From NCBI GenBank assembly GCA_951406725.2, contig OX597818.1, positions 62,434,001-62,498,000 on the forward strand: a stretch of 64,000 nucleotides of DNA, given 5' to 3'. Positions 1-64,000 of this stretch are shown piece by piece. The DNA comes from Octopus vulgaris (lineage: Eukaryota). Made by a program: the position numbers and the translations under genes. The notes beneath the pieces are model-generated. The model was not told the DNA's origin, did not search any database, and saw only the letters and a list, made by a program, of their open reading frames with translations. Position 1 is the stretch's first letter; each line of letters opens with the position of its first letter.

Positions 1-26340: not shown

Positions 26341-26557
26341 AGCAGCAACAATATCAACGACAACAATAACAACAACTATGTCGACGACAATAAGAAAGTA
26401 TAACAACAAGAACGATAACACGATTATACCAACGACGATAAGAGCAATGTCAACAACAATTACAATAACAAGAATATTAACAGCGTAGACAACAACTACA
26501 AGAAGCCGACAAAATTTACGGCAACAACAACAACAGCAACTAAAAACACTTTCTTTT

Positions 26558-26695
26558 TCAAATTCCGCCGAGGTCGACTTCGCTTTTCATGCTTTCGGGG
26601 TTGATAAATTAAGTACCAGTTACGTACTGGGGTCAATCTAATCGATTGGCCCCCTCGAGAAAAAAGTCGGGCCTTGTGCTTAGAATAGAAAAGGA
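26558..26695 (+). mobile_element. 5'-truncated Nin-domain-like SINE, tail A
   Basis: TTCAAATTCCGCCGAGGTCGACTT ... GGCCTTGTGCTTAGAATAGAAAAG. Confidence 0.8.
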
Positions 26696-26711
26696 GGGAA
26701 AAAAAACAATA

Positions 26712-27295
26712 AACCTTTCTACTCTAGGCACAAGGCCCGAAATTTGGGGGGAGGAGGCGAGTCGATTAGATCAACCCCAGTACGTAACTGGTATTTAACT
26801 TATCTATCCCGAAAGGATGAAAAGCAAAGTCGACCTACCTCAGTGGAATTTGAACTCAGAACATGAAGACAAACGAAATACCTATTTCTTTACTGCCCAC
26901 AAGGGGCTAGACACAAAGGGGACAAGCAAGGACAGACAAACGGATTAAGTCGATTATATGGACCCCAGTGCGTAACTGGTACTTATTTAACCAACTCCGA
27001 AAAGATGAAAGGCAAAGTCGACCTCGGCAGATTTGAACTCAGAACGTAACGGTAGACGAAATACCTATTTCTTTACTACCCAAAAGGGGCTAAACATTGA
27101 GTGGACAAACAAGAACATACAAAGGGATTAAGTCGATACATCGACTCCAGTGCGTAACTGGTACATAAATTATCGACCCCGAAAGGATGAAAGGCAAAGT
27201 CGACCTCCGCGGAATTTGAACTCAGAACGTAGCGGCAGACGAAATACGGCTACATATTTCGCCTGGCGTGCTAACGACTCTGCCAGCTCACCGCT
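26712..27295 (-). mobile_element. Tandem array of three Nin-domain-like SINE bodies (head-body-tailB-body-tailB-body-tailA)
   Basis: Internal junctions read AAAGAAATA|GGTATTTCGT on the minus strand (27056-27065 and 26873-26882). Confidence 0.9.
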
Positions 27296-29417
27296 ATTGA
27301 ATATTACAACAAACTGACCCTCTTCTTTCCAACAAGTTACAACCACTTGCTCATAGTTGCGGCGTTTCTAACTAAAACATCAATTTATAAAGTAACATCT
27401 TCAGCTTATCTGAACTTCTCATTCTTCCTGGTGTGAACATCTTTTATTATTTCTGAATCGAAATTCTGTCTTAGACATGTATTAGTTCTAAAATTCACAG
27501 TTCACCAGAATTTCTTTTCTACAGAATATTTTCCTGCAACAATTTAACCAATGGTGTTCAAATTGATTAGTTTCATAAATCTTATCAATTTAAGAGTTGC
27601 AAATTACATGCGCACTACCCCCTTTTCTCCCTCTCTCTCTCTTTCAGTAATTAACAAAGAATACATTTTCTTTCTTTATACCCATAAGGTGTCGGTGAAC
27701 TGTGTTGGTGACATGTCTGAGATTCATTACTTCAGCTGTTTTAATTTGCTACATTTATCAACTCAGAAACGCTATGGTCTTATAAAGAAGGCCTCTTGCT
27801 TATATAAGAAACCATGTTTTAGCACGAAATAATTTCAATTCGCGAATATTTTCACAGCAAATTCCACACCATTGTGACAACTTTGACCAACAACTATTAT
27901 GCTGCATGCTCTCTAGGTTTTTCTTAGTCCTTCTGTTGCTTCAACTAGGCTAAGTAATGTATTAGTTGACGGAATATTTATTGCTATTGATGAAATACGA
28001 ATCACGTAATGCTAAGTGCACATTAATGTAGATGATATGCAGGTGTATTTTACGTGATAAATATACTTGATGTGGCCTGCTCTTACTACACAGATTCATT
28101 TTATGCCATCAAATGTCGGTATTAAAAGAAAATTTCTTCCCCAGGCAATATATCTCCAACAGTTCTCTCATTTCACTTTCAAATCTATAATTGTAAGTGG
28201 AGTTGGTTGTTGTCGCTGATTTCGCTCGAAGCGATACACTGTGATTGTTGTTGAACTATAAGCTAAGGAAATAGTCATCAAATGTTGCTGTCGTTGTTGT
28301 TATTGTTGTTGTTGTTGTTGTTGTTGTTTCAGCTCTGGCCAGTGTTGGCCAAATAGACTTACGACCAGTCGTGACCATCCCCACATTTCGTCCATGCAGA
28401 AGACTACATTAACCAATAATTTCTTTCATGACCAAGCTATCATTTGAGATAAATATGGCTGCATATTTCTCTCAAGTCGACCGACTCTCCAGAGGACTTC
28501 TTATTCTTCCACTAACATGAATTTTACAGAGCTACTTTAAAGTAATGTTTATCACTTATTAAGTACCGGCTTACTAAAAGTAACTGACCTAAAACATACG
28601 GCGTTGGGTTCACGATTTCGACGTTATGGGTTCGATTTCTTAGCTAGGCAGTTCGCTGTTTCTGTGAATTCATTTCGTATTACTCCAGTTTAATCTAGCG
28701 AAAATGAGCGCTGATGAAGCGCTAACAACTCGTCCACTTCAACAAACGGTCATATCTTCAATGTTATACTAAATCAAGTGTGGGAGGGCAGAAATGGATT
28801 CTATGTCTGTTTGCAACTATTCAGATACCTAAATCAAATAAAGAAACCGTGGTGTATGCTATCAGGTAATTCTCGTTCATATTCGGTCATATTCGAGTGA
28901 TGGCTTTTATTAGCATCTGTCCATAGCAGACGTGGTTGTGTGGCAAGAAGTTTGGTTCCCAACCACATGATGCTGGGTTCAGAATCATGGATATATAAAC
29001 ATATTGTCATAAAGTGACGAAGGGTGCTAGTAAGCAGCACCACTGCTAGAAATAAGCGTGAAAACTATTAGCCACGTGAGAGCACTTTAGTACGACTGAC
29101 AAGGGAAAACGGCACCTCCGTACGACGAGTGACATTTTAGTGACAACTATATATATATATATATTTGAGTGTGTATGTGTGTAGCTGTCCCTTGACAACC
29201 GGTGATGGTATTTTTGCGTCTCCGCAATATAGCGGTTTTAAAAATTAATAAACCCGTCTGTCAATTTGTCGGACTAAAACTTCTTCACTGTGGTGCCCCA
29301 GCATGGCCGCAGACTAATGACTGAAACGGGTAAAATATCAAAAGTAAAATGTTTACGTCTTTTTCTTATTTCTGTATCAAATTGACAAAAATGAAAAAAT
29401 CTTTTCACGTTTTGAAA

Positions 29418-29495
<78 letters not shown>

Positions 29496-29634
29496 CATCA
29501 TCACCATCATCATTATTCCTTCGTAACACAGTGTAGGTAAATATGCAACGGAGTCTTTACTCATCTGTCAAGTCACAATAAGGACCCCAGACGATAAGGA
29601 CCTAGTTGCCTTAAGATGTTTTGAAGTTTCAATG

Positions 29635-30150
29635 GGATTAAGCCCCACTCCCCGATCACCACTGGTATCACTTTTACATTAGCCTCTCGCATTCCATACA
29701 GCTTTGCCATTTCTTCTTTCAGTTCGGAGCACTTGGTGATTTTTTTCAACTTCTTTACTCACAGCATTCACGTCGTTTGATACGGCTACATCAATGATCT
29801 GATAGTATCTGTCTCTCTTATTCAATATGACAATATTAATGTTTTTTTTTGTGCACGATCAGCCATTTTGTGATTATATACCGGATTAAGCCCCACTCCC
29901 CGATCACCACTGGTATCACTTTTACACTAGCCACTCGCATTCCATACAGTTTTGCCATTTCTTCTTTCAATTCGGAGCACTTGGTGATTTTTTTCAACTT
30001 CTTTACTCACAGCATTCACGTCGTTTGATACGGCTACATCAATGATCTGATAGTATCTGTCTCTCTTATTCAATATGACAATATTAATGTGTTTTTCTTT
30101 TTTTTGTGCACGATCAGCCATTTTGTGATTATATACCGGAGTGGAAACCA
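29635..30150 (-). pseudogene. Tandemly duplicated (period about 248 bp) fragment of an R4/Dong-like restriction-like endonuclease domain
   Basis: NIVILNKRDRYYQIIDVAVSNDVNAVSKEVEK resembles the RLE PD..D..K region. GGATTAAGCCCCACTCC starts at 29635 and 29883. Confidence 0.7.
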
Positions 30151-30388
30151 TACAATGCCCCGAATTTTAAAATATAAAACCCTCCAGAAAAACACACAAA
30201 TAGATCGAAAATGGTATGTGTGAGAAATAATATTCGCTGGAAACTCATAGGCATTTCTTTTTAACGGTAAGTATGAAGCGGCTTGTGTTTAGTTTAATAG
30301 AGAAATCAGCTGTCGACAAAACTCCAGTTAAGATCCGTTTGACACGTTTTAAAACAGCTTAACAAAACAATAAAAGCAAGGAAAACAA

Positions 30389-30430
<42 letters not shown>

Positions 30431-30597
30431 AAATATATAAATAAACAAACACGGAAAAGTAACCAACAAGAAAAAGCGAAAGCTAAAATGTATTTTTAAA
30501 TCACTTAAATTTATTACATAGCGTTTATAGCAATCATCACAATTTCTTTTTTTTATTATCACCGTCACTATCAGCATCTTATCTCCACCACAGTCTT

Positions 30598-30599
<2 letters not shown>

Positions 30600-30649
<50 letters not shown>

Positions 30650-30746
30650 CCATCATCATCATCACCATCATCATCATCACCATCATCATCACCACCACCA
30701 CCACCACCACCACCATCATCATCATGGTCGTCGCCATCATCATCAC

Positions 30747-30797
<51 letters not shown>

Positions 30798-30890
30798 CAT
30801 CACCATCGCCATCACCACCACCACCACCACCACCATCATCATCATCACGGTCGCCGCCATCATCATCACCATCATCATCATCATCATCAC

Positions 30891-30925
<35 letters not shown>

Positions 30926-31090
30926 CCATTGTCATCATTACCATCGTCATCATCATCATCACCATCCTCATCCCCATCATCATCATCACGGTCGTCGCCA
31001 TCATCATAGTCATCGTCGTCGTCGTCGCCATCGTCGTCGTCATCATCATTCCTGTTGTTCTCCATTTCATATTATTATTATTATTATTCG
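30600..31090. repeat. Compound (CAT)/(CAC)/(CGT) trinucleotide microsatellite
   Basis: Directly visible. A similar tract lies at 55083-55240. Confidence 0.95.
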
Positions 31091-31488
31091 TGGAGTCAGT
31101 CGTATTCGTAATGCTATCAATTCCTAGTCGTATCAATAGTATTAGCAGTAGTTTTATTAAACGAATAAAAAAATATATATATTTATGGTTGATATGATAT
31201 AATACATTATGTATATAACGTTTATTTGTATTGCACAGATATTTCTGCTAGGTTACAAAAGGCAGTGAAGAACTGAAGACACCTATTACAGGCAGCTAAA
31301 ACGTCAGTTCCTATAGCAGAATCTAACGCAGAGAGCCGTGTATGTATATTGGAAGCATCCTTGAATTATTTGCGTGGATGCACACGCCTCAGTTAAGCTG
31401 AACTGTCAAAGAATGATATTGTTTGATTTGGGCAAAGCAGAAAATGTTTTCACCATATGTATATTTGTGTGTGTGTGTGTGCATGTGC

Positions 31489-31535
<47 letters not shown>

Positions 31536-31744
31536 GTAGTGGTGGAGATGGGGGAGGGAGAAGAAGGGGTTTCATACAATGACGAGAGGACCCTGGTATT
31601 GCCAAGGTCACGAGTGATGTACTATATTTACTTGAATGGATTGCGAAAAATTTCATACAACATTGCGAAACATCATGGTTAAAATTTCAGGGGACAGCAT
31701 TATATTCGAGCTGAAGAAAATAAGTGAGATAAACATATGATATA

Positions 31745-31987
31745 CAGGGTGTTCAAAAAGTCTCTCCACAGTCAATTCTTTTTTCATCCTGCGCATGTAT
31801 TTCAAAACATGTGTGGAAGAGTCAACTTATGTATTGAAATTGAAGGATGACTATTTCAACACCACTTATAAAGTTTGTTTTTCAAAGTCTTGTAAAGCCT
31901 AACATATTCTTTTGTAGTCTTATACCTTCTTATAAATATGTATTTTGCAATACAATACTTACTGCGGAGAAATATTTGAACACCCTG
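31745..31987. mobile_element. Tc1/mariner-type MITE, 243 bp
   Basis: TA|CAGGGTGTTCAAAAAGTCTCTCCACAGT ... ACTGCGGAGAAATATTTGAACACCCTG|TA, i.e. TIRs with a TA TSD. Confidence 0.9.
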
Positions 31988-32384
31988 TATTTATTGATTT
32001 TTAATTTCCAAAACTTGAGAGTCGCATTATGTTCGAGATCACAACTTGCTCAAGGAAGACAAAGATATAGAAGAGTGATTTTTGACTGTGAAACGAACCT
32101 GCATCTTAACCCATATATACCCCGGGTTGCATTTTCGCAACACAAAACCTGCTTCTACATGTTTGGACATGAACTCACCAGGAAGCATGTGACTGACCAT
32201 ACGAAACGTCCAGTAGGCAGTCGACACCCCTAGCTAAGTCTTTTAAGAATTCATATTTAATGGGCAGATATGAGTTGATTTTTACCACCTTATGTACCCA
32301 CAAGTATAAGACAATCTAAATAAACATTATTTACATTATTTACATTAGTCGGATATTTGTCCTCATCTTGTTTGTTGCTAAAAT

Positions 32385-32716
32385 CGTTAACACGCCGGGC
32401 GAAATGCTTTGTGGTATTTCGTCCGCCGCTGCATTCTGAGCTCAAATTCCGCCGAGGTCGACTTTGCCTTTCATTCTTTCGGGGTCGATTAAATAAGTAC
32501 CAGTTACGCACTGGGATCGATATAATCGACTTAATCCGTTTGTCTGTCTTTGTTTGTCCTCTCTATGTTTAGCCCCTTGTGGGTAGTAAAGAAATAGGTA
32601 TTTCGTCTGTCTTTACGATCGATGTTCAAATTCCACCGAGGCTGACTTTGCGTTTCATCTTTGAGGTCGATAAAATAAGCACCAGTTGAGTACTGGGGTC
32701 GACGTAATCGACTTAA
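32385..32716 (+). mobile_element. Tandem dimer of Nin-domain-like SINE
   Basis: Body-tailB, then GGTATTTCGT (32597-32606) and a second, more degenerate body. Confidence 0.88.
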
Positions 32717-32796
32717 ATGCTCCTGGGTAAAAGTATGAGAACGGTAACTCTCTGCCGAGCTATGTCAAACCAGCGTGGAAAATTAAGATTATCAAA

Positions 32797-33008
32797 GGCG
32801 GCGAGCTGGCTGAAGTGTTAGCACTCCGGACGAAATGCTTAGCGGTATTTCGTTCATTGCTACGTTCCGAGTTCAAATTCCGCCGTGGTCGATTTTGCCT
32901 TTCATCCTTTCGCGGTCGATAAATTAAGTACCATTTGCGTACTGGGATCGATGTAATAGACTGGCCTCCTCCCCCAAAATTTCAGGCCTTGTGCCTAGAA
33001 TAGAAAAG
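32797..33008 (+). mobile_element. Full-length Nin-domain-like SINE, tail A (uninterrupted target form)
   Basis: GGCGGCGAGCTGGC head, CTTAGCGGTATTTCGT intact, GCCTTTCATCCTTTCGCGGTCGATAAATTAAGTACCA domain, GGCCTTGTGCCTAGAATAGAAAAG tail. Confidence 0.88.
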
Positions 33009-33240
33009 AGTAGGTTTATCAAATCAGTTTGATCTGAAGCTCATATTCATTGTATCGTTGTCAAACCCTGATCGATAGAGAGAAAACGCTGACTCGTTCT
33101 TCTTGCAACGGACTGAACATAAGCAATGCGATCTAATCCAAGTCCAATACTGATGTGAACACAATTAATTCCAGTATTTTACCGGTACTAATTTGAAGGA
33201 ACTCAAGTGAATGAAAGACAAAGCTAAAAGCAGGAAGATT

Positions 33241-33549
33241 GGATGGAAGCACTCCGTCAGTTACGACGACGAGGGTTCCGGTTGATCCGAATCAACGGAA
33301 CAGCCTGCTCGTGAAATTAACGTATAAGTGGCTGAGCACTCCACAGACACGTGTACCCTTAACGTAGTTCTCGGGGATAAGAGTGAGAGAAAGTTGTGGT
33401 GAAAGAGTACAGCAGGGATCACCACCATCCCCTGCCGGAGCCTCGTGGAGCTTTTAGGTGTTTTCGCTCAATAAACACTCACAACGCCCGGTCTGGGAAT
33501 CGAAACCGCGATCCTATGACCGCGAGTCCGCTGCCCTAACCACTGGGCC
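33241..33549 (-). mobile_element. tRNA-derived SINE flanked by a 53-bp duplication
   Basis: Matches the 53546-53884 family. CCGGTACTAATTTGAAGG ... AAAAGCAGG at 33182-33234 and 33548-33600, one mismatch. Confidence 0.9.
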
Positions 33550-34234
33550 GGTACTAATTTGAAGGAACTCAGGTGAATGAAAGACAAAGCTAAAAGCAGG
33601 TAGATTAGAAACCAGAGCATAGACAACGACGCCAAGAAACAGCACGGTATTTAATCAACCTCTGTAGTGTTTCTGTAACAATGAAAGGGAATAATTCTGC
33701 AGAGTATCCAATGATAAGGTTTTGCATTTACTGGAGAGAGAATGAGGCATACTGCAGTGACGTTTATGGCTTTCCCAGGTCGCTTTACAAGCTTCTATGA
33801 TATAAAATTGCTTCCTATGCACATGATAACTGTTTCACACAAATGACATTGGTGAGATCGTATCGCTTTTACTACATTTCTCTATAACCACCACTCGACT
33901 GCATTCACCATACAAAGAATACGGCACAATATTTATAAAATAATACGAAGCATTATATAGTATACATGTAGAAGTAATTTATAAAACAGAGTATTAAATA
34001 TATAAAATATAAATTTCTCTTAGTAATAACTAACATTCAAAGTTTTCTATCACAAAAAAGCGCAGCTTATTGTTTTACAAATTCGTTTTCTGAGAAAGAA
34101 AGTTGTCCTCTACGTGTTAAAAGTTGTAATAACAAGAATTGAAGGAAAAAAAAAGTTATGATTCAATACTTTAACTTTCCACATAACACATTTTATGAAA
34201 GGAATACACACACATACACACAGACACACACAAT

Positions 34235-34298
<64 letters not shown>

Positions 34299-34349
34299 GT
34301 GTGTGTGTGTGTGTGTGTGTTAGTGTGTGTCTGTATATACATATACATG

Positions 34350-34418
<69 letters not shown>

Positions 34419-35462
34419 TATATACATATATATGTGTGTGTGTGTGTATGCATATATAAAATATATTCGGAAGAATATATTGTACATACGTAAGCGCTTA
34501 TTCGCACGCACACTTTGGCACACAGATACATACATTCATACACATACACGTACATATACACACATACCTACACATACACAGATATATGAAATAAAATGGT
34601 AATGTTGAACGTCATATTTGGAAACATGAAATTATGAGTTGATAGAGGACATAAAATAGTAAGACAGAACGAAACAGTGATATATATGTATATATATATA
34701 TGTAGAGAGAGAGAGAGAGAGAGAGAGAGCAAGATAGAAGAGATACAAAGAAACGAGTGAACCTCGTGGAAGACAATAGTTTCATTTCGAAGAAGCTGTA
34801 AAATATGTCGTGTGTCGACGAAATAGTAAGAAGGTAGGCATCTGTTAAGAAGCTACGTTATAATTTTATCGAAGAACCAAACGAAATCAATGCAGTTGTT
34901 GATCTAAAATAGAAAAACTAATGAAATTGAATATAGAATTCAAAGGTTTATAGAATAAAGAATGCGTTATTTTGGCTTATATCGCATCCATAAAACTAGT
35001 TTATAGAGAAGGGATTATTTCATCAAGCAACGAAAGAAGCCTAAAAGTAATCGATAAGACTAAGGTACATTCGATGCAGTTTTCATGAGATATGCAATTG
35101 AGTTTAGACAAACACACAACTATTGTGCATTGGCAAAAATAAGAGACAAACGACATGTTAGGAATATGCTGCAATTGTTTGTTTTATTTATTTATTTGCG
35201 TTTGTATATCGTTATGAAAGAAATGATTTTAGAGTGCAGAATTATAATAAGGATGTCAAGAGACATTCAAACATATTTTTTTTATATGTACGTACGTACA
35301 TATATAAGCGTGTGTGTGTGGTAAGTAACTTGCTTATCAACTACATGGTTCCGGGTTCAGTCCCACTGCGTTGCACCTCGGGCGAGTGTTTTTTACTATC
35401 ACCTCGAGTCGACCAAAGCCTTGTGAGTGGATTTGATACACGGAAACTGAAAGAAGCCCATC

Positions 35463-35496
<34 letters not shown>

Positions 35497-35522
35497 GGGT
35501 GTGTGTGATTGTGTATAGAAGA

Positions 35523-35945
35523 ATATATTAATAAAAGGAATTCCAACCTTGTCTGATCTTCACGTTTTATTTACAATCTTATAATGATATAAGACAATAT
35601 AATAAAATAAAATAAAATAAAATAGTAGAATGTTAAATGTTCATTCTGATTGAACTAGTACTTTCATGCATTAAATTCTGCAATCTTCAGGTTCATGTAG
35701 TAGTGGTGACAGTCATGCTTCACAATTTTTGACTGTCAAAAATTGTGAAGCATGACTGTCACCACTACTACATGAACCTGAAGATTGCAGAATTTAGTGC
35801 ATGAAAGTACAAGTTCAATCAAAATGAACATTTAACATTCTACTATTTTATTTTATTTTATTTTATTATATTGTCTTATATCATTATAAGATTGTAAATA
35901 AAACGTGAAGATCAGACAAGGTTGGAATTCCTTTTATTAATATAT
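35523..35945. repeat. Near-perfect palindrome, about 211-bp arms, 1-nt spacer at 35734, each arm carrying a hammerhead motif (family D)
   Basis: The arms are reverse complements with about 3 mismatches. Hammerhead motifs at 35651-35695 (-) and 35773-35817 (+). Confidence 0.95.
35651..35695 (-). ncRNA. Minimal type I hammerhead ribozyme motif (family D)
   Basis: TGAAC-CTGAAGA-TTGCA-GAATTTAA-TGCAT-GAAA-GTAC-TA-GTTCA: canonical CUGANGA and GAAA, 5-bp stem I, palindromic AGTACT stem III. Confidence 0.75.
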
Positions 35946-36038
35946 ATATATATATATATAATAAATATTAGGGAATAAATCCAAATTTACAGGGAAAAAA
36001 TCAGATTTAGGATTAAATCCAATTTTATAGTAAAATAT

Positions 36039-36171
36039 TATATAATATTAATTAGAGACAAAACCACTATTTTGCAAAACAAACAAGGAAAGACTTAATC
36101 AATACATAAAATTTTATGTATTGATTAAGTCTTTCCTTGTTTGTTTTGCAAAATAGTGGTTTTGTCTCTAA

Positions 36172-36184
<13 letters not shown>
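36039..36184. repeat. Perfect spacerless palindrome, about 73-bp arms
   Basis: Centre CATAAAA|TTTTATG at 36111/36112; the arms GAGACAAAACCACTATTTTGCAAAACAAACAAGGAAAGAC mirror exactly. Confidence 0.95.
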
Positions 36185-36230
<46 letters not shown>

Positions 36231-36488
36231 GTATATATGTGTGTGCGTATGTTTGCCTCTCTGTGTTTGTCCCCTCACCATCACTTGACAACCGATGGTG
36301 GTGCGTTTACGCCCCAGTAAATTAGCGGTTCGGCAAAGAGACCGGTAGTATAAGTACTAGGCTTCCTAAGAATAAATTGTGGGGTCGATTTGTTCGACGA
36401 AAGGCGGTGCTCCAGCATAGCCGCATTCAAATGACTGAAACAAATAAAAGAAAGAATAATATATATATACATACATATATGTATGTAT

Positions 36489-36530
<42 letters not shown>

Positions 36531-36914
36531 ATACATGCATATATATATATATATGTATATATGTAGACACACAGACACACACACAGAGAAACACACAAAC
36601 CGACTTTGTCTCTCTCACACACACAACCCCCCTGTCACAAGCAGACAGATAGCGGCCATGGAAAGATATGCTTTTACTAAAATTATCTGCCCTTGTAGAA
36701 ACAAACAGCGGCAATTTTCAGAAACTCTGAAATAGCAAGGGGAGATAATTTCTAGCAAATATCAACTGATGCGGAATTAAGACGCCATTAAAAAATAAGG
36801 GGATTTTTGTTTTCTGGAGACAAAAGAGTACTTTTCAACGGTTTTTCATCAATAGACATCGTCAGCGCAGTGTTACTCCAGTAAACGTAAGACTTAACAA
36901 TAAAATGAGGAGAG

Positions 36915-37660
36915 AATATTTATGGAGTAAAATACTTCGGATATTACGTTTTCCGCTTTGGTTTGCAAGATTCTTTATGTGAGTTCGTGTGTTGAAGCAT
37001 ATTCTGTTTGTCTGGGGAGAGTCATTTTCTTTTTGCGCCTTATAATGTAACACACTCACCGGTAAAATTTCCATTTATTTTCTTATTTTTATTTTCCTAA
37101 AATTTTCGTTGCGTCTTAACTATTGAAAAGTTTGCAAGACGCAACGAAAATTTTAGGAAAATAAAAATAAGAAAAACGTGGAAATTTTACCGGTGAGTGT
37201 GTTACATTATAAAGTCGACTGCAAAACAAATGAATCTAAGTCGGCTTTTTATTTTAGCAGACTCTATAGCCGAACCGCTGAGTTACGTGGACGTAAAGAA
37301 ACTTCGATTCTAAAATGGTGAGAAACAAACAACAGCAATTTTAAGAAACTCTGAAATATCAAGGGGAGATAATTTCTGACAAAATTCAATTGTTTCTACT
37401 TTTCAACTTATTCAATATTTAAGACGCAACGAAAATCTTTGGAAAATAAAAATAAGAAAAAAAGTGAAAATTTTACCGGTGAGTGTGTTACATTATAAGG
37501 CACAAAAAGAAAATGACTCTCCCCAGACAAACAGAATTTGCTTCAACACACGAACTCACATAAAGAATCTTGCAAACCAAATCCCAAAAACGAAATATCC
37601 GAAGTATTTTACTCCATAAATGACTCTCCCCAGACACAACAGAATACTTTGGATAATTAA
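36915..37660. repeat. Cluster of inverted and direct copies of a ~200-bp repeat (family E); further copy at 42030-42225
   Basis: Minus copy 36915-37117, plus copies 37118-37212 and 37420-37660. Shared GACGCAACGAAAATTTTAGG and TTTTACCGGTGAGTGTGTTACATTATAAGG. Confidence 0.9.
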
Positions 37661-38255
37661 ACAACAATATGCATGCACACACACATAAACACATGTAACG
37701 GGCTTCCTTATAATTTCCGTCAGCCAAATTCCTTCGCAAAAGCGTGTGGTCGGGAAATAAACTTCTTACCACACAGCAGCGCCTGTGTTTACTGACAAAA
37801 TTAGATAAACTACAAGAAAAATATGGAGCAGCAAATATCTGATATTTACCAGGCAGTAACTGCTCGTGTCAGCAGAAGCATTAGAAACGACAAGAAATTT
37901 TCTGAGCGTCGGCATAGAGAAGGACTATATACGTATCTATTTAAATTACTCTCGATCTATTACAAGTAGGAGTATTCATTAGTCTTCTTCCAATTTAATG
38001 TAATATTCGATTCGTCATACTCGCAATGGGAAAGAAATACATATAAATATAAGTAACAAAGACAGCTTAATTAAGTTTGTTAGGAAATACACTCAAGTGA
38101 CTTACAAATTTATTGCTCACAGTCTCAACACTTATTTTATTATCGAACAGAAATAGCTTGTATACAGCCGCACCACCTTCTAGAAACAACAGCCACATTT
38201 TCAACAAATCAATGGATGCTATCTTAAAACTAGGAAGGTTGCGATTTGTATTGAA

Positions 38256-38684
38256 CTAGCAATATAGCCCGGCGTTGCTCGGGTTTGTTTTTAGTTGCGC
38301 TTAAAACGGCAGACTTTGATGTCGCGTTAACAAAGTTTTGACATAGTTTCAATCATTTTTGAAATATAAAATTTTGCATTATGTAGCTTGTTATTCTCTT
38401 TAAGTGAACGTGTTTCTGGTTGAAATACACCGAAAAATGACGACACAACAGTAAAAAAATCGTAAAAATAGGGATTTTCATAGAAATAAAGCAACTTTTT
38501 GGTGTAAATAATCTTAACATGGTCCGATTTGAAGTTTTTCTACTACCGAATGAAGAGCAAGCCTTCTTCTATAATACTTTCAATTTTGGTCAACTTCCGC
38601 CGTAGGGTCTCGGAGGAGAGAGTGTTAGTTGAAGGCTACCAAACCTGCCACACACACAGACAACTTCAGGTTTATATATATAGA
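38256..38684 (-). mobile_element. Non-autonomous Helitron, 429 bp
   Basis: The minus strand starts A|TC and ends with the hairpin CCCGAGCAACGCCGGG, 8 nt, then CTAG|T. These are canonical Helitron termini with an A|T target. Confidence 0.88.
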
Positions 38685-38929
38685 TTTAAGATGGGCTAGT
38701 CATGGCTTGTGTGCTTATATTTGTAGCTCTGCCGTACCAATACTGATCTAAGGCTAAATTATATCAACAAGCAATATAGTTAGTTGTATTAACAAGGGAG
38801 CCTCTGCGTCATAGTTCTATCTGCTAGATATAACAGCAAAGCATCCATGAAGTGACACGAAAGGAAATAATGGATATTGTAGTTCTAGTTTCTCTGTACA
38901 TCGTCCTGTGTTTTCCTGGACATATCATC

Positions 38930-39450
38930 AGAAATGTTTCCTGGGGCCATTAGGTGCTACTTGTCTTTTAACATCAGACAACCCCTGACTCGAAGGTTGA
39001 ATAAACCACAGGTTGTGTCCAGTTAGTACTAGCTCTCGTAGAGCTGTCCTTTCCAAGGATCACACCTCCTGATCCACAATCACATCGAAACAGCTTGTAC
39101 TCTCTCTACAGCGAACCTGACGATCTTCTAGCTGCTGGCCCAAGTGGTCCCGAGCATATATTAAGTTCTTTACAGTAACTGCTCTGCAAGCCCTTTGCAT
39201 CCCACGTGGTTGGGATTACACTTTGCTTGCCATCATTGTTTTGGCATAATTCCAACAGCTTAGCGTATTTCCTCCTCTTCCTCCAGTTTGAATCTTCGAT
39301 GCGGCTCCCTCAAGGAATGAAGGATTCTAACTGATCCATCTGCTTGGTGGATGCTCCTGAGATCAGTACCATAGCAAGTCTTAGTGATGCTGGAACCACA
39401 GTTCTTTTGAACTTCAGTTGTTTCTCTAGGTCTTCTTTCAACTCCCAATC
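38930..39450 (-). pseudogene. Degraded RLE-type non-LTR retrotransposon 3' fragment (Hero/NeSL-like)
   Basis: Minus strand GWQAKCNPNHVGCKGLAEQ (about 39178-39235) preceded by a WRKRRKYA-like segment, matching the GW..PVEVGCRG RLE tail. Confidence 0.6.
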
Positions 39451-39767
39451 TTTTGGTGTAAATACATTATAACTCAATCAAATACAAAAATAATGATGTC
39501 CTGTTTGGGAACACTTCAGGCTAACGATCTTCGGTAAATTTTCTTTCCAAAATTGTTATTGGGATTTTTACTCTGTTTATGATTATTTATATTTTCAGTA
39601 TAAAGGAATTTATATCTAACAATTACCAGGAAATTGTGGAATTAGGTTTCCCAAAGGCAATACGAACTCCAACCTTCTCTTTCAATTGGGAATCAAAGAG
39701 GCAGCAAGAATTTAGCTTATCTTCAGGATAAATTTGATTTATCATATCTTGCTTCCAAATTCAAATG

Positions 39768-39850
<83 letters not shown>

Positions 39851-40036
39851 GTGTGTTTGTGTGTATCTGCGTATCTGTATATGTGTCTGTATGTGTCTGT
39901 GTGTGTGTGTCTGTGTATGTGACTGTCTTACTGTCCGATTGACTATCTATCTATGCATACATATATACATAAATATATAAATTTGAAAACACACACACAT
40001 GCACATACGCACGCGGGCGCGCACACACAGACACAC

Positions 40037-40092
<56 letters not shown>

Positions 40093-40703
40093 GTGTGTCT
40101 GTATGTCTGTGTGTGTGTCAGTGTACGTGAGACTGTCTGTCTGTCTATCTGTCTATCCATACATACATATATACATAAATATATAAATATGAACACACAC
40201 ACACATCTATCGTGAACACGTGCATGCACACGCGAACGTAGCGAATCGTAGCTATAGAAACTGCTTCTGGAGAGAAACTGTCCTTATAGACAACGCGTGT
40301 TAGTTTAGACCTCCTTTACTCAAACTAGCACATTTTCATCACAGATTATCCATCCATGACAAACTCCCCTTTTTAAGAATTGCACTGGAATACAATATTT
40401 AATGTAGCATTCGCTTAATTTAAGATAGTAGCGTGTGATTTAAGGAGAGTGGTTGCTATTTCTAGCAGGCTGTACGAAGTTGGTCCAATAGGATTATAGA
40501 TTAGTTATGATAGTATTAGCACAACGAATTTTCCTACAGAATATCTCAGTTGTTCTCTGTATTGAAGTTTATATTATATTTATAGGCAGAGGTGTGCAGT
40601 TGAAAAACTCACCACATGACTAAAAGCTAAGCAGCCTCGTCATATTGTCAAATCTCCAGTCGGATCGACCAGAAATCTTTACTTAACCAACAGCTGGACA
40701 AAC

Positions 40704-40921
40704 GCAGAAACGTTAGCATGACGGGCGAAATGCTTAGCAGTGATTCGTCTGCCGTTACGTTCTGAGTTCGAATTCCGCCGAGGTCAACTTTGTCTTCCAT
40801 CCATTTGGGGTCGATAAATTAAGTACCAGTTAAGCACTGGGGTCGATGTAAGAGACTTAATCCGTTTGTCTGTCCTTGTTTGTCCCCTCTGTGTGTAGCC
40901 CCTTGTGGGCACTAAAGAAAT
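40704..40921 (+). mobile_element. Nin-domain-like SINE with tail B
   Basis: Matches the family. Flanked by AACAGCTG(G/A)ACAAA at about 40689 and 40932. Confidence 0.85.
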
Positions 40922-41221
40922 CAGAAGTAAGAAACAGCTGAACAAAAGAATTTTGGGGCGAAAACTACACCAAATCCTTACAGATACTCACACATTCACA
41001 CGTAGACACTTTCAAACACACGAGCGTGCTCGCACACAGAAACAAACACACCCATGCACACACGCACACATACGCAAACACATATATATGTATACGAAAA
41101 ACATATGAACATACAGATGACTCAAGAGTTCGTCGTGTGAAAGTTGCGATGCGAGATAAATATTATATCAATCAACTATGTGGCGTATATGCAGGGGTGT
41201 ATGTGTGTAGATTTGTATATG

Positions 41222-41372
<151 letters not shown>

Positions 41373-42233
41373 GTTTGTCTGTCTATCCGTATGTCTGTCT
41401 GTCTATATCTTGCTAGAATTTTCAGCCTTAATATGTACCACACACAATTATAATACATACATACCTATAATATATATATATATATATACATACATATATA
41501 TATATATATACATTCATACATATATTTATATGTATATATGTATACATGTATGTATATGTATATATGTATGTATATATAGATATGTAAATAAACAAATCAA
41601 TATACAGACGGATAGGTATATAGACTATATGAACAGACACATATGGAGACACGGATCCACATATATAAAGATACACATCTATACATACAAACATGGTACA
41701 TAGTTACATAACACACACACACACACACAGACATGCACGCACGAGGAGACAGAGGTGCATACATGTACAAACACATGCTCACACACACACACATATAGAA
41801 AATACACAAACACGACCACGCAAGCACATAGATATGCAGGATACGTACATACAGATGCACACACATACATACATATATACATATGCATACGCTCACATAT
41901 ATACATACATACATACACATGCAAACACACACATATACATACGTACATGCATGCATGTATAGGCACACACATAATGACCCACTGACCCACACACATGCGC
42001 ACAAACAAACAAACAAAAGGGAACGCAGTCAGGACTATTGAAAAGGTTGCAAGACCCAACGAAAATGTTAGAAAATAAAAATAAGAAATAAGTGGAAATT
42101 TTACCGGTGAATATGTTACATTATGAGGCACTAAAAGAGAATGACTCTCCCCAGACACAACAGAATATGCTTCAACACACGAACTCATATAAAGAATCTT
42201 GCAAACCAAATCCCAAAATGAAATATATATACA

Positions 42234-42290
<57 letters not shown>

Positions 42291-42306
42291 AAATGGCAAA
42301 AATACG

Positions 42307-42345
<39 letters not shown>

Positions 42346-43637
42346 GTGTGTGTGTGTGTATATGTATATAAATATATATATATGTATATGTATAATATTC
42401 TGTACGTGTATACTGAACTTTTTTAATAATTCCTCCTGGAAATTATCTTGAGATGTATAATATATTTGTTGTAATCTTTTGTGCCCATTATTTCAATGAG
42501 CTTGATAAACTTTTTATATTCTCAACATACTCTTGTCACCAAAGAATGTATATTTATATGGATTATAGTACTCTGTGTCAACCAATATTCTGTGCATGTT
42601 GGAATATACAGATACAATACCAATATCAATTCCTTCTGGAAACTATCTTAAGTATCTCCTTGAGAACGATTAATTATGTAGTAATCTTTTGTGCCCAATA
42701 TTTTAAGGAACTTGTTGAACATTTTTATGTCCTTAACATGTCCCTGTTACCAAAGACTGTATATATGTAATGTAGCAATTTGTAACAACGAATAATTAAC
42801 GCAACCAAACTTCCACATGTTACTTTTGACAATCTTTTTCCAAAGAGTGAAACCGGTAAAGTAAATAAACATCTTTTAAATTGCATTTTCAAACCTTCTT
42901 TCGTATATATATATATATATTAATAAATAAAACATATGCATATATATATACATATATGTGCGTACCTACCTCTACATGTATATATACACGCATATATGAG
43001 TACAGGACACCAAAAAAACGTCGAACACAATGAGAAACGAAAACATAGACACAAACCCAAGGAACTGGACATTTTTCTTAAACAACAAAAAAATAGAGTA
43101 CAGGACAAGCGCAGACATGGCTGTGTAGTAAGAAGCTTGCTTCTTTTGCTATGGCGTTGGGCCGACCAAATTTTTGTGAGTAGATTATTTGGTCGACGAA
43201 ATTGAAAGAAGCCCCCCGTATATATATATATACATATATATATATACATATAGGTGTGCGTGTGTTTTGTCTTTCCACCATCGCTTGTCAACAGATCTTG
43301 GTGCGCTTTCGTCGTGGAAATCTAACGGTTCGACATAAGAGACCGATAGAATAAGTACTCGGCTTTAAGTCCAGGAGCCGATGTGTTTGACTAAATGCCG
43401 TACTCCAGCATGGCCACAACCAAATGACAGAATCCAGTAAAAGAATACAAGAATAAAAGAAGATGCATGCATGTGCGCATAATTATGTAGGTATGAAAGG
43501 ATGTATACACGCACATTTACGTACGAAGAAACACACATACACACCCATAAATACATACAATACCCACACGTAAACAGCAAACGAAAAGAGAAGATCGATC
43601 ACATTCACTTAAGTACTCGATGCATGATAAACTGCAG

Positions 43638-43651
43638 TTATTATTATTATG

Positions 43652-43708
<57 letters not shown>

Positions 43709-43988
43709 GTTGTTGTTGTTATTGTTATTATTATTATTATTGTTGTTGTTATTGTTATTATTATTATTATTGTTGTTGTTGTTATTACAATTATTACTAT
43801 TATTATTATTATTATTACTACTATTATTATTATTATTGTTGTTGTTATTGTTATTATTATTATTGCTATTGTTGTTGGTGTTGTTATTGTCATTATTATT
43901 ATTGTTGTTGTTGTTGTTATTACAATTACTATTATTATCATTATTATTATTATTACTACTATTATTATTATTATTGTCATTATTATTA

Positions 43989-44058
<70 letters not shown>

Positions 44059-44080
44059 CATTATTATTATTATTACTATT
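43638..44080. repeat. Compound (TAT)/(TGT) microsatellite
   Basis: Directly visible. The TGTTATTACAATTA interruption occurs twice. Confidence 0.97.
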
Positions 44081-44105
44081 CTTTGAATGTTTCGTTCAAC
44101 GTTTC

Positions 44106-44139
44106 AGAGATGCCTTTCAACCATTTCAGGTTTCATCGG
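44106..44139 (-). ncRNA. Hammerhead-like motif (family F); diverged inverted partner at 45162-45196 (+)
   Basis: CCGATGA-AACC-TGAAAT-GGTT-GAAA-GGCA-TC-TCT versus CTGAGGA-AACC-CAAAAT-ATCT-GAAA-TGCA-TC-TCTG. The consensus of the two restores the core, but stem I is unclear. Confidence 0.4.
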
Positions 44140-44412
44140 CAATCATAACTCTTATTCAAACTGGGAAAGGTAGCAAGAAATAAATACATGATACAAATAT
44201 CATAGCAAAACAAAAAAGAGGATAAAAAAAAAAGAAAAAAGCAAAATGAATAGATAATAAGAAAAGAAAAGAAAAGAAGCATGCGCAAACACCACCTATA
44301 AATATCAACAACGTCCTCTATCTACAAAGCTGCTGCAGAAAGCTCTGTATTTTTCGCTACACATTGAAAACCTTATCATTTCGTTTATTTCATATATATG
44401 TGTGTGTATATA

Positions 44413-44468
<56 letters not shown>

Positions 44469-44545
44469 CATATATATATATACATACATATATATATATA
44501 TATATATAGAAAGATATATATTATACATATAGGTATAGATAAATA

Positions 44546-44592
<47 letters not shown>

Positions 44593-44695
44593 TGAGTGTG
44601 AATCTGCTTACATACATACACACACACATATATGTATATATATACATATATATATTAGTGTGTAGGGAGATATACAAACAGATATACACACACAC

Positions 44696-44730
<35 letters not shown>

Positions 44731-44844
44731 TGTATACCTATATATATCATACATGCATATATATATACATACATATATATAAATATAAATGAATATTAAT
44801 ATATATCAATATATACAGATATATATGTATGTATATATATATAC

Positions 44845-44921
<77 letters not shown>

Positions 44922-46469
44922 TGTATACATATATATATCTATATATATACACACATATATGTATATGTGTATGCAATCACAACACACAAGCATATATATA
45001 TATTTCTTTGTGATGTTTATCAAAATGAACGTAGATATCAGGAGGCTGCTGCTTTGTCAGTCGAACGCCAGTTGTTGATATTTTTACTTGCTCTTCGTAT
45101 ATACAGATATGTTTTTTCAATATTGGTTTTCGTTTGCTAATTTCAATGAGAGTTATCATTTCTGAGGAAACCCAAAATATCTGAAATGCATCTCTGTACT
45201 GCATATAGTACATACATGCATACATAGATACATACTCACTCACGCACACACACATATATATATATGTGTGTACTCTTTTTTTACTCTTTTAACTCTTTTA
45301 CTTGTTTCAGTCATTTGACTGTGGCCATGCTGGAGTGCCGCCTTTTAGTCGAGCAAATCGACCCCTGGATATATCGTTTGTAAGCCTAGTACTTATTCTA
45401 TCGGTCTTTTGCCGAACCGCTAAGTTACGGGGTCGTAAATACACCAGCATCGGTTGTCAAGTGATGTTGGGTAGACAAACACGGACACACAAATACACAC
45501 ACACACATACATACATACATACATACATACATACATACATACATACATACATACATACATACATACATACACAAGAGCCCGGGAACAGGGAGTGCAACGG
45601 GTGCACCTGCTCCCCTTGGAATTTTCAGTTGGAGCAAGATCAAAATTTGCACCCCCTACATAATTTCACCAGTTCCAGAAAATAGTGTTTAAAAGTTATC
45701 TGTACAAGATGCTTGAAGCTAGATTTCGTGTCAAAGCAAAAACAAAGAGCAAAAGTAAATAAATAAAAGTGATGAAGCTAGGCTTAAAATTCCCTAGGGA
45801 ATTTATGACTGACCAACTTCTGAAGCAATGTAGCGTCAAAAGAAAAAAGATGTGACAACAAGAACAACAACATGACCAGCATCTACGGCTACTCTTCATA
45901 CTTGGTTGGTGGTTTCTTGTCCTCTTTGTAGTTGATGTCGCTAAAGACTGACGACATGGTTGAATGGATTCGACTGTTTGACCTCAGCCTAAAAATAAAA
46001 GCCCTTTTAAAATTCTTTCAGTCATATCGGTTTTCTCATTTAGGTCGTTAGGTCCAAAGTTTGACAAGGGAAGAAAATGATTTATTTTTATCTTTGATAT
46101 TTAATGCTCATTGCTAAATGCTTTCGAAATACTAGTCCAGTTAAATAAAAAAAATTAACAAAAAAAGATTTTGAAAGGAAACATTTAACAATAAATTATT
46201 GCAGACCAACTCCGAAATAACCTAATTTGCGAAGAAATGTATTCGACAATTTCAGACTAATCTATATGAAAAGGAAATGATATTAAAAGCATTACCTACC
46301 GTCATCCTGACGCGGTTAACCATGAAGAGGTGCATTTTTCGCTCATAAGTCTCACCCTAACTGAGGCCAGCACACGGTCTAATATGCTTTTGGTTTGGAA
46401 TTTATCAATAAAGTTCTTTTCTCTGATTTTTCTCTCAATTTCACTTGGACTGTAGTTTGTAGAATGAAA

Positions 46470-46700
46470 ATATATTTTCCGTCTGCATTTAGCTAGCTGG
46501 TTACTCAAAGGTATCTGACGGACATCTAGTTCTCTAATTTGTGTCGGTGCACACGTAAACGTTCTGTCCACATAGAGTTCTTCATAATTTGGGCATTTGG
46601 TGCAGTAAGTAAAATTTTTACTTTTGTGAATATTTGATGCAGTAAATTAAATATTTGCGTTTGAATATTTTCCCGCTTTTTGTGTTCATATATTAGCCGG
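46470..46700 (-). pseudogene. Possible hAT transposase C-terminal dimerisation-domain remnant
   Basis: FTKVKILLTAP ... MKNSMWTERL ... LDV ... LAKCRRKIYF resembles the hAT LxLP..LRxxMxxERL..FA..RR pattern. Weak. Confidence 0.35.
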
Positions 46701-46859
46701 TATGAATGAATTGGCACGTGTGCCACATCGGCTATCACTGCATTTAGATACAGTGAATGATTGGTCTTTTTTGCTAAGGTCAAACTTTGCCTTTCTTAAT
46801 AATTTTACTAAGAACCATAGTTCGATCTGTGATTATATCTTTGAATTCATTTGAGCAAT

Positions 46860-47200
46860 GGTTGGTAGGTTTGCTTTGGCAATGTTGAAGATATTCTGGT
46901 GACATGGGTTGTGTGTCACTATAAATGGTATGGCCTGTTCCAGTTATCCTCTTCTTTCGGTTGTTCTCAGTTGTTGTATGGGTATTTTTATAGCTCGCTG
47001 TATGCCATTTTCTATAAGTAGAGTACAAAGTATGGGATGTTGCGTTTTGTATCTGGTGGATAGCATGACTTACAATTCAGGTATTGATGTGCGTCCGTGT
47101 GTTTGTGGTATATTACTGTGGTAATGGTGGTGTCCTTTTTAATTGCTATTCTATCTAGGAATGGTAATTTGGTACTACTCATCTCTTTTGTAGGTTCAGG
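46860..47200 (-). mobile_element. Penelope-like RT C-terminal fragment
   Basis: KLPFLDRIAIKKDTTITTVIYHKHTDAHQYLNCKSCYPPDTKRNIPY. Confidence 0.85.
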
Positions 47201-47331
47201 AGGATATTTACAGCTGAGCAAGGTGAAATGAAATGTCTTGCTCAAGAACATAACGTGCTGTCTAGTCTGGAGAGTCGAACCAGCGATCTAGTGATCGTCA
47301 ATGCAACGCCCTAACCACTAGGCCATGCACC

Positions 47332-47371
<40 letters not shown>

Positions 47372-48276
47372 GACACAAACCTATATATCGCAAAAGGCTC
47401 ATAGGTATTGTTGCAACTATTTTTTAGCTACAGTTCAGTCTTAGCCAAGGAGACATATGATTGAAGACGTTGCCTTTGTGACCATCTTGTTTATATTTCT
47501 AGCAGTGTATCTAGTATTCTTTTGTAAGAAGACAACAGTGAGGGAGATTTGGCTTTTATTTCTAGTATGGTGAGCGATCTCATAGCGCCTACCACATTGG
47601 TTCGAGGAACACAATGGCTGATGGGTCACGTGGGATGGATGATGGAAGGGGGCCAAAGCGGGGCGAAAGGTCAAGTGACAACAGGTGGAAGGTTTGAGAT
47701 AAAAGAAAAGATAAGGGATGCTGTCACTTAAAAAAGGACGAGTGAGATGTCACGTGATGGCAGGATCATCATCACCATCATCGTCCCCACGACCACTACT
47801 ATCCTCATTCTACTATTGTCATCATCATCACAACCACTATCATCATCATCATGAACTGGCCGACACTTGACCCTTCTTGCTTAATGATGAGAGAAGAGGA
47901 GAGGAGTCCGAAGAATTAAAACTATTATTATTGTAGCCCTTGTGGCCAATGAACGAATTAATTATTAATGGATTGATAGCATCAGTGAAGTACCGGAAGA
48001 AATGCTCGGCAGTATTTCTTCCGGAGTTTTGTCTTTAGCTCAAATCCCGTCCAAGTTAACTTTTTGCTCTCTTCCTTTCTAGGCTGGCAGAATCGTTAGA
48101 GCATTGGGAAGATGCTTTGCGGCACTTCTTCAAATTCATTCTGCAGCGGTCATCTTTTCGAGATCAATGAATAAAGTACCAGTTATGCACTGGGGATGAT
48201 GTAATCGACTCCCTCACCCCCCACACTGCTGACTTTGTGCCAAGCAGACTCGAACTGATAACATTACAATTTTTAG

Positions 48277-48507
48277 GGCGACGAGCTGGCACAAACGTTA
48301 GCACGCCGGGTGAAATGCGTAGCCGTATTTCGTCTGCCGTTACGTTGTGAGTTCAAATTCAGCCGAGGTCGACTTTGCCTTTCATCCTTTCGGGGTCGAT
48401 AAATTAAGTACCAGTTACGCACTGGGGTCGATGTAATTGACTTAATCCCTTTGTCTGTCCTTGTTTGTCCTCTCTGTGTTTAGCCCCTTGTGGGTAGTAA
48501 AGAAATA
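48277..48507 (+). mobile_element. Full-length Nin-domain-like SINE with tail B, directly upstream of the LINE
   Basis: Family consensus ending AAAGAAATA, followed by GGTATTTCGT (48508-48517). Confidence 0.9.
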
Positions 48508-48692
48508 GGTATTTCGTACGTGTGTTGCTGAAAATATATTGTTGGAGTGTGTTCGTAAGTTTCTGTTAATTGTTATATCTCTTGTTGTGCCTATTGTTGG
48601 ACTTATTGTTGAAAAAAATTGTTGTAGGATAGTTTTCTTTCGAAAGTTATCTGGGGATTCTCCTGTGGGTGAAAATATTAATAGCTGGCAAG

Positions 48693-49510
48693 ATGCCGAA
48701 AAGTTCTTCTTCGTCGTGGGACGAATCATCGATTGAGCGAGAAGCAAAGAAAATAGAAAGCTTAATTTTTTATAACGTTTCTGATGTGTCGGAAAGCGAA
48801 TTTTCGGGATTTACCAAGAGTTACGAACACCAAAAGAAAGACCGAAGAAAGGACCATCCAAAATAAAGAAAAGAAAATTTTGCGTTAGTGGCTGGTGGTG
48901 GAACGCGACAGCTGTCAACTGACATAAAAGAATTATTAAACTATAAAGATATGATAACAGAACGAGATGGAATAGTAAAAGTGGAAATACCCGAAGAAGA
49001 ATTAACAGAGGAAAAAAGAAAATTATTATTTTTAAGACATTCTGCTTAGAAGCTTGTAAAATTGATAAAATATGTGATCAAAAAATTGAAAACCCATCTG
49101 GCAGAACATTACATATCTAGCTAGAGGAAAGAAGTTTGGAACCATCGTGGTGAGGTTCAAGAATGCAGAAACGGCACAAAAACACTCTATAAAATCTTTA
49201 GAGTAGGAAGACACAACGTTAATCTCAATTTATATGGGAATGAGAACATCAAAAGTGAGAATTCCAAGAATTCCGCCCGGAATAAATCCTATGAGCTTGA
49301 TGGCGGCAGTCCTGGCAAAAAGGGAAGATAATATCAACCTCCTGCAAGCTACAGTCACAGAAGATACCTATTGAACTGGTCAAACGCTTGACCTCATACT
49401 GCAGGGTGACCAAAAAAATTTCAGAACAGCTCCCAGAAATCGTGGAAGTAGGGGAAGAAGTTCTAAATATTTTTGTTGAGGGGCGTAGGCCACGATGTTT
49501 CCAGTGTGAC
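48693..49510 (+). pseudogene. LINE ORF1 (gag-like) remnant
   Basis: MPKSSSSSWDESSIEREAKKIE..SDVSESEF, NYKDMITERDGIVKV and a zinc-knuckle start RPRCFQC. Broken by stops and frameshifts. Confidence 0.75.
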
Positions 49511-51657
49511 CCGGGCTGCCGGGCTGCCGTGCCTCTCGGGGTCGGATGCAGAGTCTTGCGAAGGGCCAATCACGCCTGTTGAGGTGATGGAGGCTTTGGC
49601 CGACTGTAAAGCGGGTAAGTCACCAGGACATGATGGTCTTCCGTACGAACTGTATAAGTGTATGCGAGACTTGTTCGGGCAACTACTGGCTGACGTGTAC
49701 GCGAACTGGCAACAGAATGGGTTTATCCCTAGATCTGTGCGCCGGGGAGTAGTGGCGTTGGTCAGAAAAGACCCGGACAAGGGAGATGTTATAGAGAATT
49801 TCAGGCCTATCACTCTGTTAAACACAGAAGTGAAGATTTTGGCCAAGGTCTTAGCAAAAAGGTTGGCATGCGTCGCGAATGGTATAGTCGGGTAGGCACA
49901 AGCATGTACCATCCCAGGCAGAACCATTCAGGATACTCTCCATCTTATTCGCTATTCCATAGAGAGTGTTGGTAATAAATCTGGCAAAGGTGGGGCATTG
50001 GTACATTTTAGACCAGTCTAAAGCTTTTGATTGGGTTGACCATCTATACCTGGCGAGTGTGCTTGCGGGGTTCGGCCTGAGCCTTAGCTTCCTCAGGCGG
50101 TTTATCGCTTTGTACCACAACATTGACTCGATAGTTCGGGTGAACAGTTTCGTTTCGAAGCCGCTCTGCATCAGACGCTCGGTTCGTCAAGGATGTCCGC
50201 TCTCACCACTTTTGTATATAATGGCTCTCGAGCCCCTACTGCGAAGGTTGAGTGACATCCCGAGAGAACCAGGTCTAGAGGAGTTTGTTACGGCTTACGC
50301 GGATGATATCACTATCAGTGTAACCTCGGTAGCACGCCTACGTGAAGTGGGTAAGACTATTGAAGCTTACGAGGAGGTGGAAGGAACAAAGATTAACCGA
50401 CGCATTCAGACTCTACCAGCCTAGGTAAATCTTCGGCACCTAGGTTGGCAAGTCGATGCCTTCAGACAGCGTTTTTGGCGCTGGACGGAGGGACCGGTTA
50501 AGTTGCTGGGAGTTTAGTTTGGACCAGATCTCCAGACAGAGATGAATTGGACGGAGATATTGAGCAGGTGGCTGCAGTAGTCAAGACCTGGTCTTGGCGG
50601 TGTCTATCCCTGAAAGGGAGGGCGGAGGTGGCCAATGTGTTTATCGCATCGGTCATTACTTACCGCCTGACCGTCGTGCCCTGTTCGGATTCGTGGTTGA
50701 TCAGGTATGAGAGACAGCTCTTTCGCATTTTGTGGAAGGGCAGGTCGCGACTTGTGAAACGCTGTGTCTGCTGTCAAAAGCCTTTAAAGGGAGGTTTAGG
50801 GATGCCTTGGTTAATGATGCTCAGACATGCGTTGAGGTTGAGGCACCTCTGGATTCTCCTGGATAGTGGACGAGTGTGGTCTCCGCTGGCCAGACAAATC
50901 TTTCCCGAGTTCAAAACTTTTGCGATCAAGAAGCCTGGTGTTTCTCGCAGACCGAGGTCGAGTGAGTGGCATAAAGAGTGCCGTAAGGCCCTCTTGCTAT
51001 TCCGGCGCTCGGACAACGCCAGCAGTGGGGGTTCCACACGGATTTTATATAGTGGGTTGGTAGAGTCTGAATGCGTCGATGGCCTGGGGGTGACTCTAGG
51101 TCTCGGGTTTATTCAAATGGACAGCCTGTTTCACTGTACATTCGGGTTGAGAACGTTGGACAACTTCTAAAAGTCCTTAACTTGGCAATGCTACAGAGGT
51201 GCCTTGCCCGTTTGGGATAAGCTCCCAAGACATGGTAAGCGTCAGTCGCCGACCTGTCCAAGATGCGGGGGGGGGGCAGGGAAACCGTCCCTCACGCTAT
51301 TGTTCAGTGTCGGAGATAACTTAAATGTGGGCTTATGCTGAACACCTGTTGTCCGGCGAAGGAAGAGTACGGCTGTCGACTGAGTCAATAATAAAAATTG
51401 ACTCACCGGGAGTTTTAACGAGCGATCGTAATAATTGTTTCATCACGGTTGTAGCAATAGCGAAAGATTCAGTATGGAAGACTAGGATAAAAGGAATTAA
51501 GGCAGGCAACTTTATCTTTGGCCACAATTTACGATCATTTTTTTCTTTTCATTTGGAAAGGAAGCTGTGGCTGGAGAAGAGATATCTGTCGGAGTGTACG
51601 TTCCAAAAGAGATGGAAGCATGTAGCACGAGTATTGTGCGTGCAAAGAACCGTGTGA
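49510..51657 (+). pseudogene. LINE ORF2 reverse transcriptase and C-terminal cysteine-rich region, disrupted
   Basis: RT motifs spread over ORFs 49473-49895, 49966-50424, 50547-51170 and 51325-51657. Confidence 0.92.
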
Positions 51658-51905
51658 ATAGACGGAAAAAAAGAAGAAAAAAAGGTACCAGCGGTAGATC
51701 GTGGCTTGTGTGGTCGGAGCGGGACCTGATCATCGCTTCATTTGTATTGTTTTTGTATTGTTAGTTCCATTCCATTTTTTTCTATTGTATTTAAATTTTT
51801 AAAGTCATATTATATGTAAAATCATATCACTTCACTGATCCCATCAGTTGTTCTGTCCATTTCTATGTTTGGCCCCCGGTGGGCAATAAAGAATTGGTAT
51901 TGCGT

Positions 51906-52506
51906 CAGTGTGAGTTGGAAGTGTTGGTATTGTTACCGAAGTGCGTCTGTATAGTATGTGTAGTTTCTGTTGATTGTTTCCGTGTTGTTGCCTGTTTTAA
52001 TTGCTGTTAAAATTTGTATAATAGTTTTTGTTTGAAATCTATTGTGTGTGTTTTCCTCAGTAGGGGAGACACTATTTACTGGCAGGATGCCAAAAATTGT
52101 GTATTTATATGACGAGGATTCGACAGATTTGGAGGCCAGAAAAGTGGAAAAAGTATTGTTGGAAGATGTTACGGATTCGTCTGAGAGCGAATTCCCACCA
52201 CTGTCGAGGACTGACGTTGCAGGGAAGAGCGTCGAAGTGAAAAGACTTCAAACGGAGGAGGGTAAAGAGAAAAGAAGTTTGCGTCTGCAGCTGCAGACAG
52301 AACTCGCCAACTGTCGACGAAGAAAAGTGACGTTTTAATGTACAAAGACATGATAAAAATTCAAGACGGCGTTGTCAAGGTTCAACCCGCAGAAGAGCTT
52401 TTATTGACAGAGAAGAAAAAAACAATTACGTTTAAAACATACTGCCGAAAAGAAAAAATCGAGCGAGTAAGCGAGGAGAAGGTAGAAAAATGTCTAAATA
52501 TGTTCG
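51906..52506 (+). mobile_element. 5' UTR and ORF1 start of a second, diverged Tx1-type LINE in tandem
   Basis: GT-rich UTR. From 52087, MPKIVYLYDEDSTDLEARKVE..TDSSESEF and YKDMIKIQDGVVKV align by eye with the first ORF1. Confidence 0.85.
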
Positions 52507-53061
52507 AGAGGGAGGGGCATGATTTGAAAGCCACCTTCCCCTTAATGGAAAACACGGCAAAATAAAAAAAATGGTTTTAAAAGTCTGAACATTAAAACGG
52601 ATCTTTTCGGATTGAACGGCAGTTTTTTAAAATAATTTCCACGTAATTAAACACTTTAAAACTTCGTATACTGGTAGAATGTGTTTATAAAACATCTTTT
52701 TCTCTTGGCTTTATTGAGAAAATTCTATAGTTTGTAAGATATTTGTTGTTTTTTTTCTTCCATTTCTGCAATTTCAACCAATCAATGACGTCTATTGAGA
52801 TGAAACCATTCTGTGTCGTATAAATATGTCCCTCGTTTAATAAACAGATTGGGTTTATATACATTTGTGAAGAAAAAAAATATCCTTCCTTCCACCCCTA
52901 ACCCTAACTATGATGGGAGCCTCTTAATGTGTTTTAATGTACACGATATTTTATATGAATAATATATAGTCTATTGACTAAATTTTTTTGCGCTAGGCCA
53001 CTGGTAATAAAAAATTTCTATAATTCGTATTACCCTAATATTATTTCTTATATATATATAT

Positions 53062-53396
53062 ATCTTGGGCAAGTGTCTTCTGCTATAGCCCCGGGCCGAC
53101 CAATGCCTTGTGAGTGGATTTTGTAGACGGAAACTGAAATGAAACCTGTCGTATATATGTATATATATATATGTGTGTGTATATGTTTGTGTGTCTGTGT
53201 TTGTCCCCCTAGCATTGCTTGACAACTGATGCTGGTGTGTTTACGTCCCGTCATTTAGCGGTTCGGCAAAAGAGACCGATAGAATAAGTACTGGGCTTAC
53301 AAAGAATAAGTCCCGGGGTCGATTTGCTCGACTAAAAGGCGGTGCTCCAGCATGGCCGCAGTTAAATGACTGAAACAAGTAAAAGAGTAAAAGAGT
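53062..53396 (+). mobile_element. 5'-truncated CORE-like SINE
   Basis: ATCTTGGGCAAGTGTCTTC ... GAAACAAGTAAAAGAGTAAAAGAG. Confidence 0.88.
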
Positions 53397-53545
53397 ATAT
53401 ATATATATGTCTTTTCCCATATTATTTCCTTTCTGGATTTGTTACAATTTTTTCTGTACATATATGTACACACATACACACACACGTATACATACTGAGA
53501 TACATATATATGTATGTATATATGTAAGAATACGATCCAGGGATC

Positions 53546-53884
53546 TGATCAACGGAACAGCCTGCTCGTGAAATTAATGTGTAAGTGGCTGAGCACTCCA
53601 CAGACACGTGTACCCTTAACGTAGTTCTCGGGGATATTCAGCGTGACACAGAGAGTGACAAGGCCGGCCCTTTGAAATACAGGTACAACAGAAACAGGAA
53701 GTAAGAGTGAGAGACAGTTGTGGTGAAAGAGTACAGCAGGGATCACCACCATCCCCTGCCGGAGCTTCGTGGAGCTTTAGGTGTTTTCGCTCAATAAACA
53801 CTCACAACGCCCGGTCTGGGAATCGAAACCGCGATCCTACGACCGCGATTCCGCTGCCCTAACCACTGGGCCATTGCGCCTCCT
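53546..53884 (-). mobile_element. tRNA-derived SINE flanked by a 34-bp duplication
   Basis: GGAGGCGCAATGGCCCAGTGG head on the minus strand. GTATGTATATATGTAAGAATACGATCCAGGGATC at 53512-53545 and 53887-53920. Confidence 0.9.
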
Positions 53885-54427
53885 ACGTATGTATATATGT
53901 AAGAATACGATCCAGGGATCCGAGCTTACGTGATGGTAAGCTTCAAATAGTGAGTAAAGAGAACAAACAGTGGATAATGTAAAACAAGATAGAATAACAA
54001 TTTATTTACATTGAAAGTTACACATTTTCCCGCATATCGTCATTGCGTGGACATTAGATAAATTCATAGTTTCTATATAGCTCATAGTTAGCAACTAAAG
54101 CTGCTAAAATGCGAATGAAAATTCAAATTGGAGGAGTTGAACAAGTAAACCGCATGCTACATATGTTTCTTAACTTGCTGAAGCTAATGATGTGATAGTT
54201 ACGCAATGAGCTATGCTCAACGTTGCTAATCACCAGGCTGATATTACCTTGTTGAAATGAAAGTTACATTGTTGCCACAGTGGTGAGTTCAAGTGGATAA
54301 AACATCCAGAAGTTAAAAATTAAAATAAAAAGACATAAATTAAAAAAAGAGAAAACAAGCAATTCAAGAACTAGGTTAAGAGAACCAAGGAGTGATAAAG
54401 CAAAGCGTGAGGTATAAAATATGCCAG

Positions 54428-54510
54428 AGCGGAAGGCGAAAGTCTTTTCCCGCGTGACTTCCGGACCTCGGACCCCAGTAATTGTTTCATTTGAATACAG
54501 CCAATCAGAG
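54428..54510. promoter_or_regulatory. Candidate Pol II promoter motif cluster (ETS, E2F, CHR, CCAAT)
   Basis: CGGAAG 54430, TTTTCCCGCG 54445, ACTTCCGG 54457, TTTGAA 54490 and AGCCAATCAG 54499 within about 80 bp of non-repetitive, CpG-enriched DNA. Confidence 0.4.
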
Positions 54511-54649
54511 CTCACCTTGATCTTGTTGTCAAGTTAACAAACACACTTTACCAAGTAAACTCAAGACGCAGAACGGTGTTGTATGTCGACCGATCGCCAA
54601 GTTATGCATGATTTTAGGAGACAAATAATTAGATAGATTTGCATCAACA

Positions 54650-54682
54650 CCTGGGTTCTCATACCTAAGGTATTTTCGATGC

Positions 54683-54735
<53 letters not shown>

Positions 54736-54987
54736 GTATTATTCAGGTCACTGCCTGGAATCGAACTCGGAATCTTGGAGTTAGTAGCCCGCTCTCTTAA
54801 CCACTACGCCATATGCCCACGGGCATATGCTTCGAAGTTTCCCCAAGACAAGTTTCCCCAAGACACCTGATGAAGGCTGGAGGGTATATCAGCCGAAACG
54901 TTGTGTTAACAACAAACAAAATGAGGACAAATATCCGTCGAATGTAAATAATGTAAATAATTTCTCATCTCTTAAATACAGAACTGA
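54650..54987. mobile_element. tRNA-head/hammerhead repeat (family C), fold-back copy
   Basis: Minus-strand tRNA-like head (A box 54801-54811, B box 54757-54768), (AAT)n and linker; hairpin turn at 54810-54829; plus-strand hammerhead and tail. Confidence 0.82.
54862..54907 (+). ncRNA. Minimal type I hammerhead ribozyme motif (family C)
   Basis: GACAC-CTGATGA-A-GGCTG-GAGGGTATAT-CAGCC-GAAAC-GTT-GTGTT: canonical core, 5-bp stems I and II, palindromic AACGTT stem III. Confidence 0.8.
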
Positions 54988-55136
54988 GGTAACAAGTTTG
55001 TATTTATACACATTACTGCTTAGCGCTGACACCCCGTTATTATTATTATTCAGAGAAAATAGATTCATGAGAAAGTGACAAAACCACCACCACCACCATC
55101 ACCATCACCATCACCATCATCCCCACCATCATCATC

Positions 55137-55168
<32 letters not shown>

Positions 55169-56524
55169 CATCACCATCATCATTATCATCACCACCACCA
55201 CCACCACCACCATCACCACCATCATCATCATCATCATCAACAACGATCCATAGGCGCTTTCAGACTAAGTATTCGTAGGATCGAGTAATCGGTTTCGTGC
55301 CGTATGACAATGATCACGGCATAACCACTGATTGGGACCTTGATCCGCCCTCGGCTTATTCTTTTACAGCTGACTGAAATGGATAAACGTGAAATAAAAG
55401 AGTTTATTTGAATGACATAACACATCGCTTCCTCTGGACATTGAAACCATGACCTTGCAATCGTAAACGGAATTTGTACTAGGCCATACGACTTTACACC
55501 GAAAATCCGGTTTGCTGTATGTCATCCTGCTCTTTACGTTCCGAGTTCAAATCCAACTGGGGTCGAATTTATCTTTTATTTATGTGGGTCAAACAAATTA
55601 AAGAACTAATCGAGAACTAGGGCGAATGGTATTGTATGGCATTCTTTCCTCGAAACATCGCATTTTGCCTAAATTAGAAGTTATTATTCCGACACTAATC
55701 TCCATCTAATTGATGTAAATAGATACATCTGTGTGACAAAATCACGACAATCTACAATAGCTTGCTGTCAAGTTATGTCTGACGTGGTGGCCATTAATAT
55801 CTCTCCTTGTAGGAAACCCAAGTTTATGGTGTTTTAATCTTCTCTTTGTTCGGCTATGCTTAAATGGTACTAAATAATATCAACGTTGGCAAATTTTCTT
55901 TCGCATTCTCCTTGTACTACTACATCAATGTAAAATGAACAGATGAATTTAGCGTGGGAGAATAAATTGTAATAACATTTCATAACAAAAGCATTGAAAT
56001 TATCAACTTGAGTTAGAATAGTTCAGCGTCTCTCCATTGTTGAAGCGAAGCCTAAGGCTATGTTTTTGAATTAATAACTCTTGCATATATATCTAAAATT
56101 TTTTTTGACGTGTGTACTTTTCGGTTTTATATTTACATCTATGTTTTTCATTTATTTAAATGATTGCAATACAAGTATGATCGCAAAAATGATGAAATTC
56201 TGTGATAAATTTAGAATATGCGTTTTGTATTCTGTATTTATGCTGCTTTTCTCAAAGGGACAAAAACTGCCTGCCGGCGATAGAATCCGTTCAAGTTGAC
56301 AGGAAGGTTTACGAGTACTTTTCGATTAGCTCAGCATTAAATTTAATATAATATATAGTAATGTAGTTAGGAAATTAAAAATAAATAGAGAAGAATATTG
56401 TCGCGCTGGGTGTATTATAGAAATTTAATGTGAATACATCTGATATGCAATTAAGGCAATCTTTATCATTGTTGCCATAGAAAATATGCATCAGCGTCTA
56501 TCTATATATATGTACTCATACACA

Positions 56525-56555
<31 letters not shown>

Positions 56556-56632
56556 GTATATGTATGTATGTATATGTGTATATATATATATAAATATAAA
56601 TATGCGTGAGTGTGTGTATGTATATATGTTTG

Positions 56633-56683
<51 letters not shown>

Positions 56684-56740
56684 GTGTGTATGTATATATG
56701 TATGTGTGTATAAATATATACGCATGTGCTTATTTGTAGA

Positions 56741-56898
56741 TGCAAGCATAGTTGTGTGGTACGAAGCTTGCATCCCAACCACGTGGTTCCAGGGCTAGTC
56801 CCACTGCGTGGCACCTTGGTAAAATACCTTCTGCTGTAACCTCGGGCAGACCAGTGCCTTGTGAGTGGATTTCAGAGATGGAAACTAGAAAAAGCCCA

Positions 56899-56954
<56 letters not shown>

Positions 56955-57180
56955 ACGCATGCGAATGTCTTTCTTTCTGTCTGTGTTTGTATTTCGCCAC
57001 CGCTTCTCAAGCGGTGTTAGTTTGTTTACGTCCCGTAACTTAACCACGTAGCACAAGGCACCGAACAAGAGTACCAAGCTTAAAAAAGAAATAAGTACAA
57101 TTGTTGTTACGTTCGAGTAAGATTCTTCAGGGAAGTACTCCAGCATGGCCGCAGCCAAATGACTGAAACAAGTAAAAGCT
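56741..57180 (+). mobile_element. Degenerate full-length CORE-like SINE
   Basis: GTCCCACTGCGTGGCACCTTGG ... CTCCAGCATGGCCGCAG ... GACTGAAACAAGTAAAAG. Confidence 0.82.
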
Positions 57181-57183
57181 AAG

Positions 57184-57995
57184 TACAGATTACGGCAGAA
57201 AGGTCACCCCGATTTCAAAGGTTAATAAAATACAAACACATAAAATGCCTGAAAAGACTTTGAATTTCTATGAAGTACATTAAATGCTATTTTTGATTCT
57301 GTTTCAAGTGTTAGTCAATATGGCCTGGAGTGGAGATCATTGTCCATTTATTGTTGAAGAGTTTGTTAAGATCGGTGAATCAGTCGTAACGACGCAACAT
57401 TCCTTCCGAAGACCCTTTGCGCTTCGTCGTCATAATCCCGTACCGGATGGAAAATCAATTCGTCGGTGAGTTTCCAACTGTAAACAAACATCATCGGCTT
57501 TAAACAGGAAAAGTCCTGGTTGTCCTAGGACCGTTACAGGGCCAGAAAATGTCGTAGCTGTAGCAGCATCTATACAACAATCTCCCAGACGTTTCGCACG
57601 AAACCACGATTCTGCCTTACACATGTCCAATCGAAGTGTCCGCAGAATCTTGCATATGTTTCTTCACACGCATCCCTACAAGATAATGATTGTACAGTAT
57701 GTAAGCGAGAGGGATCACGAAACCCGCCCAGATTTGTGTCGAGACGTTCTCCAGACCATCCTCCCAACAGCTGTTCTGGTCTGCAGTGATGGAGCGCACA
57801 TCCATTTATCGGGGATGGTCAATAAACAAAACTTTCGTTACTGGTCAGACAATAACCATCGTGAACTCCACGAACGGCCACACGACAGTGCGAAGGTTAC
57901 CGTCTGGTGTGCCATGGGTGATTTTGGCGTGTGGGGTCCTTATATTTTCAGAGAAAAAGGTGTTACAGTAACTCTTACATCGGACCCCTATTGTG
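57184..57995 (+). mobile_element. Tc1/mariner (rosa/DD41D-like) transposase pseudogene, 3'-truncated
   Basis: ATG at 57320, in-frame stop at 57467, GCPRTV, HPYKIMIVQ, CSDGAHIHLSGMVNKQNFRYW and KVTVWCAM..GVWGPYIF. Ends at a SINE 3' fragment. Confidence 0.9.
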
Positions 57996-58143
57996 ATACT
58001 GCTTCAAAGGTTTCGCCGTCCAAAAGTCGTCCTGGGATCGATTTGTTCAACTTAGGGCGGTGCTCCAGCATGGCCGCAATCAAATGGCTGAAACAAATAA
58101 AAAATATATATACACATATATTGATACATATATACATATATTG

Positions 58144-58263
<120 letters not shown>

Positions 58264-58435
58264 CAAACAAGGACACTGAGATAGTGTCAGTCCTTCTGGT
58301 GACGTTGATCGCCTGGGGCTAAAAGCATCAGTAACACCCCACCACCCCGCCCAGTCCCTAGCCACATTCAGATGGCTGATACCCCTTACGTTGTCGAGCA
58401 GTTACTGTTTATATCTCGTTCAGAGATTTATTATT

Positions 58436-58475
<40 letters not shown>

Positions 58476-61449
58476 GTGTTTGTGTATGTGTATTTACATA
58501 CATATAAATCATACAAACACACTCACACACACAAATACACACATAAGCATGCAAACACATATATTAGGGTGTTACCCTTCACATGACTGGTTATTTTATA
58601 AGTTTATTGATAATCGACAACAGAGCATTTTTCGATACTAAAAGGACCGAAGAATTTTTAGCATCATAAAATGTTTACTTTGCTGGGAAAAGTGAAACTT
58701 GTAGCTACTGTTTATTTTCATTTCTCTATTTCATATTTAAAACAAAAAAAATACTAGATTTGATCAAATTCCTTTCTAGCCTACTTCTTCCTCTTCTTCA
58801 TTTGAAGTATGTCTGTCCTTTGTCCCCGGAGAGGTTAAACATACACATTTATACAGAATATAAAAAGAAATGCTCTTAGCTGTATATCTATTTATGCACG
58901 TTTACACTGCAGCTAGAATGGTTTACTAACAAATGAAATAAAATTAAATTCTTACATTACGAATTAAATTACAAAAGTTTATAAATATAATACTTAGAGA
59001 CTGTGAAGTGCATTAAAAAAATTTTTTTTTGAGCCGAAAGACATTTAAAGCTGGCTACTCGGTTTCCATTGGGTGTATGTGGCTGAGCTCACAACGTTCC
59101 ATCTGGCTGGACACTGACCCTTTGTAGGGCTCAAGGCCAGCAATTTTGATGGGATGGGTAAGTGGGTTGCATCACTCTGAGTACTTGGTTCCTACTTGAT
59201 TCCCTCGATGTCGAAGGGACAAAAGACAACGTTGACCTTGGCTGGATTTGAAATCAAAACTTAAAACGCCAGCAGACGTGCAGTTAAACAGTTTTGTCTG
59301 GCACAGTATCAGTTCTGAGAGTCCACCATTAATAATTACTTAATTACACATATCATCATGTCATGTCTTCTCATGCAAATTAGGCGAAGCAGTTTAGCTG
59401 TAAATGATTGTATAAACCCCGCAACTTTAAAAGCTACTCTTTTTGTTTTCGCTGGGAAATTATTTTTCTGTAGAAATTAAAACAAGTCAAAATCGATCAG
59501 ATACTTGAAATGTTCTCTTCCCGCGAGAAGATAACAACATGTGGTGTAACCATTGTTTTCTTTACATGCTTAAATTAACATTTTGTATAAACAAACACAT
59601 CGTTTACGGCATAATATATACACAGACACAAACGCATACAATCACACATTTTCCTATAAAAAGAAATGGAAAATGACCTCGAAATCTCTTAGACTATTAG
59701 TGGCAGCAGACTGAAAGTACTCTGGTGGAAATGTTGGTTGTATGCTTATCCTGCTAGTGAGGGCTCATGACCTGGTGGTTAGGATGCTGCACTCACAATT
59801 GCGAGATTGTGGTTTCAATTCCTGGACTGGGTGGTGCGTTGCAATCTTGAGCAAAACCCTTCACCTCATGTTGTTCACCTCACTTTGAGATATAAAGTGT
59901 GACACACCATGCGCTTTTTCAGACAACGTTGATTTGATGGAGGGAGTAAACTGAAGGGCATCACATATATTCGATCACCATAAAAAAATCCTTTGAGCAG
60001 GTTGTTTACCACCAAACTGCTGAACCGCCTCTTTCTGGGACTACGAGAAACTACTTTCAATCACATGAGTTGCCCGTAAGCGGGTTAATAGAACCTCGAT
60101 GTTACAGAATCTGTGCAAAAGTAAAATTGAATTAAAAACGATATGATTTATCATATATTTTCACATTTCTAGGTTAGGGTATTGAGGTGTTAGCTGAAGC
60201 CGAGGAGCTGCTATTGAATTTCTGAGTTAAATCGATTCATTCTTGTGGTAATTTTATTAGTGGAGAATTTTGTGATGGTAGAAATCACTCAACCGTGAAA
60301 CTAAGCCAGACCTTGAAATATACCGCACACAGAAAAATGATGCATTATAAACATTTACAACTCAAAAGTTCCCATCTATTTATATACATCAACACATATA
60401 CACATAGAGACATCTAACCCCAGCTGTGTATCAGAGTGCAAATACATGAAATGAAAGACTTGGATGATGCCACACTTGCATAATTCGCTTTTATGTATGC
60501 ATAGAAATGTTCATATGCGTATACATATGTGCATACGTATACGCAATACATACATGCATACACATATACTTACTCACACAGAGAAATATGGATGGATTAA
60601 CCTGGGCTTGCTGAAAAGCTACTGGCTTTTAGGGTATTGCAAATTATCTGGTTTGTGGCCCAATACTCCGAGTTCTTTTGCAGGGCTTAGAAAAACTGAA
60701 GGACCGCTGCAATAAGTGTGGGAATCTGAGAGGGGAATATGTTGACTAAAATCATAATATACTGATCCTTCTGTATATTTTTTTTTACCCAAAGCCAAGA
60801 ACATGTAAACACTTCCTCGTAGATAAGAAGGCAGCATTTTTGAGGGCAGGGATAAATCGATAGACAAGTTCTTAAATACTACTTTAATTTATGAACTCTG
60901 AGGAATAAATGGTAAAATTGAATTTGGTGGGATTTGAACTCAGAATTTAAAGGAGCAAAAGAAATGCTTGAAAGTCATTTTCCCGGCATTCTAACTATTC
61001 TGCTAAAGTTAAGTTGCTTAGCAACCACTCGCAAGCGAGTATGACGTGATGGCTTGTATCATACTTTTGCTAATTGTTTAGAAAGGGTTTGTAGTCAAGT
61101 GACATAGACATCTTCTCGTACTTCTTACCATCGACCTAGCGACATATTGAAAATAAGCAGTTCGTAAGAAAGAGAGAGGGGAGAAAGAAAAAGAGAAAGG
61201 AAAGAGAGGTAAGAAAGAGCTGTCCCTGTTGGTAATTTGTCTCAGGTGCGCAATCTGAAGCAATAGGTAGCACTTTGCACAATGGAACAACGCATCGGGA
61301 ATCGAACCCATGATCATTTGAACCGACATCCTGACCATCAAGCCATGTACTTTGATGTAAATCATATGCATGCATCATATACAGTTAAGCCATCATCGGT
61401 CTGCCCAAAGAAGTCTTGGCAAGCCGAAATTTCGAAGTTATTGTGAATA

Positions 61450-62520
61450 TAGTTTTTGCTAAATTTTGTTGAAGAACCGTATCTCGTTCGTAGGGGAGAG
61501 GTCACAGGAACGAGAATGGGCCCCAGTTATGCTTACCCGTTTGTTGGCTACGTTGAGGCCCAAATATTTTCACAATTCACTGGTCACCCTCCCGAATTAT
61601 ACGGTCATTATATCGATGACTGTATCGGCGCAACCTCACCCTCTGTCCTCTCCTTTGTCTAATACTTCCATCCTGCTCTCCAATTCTCCTCAACCATCTC
61701 AAACTCTTCCGTCGAATTTCTCGACATTTCTGTCTGCATGGACCACTCTGCTCTCACTACCTCAATCCACTCCTATCTTAACTTCTTCCTCTTCCCAACC
61801 TGCCTACATCAAACTCTCCATCCCCTATTCCCAAATTCTTCCTCTATGCAGGCTCTGCAATGACGATCATGGCTTTGAGACTCAGTCTCCGCTCATAGCT
61901 CGTCGCTTCATCCTACCTTGATATCCCCTCACCATTATCCACACTGCCCTTGTCCGGGCACGATCTGTGGACCCCATACTTCTGCTCTTTCTCATCGCAC
62001 TCGTCCCACCCTTACCCTTCTCCCGTTTCTCTTCACCTCCCACCCCTCCTACGCACCATTCTTCGAGCCTTCTGGCGACTTCAATCCGACCCCTCCACCG
62101 CGCATATCTTCCCTAACTCCCCTTCAAACGAACCTACCTGACCTAGTCCACAGCTTCTTCCCTACCTTAACCTCCTAACCTGGCACCCATCACAGTCCCT
62201 ATCACGTCACCTAATCGTTTAGCTGCACCTCTAGTAATGCTATTTACTACATTTTCTGCTCTCTCACTCTCTATCTCTGTATTTCCCTGTATATTGGTCA
62301 ATAGAGAAACCGCTTGGCTGACCAGTTCGCGGCGCAACTCCGAGACATTAGACTCGCCAATGACACCCCGGTCACGTGCCACTTCCGCGCTACCGGTCAT
62401 TTGCTACAACATCATTCTGTATTCGGACTGTCTCTGCACAGGGGTCACCCGGTCTCCCGCCTCCGACGTGAATAAGAATTAATCTTCTCTCTTCGTTTCT
62501 TTGCGCCATATAGGCTCAAC
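61450..62520 (+). mobile_element. Degraded Penelope-like element (RT + GIY-YIG)
   Basis: GTRMGPSYAYPFVGYVE, YGHYIDDC, EFLDISV, SIPYSQILPLCRLC, then CTSSNAIYY ... LYIGQ ... RLAD in the endonuclease region. Confidence 0.88.
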
Positions 62521-62814
62521 TCACCTCCTGTCTCCATCTGACACCAGCCACACCCTGATTCCCACATATTTCCCTTATTCATCAGCCCCATCTCCACCAA
62601 CACACCTTCAACAGCCCAGCTTGGTACCCTCAACACGCACCACTATACACACATCCATACACACTGTTCAAATCATCACTCACTTCACACTCTATTACAC
62701 ACACACGCATCAGACTCACTCGCTCCCATTCACACATATACACGCACACTCTCTCACACACCATTCTCTCTCACATAAATATACACGCATACAAACAAAT
62801 ATATATACATATAT

Positions 62815-62960
62815 ACGACGGGCATCTTTCAGTTTTCTTCTGCCAAATCAACTCATAAGGCTTTTGGTCAGCCCGAGGCTATAGACGACACTTGCCCAAG
62901 GTGCCACGCAGTGAAGCTGTAAGTATGTGATTGGGGAACAAGCATCTTACCACAAAGCAA
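62815..62960 (-). mobile_element. CORE-like SINE 5' half; further degenerate copies at about 43110-43460 (+), 45275-45500 (-) and 63660-64000 (-)
   Basis: CACTTGCCCAAGGTGCCACGCAGTG and CTTACCACA match the reverse complement of the family. Confidence 0.75.
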
Positions 62961-63276
62961 CGCTTGTACCTATATATACGCACATATATATCCAGAAAAT
63001 TATTAGCAGGTGTAAATATGTCTAAGAGTACATTTTATACACATATTAACTACAGTGGAAAATTCAAGTATACACGGCTACACCCACTCACGTATATATA
63101 CCTGTCATATATATGTGTATTTATATTTTTTTTAAATACATATATTTATGTTAAATACACACTCACTTGTACACATCTACATACAAATATATATGTTTAT
63201 TCCTATGTGTGTATGGTTAGTGTATATATATATATATATTTGTGTGTGTGTATATGTGTATATATATATGTGTGTT

Positions 63277-63325
<49 letters not shown>

Positions 63326-64000
63326 ACTACATACGTATGTACATCCGTTGTATGCTGTGATTTGTCCTAATTCCTGTTTGAAGATTATAATTTCAGAACA
63401 GGCCCTACTGGTGATCAAAGATCTCACAAGACTGCCGGTAAAATATTGTTTAATTCAAACGAAAGTCACAGATGAATAGGCTTTTCCAGTATTTACATAA
63501 TTTAATATATTAGCCTCTCTATGTTGCTGTTCACTGAGAAACTGGCGAGAATTATATTTCAAAACGAAAGTCACAAACATATTGATGCTCATGCTGAAAA
63601 ACCTACACACACATCCGTATTCGCAGAAGCAGCAATTTATCGTTAATATTTTACATATTTCAGGCATTGGACTGCAGCCATGCTGGGGCACAGCCTCGAG
63701 GAGTTTAGTCGAACAAATCGACTACAAGAGTTATTTTAAAATTCTGGTGCCTATTCTATCGGTCTCTTTTGTTGAACTGGTAGGTTTGAGTATATATACC
63801 CATACTGGTTGCCAAGCCGGGGCAAACTCAAATGGAAATACACACATACATAAACGATTGGCTTCCTACCCAGTTTCCGTCTTCCAAATTCTCTCACAAA
63901 GCATTAGTCACATCAGAGCTATAGTTGACATTTGACCAGGATGCCGAGAAGTGGGGTTGAACCTGAAACCACATGGCTTCAAAGCGAGCCTCTTAACAGC

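Follow-up and report, generated by a model that had tools for sequence, protein, structure and literature searches.

In crocodilians, Tx1-Mar LINEs and SINEU elements share a target in a Mariner element, and SINEs and LINEs stack there (PMC4494074). Tandems of SINEU-3 sandwich the target duplication and have been interpreted as sequential insertions (Kojima 2015, PMC4494074). The same source gives further LINEs with preferred multicopy targets, namely Tx1L (target Tx1D), Keno (U2), and Kibi and Koshi (microsatellites); a SINE head is absent from the targets given there (PMC4494074). In the clam Scapharca broughtonii, SINE arrays open with a full head, continue with headless units and close with a complete tail (PMC11481361). 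The octopus OR1/OR2 elements are tRNA-derived CORE-SINEs with a conserved central domain (PMC4824008, PMC4758252, PMC5804259, citing Ohshima and Okada 1994), and the text and supplements of PMC4824008 and PMC4758252, with one supplementary file of each outside the search, held no match to the motifs studied here. We found no description of the octopod junction reported below, or of a self-targeting SINE, in the openly accessible literature. In tandem Alu elements a re-created target is re-used; whole heads are kept and the sites are A-rich. Zepp makes nested insertions into its own copies, and we know of no SINE partner for it. R2 targets rDNA with a restriction-like nuclease, and its 5' junctions are sealed by upstream homology, giving an annealed, seamless join.

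We analysed a stretch of 64 kb from Octopus vulgaris (the window), which holds about a dozen copies of a short, dispersed SINE family that may, as a lead, be OR1/OR2. The family is also numerous beyond the window, with 458,536 and 208,955 matching contigs in two sequencing runs. Three units form an array (table 1), whose order on the minus strand, one headed and two headless units with a different terminal tail, was given in a preliminary description of this DNA and is confirmed here. The array has a period of 183 bp, with 2.6 copies and 82% matches (TRF). The A-box-like and B-box-like motifs of the head were read by eye against what we take to be their consensus. ARAGORN called 0 tRNA genes for this head; Rfam gave no tRNA match and nothing at the gathering level between 26 and 33.5 kb, and on the latter ground the idea of a hammerhead or other ribozyme unit, a retrozyme copied by rolling circle, was dropped. 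Together with a facing tail-A copy, the array forms an inverted repeat of about 140 bases (26557-26760) that could fold as double-stranded RNA.

Table 1. Positions in the window of the SINE array, the dimer, the partner LINEs and the other SINE copies discussed in the text.
Feature	Position	Strand	Remarks
Whole array	26712..27295	-	Head-body-tail B / GGTATTTCGT-body-tail B / GGTATTTCGT-body-tail A
Lone SINE head of the array	27249..27295	-	tRNA-like position; A-box-like part; 5' arm of hairpin
U1	27066..27248	-	Body and tail B; B1 variant, resembling the copies at 48.3 and 24.7 kb; lowest divergence of the three units (4/108 body sites)
Junction motif U1/U2	27056..27065	-	GGTATTTCGT; putative target-site duplication
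U2	26883..27065	-	Body and tail B without head, variant B2; range includes leading GGTATTTCGT
Junction motif U2/U3	26873..26882	-	GGTATTTCGT
U3	26712..26882	-	Body and tail A without head, non-B lineage; range includes leading GGTATTTCGT; most diverged (11/109 body sites)
Separate tail-A copy	26557..26691	+	5'-truncated; tail-to-tail with the array
Dimer	32384..32716	+	5'-truncated head, B2 body, tail B, motif (32597-32606), older non-B body, no tail reached
Tail-B SINE (48.3 kb copy)	48276..48507	+	Young; abuts LINE1 upstream
LINE1	48508..51895	+	L1-like; starts with GGTATTTCGT; 5' UTR, ORF1 from 48693, broken ORF2
LINE1, RT and C-terminal part	49521-51651	+	RVT_1, E 4.6e-16
LINE1, 3' end	51848..51895	+	Homology to tail B of the SINE over 46 nt (about 82%); tail-B profile E 1.1e-6
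LINE2, 5' part	51896..52489	+	Second, diverged copy; starts with GGTATTGCGT right after the LINE1 tail; ORF1 from 52087; remainder outside the window
Tail-B SINE (12.9 kb copy)	12876..13097	+	Antisense inside a tail-A resident; 14-bp duplication starting GTATT (12846-12859, 13099-13112), 0/300 null
Split tail-A resident, 5' half	13098..13238	-	
Split tail-A resident, 3' half	12770..12855	-	End of body and tail A
Tail-B monomer (24.7 kb copy)	24681..24907	+	13-bp duplication (24669-24681, 24908-24920), 0/300 null; no motif past the tail
Tail-B monomer (40.7 kb copy)	40706..40932	+	5'-truncated; 14-bp duplication (40689-40702, 40933-40946), 0/300 null; target unlike the motif

The units of the array are unlikely to be local duplicates of one another. 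U1 and U2 are 85.2% alike, whereas U1 matches the dispersed B copies at 89-92%, with the 48.3 kb copy at the top (92.3%); at this locus, adjacent units are therefore no more alike than dispersed ones. The number of non-majority states common to U1 and U2 is zero, and the two differ at sites that vary across the family. For example, three sites that separate them (48404, 48433 and 48449, with the 48.3 kb copy as reference) show the variant at 22%, 27% and 40% of the contig depth in another organism, organism B, and therefore mark subfamilies. U2 has four non-majority states in common with the first unit of the dimer, and three of these sites are common variants in contigs of other organisms. 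U3 and the distal unit of the dimer have body states in common with tail-A copies, and U3 has a 4-base insertion among its private changes. Because U1 and U2 have no private states in common and carry separate subfamily variants, the sequence makes it unlikely that this array was made by local duplication. We reasoned against deletion between neighbouring copies by way of the 10-base motif, since the 120-base bodies would provide much longer homology.

Body divergence is 4/108 sites in U1, 7/108 in U2 and 11/109 in U3, and in the dimer 6/109 in the first unit and 12/107 in the second. These counts exclude ten columns taken to be diagnostic of lineage, and B copies make up most of the reference. 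Pooling proximal and distal units gives 10/217 versus 23/216 differing sites (one-sided p = 0.014); once CpG sites are removed, the comparison (8/177 versus 15/176) is not significant (p = 0.095). The earlier proposal that the array records the order of insertion is thus favoured by the separate sources of the units, the fixed junction and the more diverged distal units, and it is weakened by the loss of the age gradient without CpG sites. As for the dimer, it has the same junction and the older-looking distal unit that had been noted. That unit does not end in tail A: it is non-B by its body sites and breaks off after GACTTAA.

The junction, AAAGAAATAGGTATTTCGT, has four occurrences in the window and any match in 0/100 shuffles, and its position is the same at 4/4 SINE junctions of the window, in line with the fixed position described before. 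We retrieved tail-B ends by a profile search (E < 1e-5, n = 8), dropping eight weaker matches (E > 0.04) that belong to another repeat. Five of the eight ends in the window are followed by the motif GGTATT(T/G)CGT, and the five sequences downstream of it all differ: a B2 body, a tail-A body, an older body, the LINE1 5' end and the LINE2 5' end. The motif thus joins SINE to SINE, SINE to LINE and LINE to LINE. A sixth end, at 12.9 kb, is followed by GTATT, which is found in its upstream duplication too. Since the other two of the eight ends lie at unrelated targets, the motif is a preference and no absolute rule.

A 12-bp hairpin with a 4-base loop is predicted in the SINE head, between the A-box-like and the B-box-like parts; the motif starts immediately 3' of the loop, and variant B1 has a paired change at the loop-closing position. 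The head folds better than its shuffles in two of three copies (z -2.15, -3.60 and -0.67), and the junction itself folds no better than shuffles (z +0.62). The array head is possibly chimeric, with a T where four B monomers have A, as in two non-B heads; this is one site and a hint only.

Stand-alone tail-B copies have target-site duplications of 13-14 bp in 3/3 cases (0/300 null each), and the matching length of the motif at the joints, 10-13 bases, is near that size. GT starts two of the three targets defined by duplications, and the motif likewise has GT after its first G. At 12.9 kb, the upstream duplication copy has expanded into a short (CATTT)n run (12846-12872). The 24.7 kb copy sits in the head of another short repeat family (24640-25000), and its 13-bp duplication starts with GT. 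The 48.3 kb copy follows immediately on the end of an old non-B SINE (48078-48262) that has the same orientation. A reading in which the 48.3 kb copy is a monomer, with the motif as its end and unique DNA beyond, was rejected: the DNA downstream is a LINE 5' end. Elsewhere in the window, two near-perfect two-copy tandem duplications span 22518-22879 and 29635-30140 (190 and 248 bases, 95-96% matches), and reading frames on the minus strand at 7983-8372 and 57470-58144 resemble what we take, by their motifs, to be remnants of Tc1/mariner transposases.

The DNA that follows the 48.3 kb copy contains a LINE and the beginning of a second one. SINE and LINE have a 3' tail in common as regards tail B, not as regards tail A with LINE1: the score of tail B against the LINE1 end was reached in 0/2000 shuffles and that of tail A in 1318/2000. 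The last 20-27 bases of tail A are weakly like tail B (26712-26760 and 32960-33008 against 48442-48507; 17, 1 and 34 of 2000 shuffles). Because of this weak similarity, related LINEs may be the source of the two tails, and the same enzyme might also start on tail A. The alignment of LINE2 to LINE1 begins at base 1 and scores 245, the highest of 200 shuffles being 44, with a likeness of only about 66-69% in BLAST pieces. LINE1 fits the L1 group by its RVT_1 domain in the window, by the APE, RT and zf-RVT domains that its relatives carry, and by a close relative, P0002, which is closest to human L1 ORF2p (E 4e-50), with R2 far more distant (4e-24). The APE part is lost: nothing in LINE1 matches the endonuclease region of a full-length relative. 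The best named relatives are from Argonauta hians, and named Tx1 proteins were absent from the LINE database matches. L1-like elements of O. vulgaris have been filed as L1-Tx1, in 80 families, in a work whose supplement does not mention 'target' or 'nested' (PMC13282606). The LINE starts show no SINE body after the motif, and LINE2 runs on past the window, so that a SINE resident beneath the LINE pair would be hypothetical. LINE1 also has an internal 24-base inverted match (51055-51078 and 50398-50421).

The motif stands at 1/1 LINE 3' ends and 2/2 LINE 5' ends of the window, which represent one locus and two copies. A Tx1 family has been called target-specific when more than 20% of its flanks are of one kind (PMC4494074). 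Beside that figure stand these LINE ends and, for tail-B ends, 5/8 in the window and 20-39% and 9-16% of depth in two other organisms. The latter values come from a comparison of four of 24 sequencing runs with the 48.3 kb copy, at 80% likeness, and represent contig depths added up, which should not be read as copy numbers. For organism B (contigs of run X4), the second base of the motif has 39% of the depth found near the tail end (20% as a bin-based ratio); for organism C (X10) the value is 16% (9%). In the next bin past the motif, depth falls to 0.05% (X4) and 0.009% (X10).

Joints that return from the tail end account for seven of the 15 listed among at least 519. In five of these seven rows (26 contigs) the landing point lies 6-15 bases beyond where the motif itself stands, consistent with an in-register join to non-B bodies; the remaining two (6 contigs) have other landing points. 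The exact in-register joint of B to B is absent among the 15 listed of at least 519 joints and among 12 of 304 in a second table; we suspect that very short contigs hold it. One further row (5 contigs in X4, 1 in X10) returns from the tail branch point and may represent a non-B internal tail, an exception to the rule that internal tails are of type B. The raw runs X22 and X23, from organism A, gave only 20 and 222 matching reads of 12.9 million each, clustered on few loci, which make no census; this scarcity contrasts with the hundreds of thousands of matching contig pieces. Reads of X23 contain short tandem units made of tail B and a motif variant leading back to the start of the tail, i.e. 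a satellite derived from the joint. Pattern scans of viral, metagenome and prokaryote contigs gave 0 matches, and a scan of viral contigs for the LINE protein gave none that was confirmed.

We lean towards the view that three SINE units of separate lineages were brought together at one fixed motif by repeated target-primed insertion, carried out by an L1/Tx1-type partner LINE with a preference for the SINE's own head. This is the best explanation, in which endonuclease specificity and annealing are steps that we infer. The LINE endonuclease would nick (G)GTATTTCG, just 3' of the loop of the head hairpin. Tail-B RNA would be copied at the nick and the motif duplicated into the joint, such that the motif at each joint would represent a duplicated target. 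The head copy in the cDNA would then anneal to the resident head, leaving no second head and allowing the head to take the newcomer's letters. The motif beside the head would be restored and could be hit again, so that the units would grow older from the head towards the resident at the far end.

The annealing step is needed because a search upstream found no second head or remnant for any of three loci (array, dimer and 48.3 kb copy), and none of them showed a flanking duplication. Full-copy insertion would leave extra heads, and since none was found, a homology-sealed 5' join must be added to it; all four cases of a SINE on the motif would have to seal without a second head. A model with an unchanged resident head fails, and replacement must be assumed, because the head adjacent to the motif is of B1 type, like U1, in both the array and the 48.3 kb copy. 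The preliminary description had pictured a tail-A SINE hit successively by tail-B copies at one site. Tail-B copies did land in tail-A residents, as at 12.9 kb; it is the full-copy insertion that makes this picture incomplete. Because the motif joins SINE to LINE and LINE to LINE as well, the habit of inserting there would belong to the partner LINE, and not solely to tail-B SINEs that meet tail-A SINEs; this target-preferring LINE is the likely driver that had been missed.

Sequential insertion might also do without a site-specific nuclease, which we regard as possible but doubtful. The 3' end of a read-through tail-B or LINE RNA, carrying the motif, would pair with any nick at GTATTTCG, the SINE head being the commonest such site, and the array would still record the order of insertion. 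The tail variant ending in AGTAAAGAAATAG is followed by GTATT in 5/5 window copies, and the copies with other tail ends, at 24.7 and 40.7 kb, lie at unrelated targets, which ties the motif to an RNA variant. LINE1, however, has an AATAAAG-type end, and yet the motif follows; RNA pairing by itself also gives no account of why both LINE copies begin with the motif. The GTATT at 12.9 kb, present in both copies of the duplication, is compatible with either view. A rather unlikely account has the whole array produced in one reverse transcription, with template jumps from the RNA 5' end, or from a stall at the hairpin, to the 3' end of another tail-B RNA. The units would then stand in the order of the jumps, not of their ages. 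This accounts for headless internal units and for a joint fixed at the hairpin loop, and agrees with internal units that all end in the LINE-recognised tail, with both LINE copies starting at the motif and with tails A and B being weakly alike at their ends. Template jumping has been named as a source of 5' extensions (PMC4494074). It sits less well with distal units that are more diverged than proximal ones in both composites, and with the lack of a duplication round the whole array (the best match, of 9 nt, was reached in 33/300 of the null set, in a search where the 3' end of the array is disturbed by the inverted copy). Nor do 5' ends pile up at the motif in the contigs, a weak data type for such a test.

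It is very unlikely that the composite was assembled elsewhere and copied in as one read-through RNA of a multimeric master. Most tail-B copies of the window lack a four-T run in these stretches, so that read-through is possible, and complex SINEs are a known class (PMC3531059), but five different sequences follow the motif, which no single master fits, and the question is only shifted to the origin of the masters. We give hardly any credence to unequal crossover between duplicated motifs, local tandem duplication or rolling-circle copying. Unequal recombination between duplications has been proposed for similar SINE arrays of clams (PMC11481361), and the satellite of tail B and motif in X23 indicates that local amplification happens somewhere; at the array locus, a U1 that is closer to dispersed copies than to its neighbour, with no private state in common, largely refutes it.

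Going beyond repeated insertion by a partner LINE, we would advance two ideas jointly, as a tentative conjecture that is more probably wrong than right by a wide measure. The octopod LINE-SINE pair might home to the head hairpin of its own SINE superfamily, each new tail-B copy taking the head while older units lose the A-box part, and rivals would in this way be silenced and replaced in place. The LINE might moreover be transcribed from a captured SINE head, starting at the hairpin loop, in an R2-like co-transcription with the SINE in place of rDNA.

If repeated insertion at the SINE head is true, a very abundant SINE family lands on its own copies, in a species of which SINEs make up 11.6% (PMC13282606). 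The arrays would be ordered records of subfamily activity, allowing direct dating of octopod SINE waves. The head would be a new kind of target for L1/Tx1-type LINEs, and SINE lineages would compete for this promoter-bearing part. For annotation, headless units and multimers should then not be filed as separate families.

How does this locus relate to known systems? With R2 it would have in common a seamless 5' join made by annealing; the target of R2, rDNA, is a difference. The arrays of Scapharca broughtonii are alike in outline: each has a single full head, internal units that lack one and a last tail that differs. For these clam arrays recombination was proposed, and units are highly similar in one of two array types (PMC11481361), whereas the octopus units belong to different subfamilies and their joint is common with a LINE. 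Tx1L, Keno, Kibi and Koshi resemble the octopus LINE in being L1-group LINEs with a preferred target, a putative one in octopus, in multicopy sequence (PMC4494074). The closest known case is that of SINEU-3 and Tx1-Mar, where, as we propose here, SINE and LINE have a target preference in common and tandems form around a target duplication. The octopus SINE also shares a 3' tail with its LINE, whereas none was found for SINEU-1 in that work (PMC4494074). In SINEU-3 the target is a separate Mariner element and the units keep their heads; in octopus the target would lie in the SINE's own head, and the internal units are headless. Site-preferring Tx1-type LINEs that stack with their SINEs are thus an already known habit, of which self-targeting would be the variant found here.

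What the first reader, a model, noticed from the sequence alone, without database searches (positions are those of the whole stretch)
51840..51895. LINE 3' end matches tail B of the Nin-domain-like SINE
Seen: the LINE ends TTGTTCTGTCCATTTCTATGTTTGGCCCCCGGTGGGCAATAAAGAATT and tail-B SINEs end TTGTTTGTCCTCTCTGTGTTTAGCCCCTTGTGGGTAGTAAAGAAATA. Both contain a small GCCC..GGGY hairpin before AATAAA/AGTAAA. Established: SINEs borrow the 3' end of their partner LINE; partners are usually L2, CR1 or RTE and rarely Tx1/L1. Inference: tail B was captured from a Tx1 relative, so this is a stringent-type Tx1-driven SINE, while tail-A copies use another partner.
Basis: partly seen in the sequence, partly recalled or inferred. 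Interest (0 to 1): 0.8.

Follow-up and report, generated by a model that had tools for sequence, protein, structure and literature searches.

The report
Self-targeting SINE with Tx1-like partner
In what is likely an octopus genome, a short parasitic repeat and a long retrotransposon end in the same 46-base tail, which is often followed by 10 bases from the short repeat's own head, so the long element likely copies the short one and would aim both into other copies of that repeat.

Summary
The tail match is real: the last 46 nt of the LINE (51848-51895) match all 7 tail-B SINE copies in the window at 73-80%, and 0 of 2000 shuffles reached any score. The LINE sits between two copies of GGTATT(T/G)CGT, a 10-mer from the SINE's own head; a second, related LINE starts after the right copy; 4 of 7 tail-B ends run into the exact 10-mer, and 2 more lie in look-alike sites with about 10-bp duplications. 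Contigs from 3 of 4 public runs show the tail B to 10-mer to SINE-body junction. Best reading (0.65): a site-specific L1/Tx1-group LINE targets the SINE head, and tail B lets the SINE borrow that machinery and home into its own family, building head-(body-tail B)n arrays. Not shown: that other LINE copies carry the tail (one suggestive joint only), Tx1 membership by phylogeny, hairpin covariation (none found), and tail A's partner. Closest known: crocodilian SINEU/Tx1-Mar (shared target, no shared tail). I found no report of this pair in 8 literature searches; Repbase and Dfam could not be checked.

The parts
51848..51895 (+). 3' end of LINE1, homologous to SINE tail B; holds the GCCC-N5-GGGC hairpin; looser likeness may reach back to about 51833
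48518..51895 (+). LINE1: decayed L1/Tx1-group element with 5' UTR, ORF1 from 48693, ORF2 remnant 49518-51657 (RT, zf-RVT), 3' UTR of about 240 nt
49507..49521 (+). internal deletion joint of LINE1: ORF1 breaks in the zinc knuckle (P0207 residue 276) and ORF2 resumes at residue about 417 of a full-length relative; the endonuclease is missing from this copy
48508..48517 (+). 10-mer GGTATTTCGT between tail B and the LINE1 5' end (left target-site copy)
51896..51905 (+). 10-mer GGTATTGCGT (9 of 10) between the LINE1 3' end and LINE2 (right target-site copy)
51906..52560 (+). LINE2: 5' UTR and start of ORF1 (ATG 52087) of a related family (66-69% nt to LINE1; 40-57% aa to P0207); the rest is missing from the window; end approximate
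48278..48507 (+). tail-B SINE heading the array; its own copy of the 10-mer (one mismatch) at 48324-48333; tail B 48443-48507
26716..27294 (-). array head-(body-tail B)-(body-tail B)-body-tail A; exact 10-mer at both joints (27065, 26882); the two B units are 85% alike
32381..32710 (+). array head-(body-tail B)-body; exact 10-mer at 32597
24678..24906 (+). tail-B SINE inserted in the head of a different tRNA-like SINE; 10-bp duplication 24668-24677 / 24907-24916 (9 of 10), site GCCTAGT^GGTTAGAGCA
12881..13097 (+). tail-B SINE inserted into the opposite strand of another body-type SINE; about 10-bp duplication 12845-12854 / 13098-13107 (9 of 10), GGTATTCATT after the tail
40704..40922 (+). tail-B SINE at an unrelated site: 14-bp duplication 40689-40702 / 40933-40946 (13 of 14), no 10-mer; the exception
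32798..33010 (+). tail-A SINE with an unoccupied target (GCTTAGC^GGTATTTCGT at 32844); control: not followed by the 10-mer

Best explanation
The LINE and the tail-B SINE share a 46-base 3' end and a 10-base flanking motif from the SINE's head, which likely means that a site-specific Tx1-like LINE cuts inside that head and would insert both itself and the tail-B SINE there. Steps: (1) seen: same 3' end, same register before GGTATT; LINE1 lies between two copies of the 10-mer and LINE2 starts after the second. (2) inferred: ORF2p binds the tail, its AP-type endonuclease nicks at GCTTAGC^GGTATTTCGT and again 10 nt on, and target-primed reverse transcription leaves a 10-bp duplication. (3) inferred: because the tail-B RNA itself carries the head and the target, its cDNA anneals to the host head at the 5' side, so the joint is seamless and arrays read head-(body-tail B)n-body-tail. 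(4) inferred: each insertion leaves the intact site at the 5' end of the array, so the order here would be LINE2, LINE1, SINE-B. (5) inferred: tail B arose once, by template switch from a LINE of this lineage onto the SINE body. Specificity is loose: look-alike sites (GC..A..^GGT) are used too, and one copy sits at an unrelated site.
For: Tail match beyond chance in 7 of 7 copies, 0 of 2000 shuffles. Exact 10-mer after 4 of 7 tail-B ends, 9 of 10 after the LINE end, and after 0 of 3 clear tail-A ends; 8 exact copies in the window against 0.14 expected, 4 in heads and 4 after tail B. Two LINE families both start right after the 10-mer with ATG at +185 and +191. Two more tail-B copies show about 10-bp duplications at look-alike sites in other SINEs. 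Neighbouring array units are 85% alike, no closer than scattered copies (81-94%), so they are not recent local duplications. Public runs: joint 48508 to 48325 with 9 shared letters in 13, 11, 8 and 0 contigs of X1, X2, X7, X15; loose ends behind 48517 read as SINE body in 407, 825 and 316 contigs (X1, X2, X7); a joint from the LINE end (51893) to the head target (48324), with ATT between, at depth 3400 in X2 where long contigs run at 42-92. Relatives have AP endonuclease + RT + zf-RVT, ORF1 with a CCHC knuckle and RRM-like look-alikes, and L1 ORF2p as nearest solved structure (1e-72 against 6e-29 for R2). Many Tx1 families are target-specific, some for other transposons (PMC4494074).
Against: No listed contig bridges the LINE 3' UTR (covered to 51811 by record 32) and the tail, and the left length of the 51893 joint is not given, so it could be a SINE-tail variant; it is listed for one run only. 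X15 shows 0 contigs for the 48508 joint and no 48517 loose end among its six shown; 804 joints and 3595 loose ends were not shown and counts were incomplete. 3 of 7 tail-B copies lack the exact 10-mer, 1 of them with no likeness at all. No array keeps a host head plus duplication in front of a full-length B head, so step 3 is needed to explain the 5' side. No covariation in the hairpin. This LINE copy has lost its endonuclease. The LINE tail is only 73-80% like tail B, so the true donor may be a sister family. Only one LINE 3' end is held.
Confidence: 0.65

Rival explanations
1. The SINE-LINE tail partnership is real, but the arrays do not come from endonuclease targeting: they are composite (dimer or read-through) SINE transcripts moved as one piece, end-to-end template jumps, or unequal recombination between SINE bodies.
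For: All three arrays begin with a single head and show no 5' duplication. Neither tail holds an obvious stop before the next body in the copies read. Tandem SINE arrays by recombination between duplications are proposed in bivalves (PMC11481361).
Against: It does not explain two different LINE families each starting after the same 10-mer, nor 10-bp duplications at look-alike sites in unrelated hosts. Tail B is followed by B-type bodies in some joints and A-type in others, which is not one fixed dimer; array units are no more alike than scattered copies.
Confidence: 0.15
2. The match is local or reversed: 51848-51895 is an old 5'-truncated tail-B insertion abutting this LINE copy, or the LINE lineage took its end from the SINE; the true partner is another LINE.
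For: Only one LINE 3' end is in hand; no listed contig links 3' UTR and tail. LINE-to-SINE identity is modest.
Against: No 10-mer, poly(A) or SINE body lies between the 3' UTR and the tail. The LINE tail is further from tail-B copies (mean 76%) than they are from each other (mean 88%) and has its own indels. A LINE-type end joined to the head target is present at depth 3400 in X2. The element ends in the same register before the 10-mer as tail B.
Confidence: 0.12
3. The mechanism is as in the best reading, but the LINE is not in the Tx1 clade proper (another invertebrate L1-group lineage), so 'Tx1-driven' is a misnomer.
For: No named Tx1 protein appeared among 30 clusters looked up; the tree holds no named reference; the window's own frameshifted RT piece does not separate L1 from R2.
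Against: CCHC-type ORF1, zf-RVT, no poly(A) tail and a fixed target fit Tx1 better than vertebrate-type L1 (features recalled, not from a call); O. vulgaris has 80 L1-Tx1 families by automatic class (PMC13282606 supplement).
Confidence: 0.07
4. The likeness is a chance match of T-rich, low-complexity ends.
For: The match is short (46 nt) and gapped; the hairpin is not more stable than shuffles.
Against: 0 of 2000 shuffles for 7 of 7 copies; the match lies at the exact end of both elements and is followed by the same 10-mer.
Confidence: 0.01

Closest known systems
SINEU / Tx1-Mar of crocodilians (PMC4494074; passages and parts 3-4 of 5 read)
   Same: A SINE and Tx1 LINEs share a target inside another repeat; tandem insertions are common; specificity ranges from 13% to 90% of copies.
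   Different: The target is a Mariner transposon, not the SINE itself; no LINE sharing the SINEU-1 3' end was found; heads are U1/U2-derived, not tRNA-like.
Target-specific Tx1 families Tx1L, Keno, Mutsu, Dewa, Kibi, Koshi (as listed in PMC4494074 and PMC3706591)
   Same: AP-endonuclease LINEs that insert at a fixed site of a multicopy sequence.
   Different: Listed targets are U2, U5, 5S, the tRNA-Leu spacer, satellites, microsatellites, DNA transposons and LTR elements; a SINE head is not among the targets in the passages read.
Nin-DC / Deu SINEs and their LINE partners (PMC3747384 Table 1; PMC11481361 section 13; PMC4824008 passages)
   Same: tRNA-like head, conserved body, exchangeable LINE-derived tails of 35-61 bp at 72-95% identity.
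   Different: Reported partners are L2, CR1, CR1-Zenon, Crack, RSg-1 and Nimb; Table 1 lists no Tx1 partner; no target specificity is mentioned in what I read.
ZmSINE2/3 with LINE1-1_ZM and SINEX-3_CR with L1-1_CR (PMC3747384)
   Same: SINEs sharing a 3' end with an L1-clade LINE; a hairpin in the shared tail.
   Different: Plants and a green alga; compensatory changes were seen there and not here; no fixed target reported.
R2 and its non-autonomous derivatives (PMC3414825, search listing only; co-transcription with the target discussed in PMC4494074)
   Same: Site-specific short elements riding a site-specific LINE; target sequence in the RNA can help integration.
   Different: Restriction-like endonuclease, rDNA target, elements derived by internal deletion of the LINE rather than pol III SINEs.

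Membership tests
L1/Tx1 group of non-LTR retrotransposons | ORF2 with AP endonuclease, RT and C-terminal zinc-binding domain | tested here: met
   RT met in the window; zf-RVT weak in the window (E 0.007) and above cut-off in relatives; endonuclease present in relative P0007 but deleted in this copy
L1/Tx1 group of non-LTR retrotransposons | ORF2 closer to L1 than to R2-type proteins | tested here: met
   P0007: L1 ORF2p 1e-72, R2 6e-29; the window's 153-aa frameshifted piece alone does not discriminate; no CR1, L2 or RTE protein appeared among the hits to compare with
Tx1 clade | RT phylogeny groups with Tx1L/Keno and not with L1 | tested here: inconclusive
   Tree of 42 rows puts LINE1 with Argonauta P0006, P0002, P0003 (100/98) but holds no named Tx1 or L1; 30 cluster look-ups gave no Tx1 name
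Tx1 clade | ORF1 with RRM-like part and CCHC knuckle (feature recalled) | tested here: met
   O. vulgaris relative P0207 (83% identical) has C-X2-C-X4-H-X4-C; atlas look-alikes are zf-CCHC and ZCCHC3-type clusters, score 0.90-0.92; Pfam itself found no family
Tx1 clade | insertion at a fixed site of a multicopy target with a duplication (many, not all, members) | tested here: inconclusive
   LINE1 between two 10-mers, LINE2 after the second, one supporting joint; only 2 LINE ends of 5' type and 1 of 3' type are held
SINE with LINE-derived tail (stringent type) | homology confined to the 3' ends of both elements | tested here: met
SINE with LINE-derived tail (stringent type) | conserved stem-loop with compensatory changes | tested here: inconclusive
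   88.5% of cells paired against 44-56% when slid, but 0 compensatory pairs in 8 close sequences
SINE with LINE-derived tail (stringent type) | tail required for mobilisation by that LINE | not testable with these tools
   needs a retrotransposition assay
SINE with LINE-derived tail (stringent type) | tail present in other copies of the LINE; overlapping ages | tested here: inconclusive
   one joint in one run; no assembly held
Nin-DC / Deu SINE | body matches the Nin/Deu consensus | not testable with these tools
tRNA-derived SINE | tRNA-like head | tested here: inconclusive
   ARAGORN default 0, Rfam 0 tRNA matches; relaxed ARAGORN calls a tRNA-Arg-like fold in the tail-A head tested and none in the tail-B head tested

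The most novel reading that the evidence does not exclude
A closed parasite loop: an octopod Tx1 lineage uses the head of one of the genome's most abundant SINEs as its safe landing site, and that SINE captured the LINE's tail, so it now manufactures and invades its own target, growing ordered head-(body-tail)n arrays mixed with LINEs. It would be a first animal SINE with both a Tx1-derived tail and self-targeting, and the cut motif (GC..AGY^GGT) would be a mimic of the tRNA A-box/D-loop, pointing to tRNA genes as the older target.
Probability: 0.45. Interest if true: 0.8.

Novelty: new variant of a known kind. Interest (0 to 1): 0.66.

Why it matters
SINEs are about 12% of the O. vulgaris genome and 893 of 900 recently active SINE families are unclassified (PMC13282606); a named partner and a homing rule would explain part of that mass and suggest that many 'families' are array permutations. 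It would add a SINE head to the targets of Tx1-type LINEs and give an animal test case for stringent 3'-end recognition in the L1/Tx1 group, so far argued from plants and algae. Ordered arrays give relative ages of SINE and LINE subfamilies without a clock. An AP-endonuclease LINE with a short required tail and a defined 10-bp duplication is also a tractable system for studying how target choice evolves.

Tried and rejected
No whole genome is held, so the assembly-wide test could not be run. Scans for related loci found no relative in metagenome, viral or prokaryote genome contigs; a tail pattern gave 0, 1 and 1 hits, and both hits are bacterial chance matches; plasmids: no match. No RNA holder was listed, which says nothing on expression; 4 of 24 listed runs were laid. 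Rfam found nothing at gathering level and only 3 weak unrelated matches near two SINE loci. The hairpin round the target (11-12 bp stem in 3 heads folded) is not more stable than shuffles (z -0.65), so I do not claim structure-based targeting. A weak tail-B hit at 36238-36275 belongs to a different repeat and was dropped before counting 7 copies. Recent local tandem duplication was rejected. Depth figures from contigs were not used as copy numbers, except as a rough ratio for one joint. Four look-ups of earlier findings returned nothing. No fold or complex job was sent: it would not bear on the claim.

Full report
Observation. The two quoted strings are in the window: the LINE end at 51848-51895 and tail B at 48461-48507. 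The window holds 7 tail-B copies (an eighth, partial hit at 36238-36275 belongs to another repeat and was dropped). The LINE's last 60 nt score 33-48 against each, while 2000 dinucleotide shuffles average about 14 and never reach the observed score; the best of 163 windows inside the LINE scores 20; three tail-A copies score 12-16. Identity over the shared stretch is 73-80% to the LINE and 79-98% among the SINE copies. The GCCC-N5-GGGY hairpin is possible in 8 of 8 sequences, and a 12-pair extended stem is 88.5% paired against 44-56% when slid, but no pair shows a compensatory change and the folds are no more stable than shuffles.

The LINE. LINE1 runs 48518-51895. ORF1 starts at 48693 and its best-kept part is 83% identical to an Octopus vulgaris protein, P0207, which carries a CCHC knuckle; atlas look-alikes are CCHC and ZCCHC3-type clusters. 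ORF2 relatives are 46-55% identical over the piece searched and include Argonauta proteins; full-length kin have AP endonuclease, RT and zf-RVT and L1 ORF2p as the nearest solved structure. An internal deletion at about 49507-49521 removes the end of ORF1 and some 416 residues of ORF2, with the endonuclease. A tree of 42 rows groups LINE1 with the Argonauta protein and two unnamed ones (100/98) but holds no named Tx1. So the host is likely an octopod and the element is of the L1/Tx1 group; 'Tx1' rests on recalled features (CCHC ORF1, zf-RVT, no poly(A)) and on the target evidence below.

The SINE head holds the sequence GCTTAGC^GGTATTTCGT. The 10-mer after the caret occurs exactly 8 times in the window against 0.14 expected: 4 times in heads and 4 times directly after tail B (48508, 32597, 27065, 26882). 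LINE1 is flanked by it on the left (48508-48517) and, with one mismatch, on the right (51896-51905); after the right copy begins LINE2, the 5' part of a related family (66-69% nt), and both LINEs have their ATG at nearly the same distance from the 10-mer (+185, +191). The locus thus reads SINE-B, 10-mer, LINE1, 10-mer, LINE2. Elsewhere the window shows head-(body-tail B)2-body-tail A (27294-26716) and head-body-tail B-body (32381-32710). Of the other 3 tail-B copies, one lies in the head of a different tRNA-like SINE at GCCTAGT^GGTTAGAGCA with a 10-bp duplication, one in the opposite strand of a body at a GGTATT-like site with about 10 bp duplicated, and one at an unrelated site with a 14-bp duplication. 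None of 3 clear tail-A ends is followed by the 10-mer. Neighbouring array units are 85% alike, within the 81-94% of all pairs.

Outside evidence. No assembly is held and the collection scans gave nothing usable. I laid 4 of the 24 listed runs (four organism labels) on 48240-52600 at 85% likeness. The joint from the end of tail B back to the head target (48508 to 48325, 9 letters fitting both sides) is in 13, 11, 8 and 0 contigs of X1, X2, X7 and X15. Loose ends behind 48517 read as SINE body in 407, 825 and 316 contigs of X1, X2 and X7 (agreement 0.70-0.75); X15 does not show this among its six listed rows. One joint links the LINE end (51893) to the head target (48324) with ATT between, at depth 3400 in X2, where long contigs run at 42-92; the window's LINE also ends in ATT while tail B ends in ATA. 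Limits: its left length is not given, so a SINE variant is possible; no listed piece bridges the 3' UTR (covered to 51811) and the tail; 804 joints and 3595 loose ends were not shown and counts were incomplete.

Mechanism (0.65). Seen: shared 3' end, shared register before GGTATT, 10-bp duplications. Inferred from target-primed reverse transcription in AP-endonuclease LINEs (established knowledge): ORF2p binds the tail, nicks at the caret and 10 nt further on, and inserts LINE or tail-B RNA. No array keeps a host head and a duplication in front of a full B head; I infer that the B cDNA, which carries the head, anneals to the host head, akin to the help from co-transcribed target noted for R2 (PMC4494074). 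The intact site then lies at the 5' end of the array, giving the order LINE2, LINE1, SINE-B. Tail B likely arose by one template switch; looser likeness reaches back to the body-tail joint. Rivals: composite transcripts or recombination (0.15), a local SINE fragment or reversed capture (0.12), a non-Tx1 member of the group (0.07), chance (0.01).

Comparison. It works like crocodilian SINEU/Tx1-Mar, where SINE and Tx1 share a target in a Mariner element but no shared 3' end was found. Table 1 of PMC3747384 lists no Tx1 partner; L1-clade partners there are in maize and Chlamydomonas. Bivalve SINE partners are CR1, CR1-Zenon, L2 and Nimb, with 35-61 bp at 72-95%. Octopus papers give only class counts: L1-Tx1 80 families, tRNA-Deu 17. 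What I saw of each paper: PMC4494074 passages and parts 3-4 of 5; PMC13282606 part 1 of 3 and a search of its one supplement; PMC3747384 passages and part 1 of 2 of the tables section; PMC11481361 passages and section 13; passages only of PMC4758252, PMC8967140, PMC4824008, PMC5786205, PMC4640811, PMC8869645, PMC3706591; PMC3414825 as a listing. Eight searches showed no report of a Tx1-tailed or self-targeting octopus SINE. Repbase Reports, Dfam, the authors' repeat library and subscription papers (Ohshima and Okada 1994; Kojima and Fujiwara 2004; Piskurek and Jackson 2011) were not seen and may bear on novelty. The Nin label and the A-box likeness of the cut motif are recalled, not from a call.

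Verdict. Observation confirmed; interpretation partly supported and extended. New variant of a known kind: interest 0.66; 0.8 if the full self-targeting loop holds (probability 0.45).

Noticed in passing
P0207 (relative of window 48693-49507): The O. vulgaris protein named 'EPM2A-interacting 1-like' by its source is the ORF1 of this LINE family, so the name looks like a misannotation.
   Followed up: partly
window 48293 (joint 48507 to 48293): A second recurring joint puts tail B before a point near the start of the head, in all four runs (3, 6, 1, 6 contigs) and the only such joint listed for X15; it may be a second site or a species difference.
   Followed up: no
window 26557-26761: Two tail-A SINE ends lie tail to tail and form a near-perfect inverted repeat of about 75 nt.
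   Followed up: no
window 24700-24745, 32820-32865, 48300-48345: The target sits at the loop edge of an 11-12 bp stem in the SINE head; not significant against shuffles.
   Followed up: partly
window 57302-58021: Remnant that reads like a Tc1/mariner transposase (weak DUF4817 helix-turn-helix, E 0.004), cut by a SINE at about 58020; the family label is recalled.
   Followed up: partly
window 61450-62530: Decayed frame that reads like a Penelope-type RT with a GIY-YIG-like end; Pfam found no family; label recalled.
   Followed up: partly
window 52560-52990: LINE2 stops at about 52560 and is joined to an unrelated AT-rich repeat; no ORF2 of this family follows in the window.
   Followed up: partly
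P0004 / P0123: A close ORF2 relative sits on a 1775-bp contig filed under a Herbaspirillum MAG, probably host DNA in a bacterial bin.
   Followed up: no
P0309 and P0119 clusters: Distant ORF2 relatives (about 28-30%) come in groups on the same contigs or with neighbouring locus tags in a fish genome, as arrays of site-specific elements would.
   Followed up: no
window 30487-31247 and 55080-55245: Long (CAT/CAC)n microsatellites give spurious open frames.
   Followed up: no
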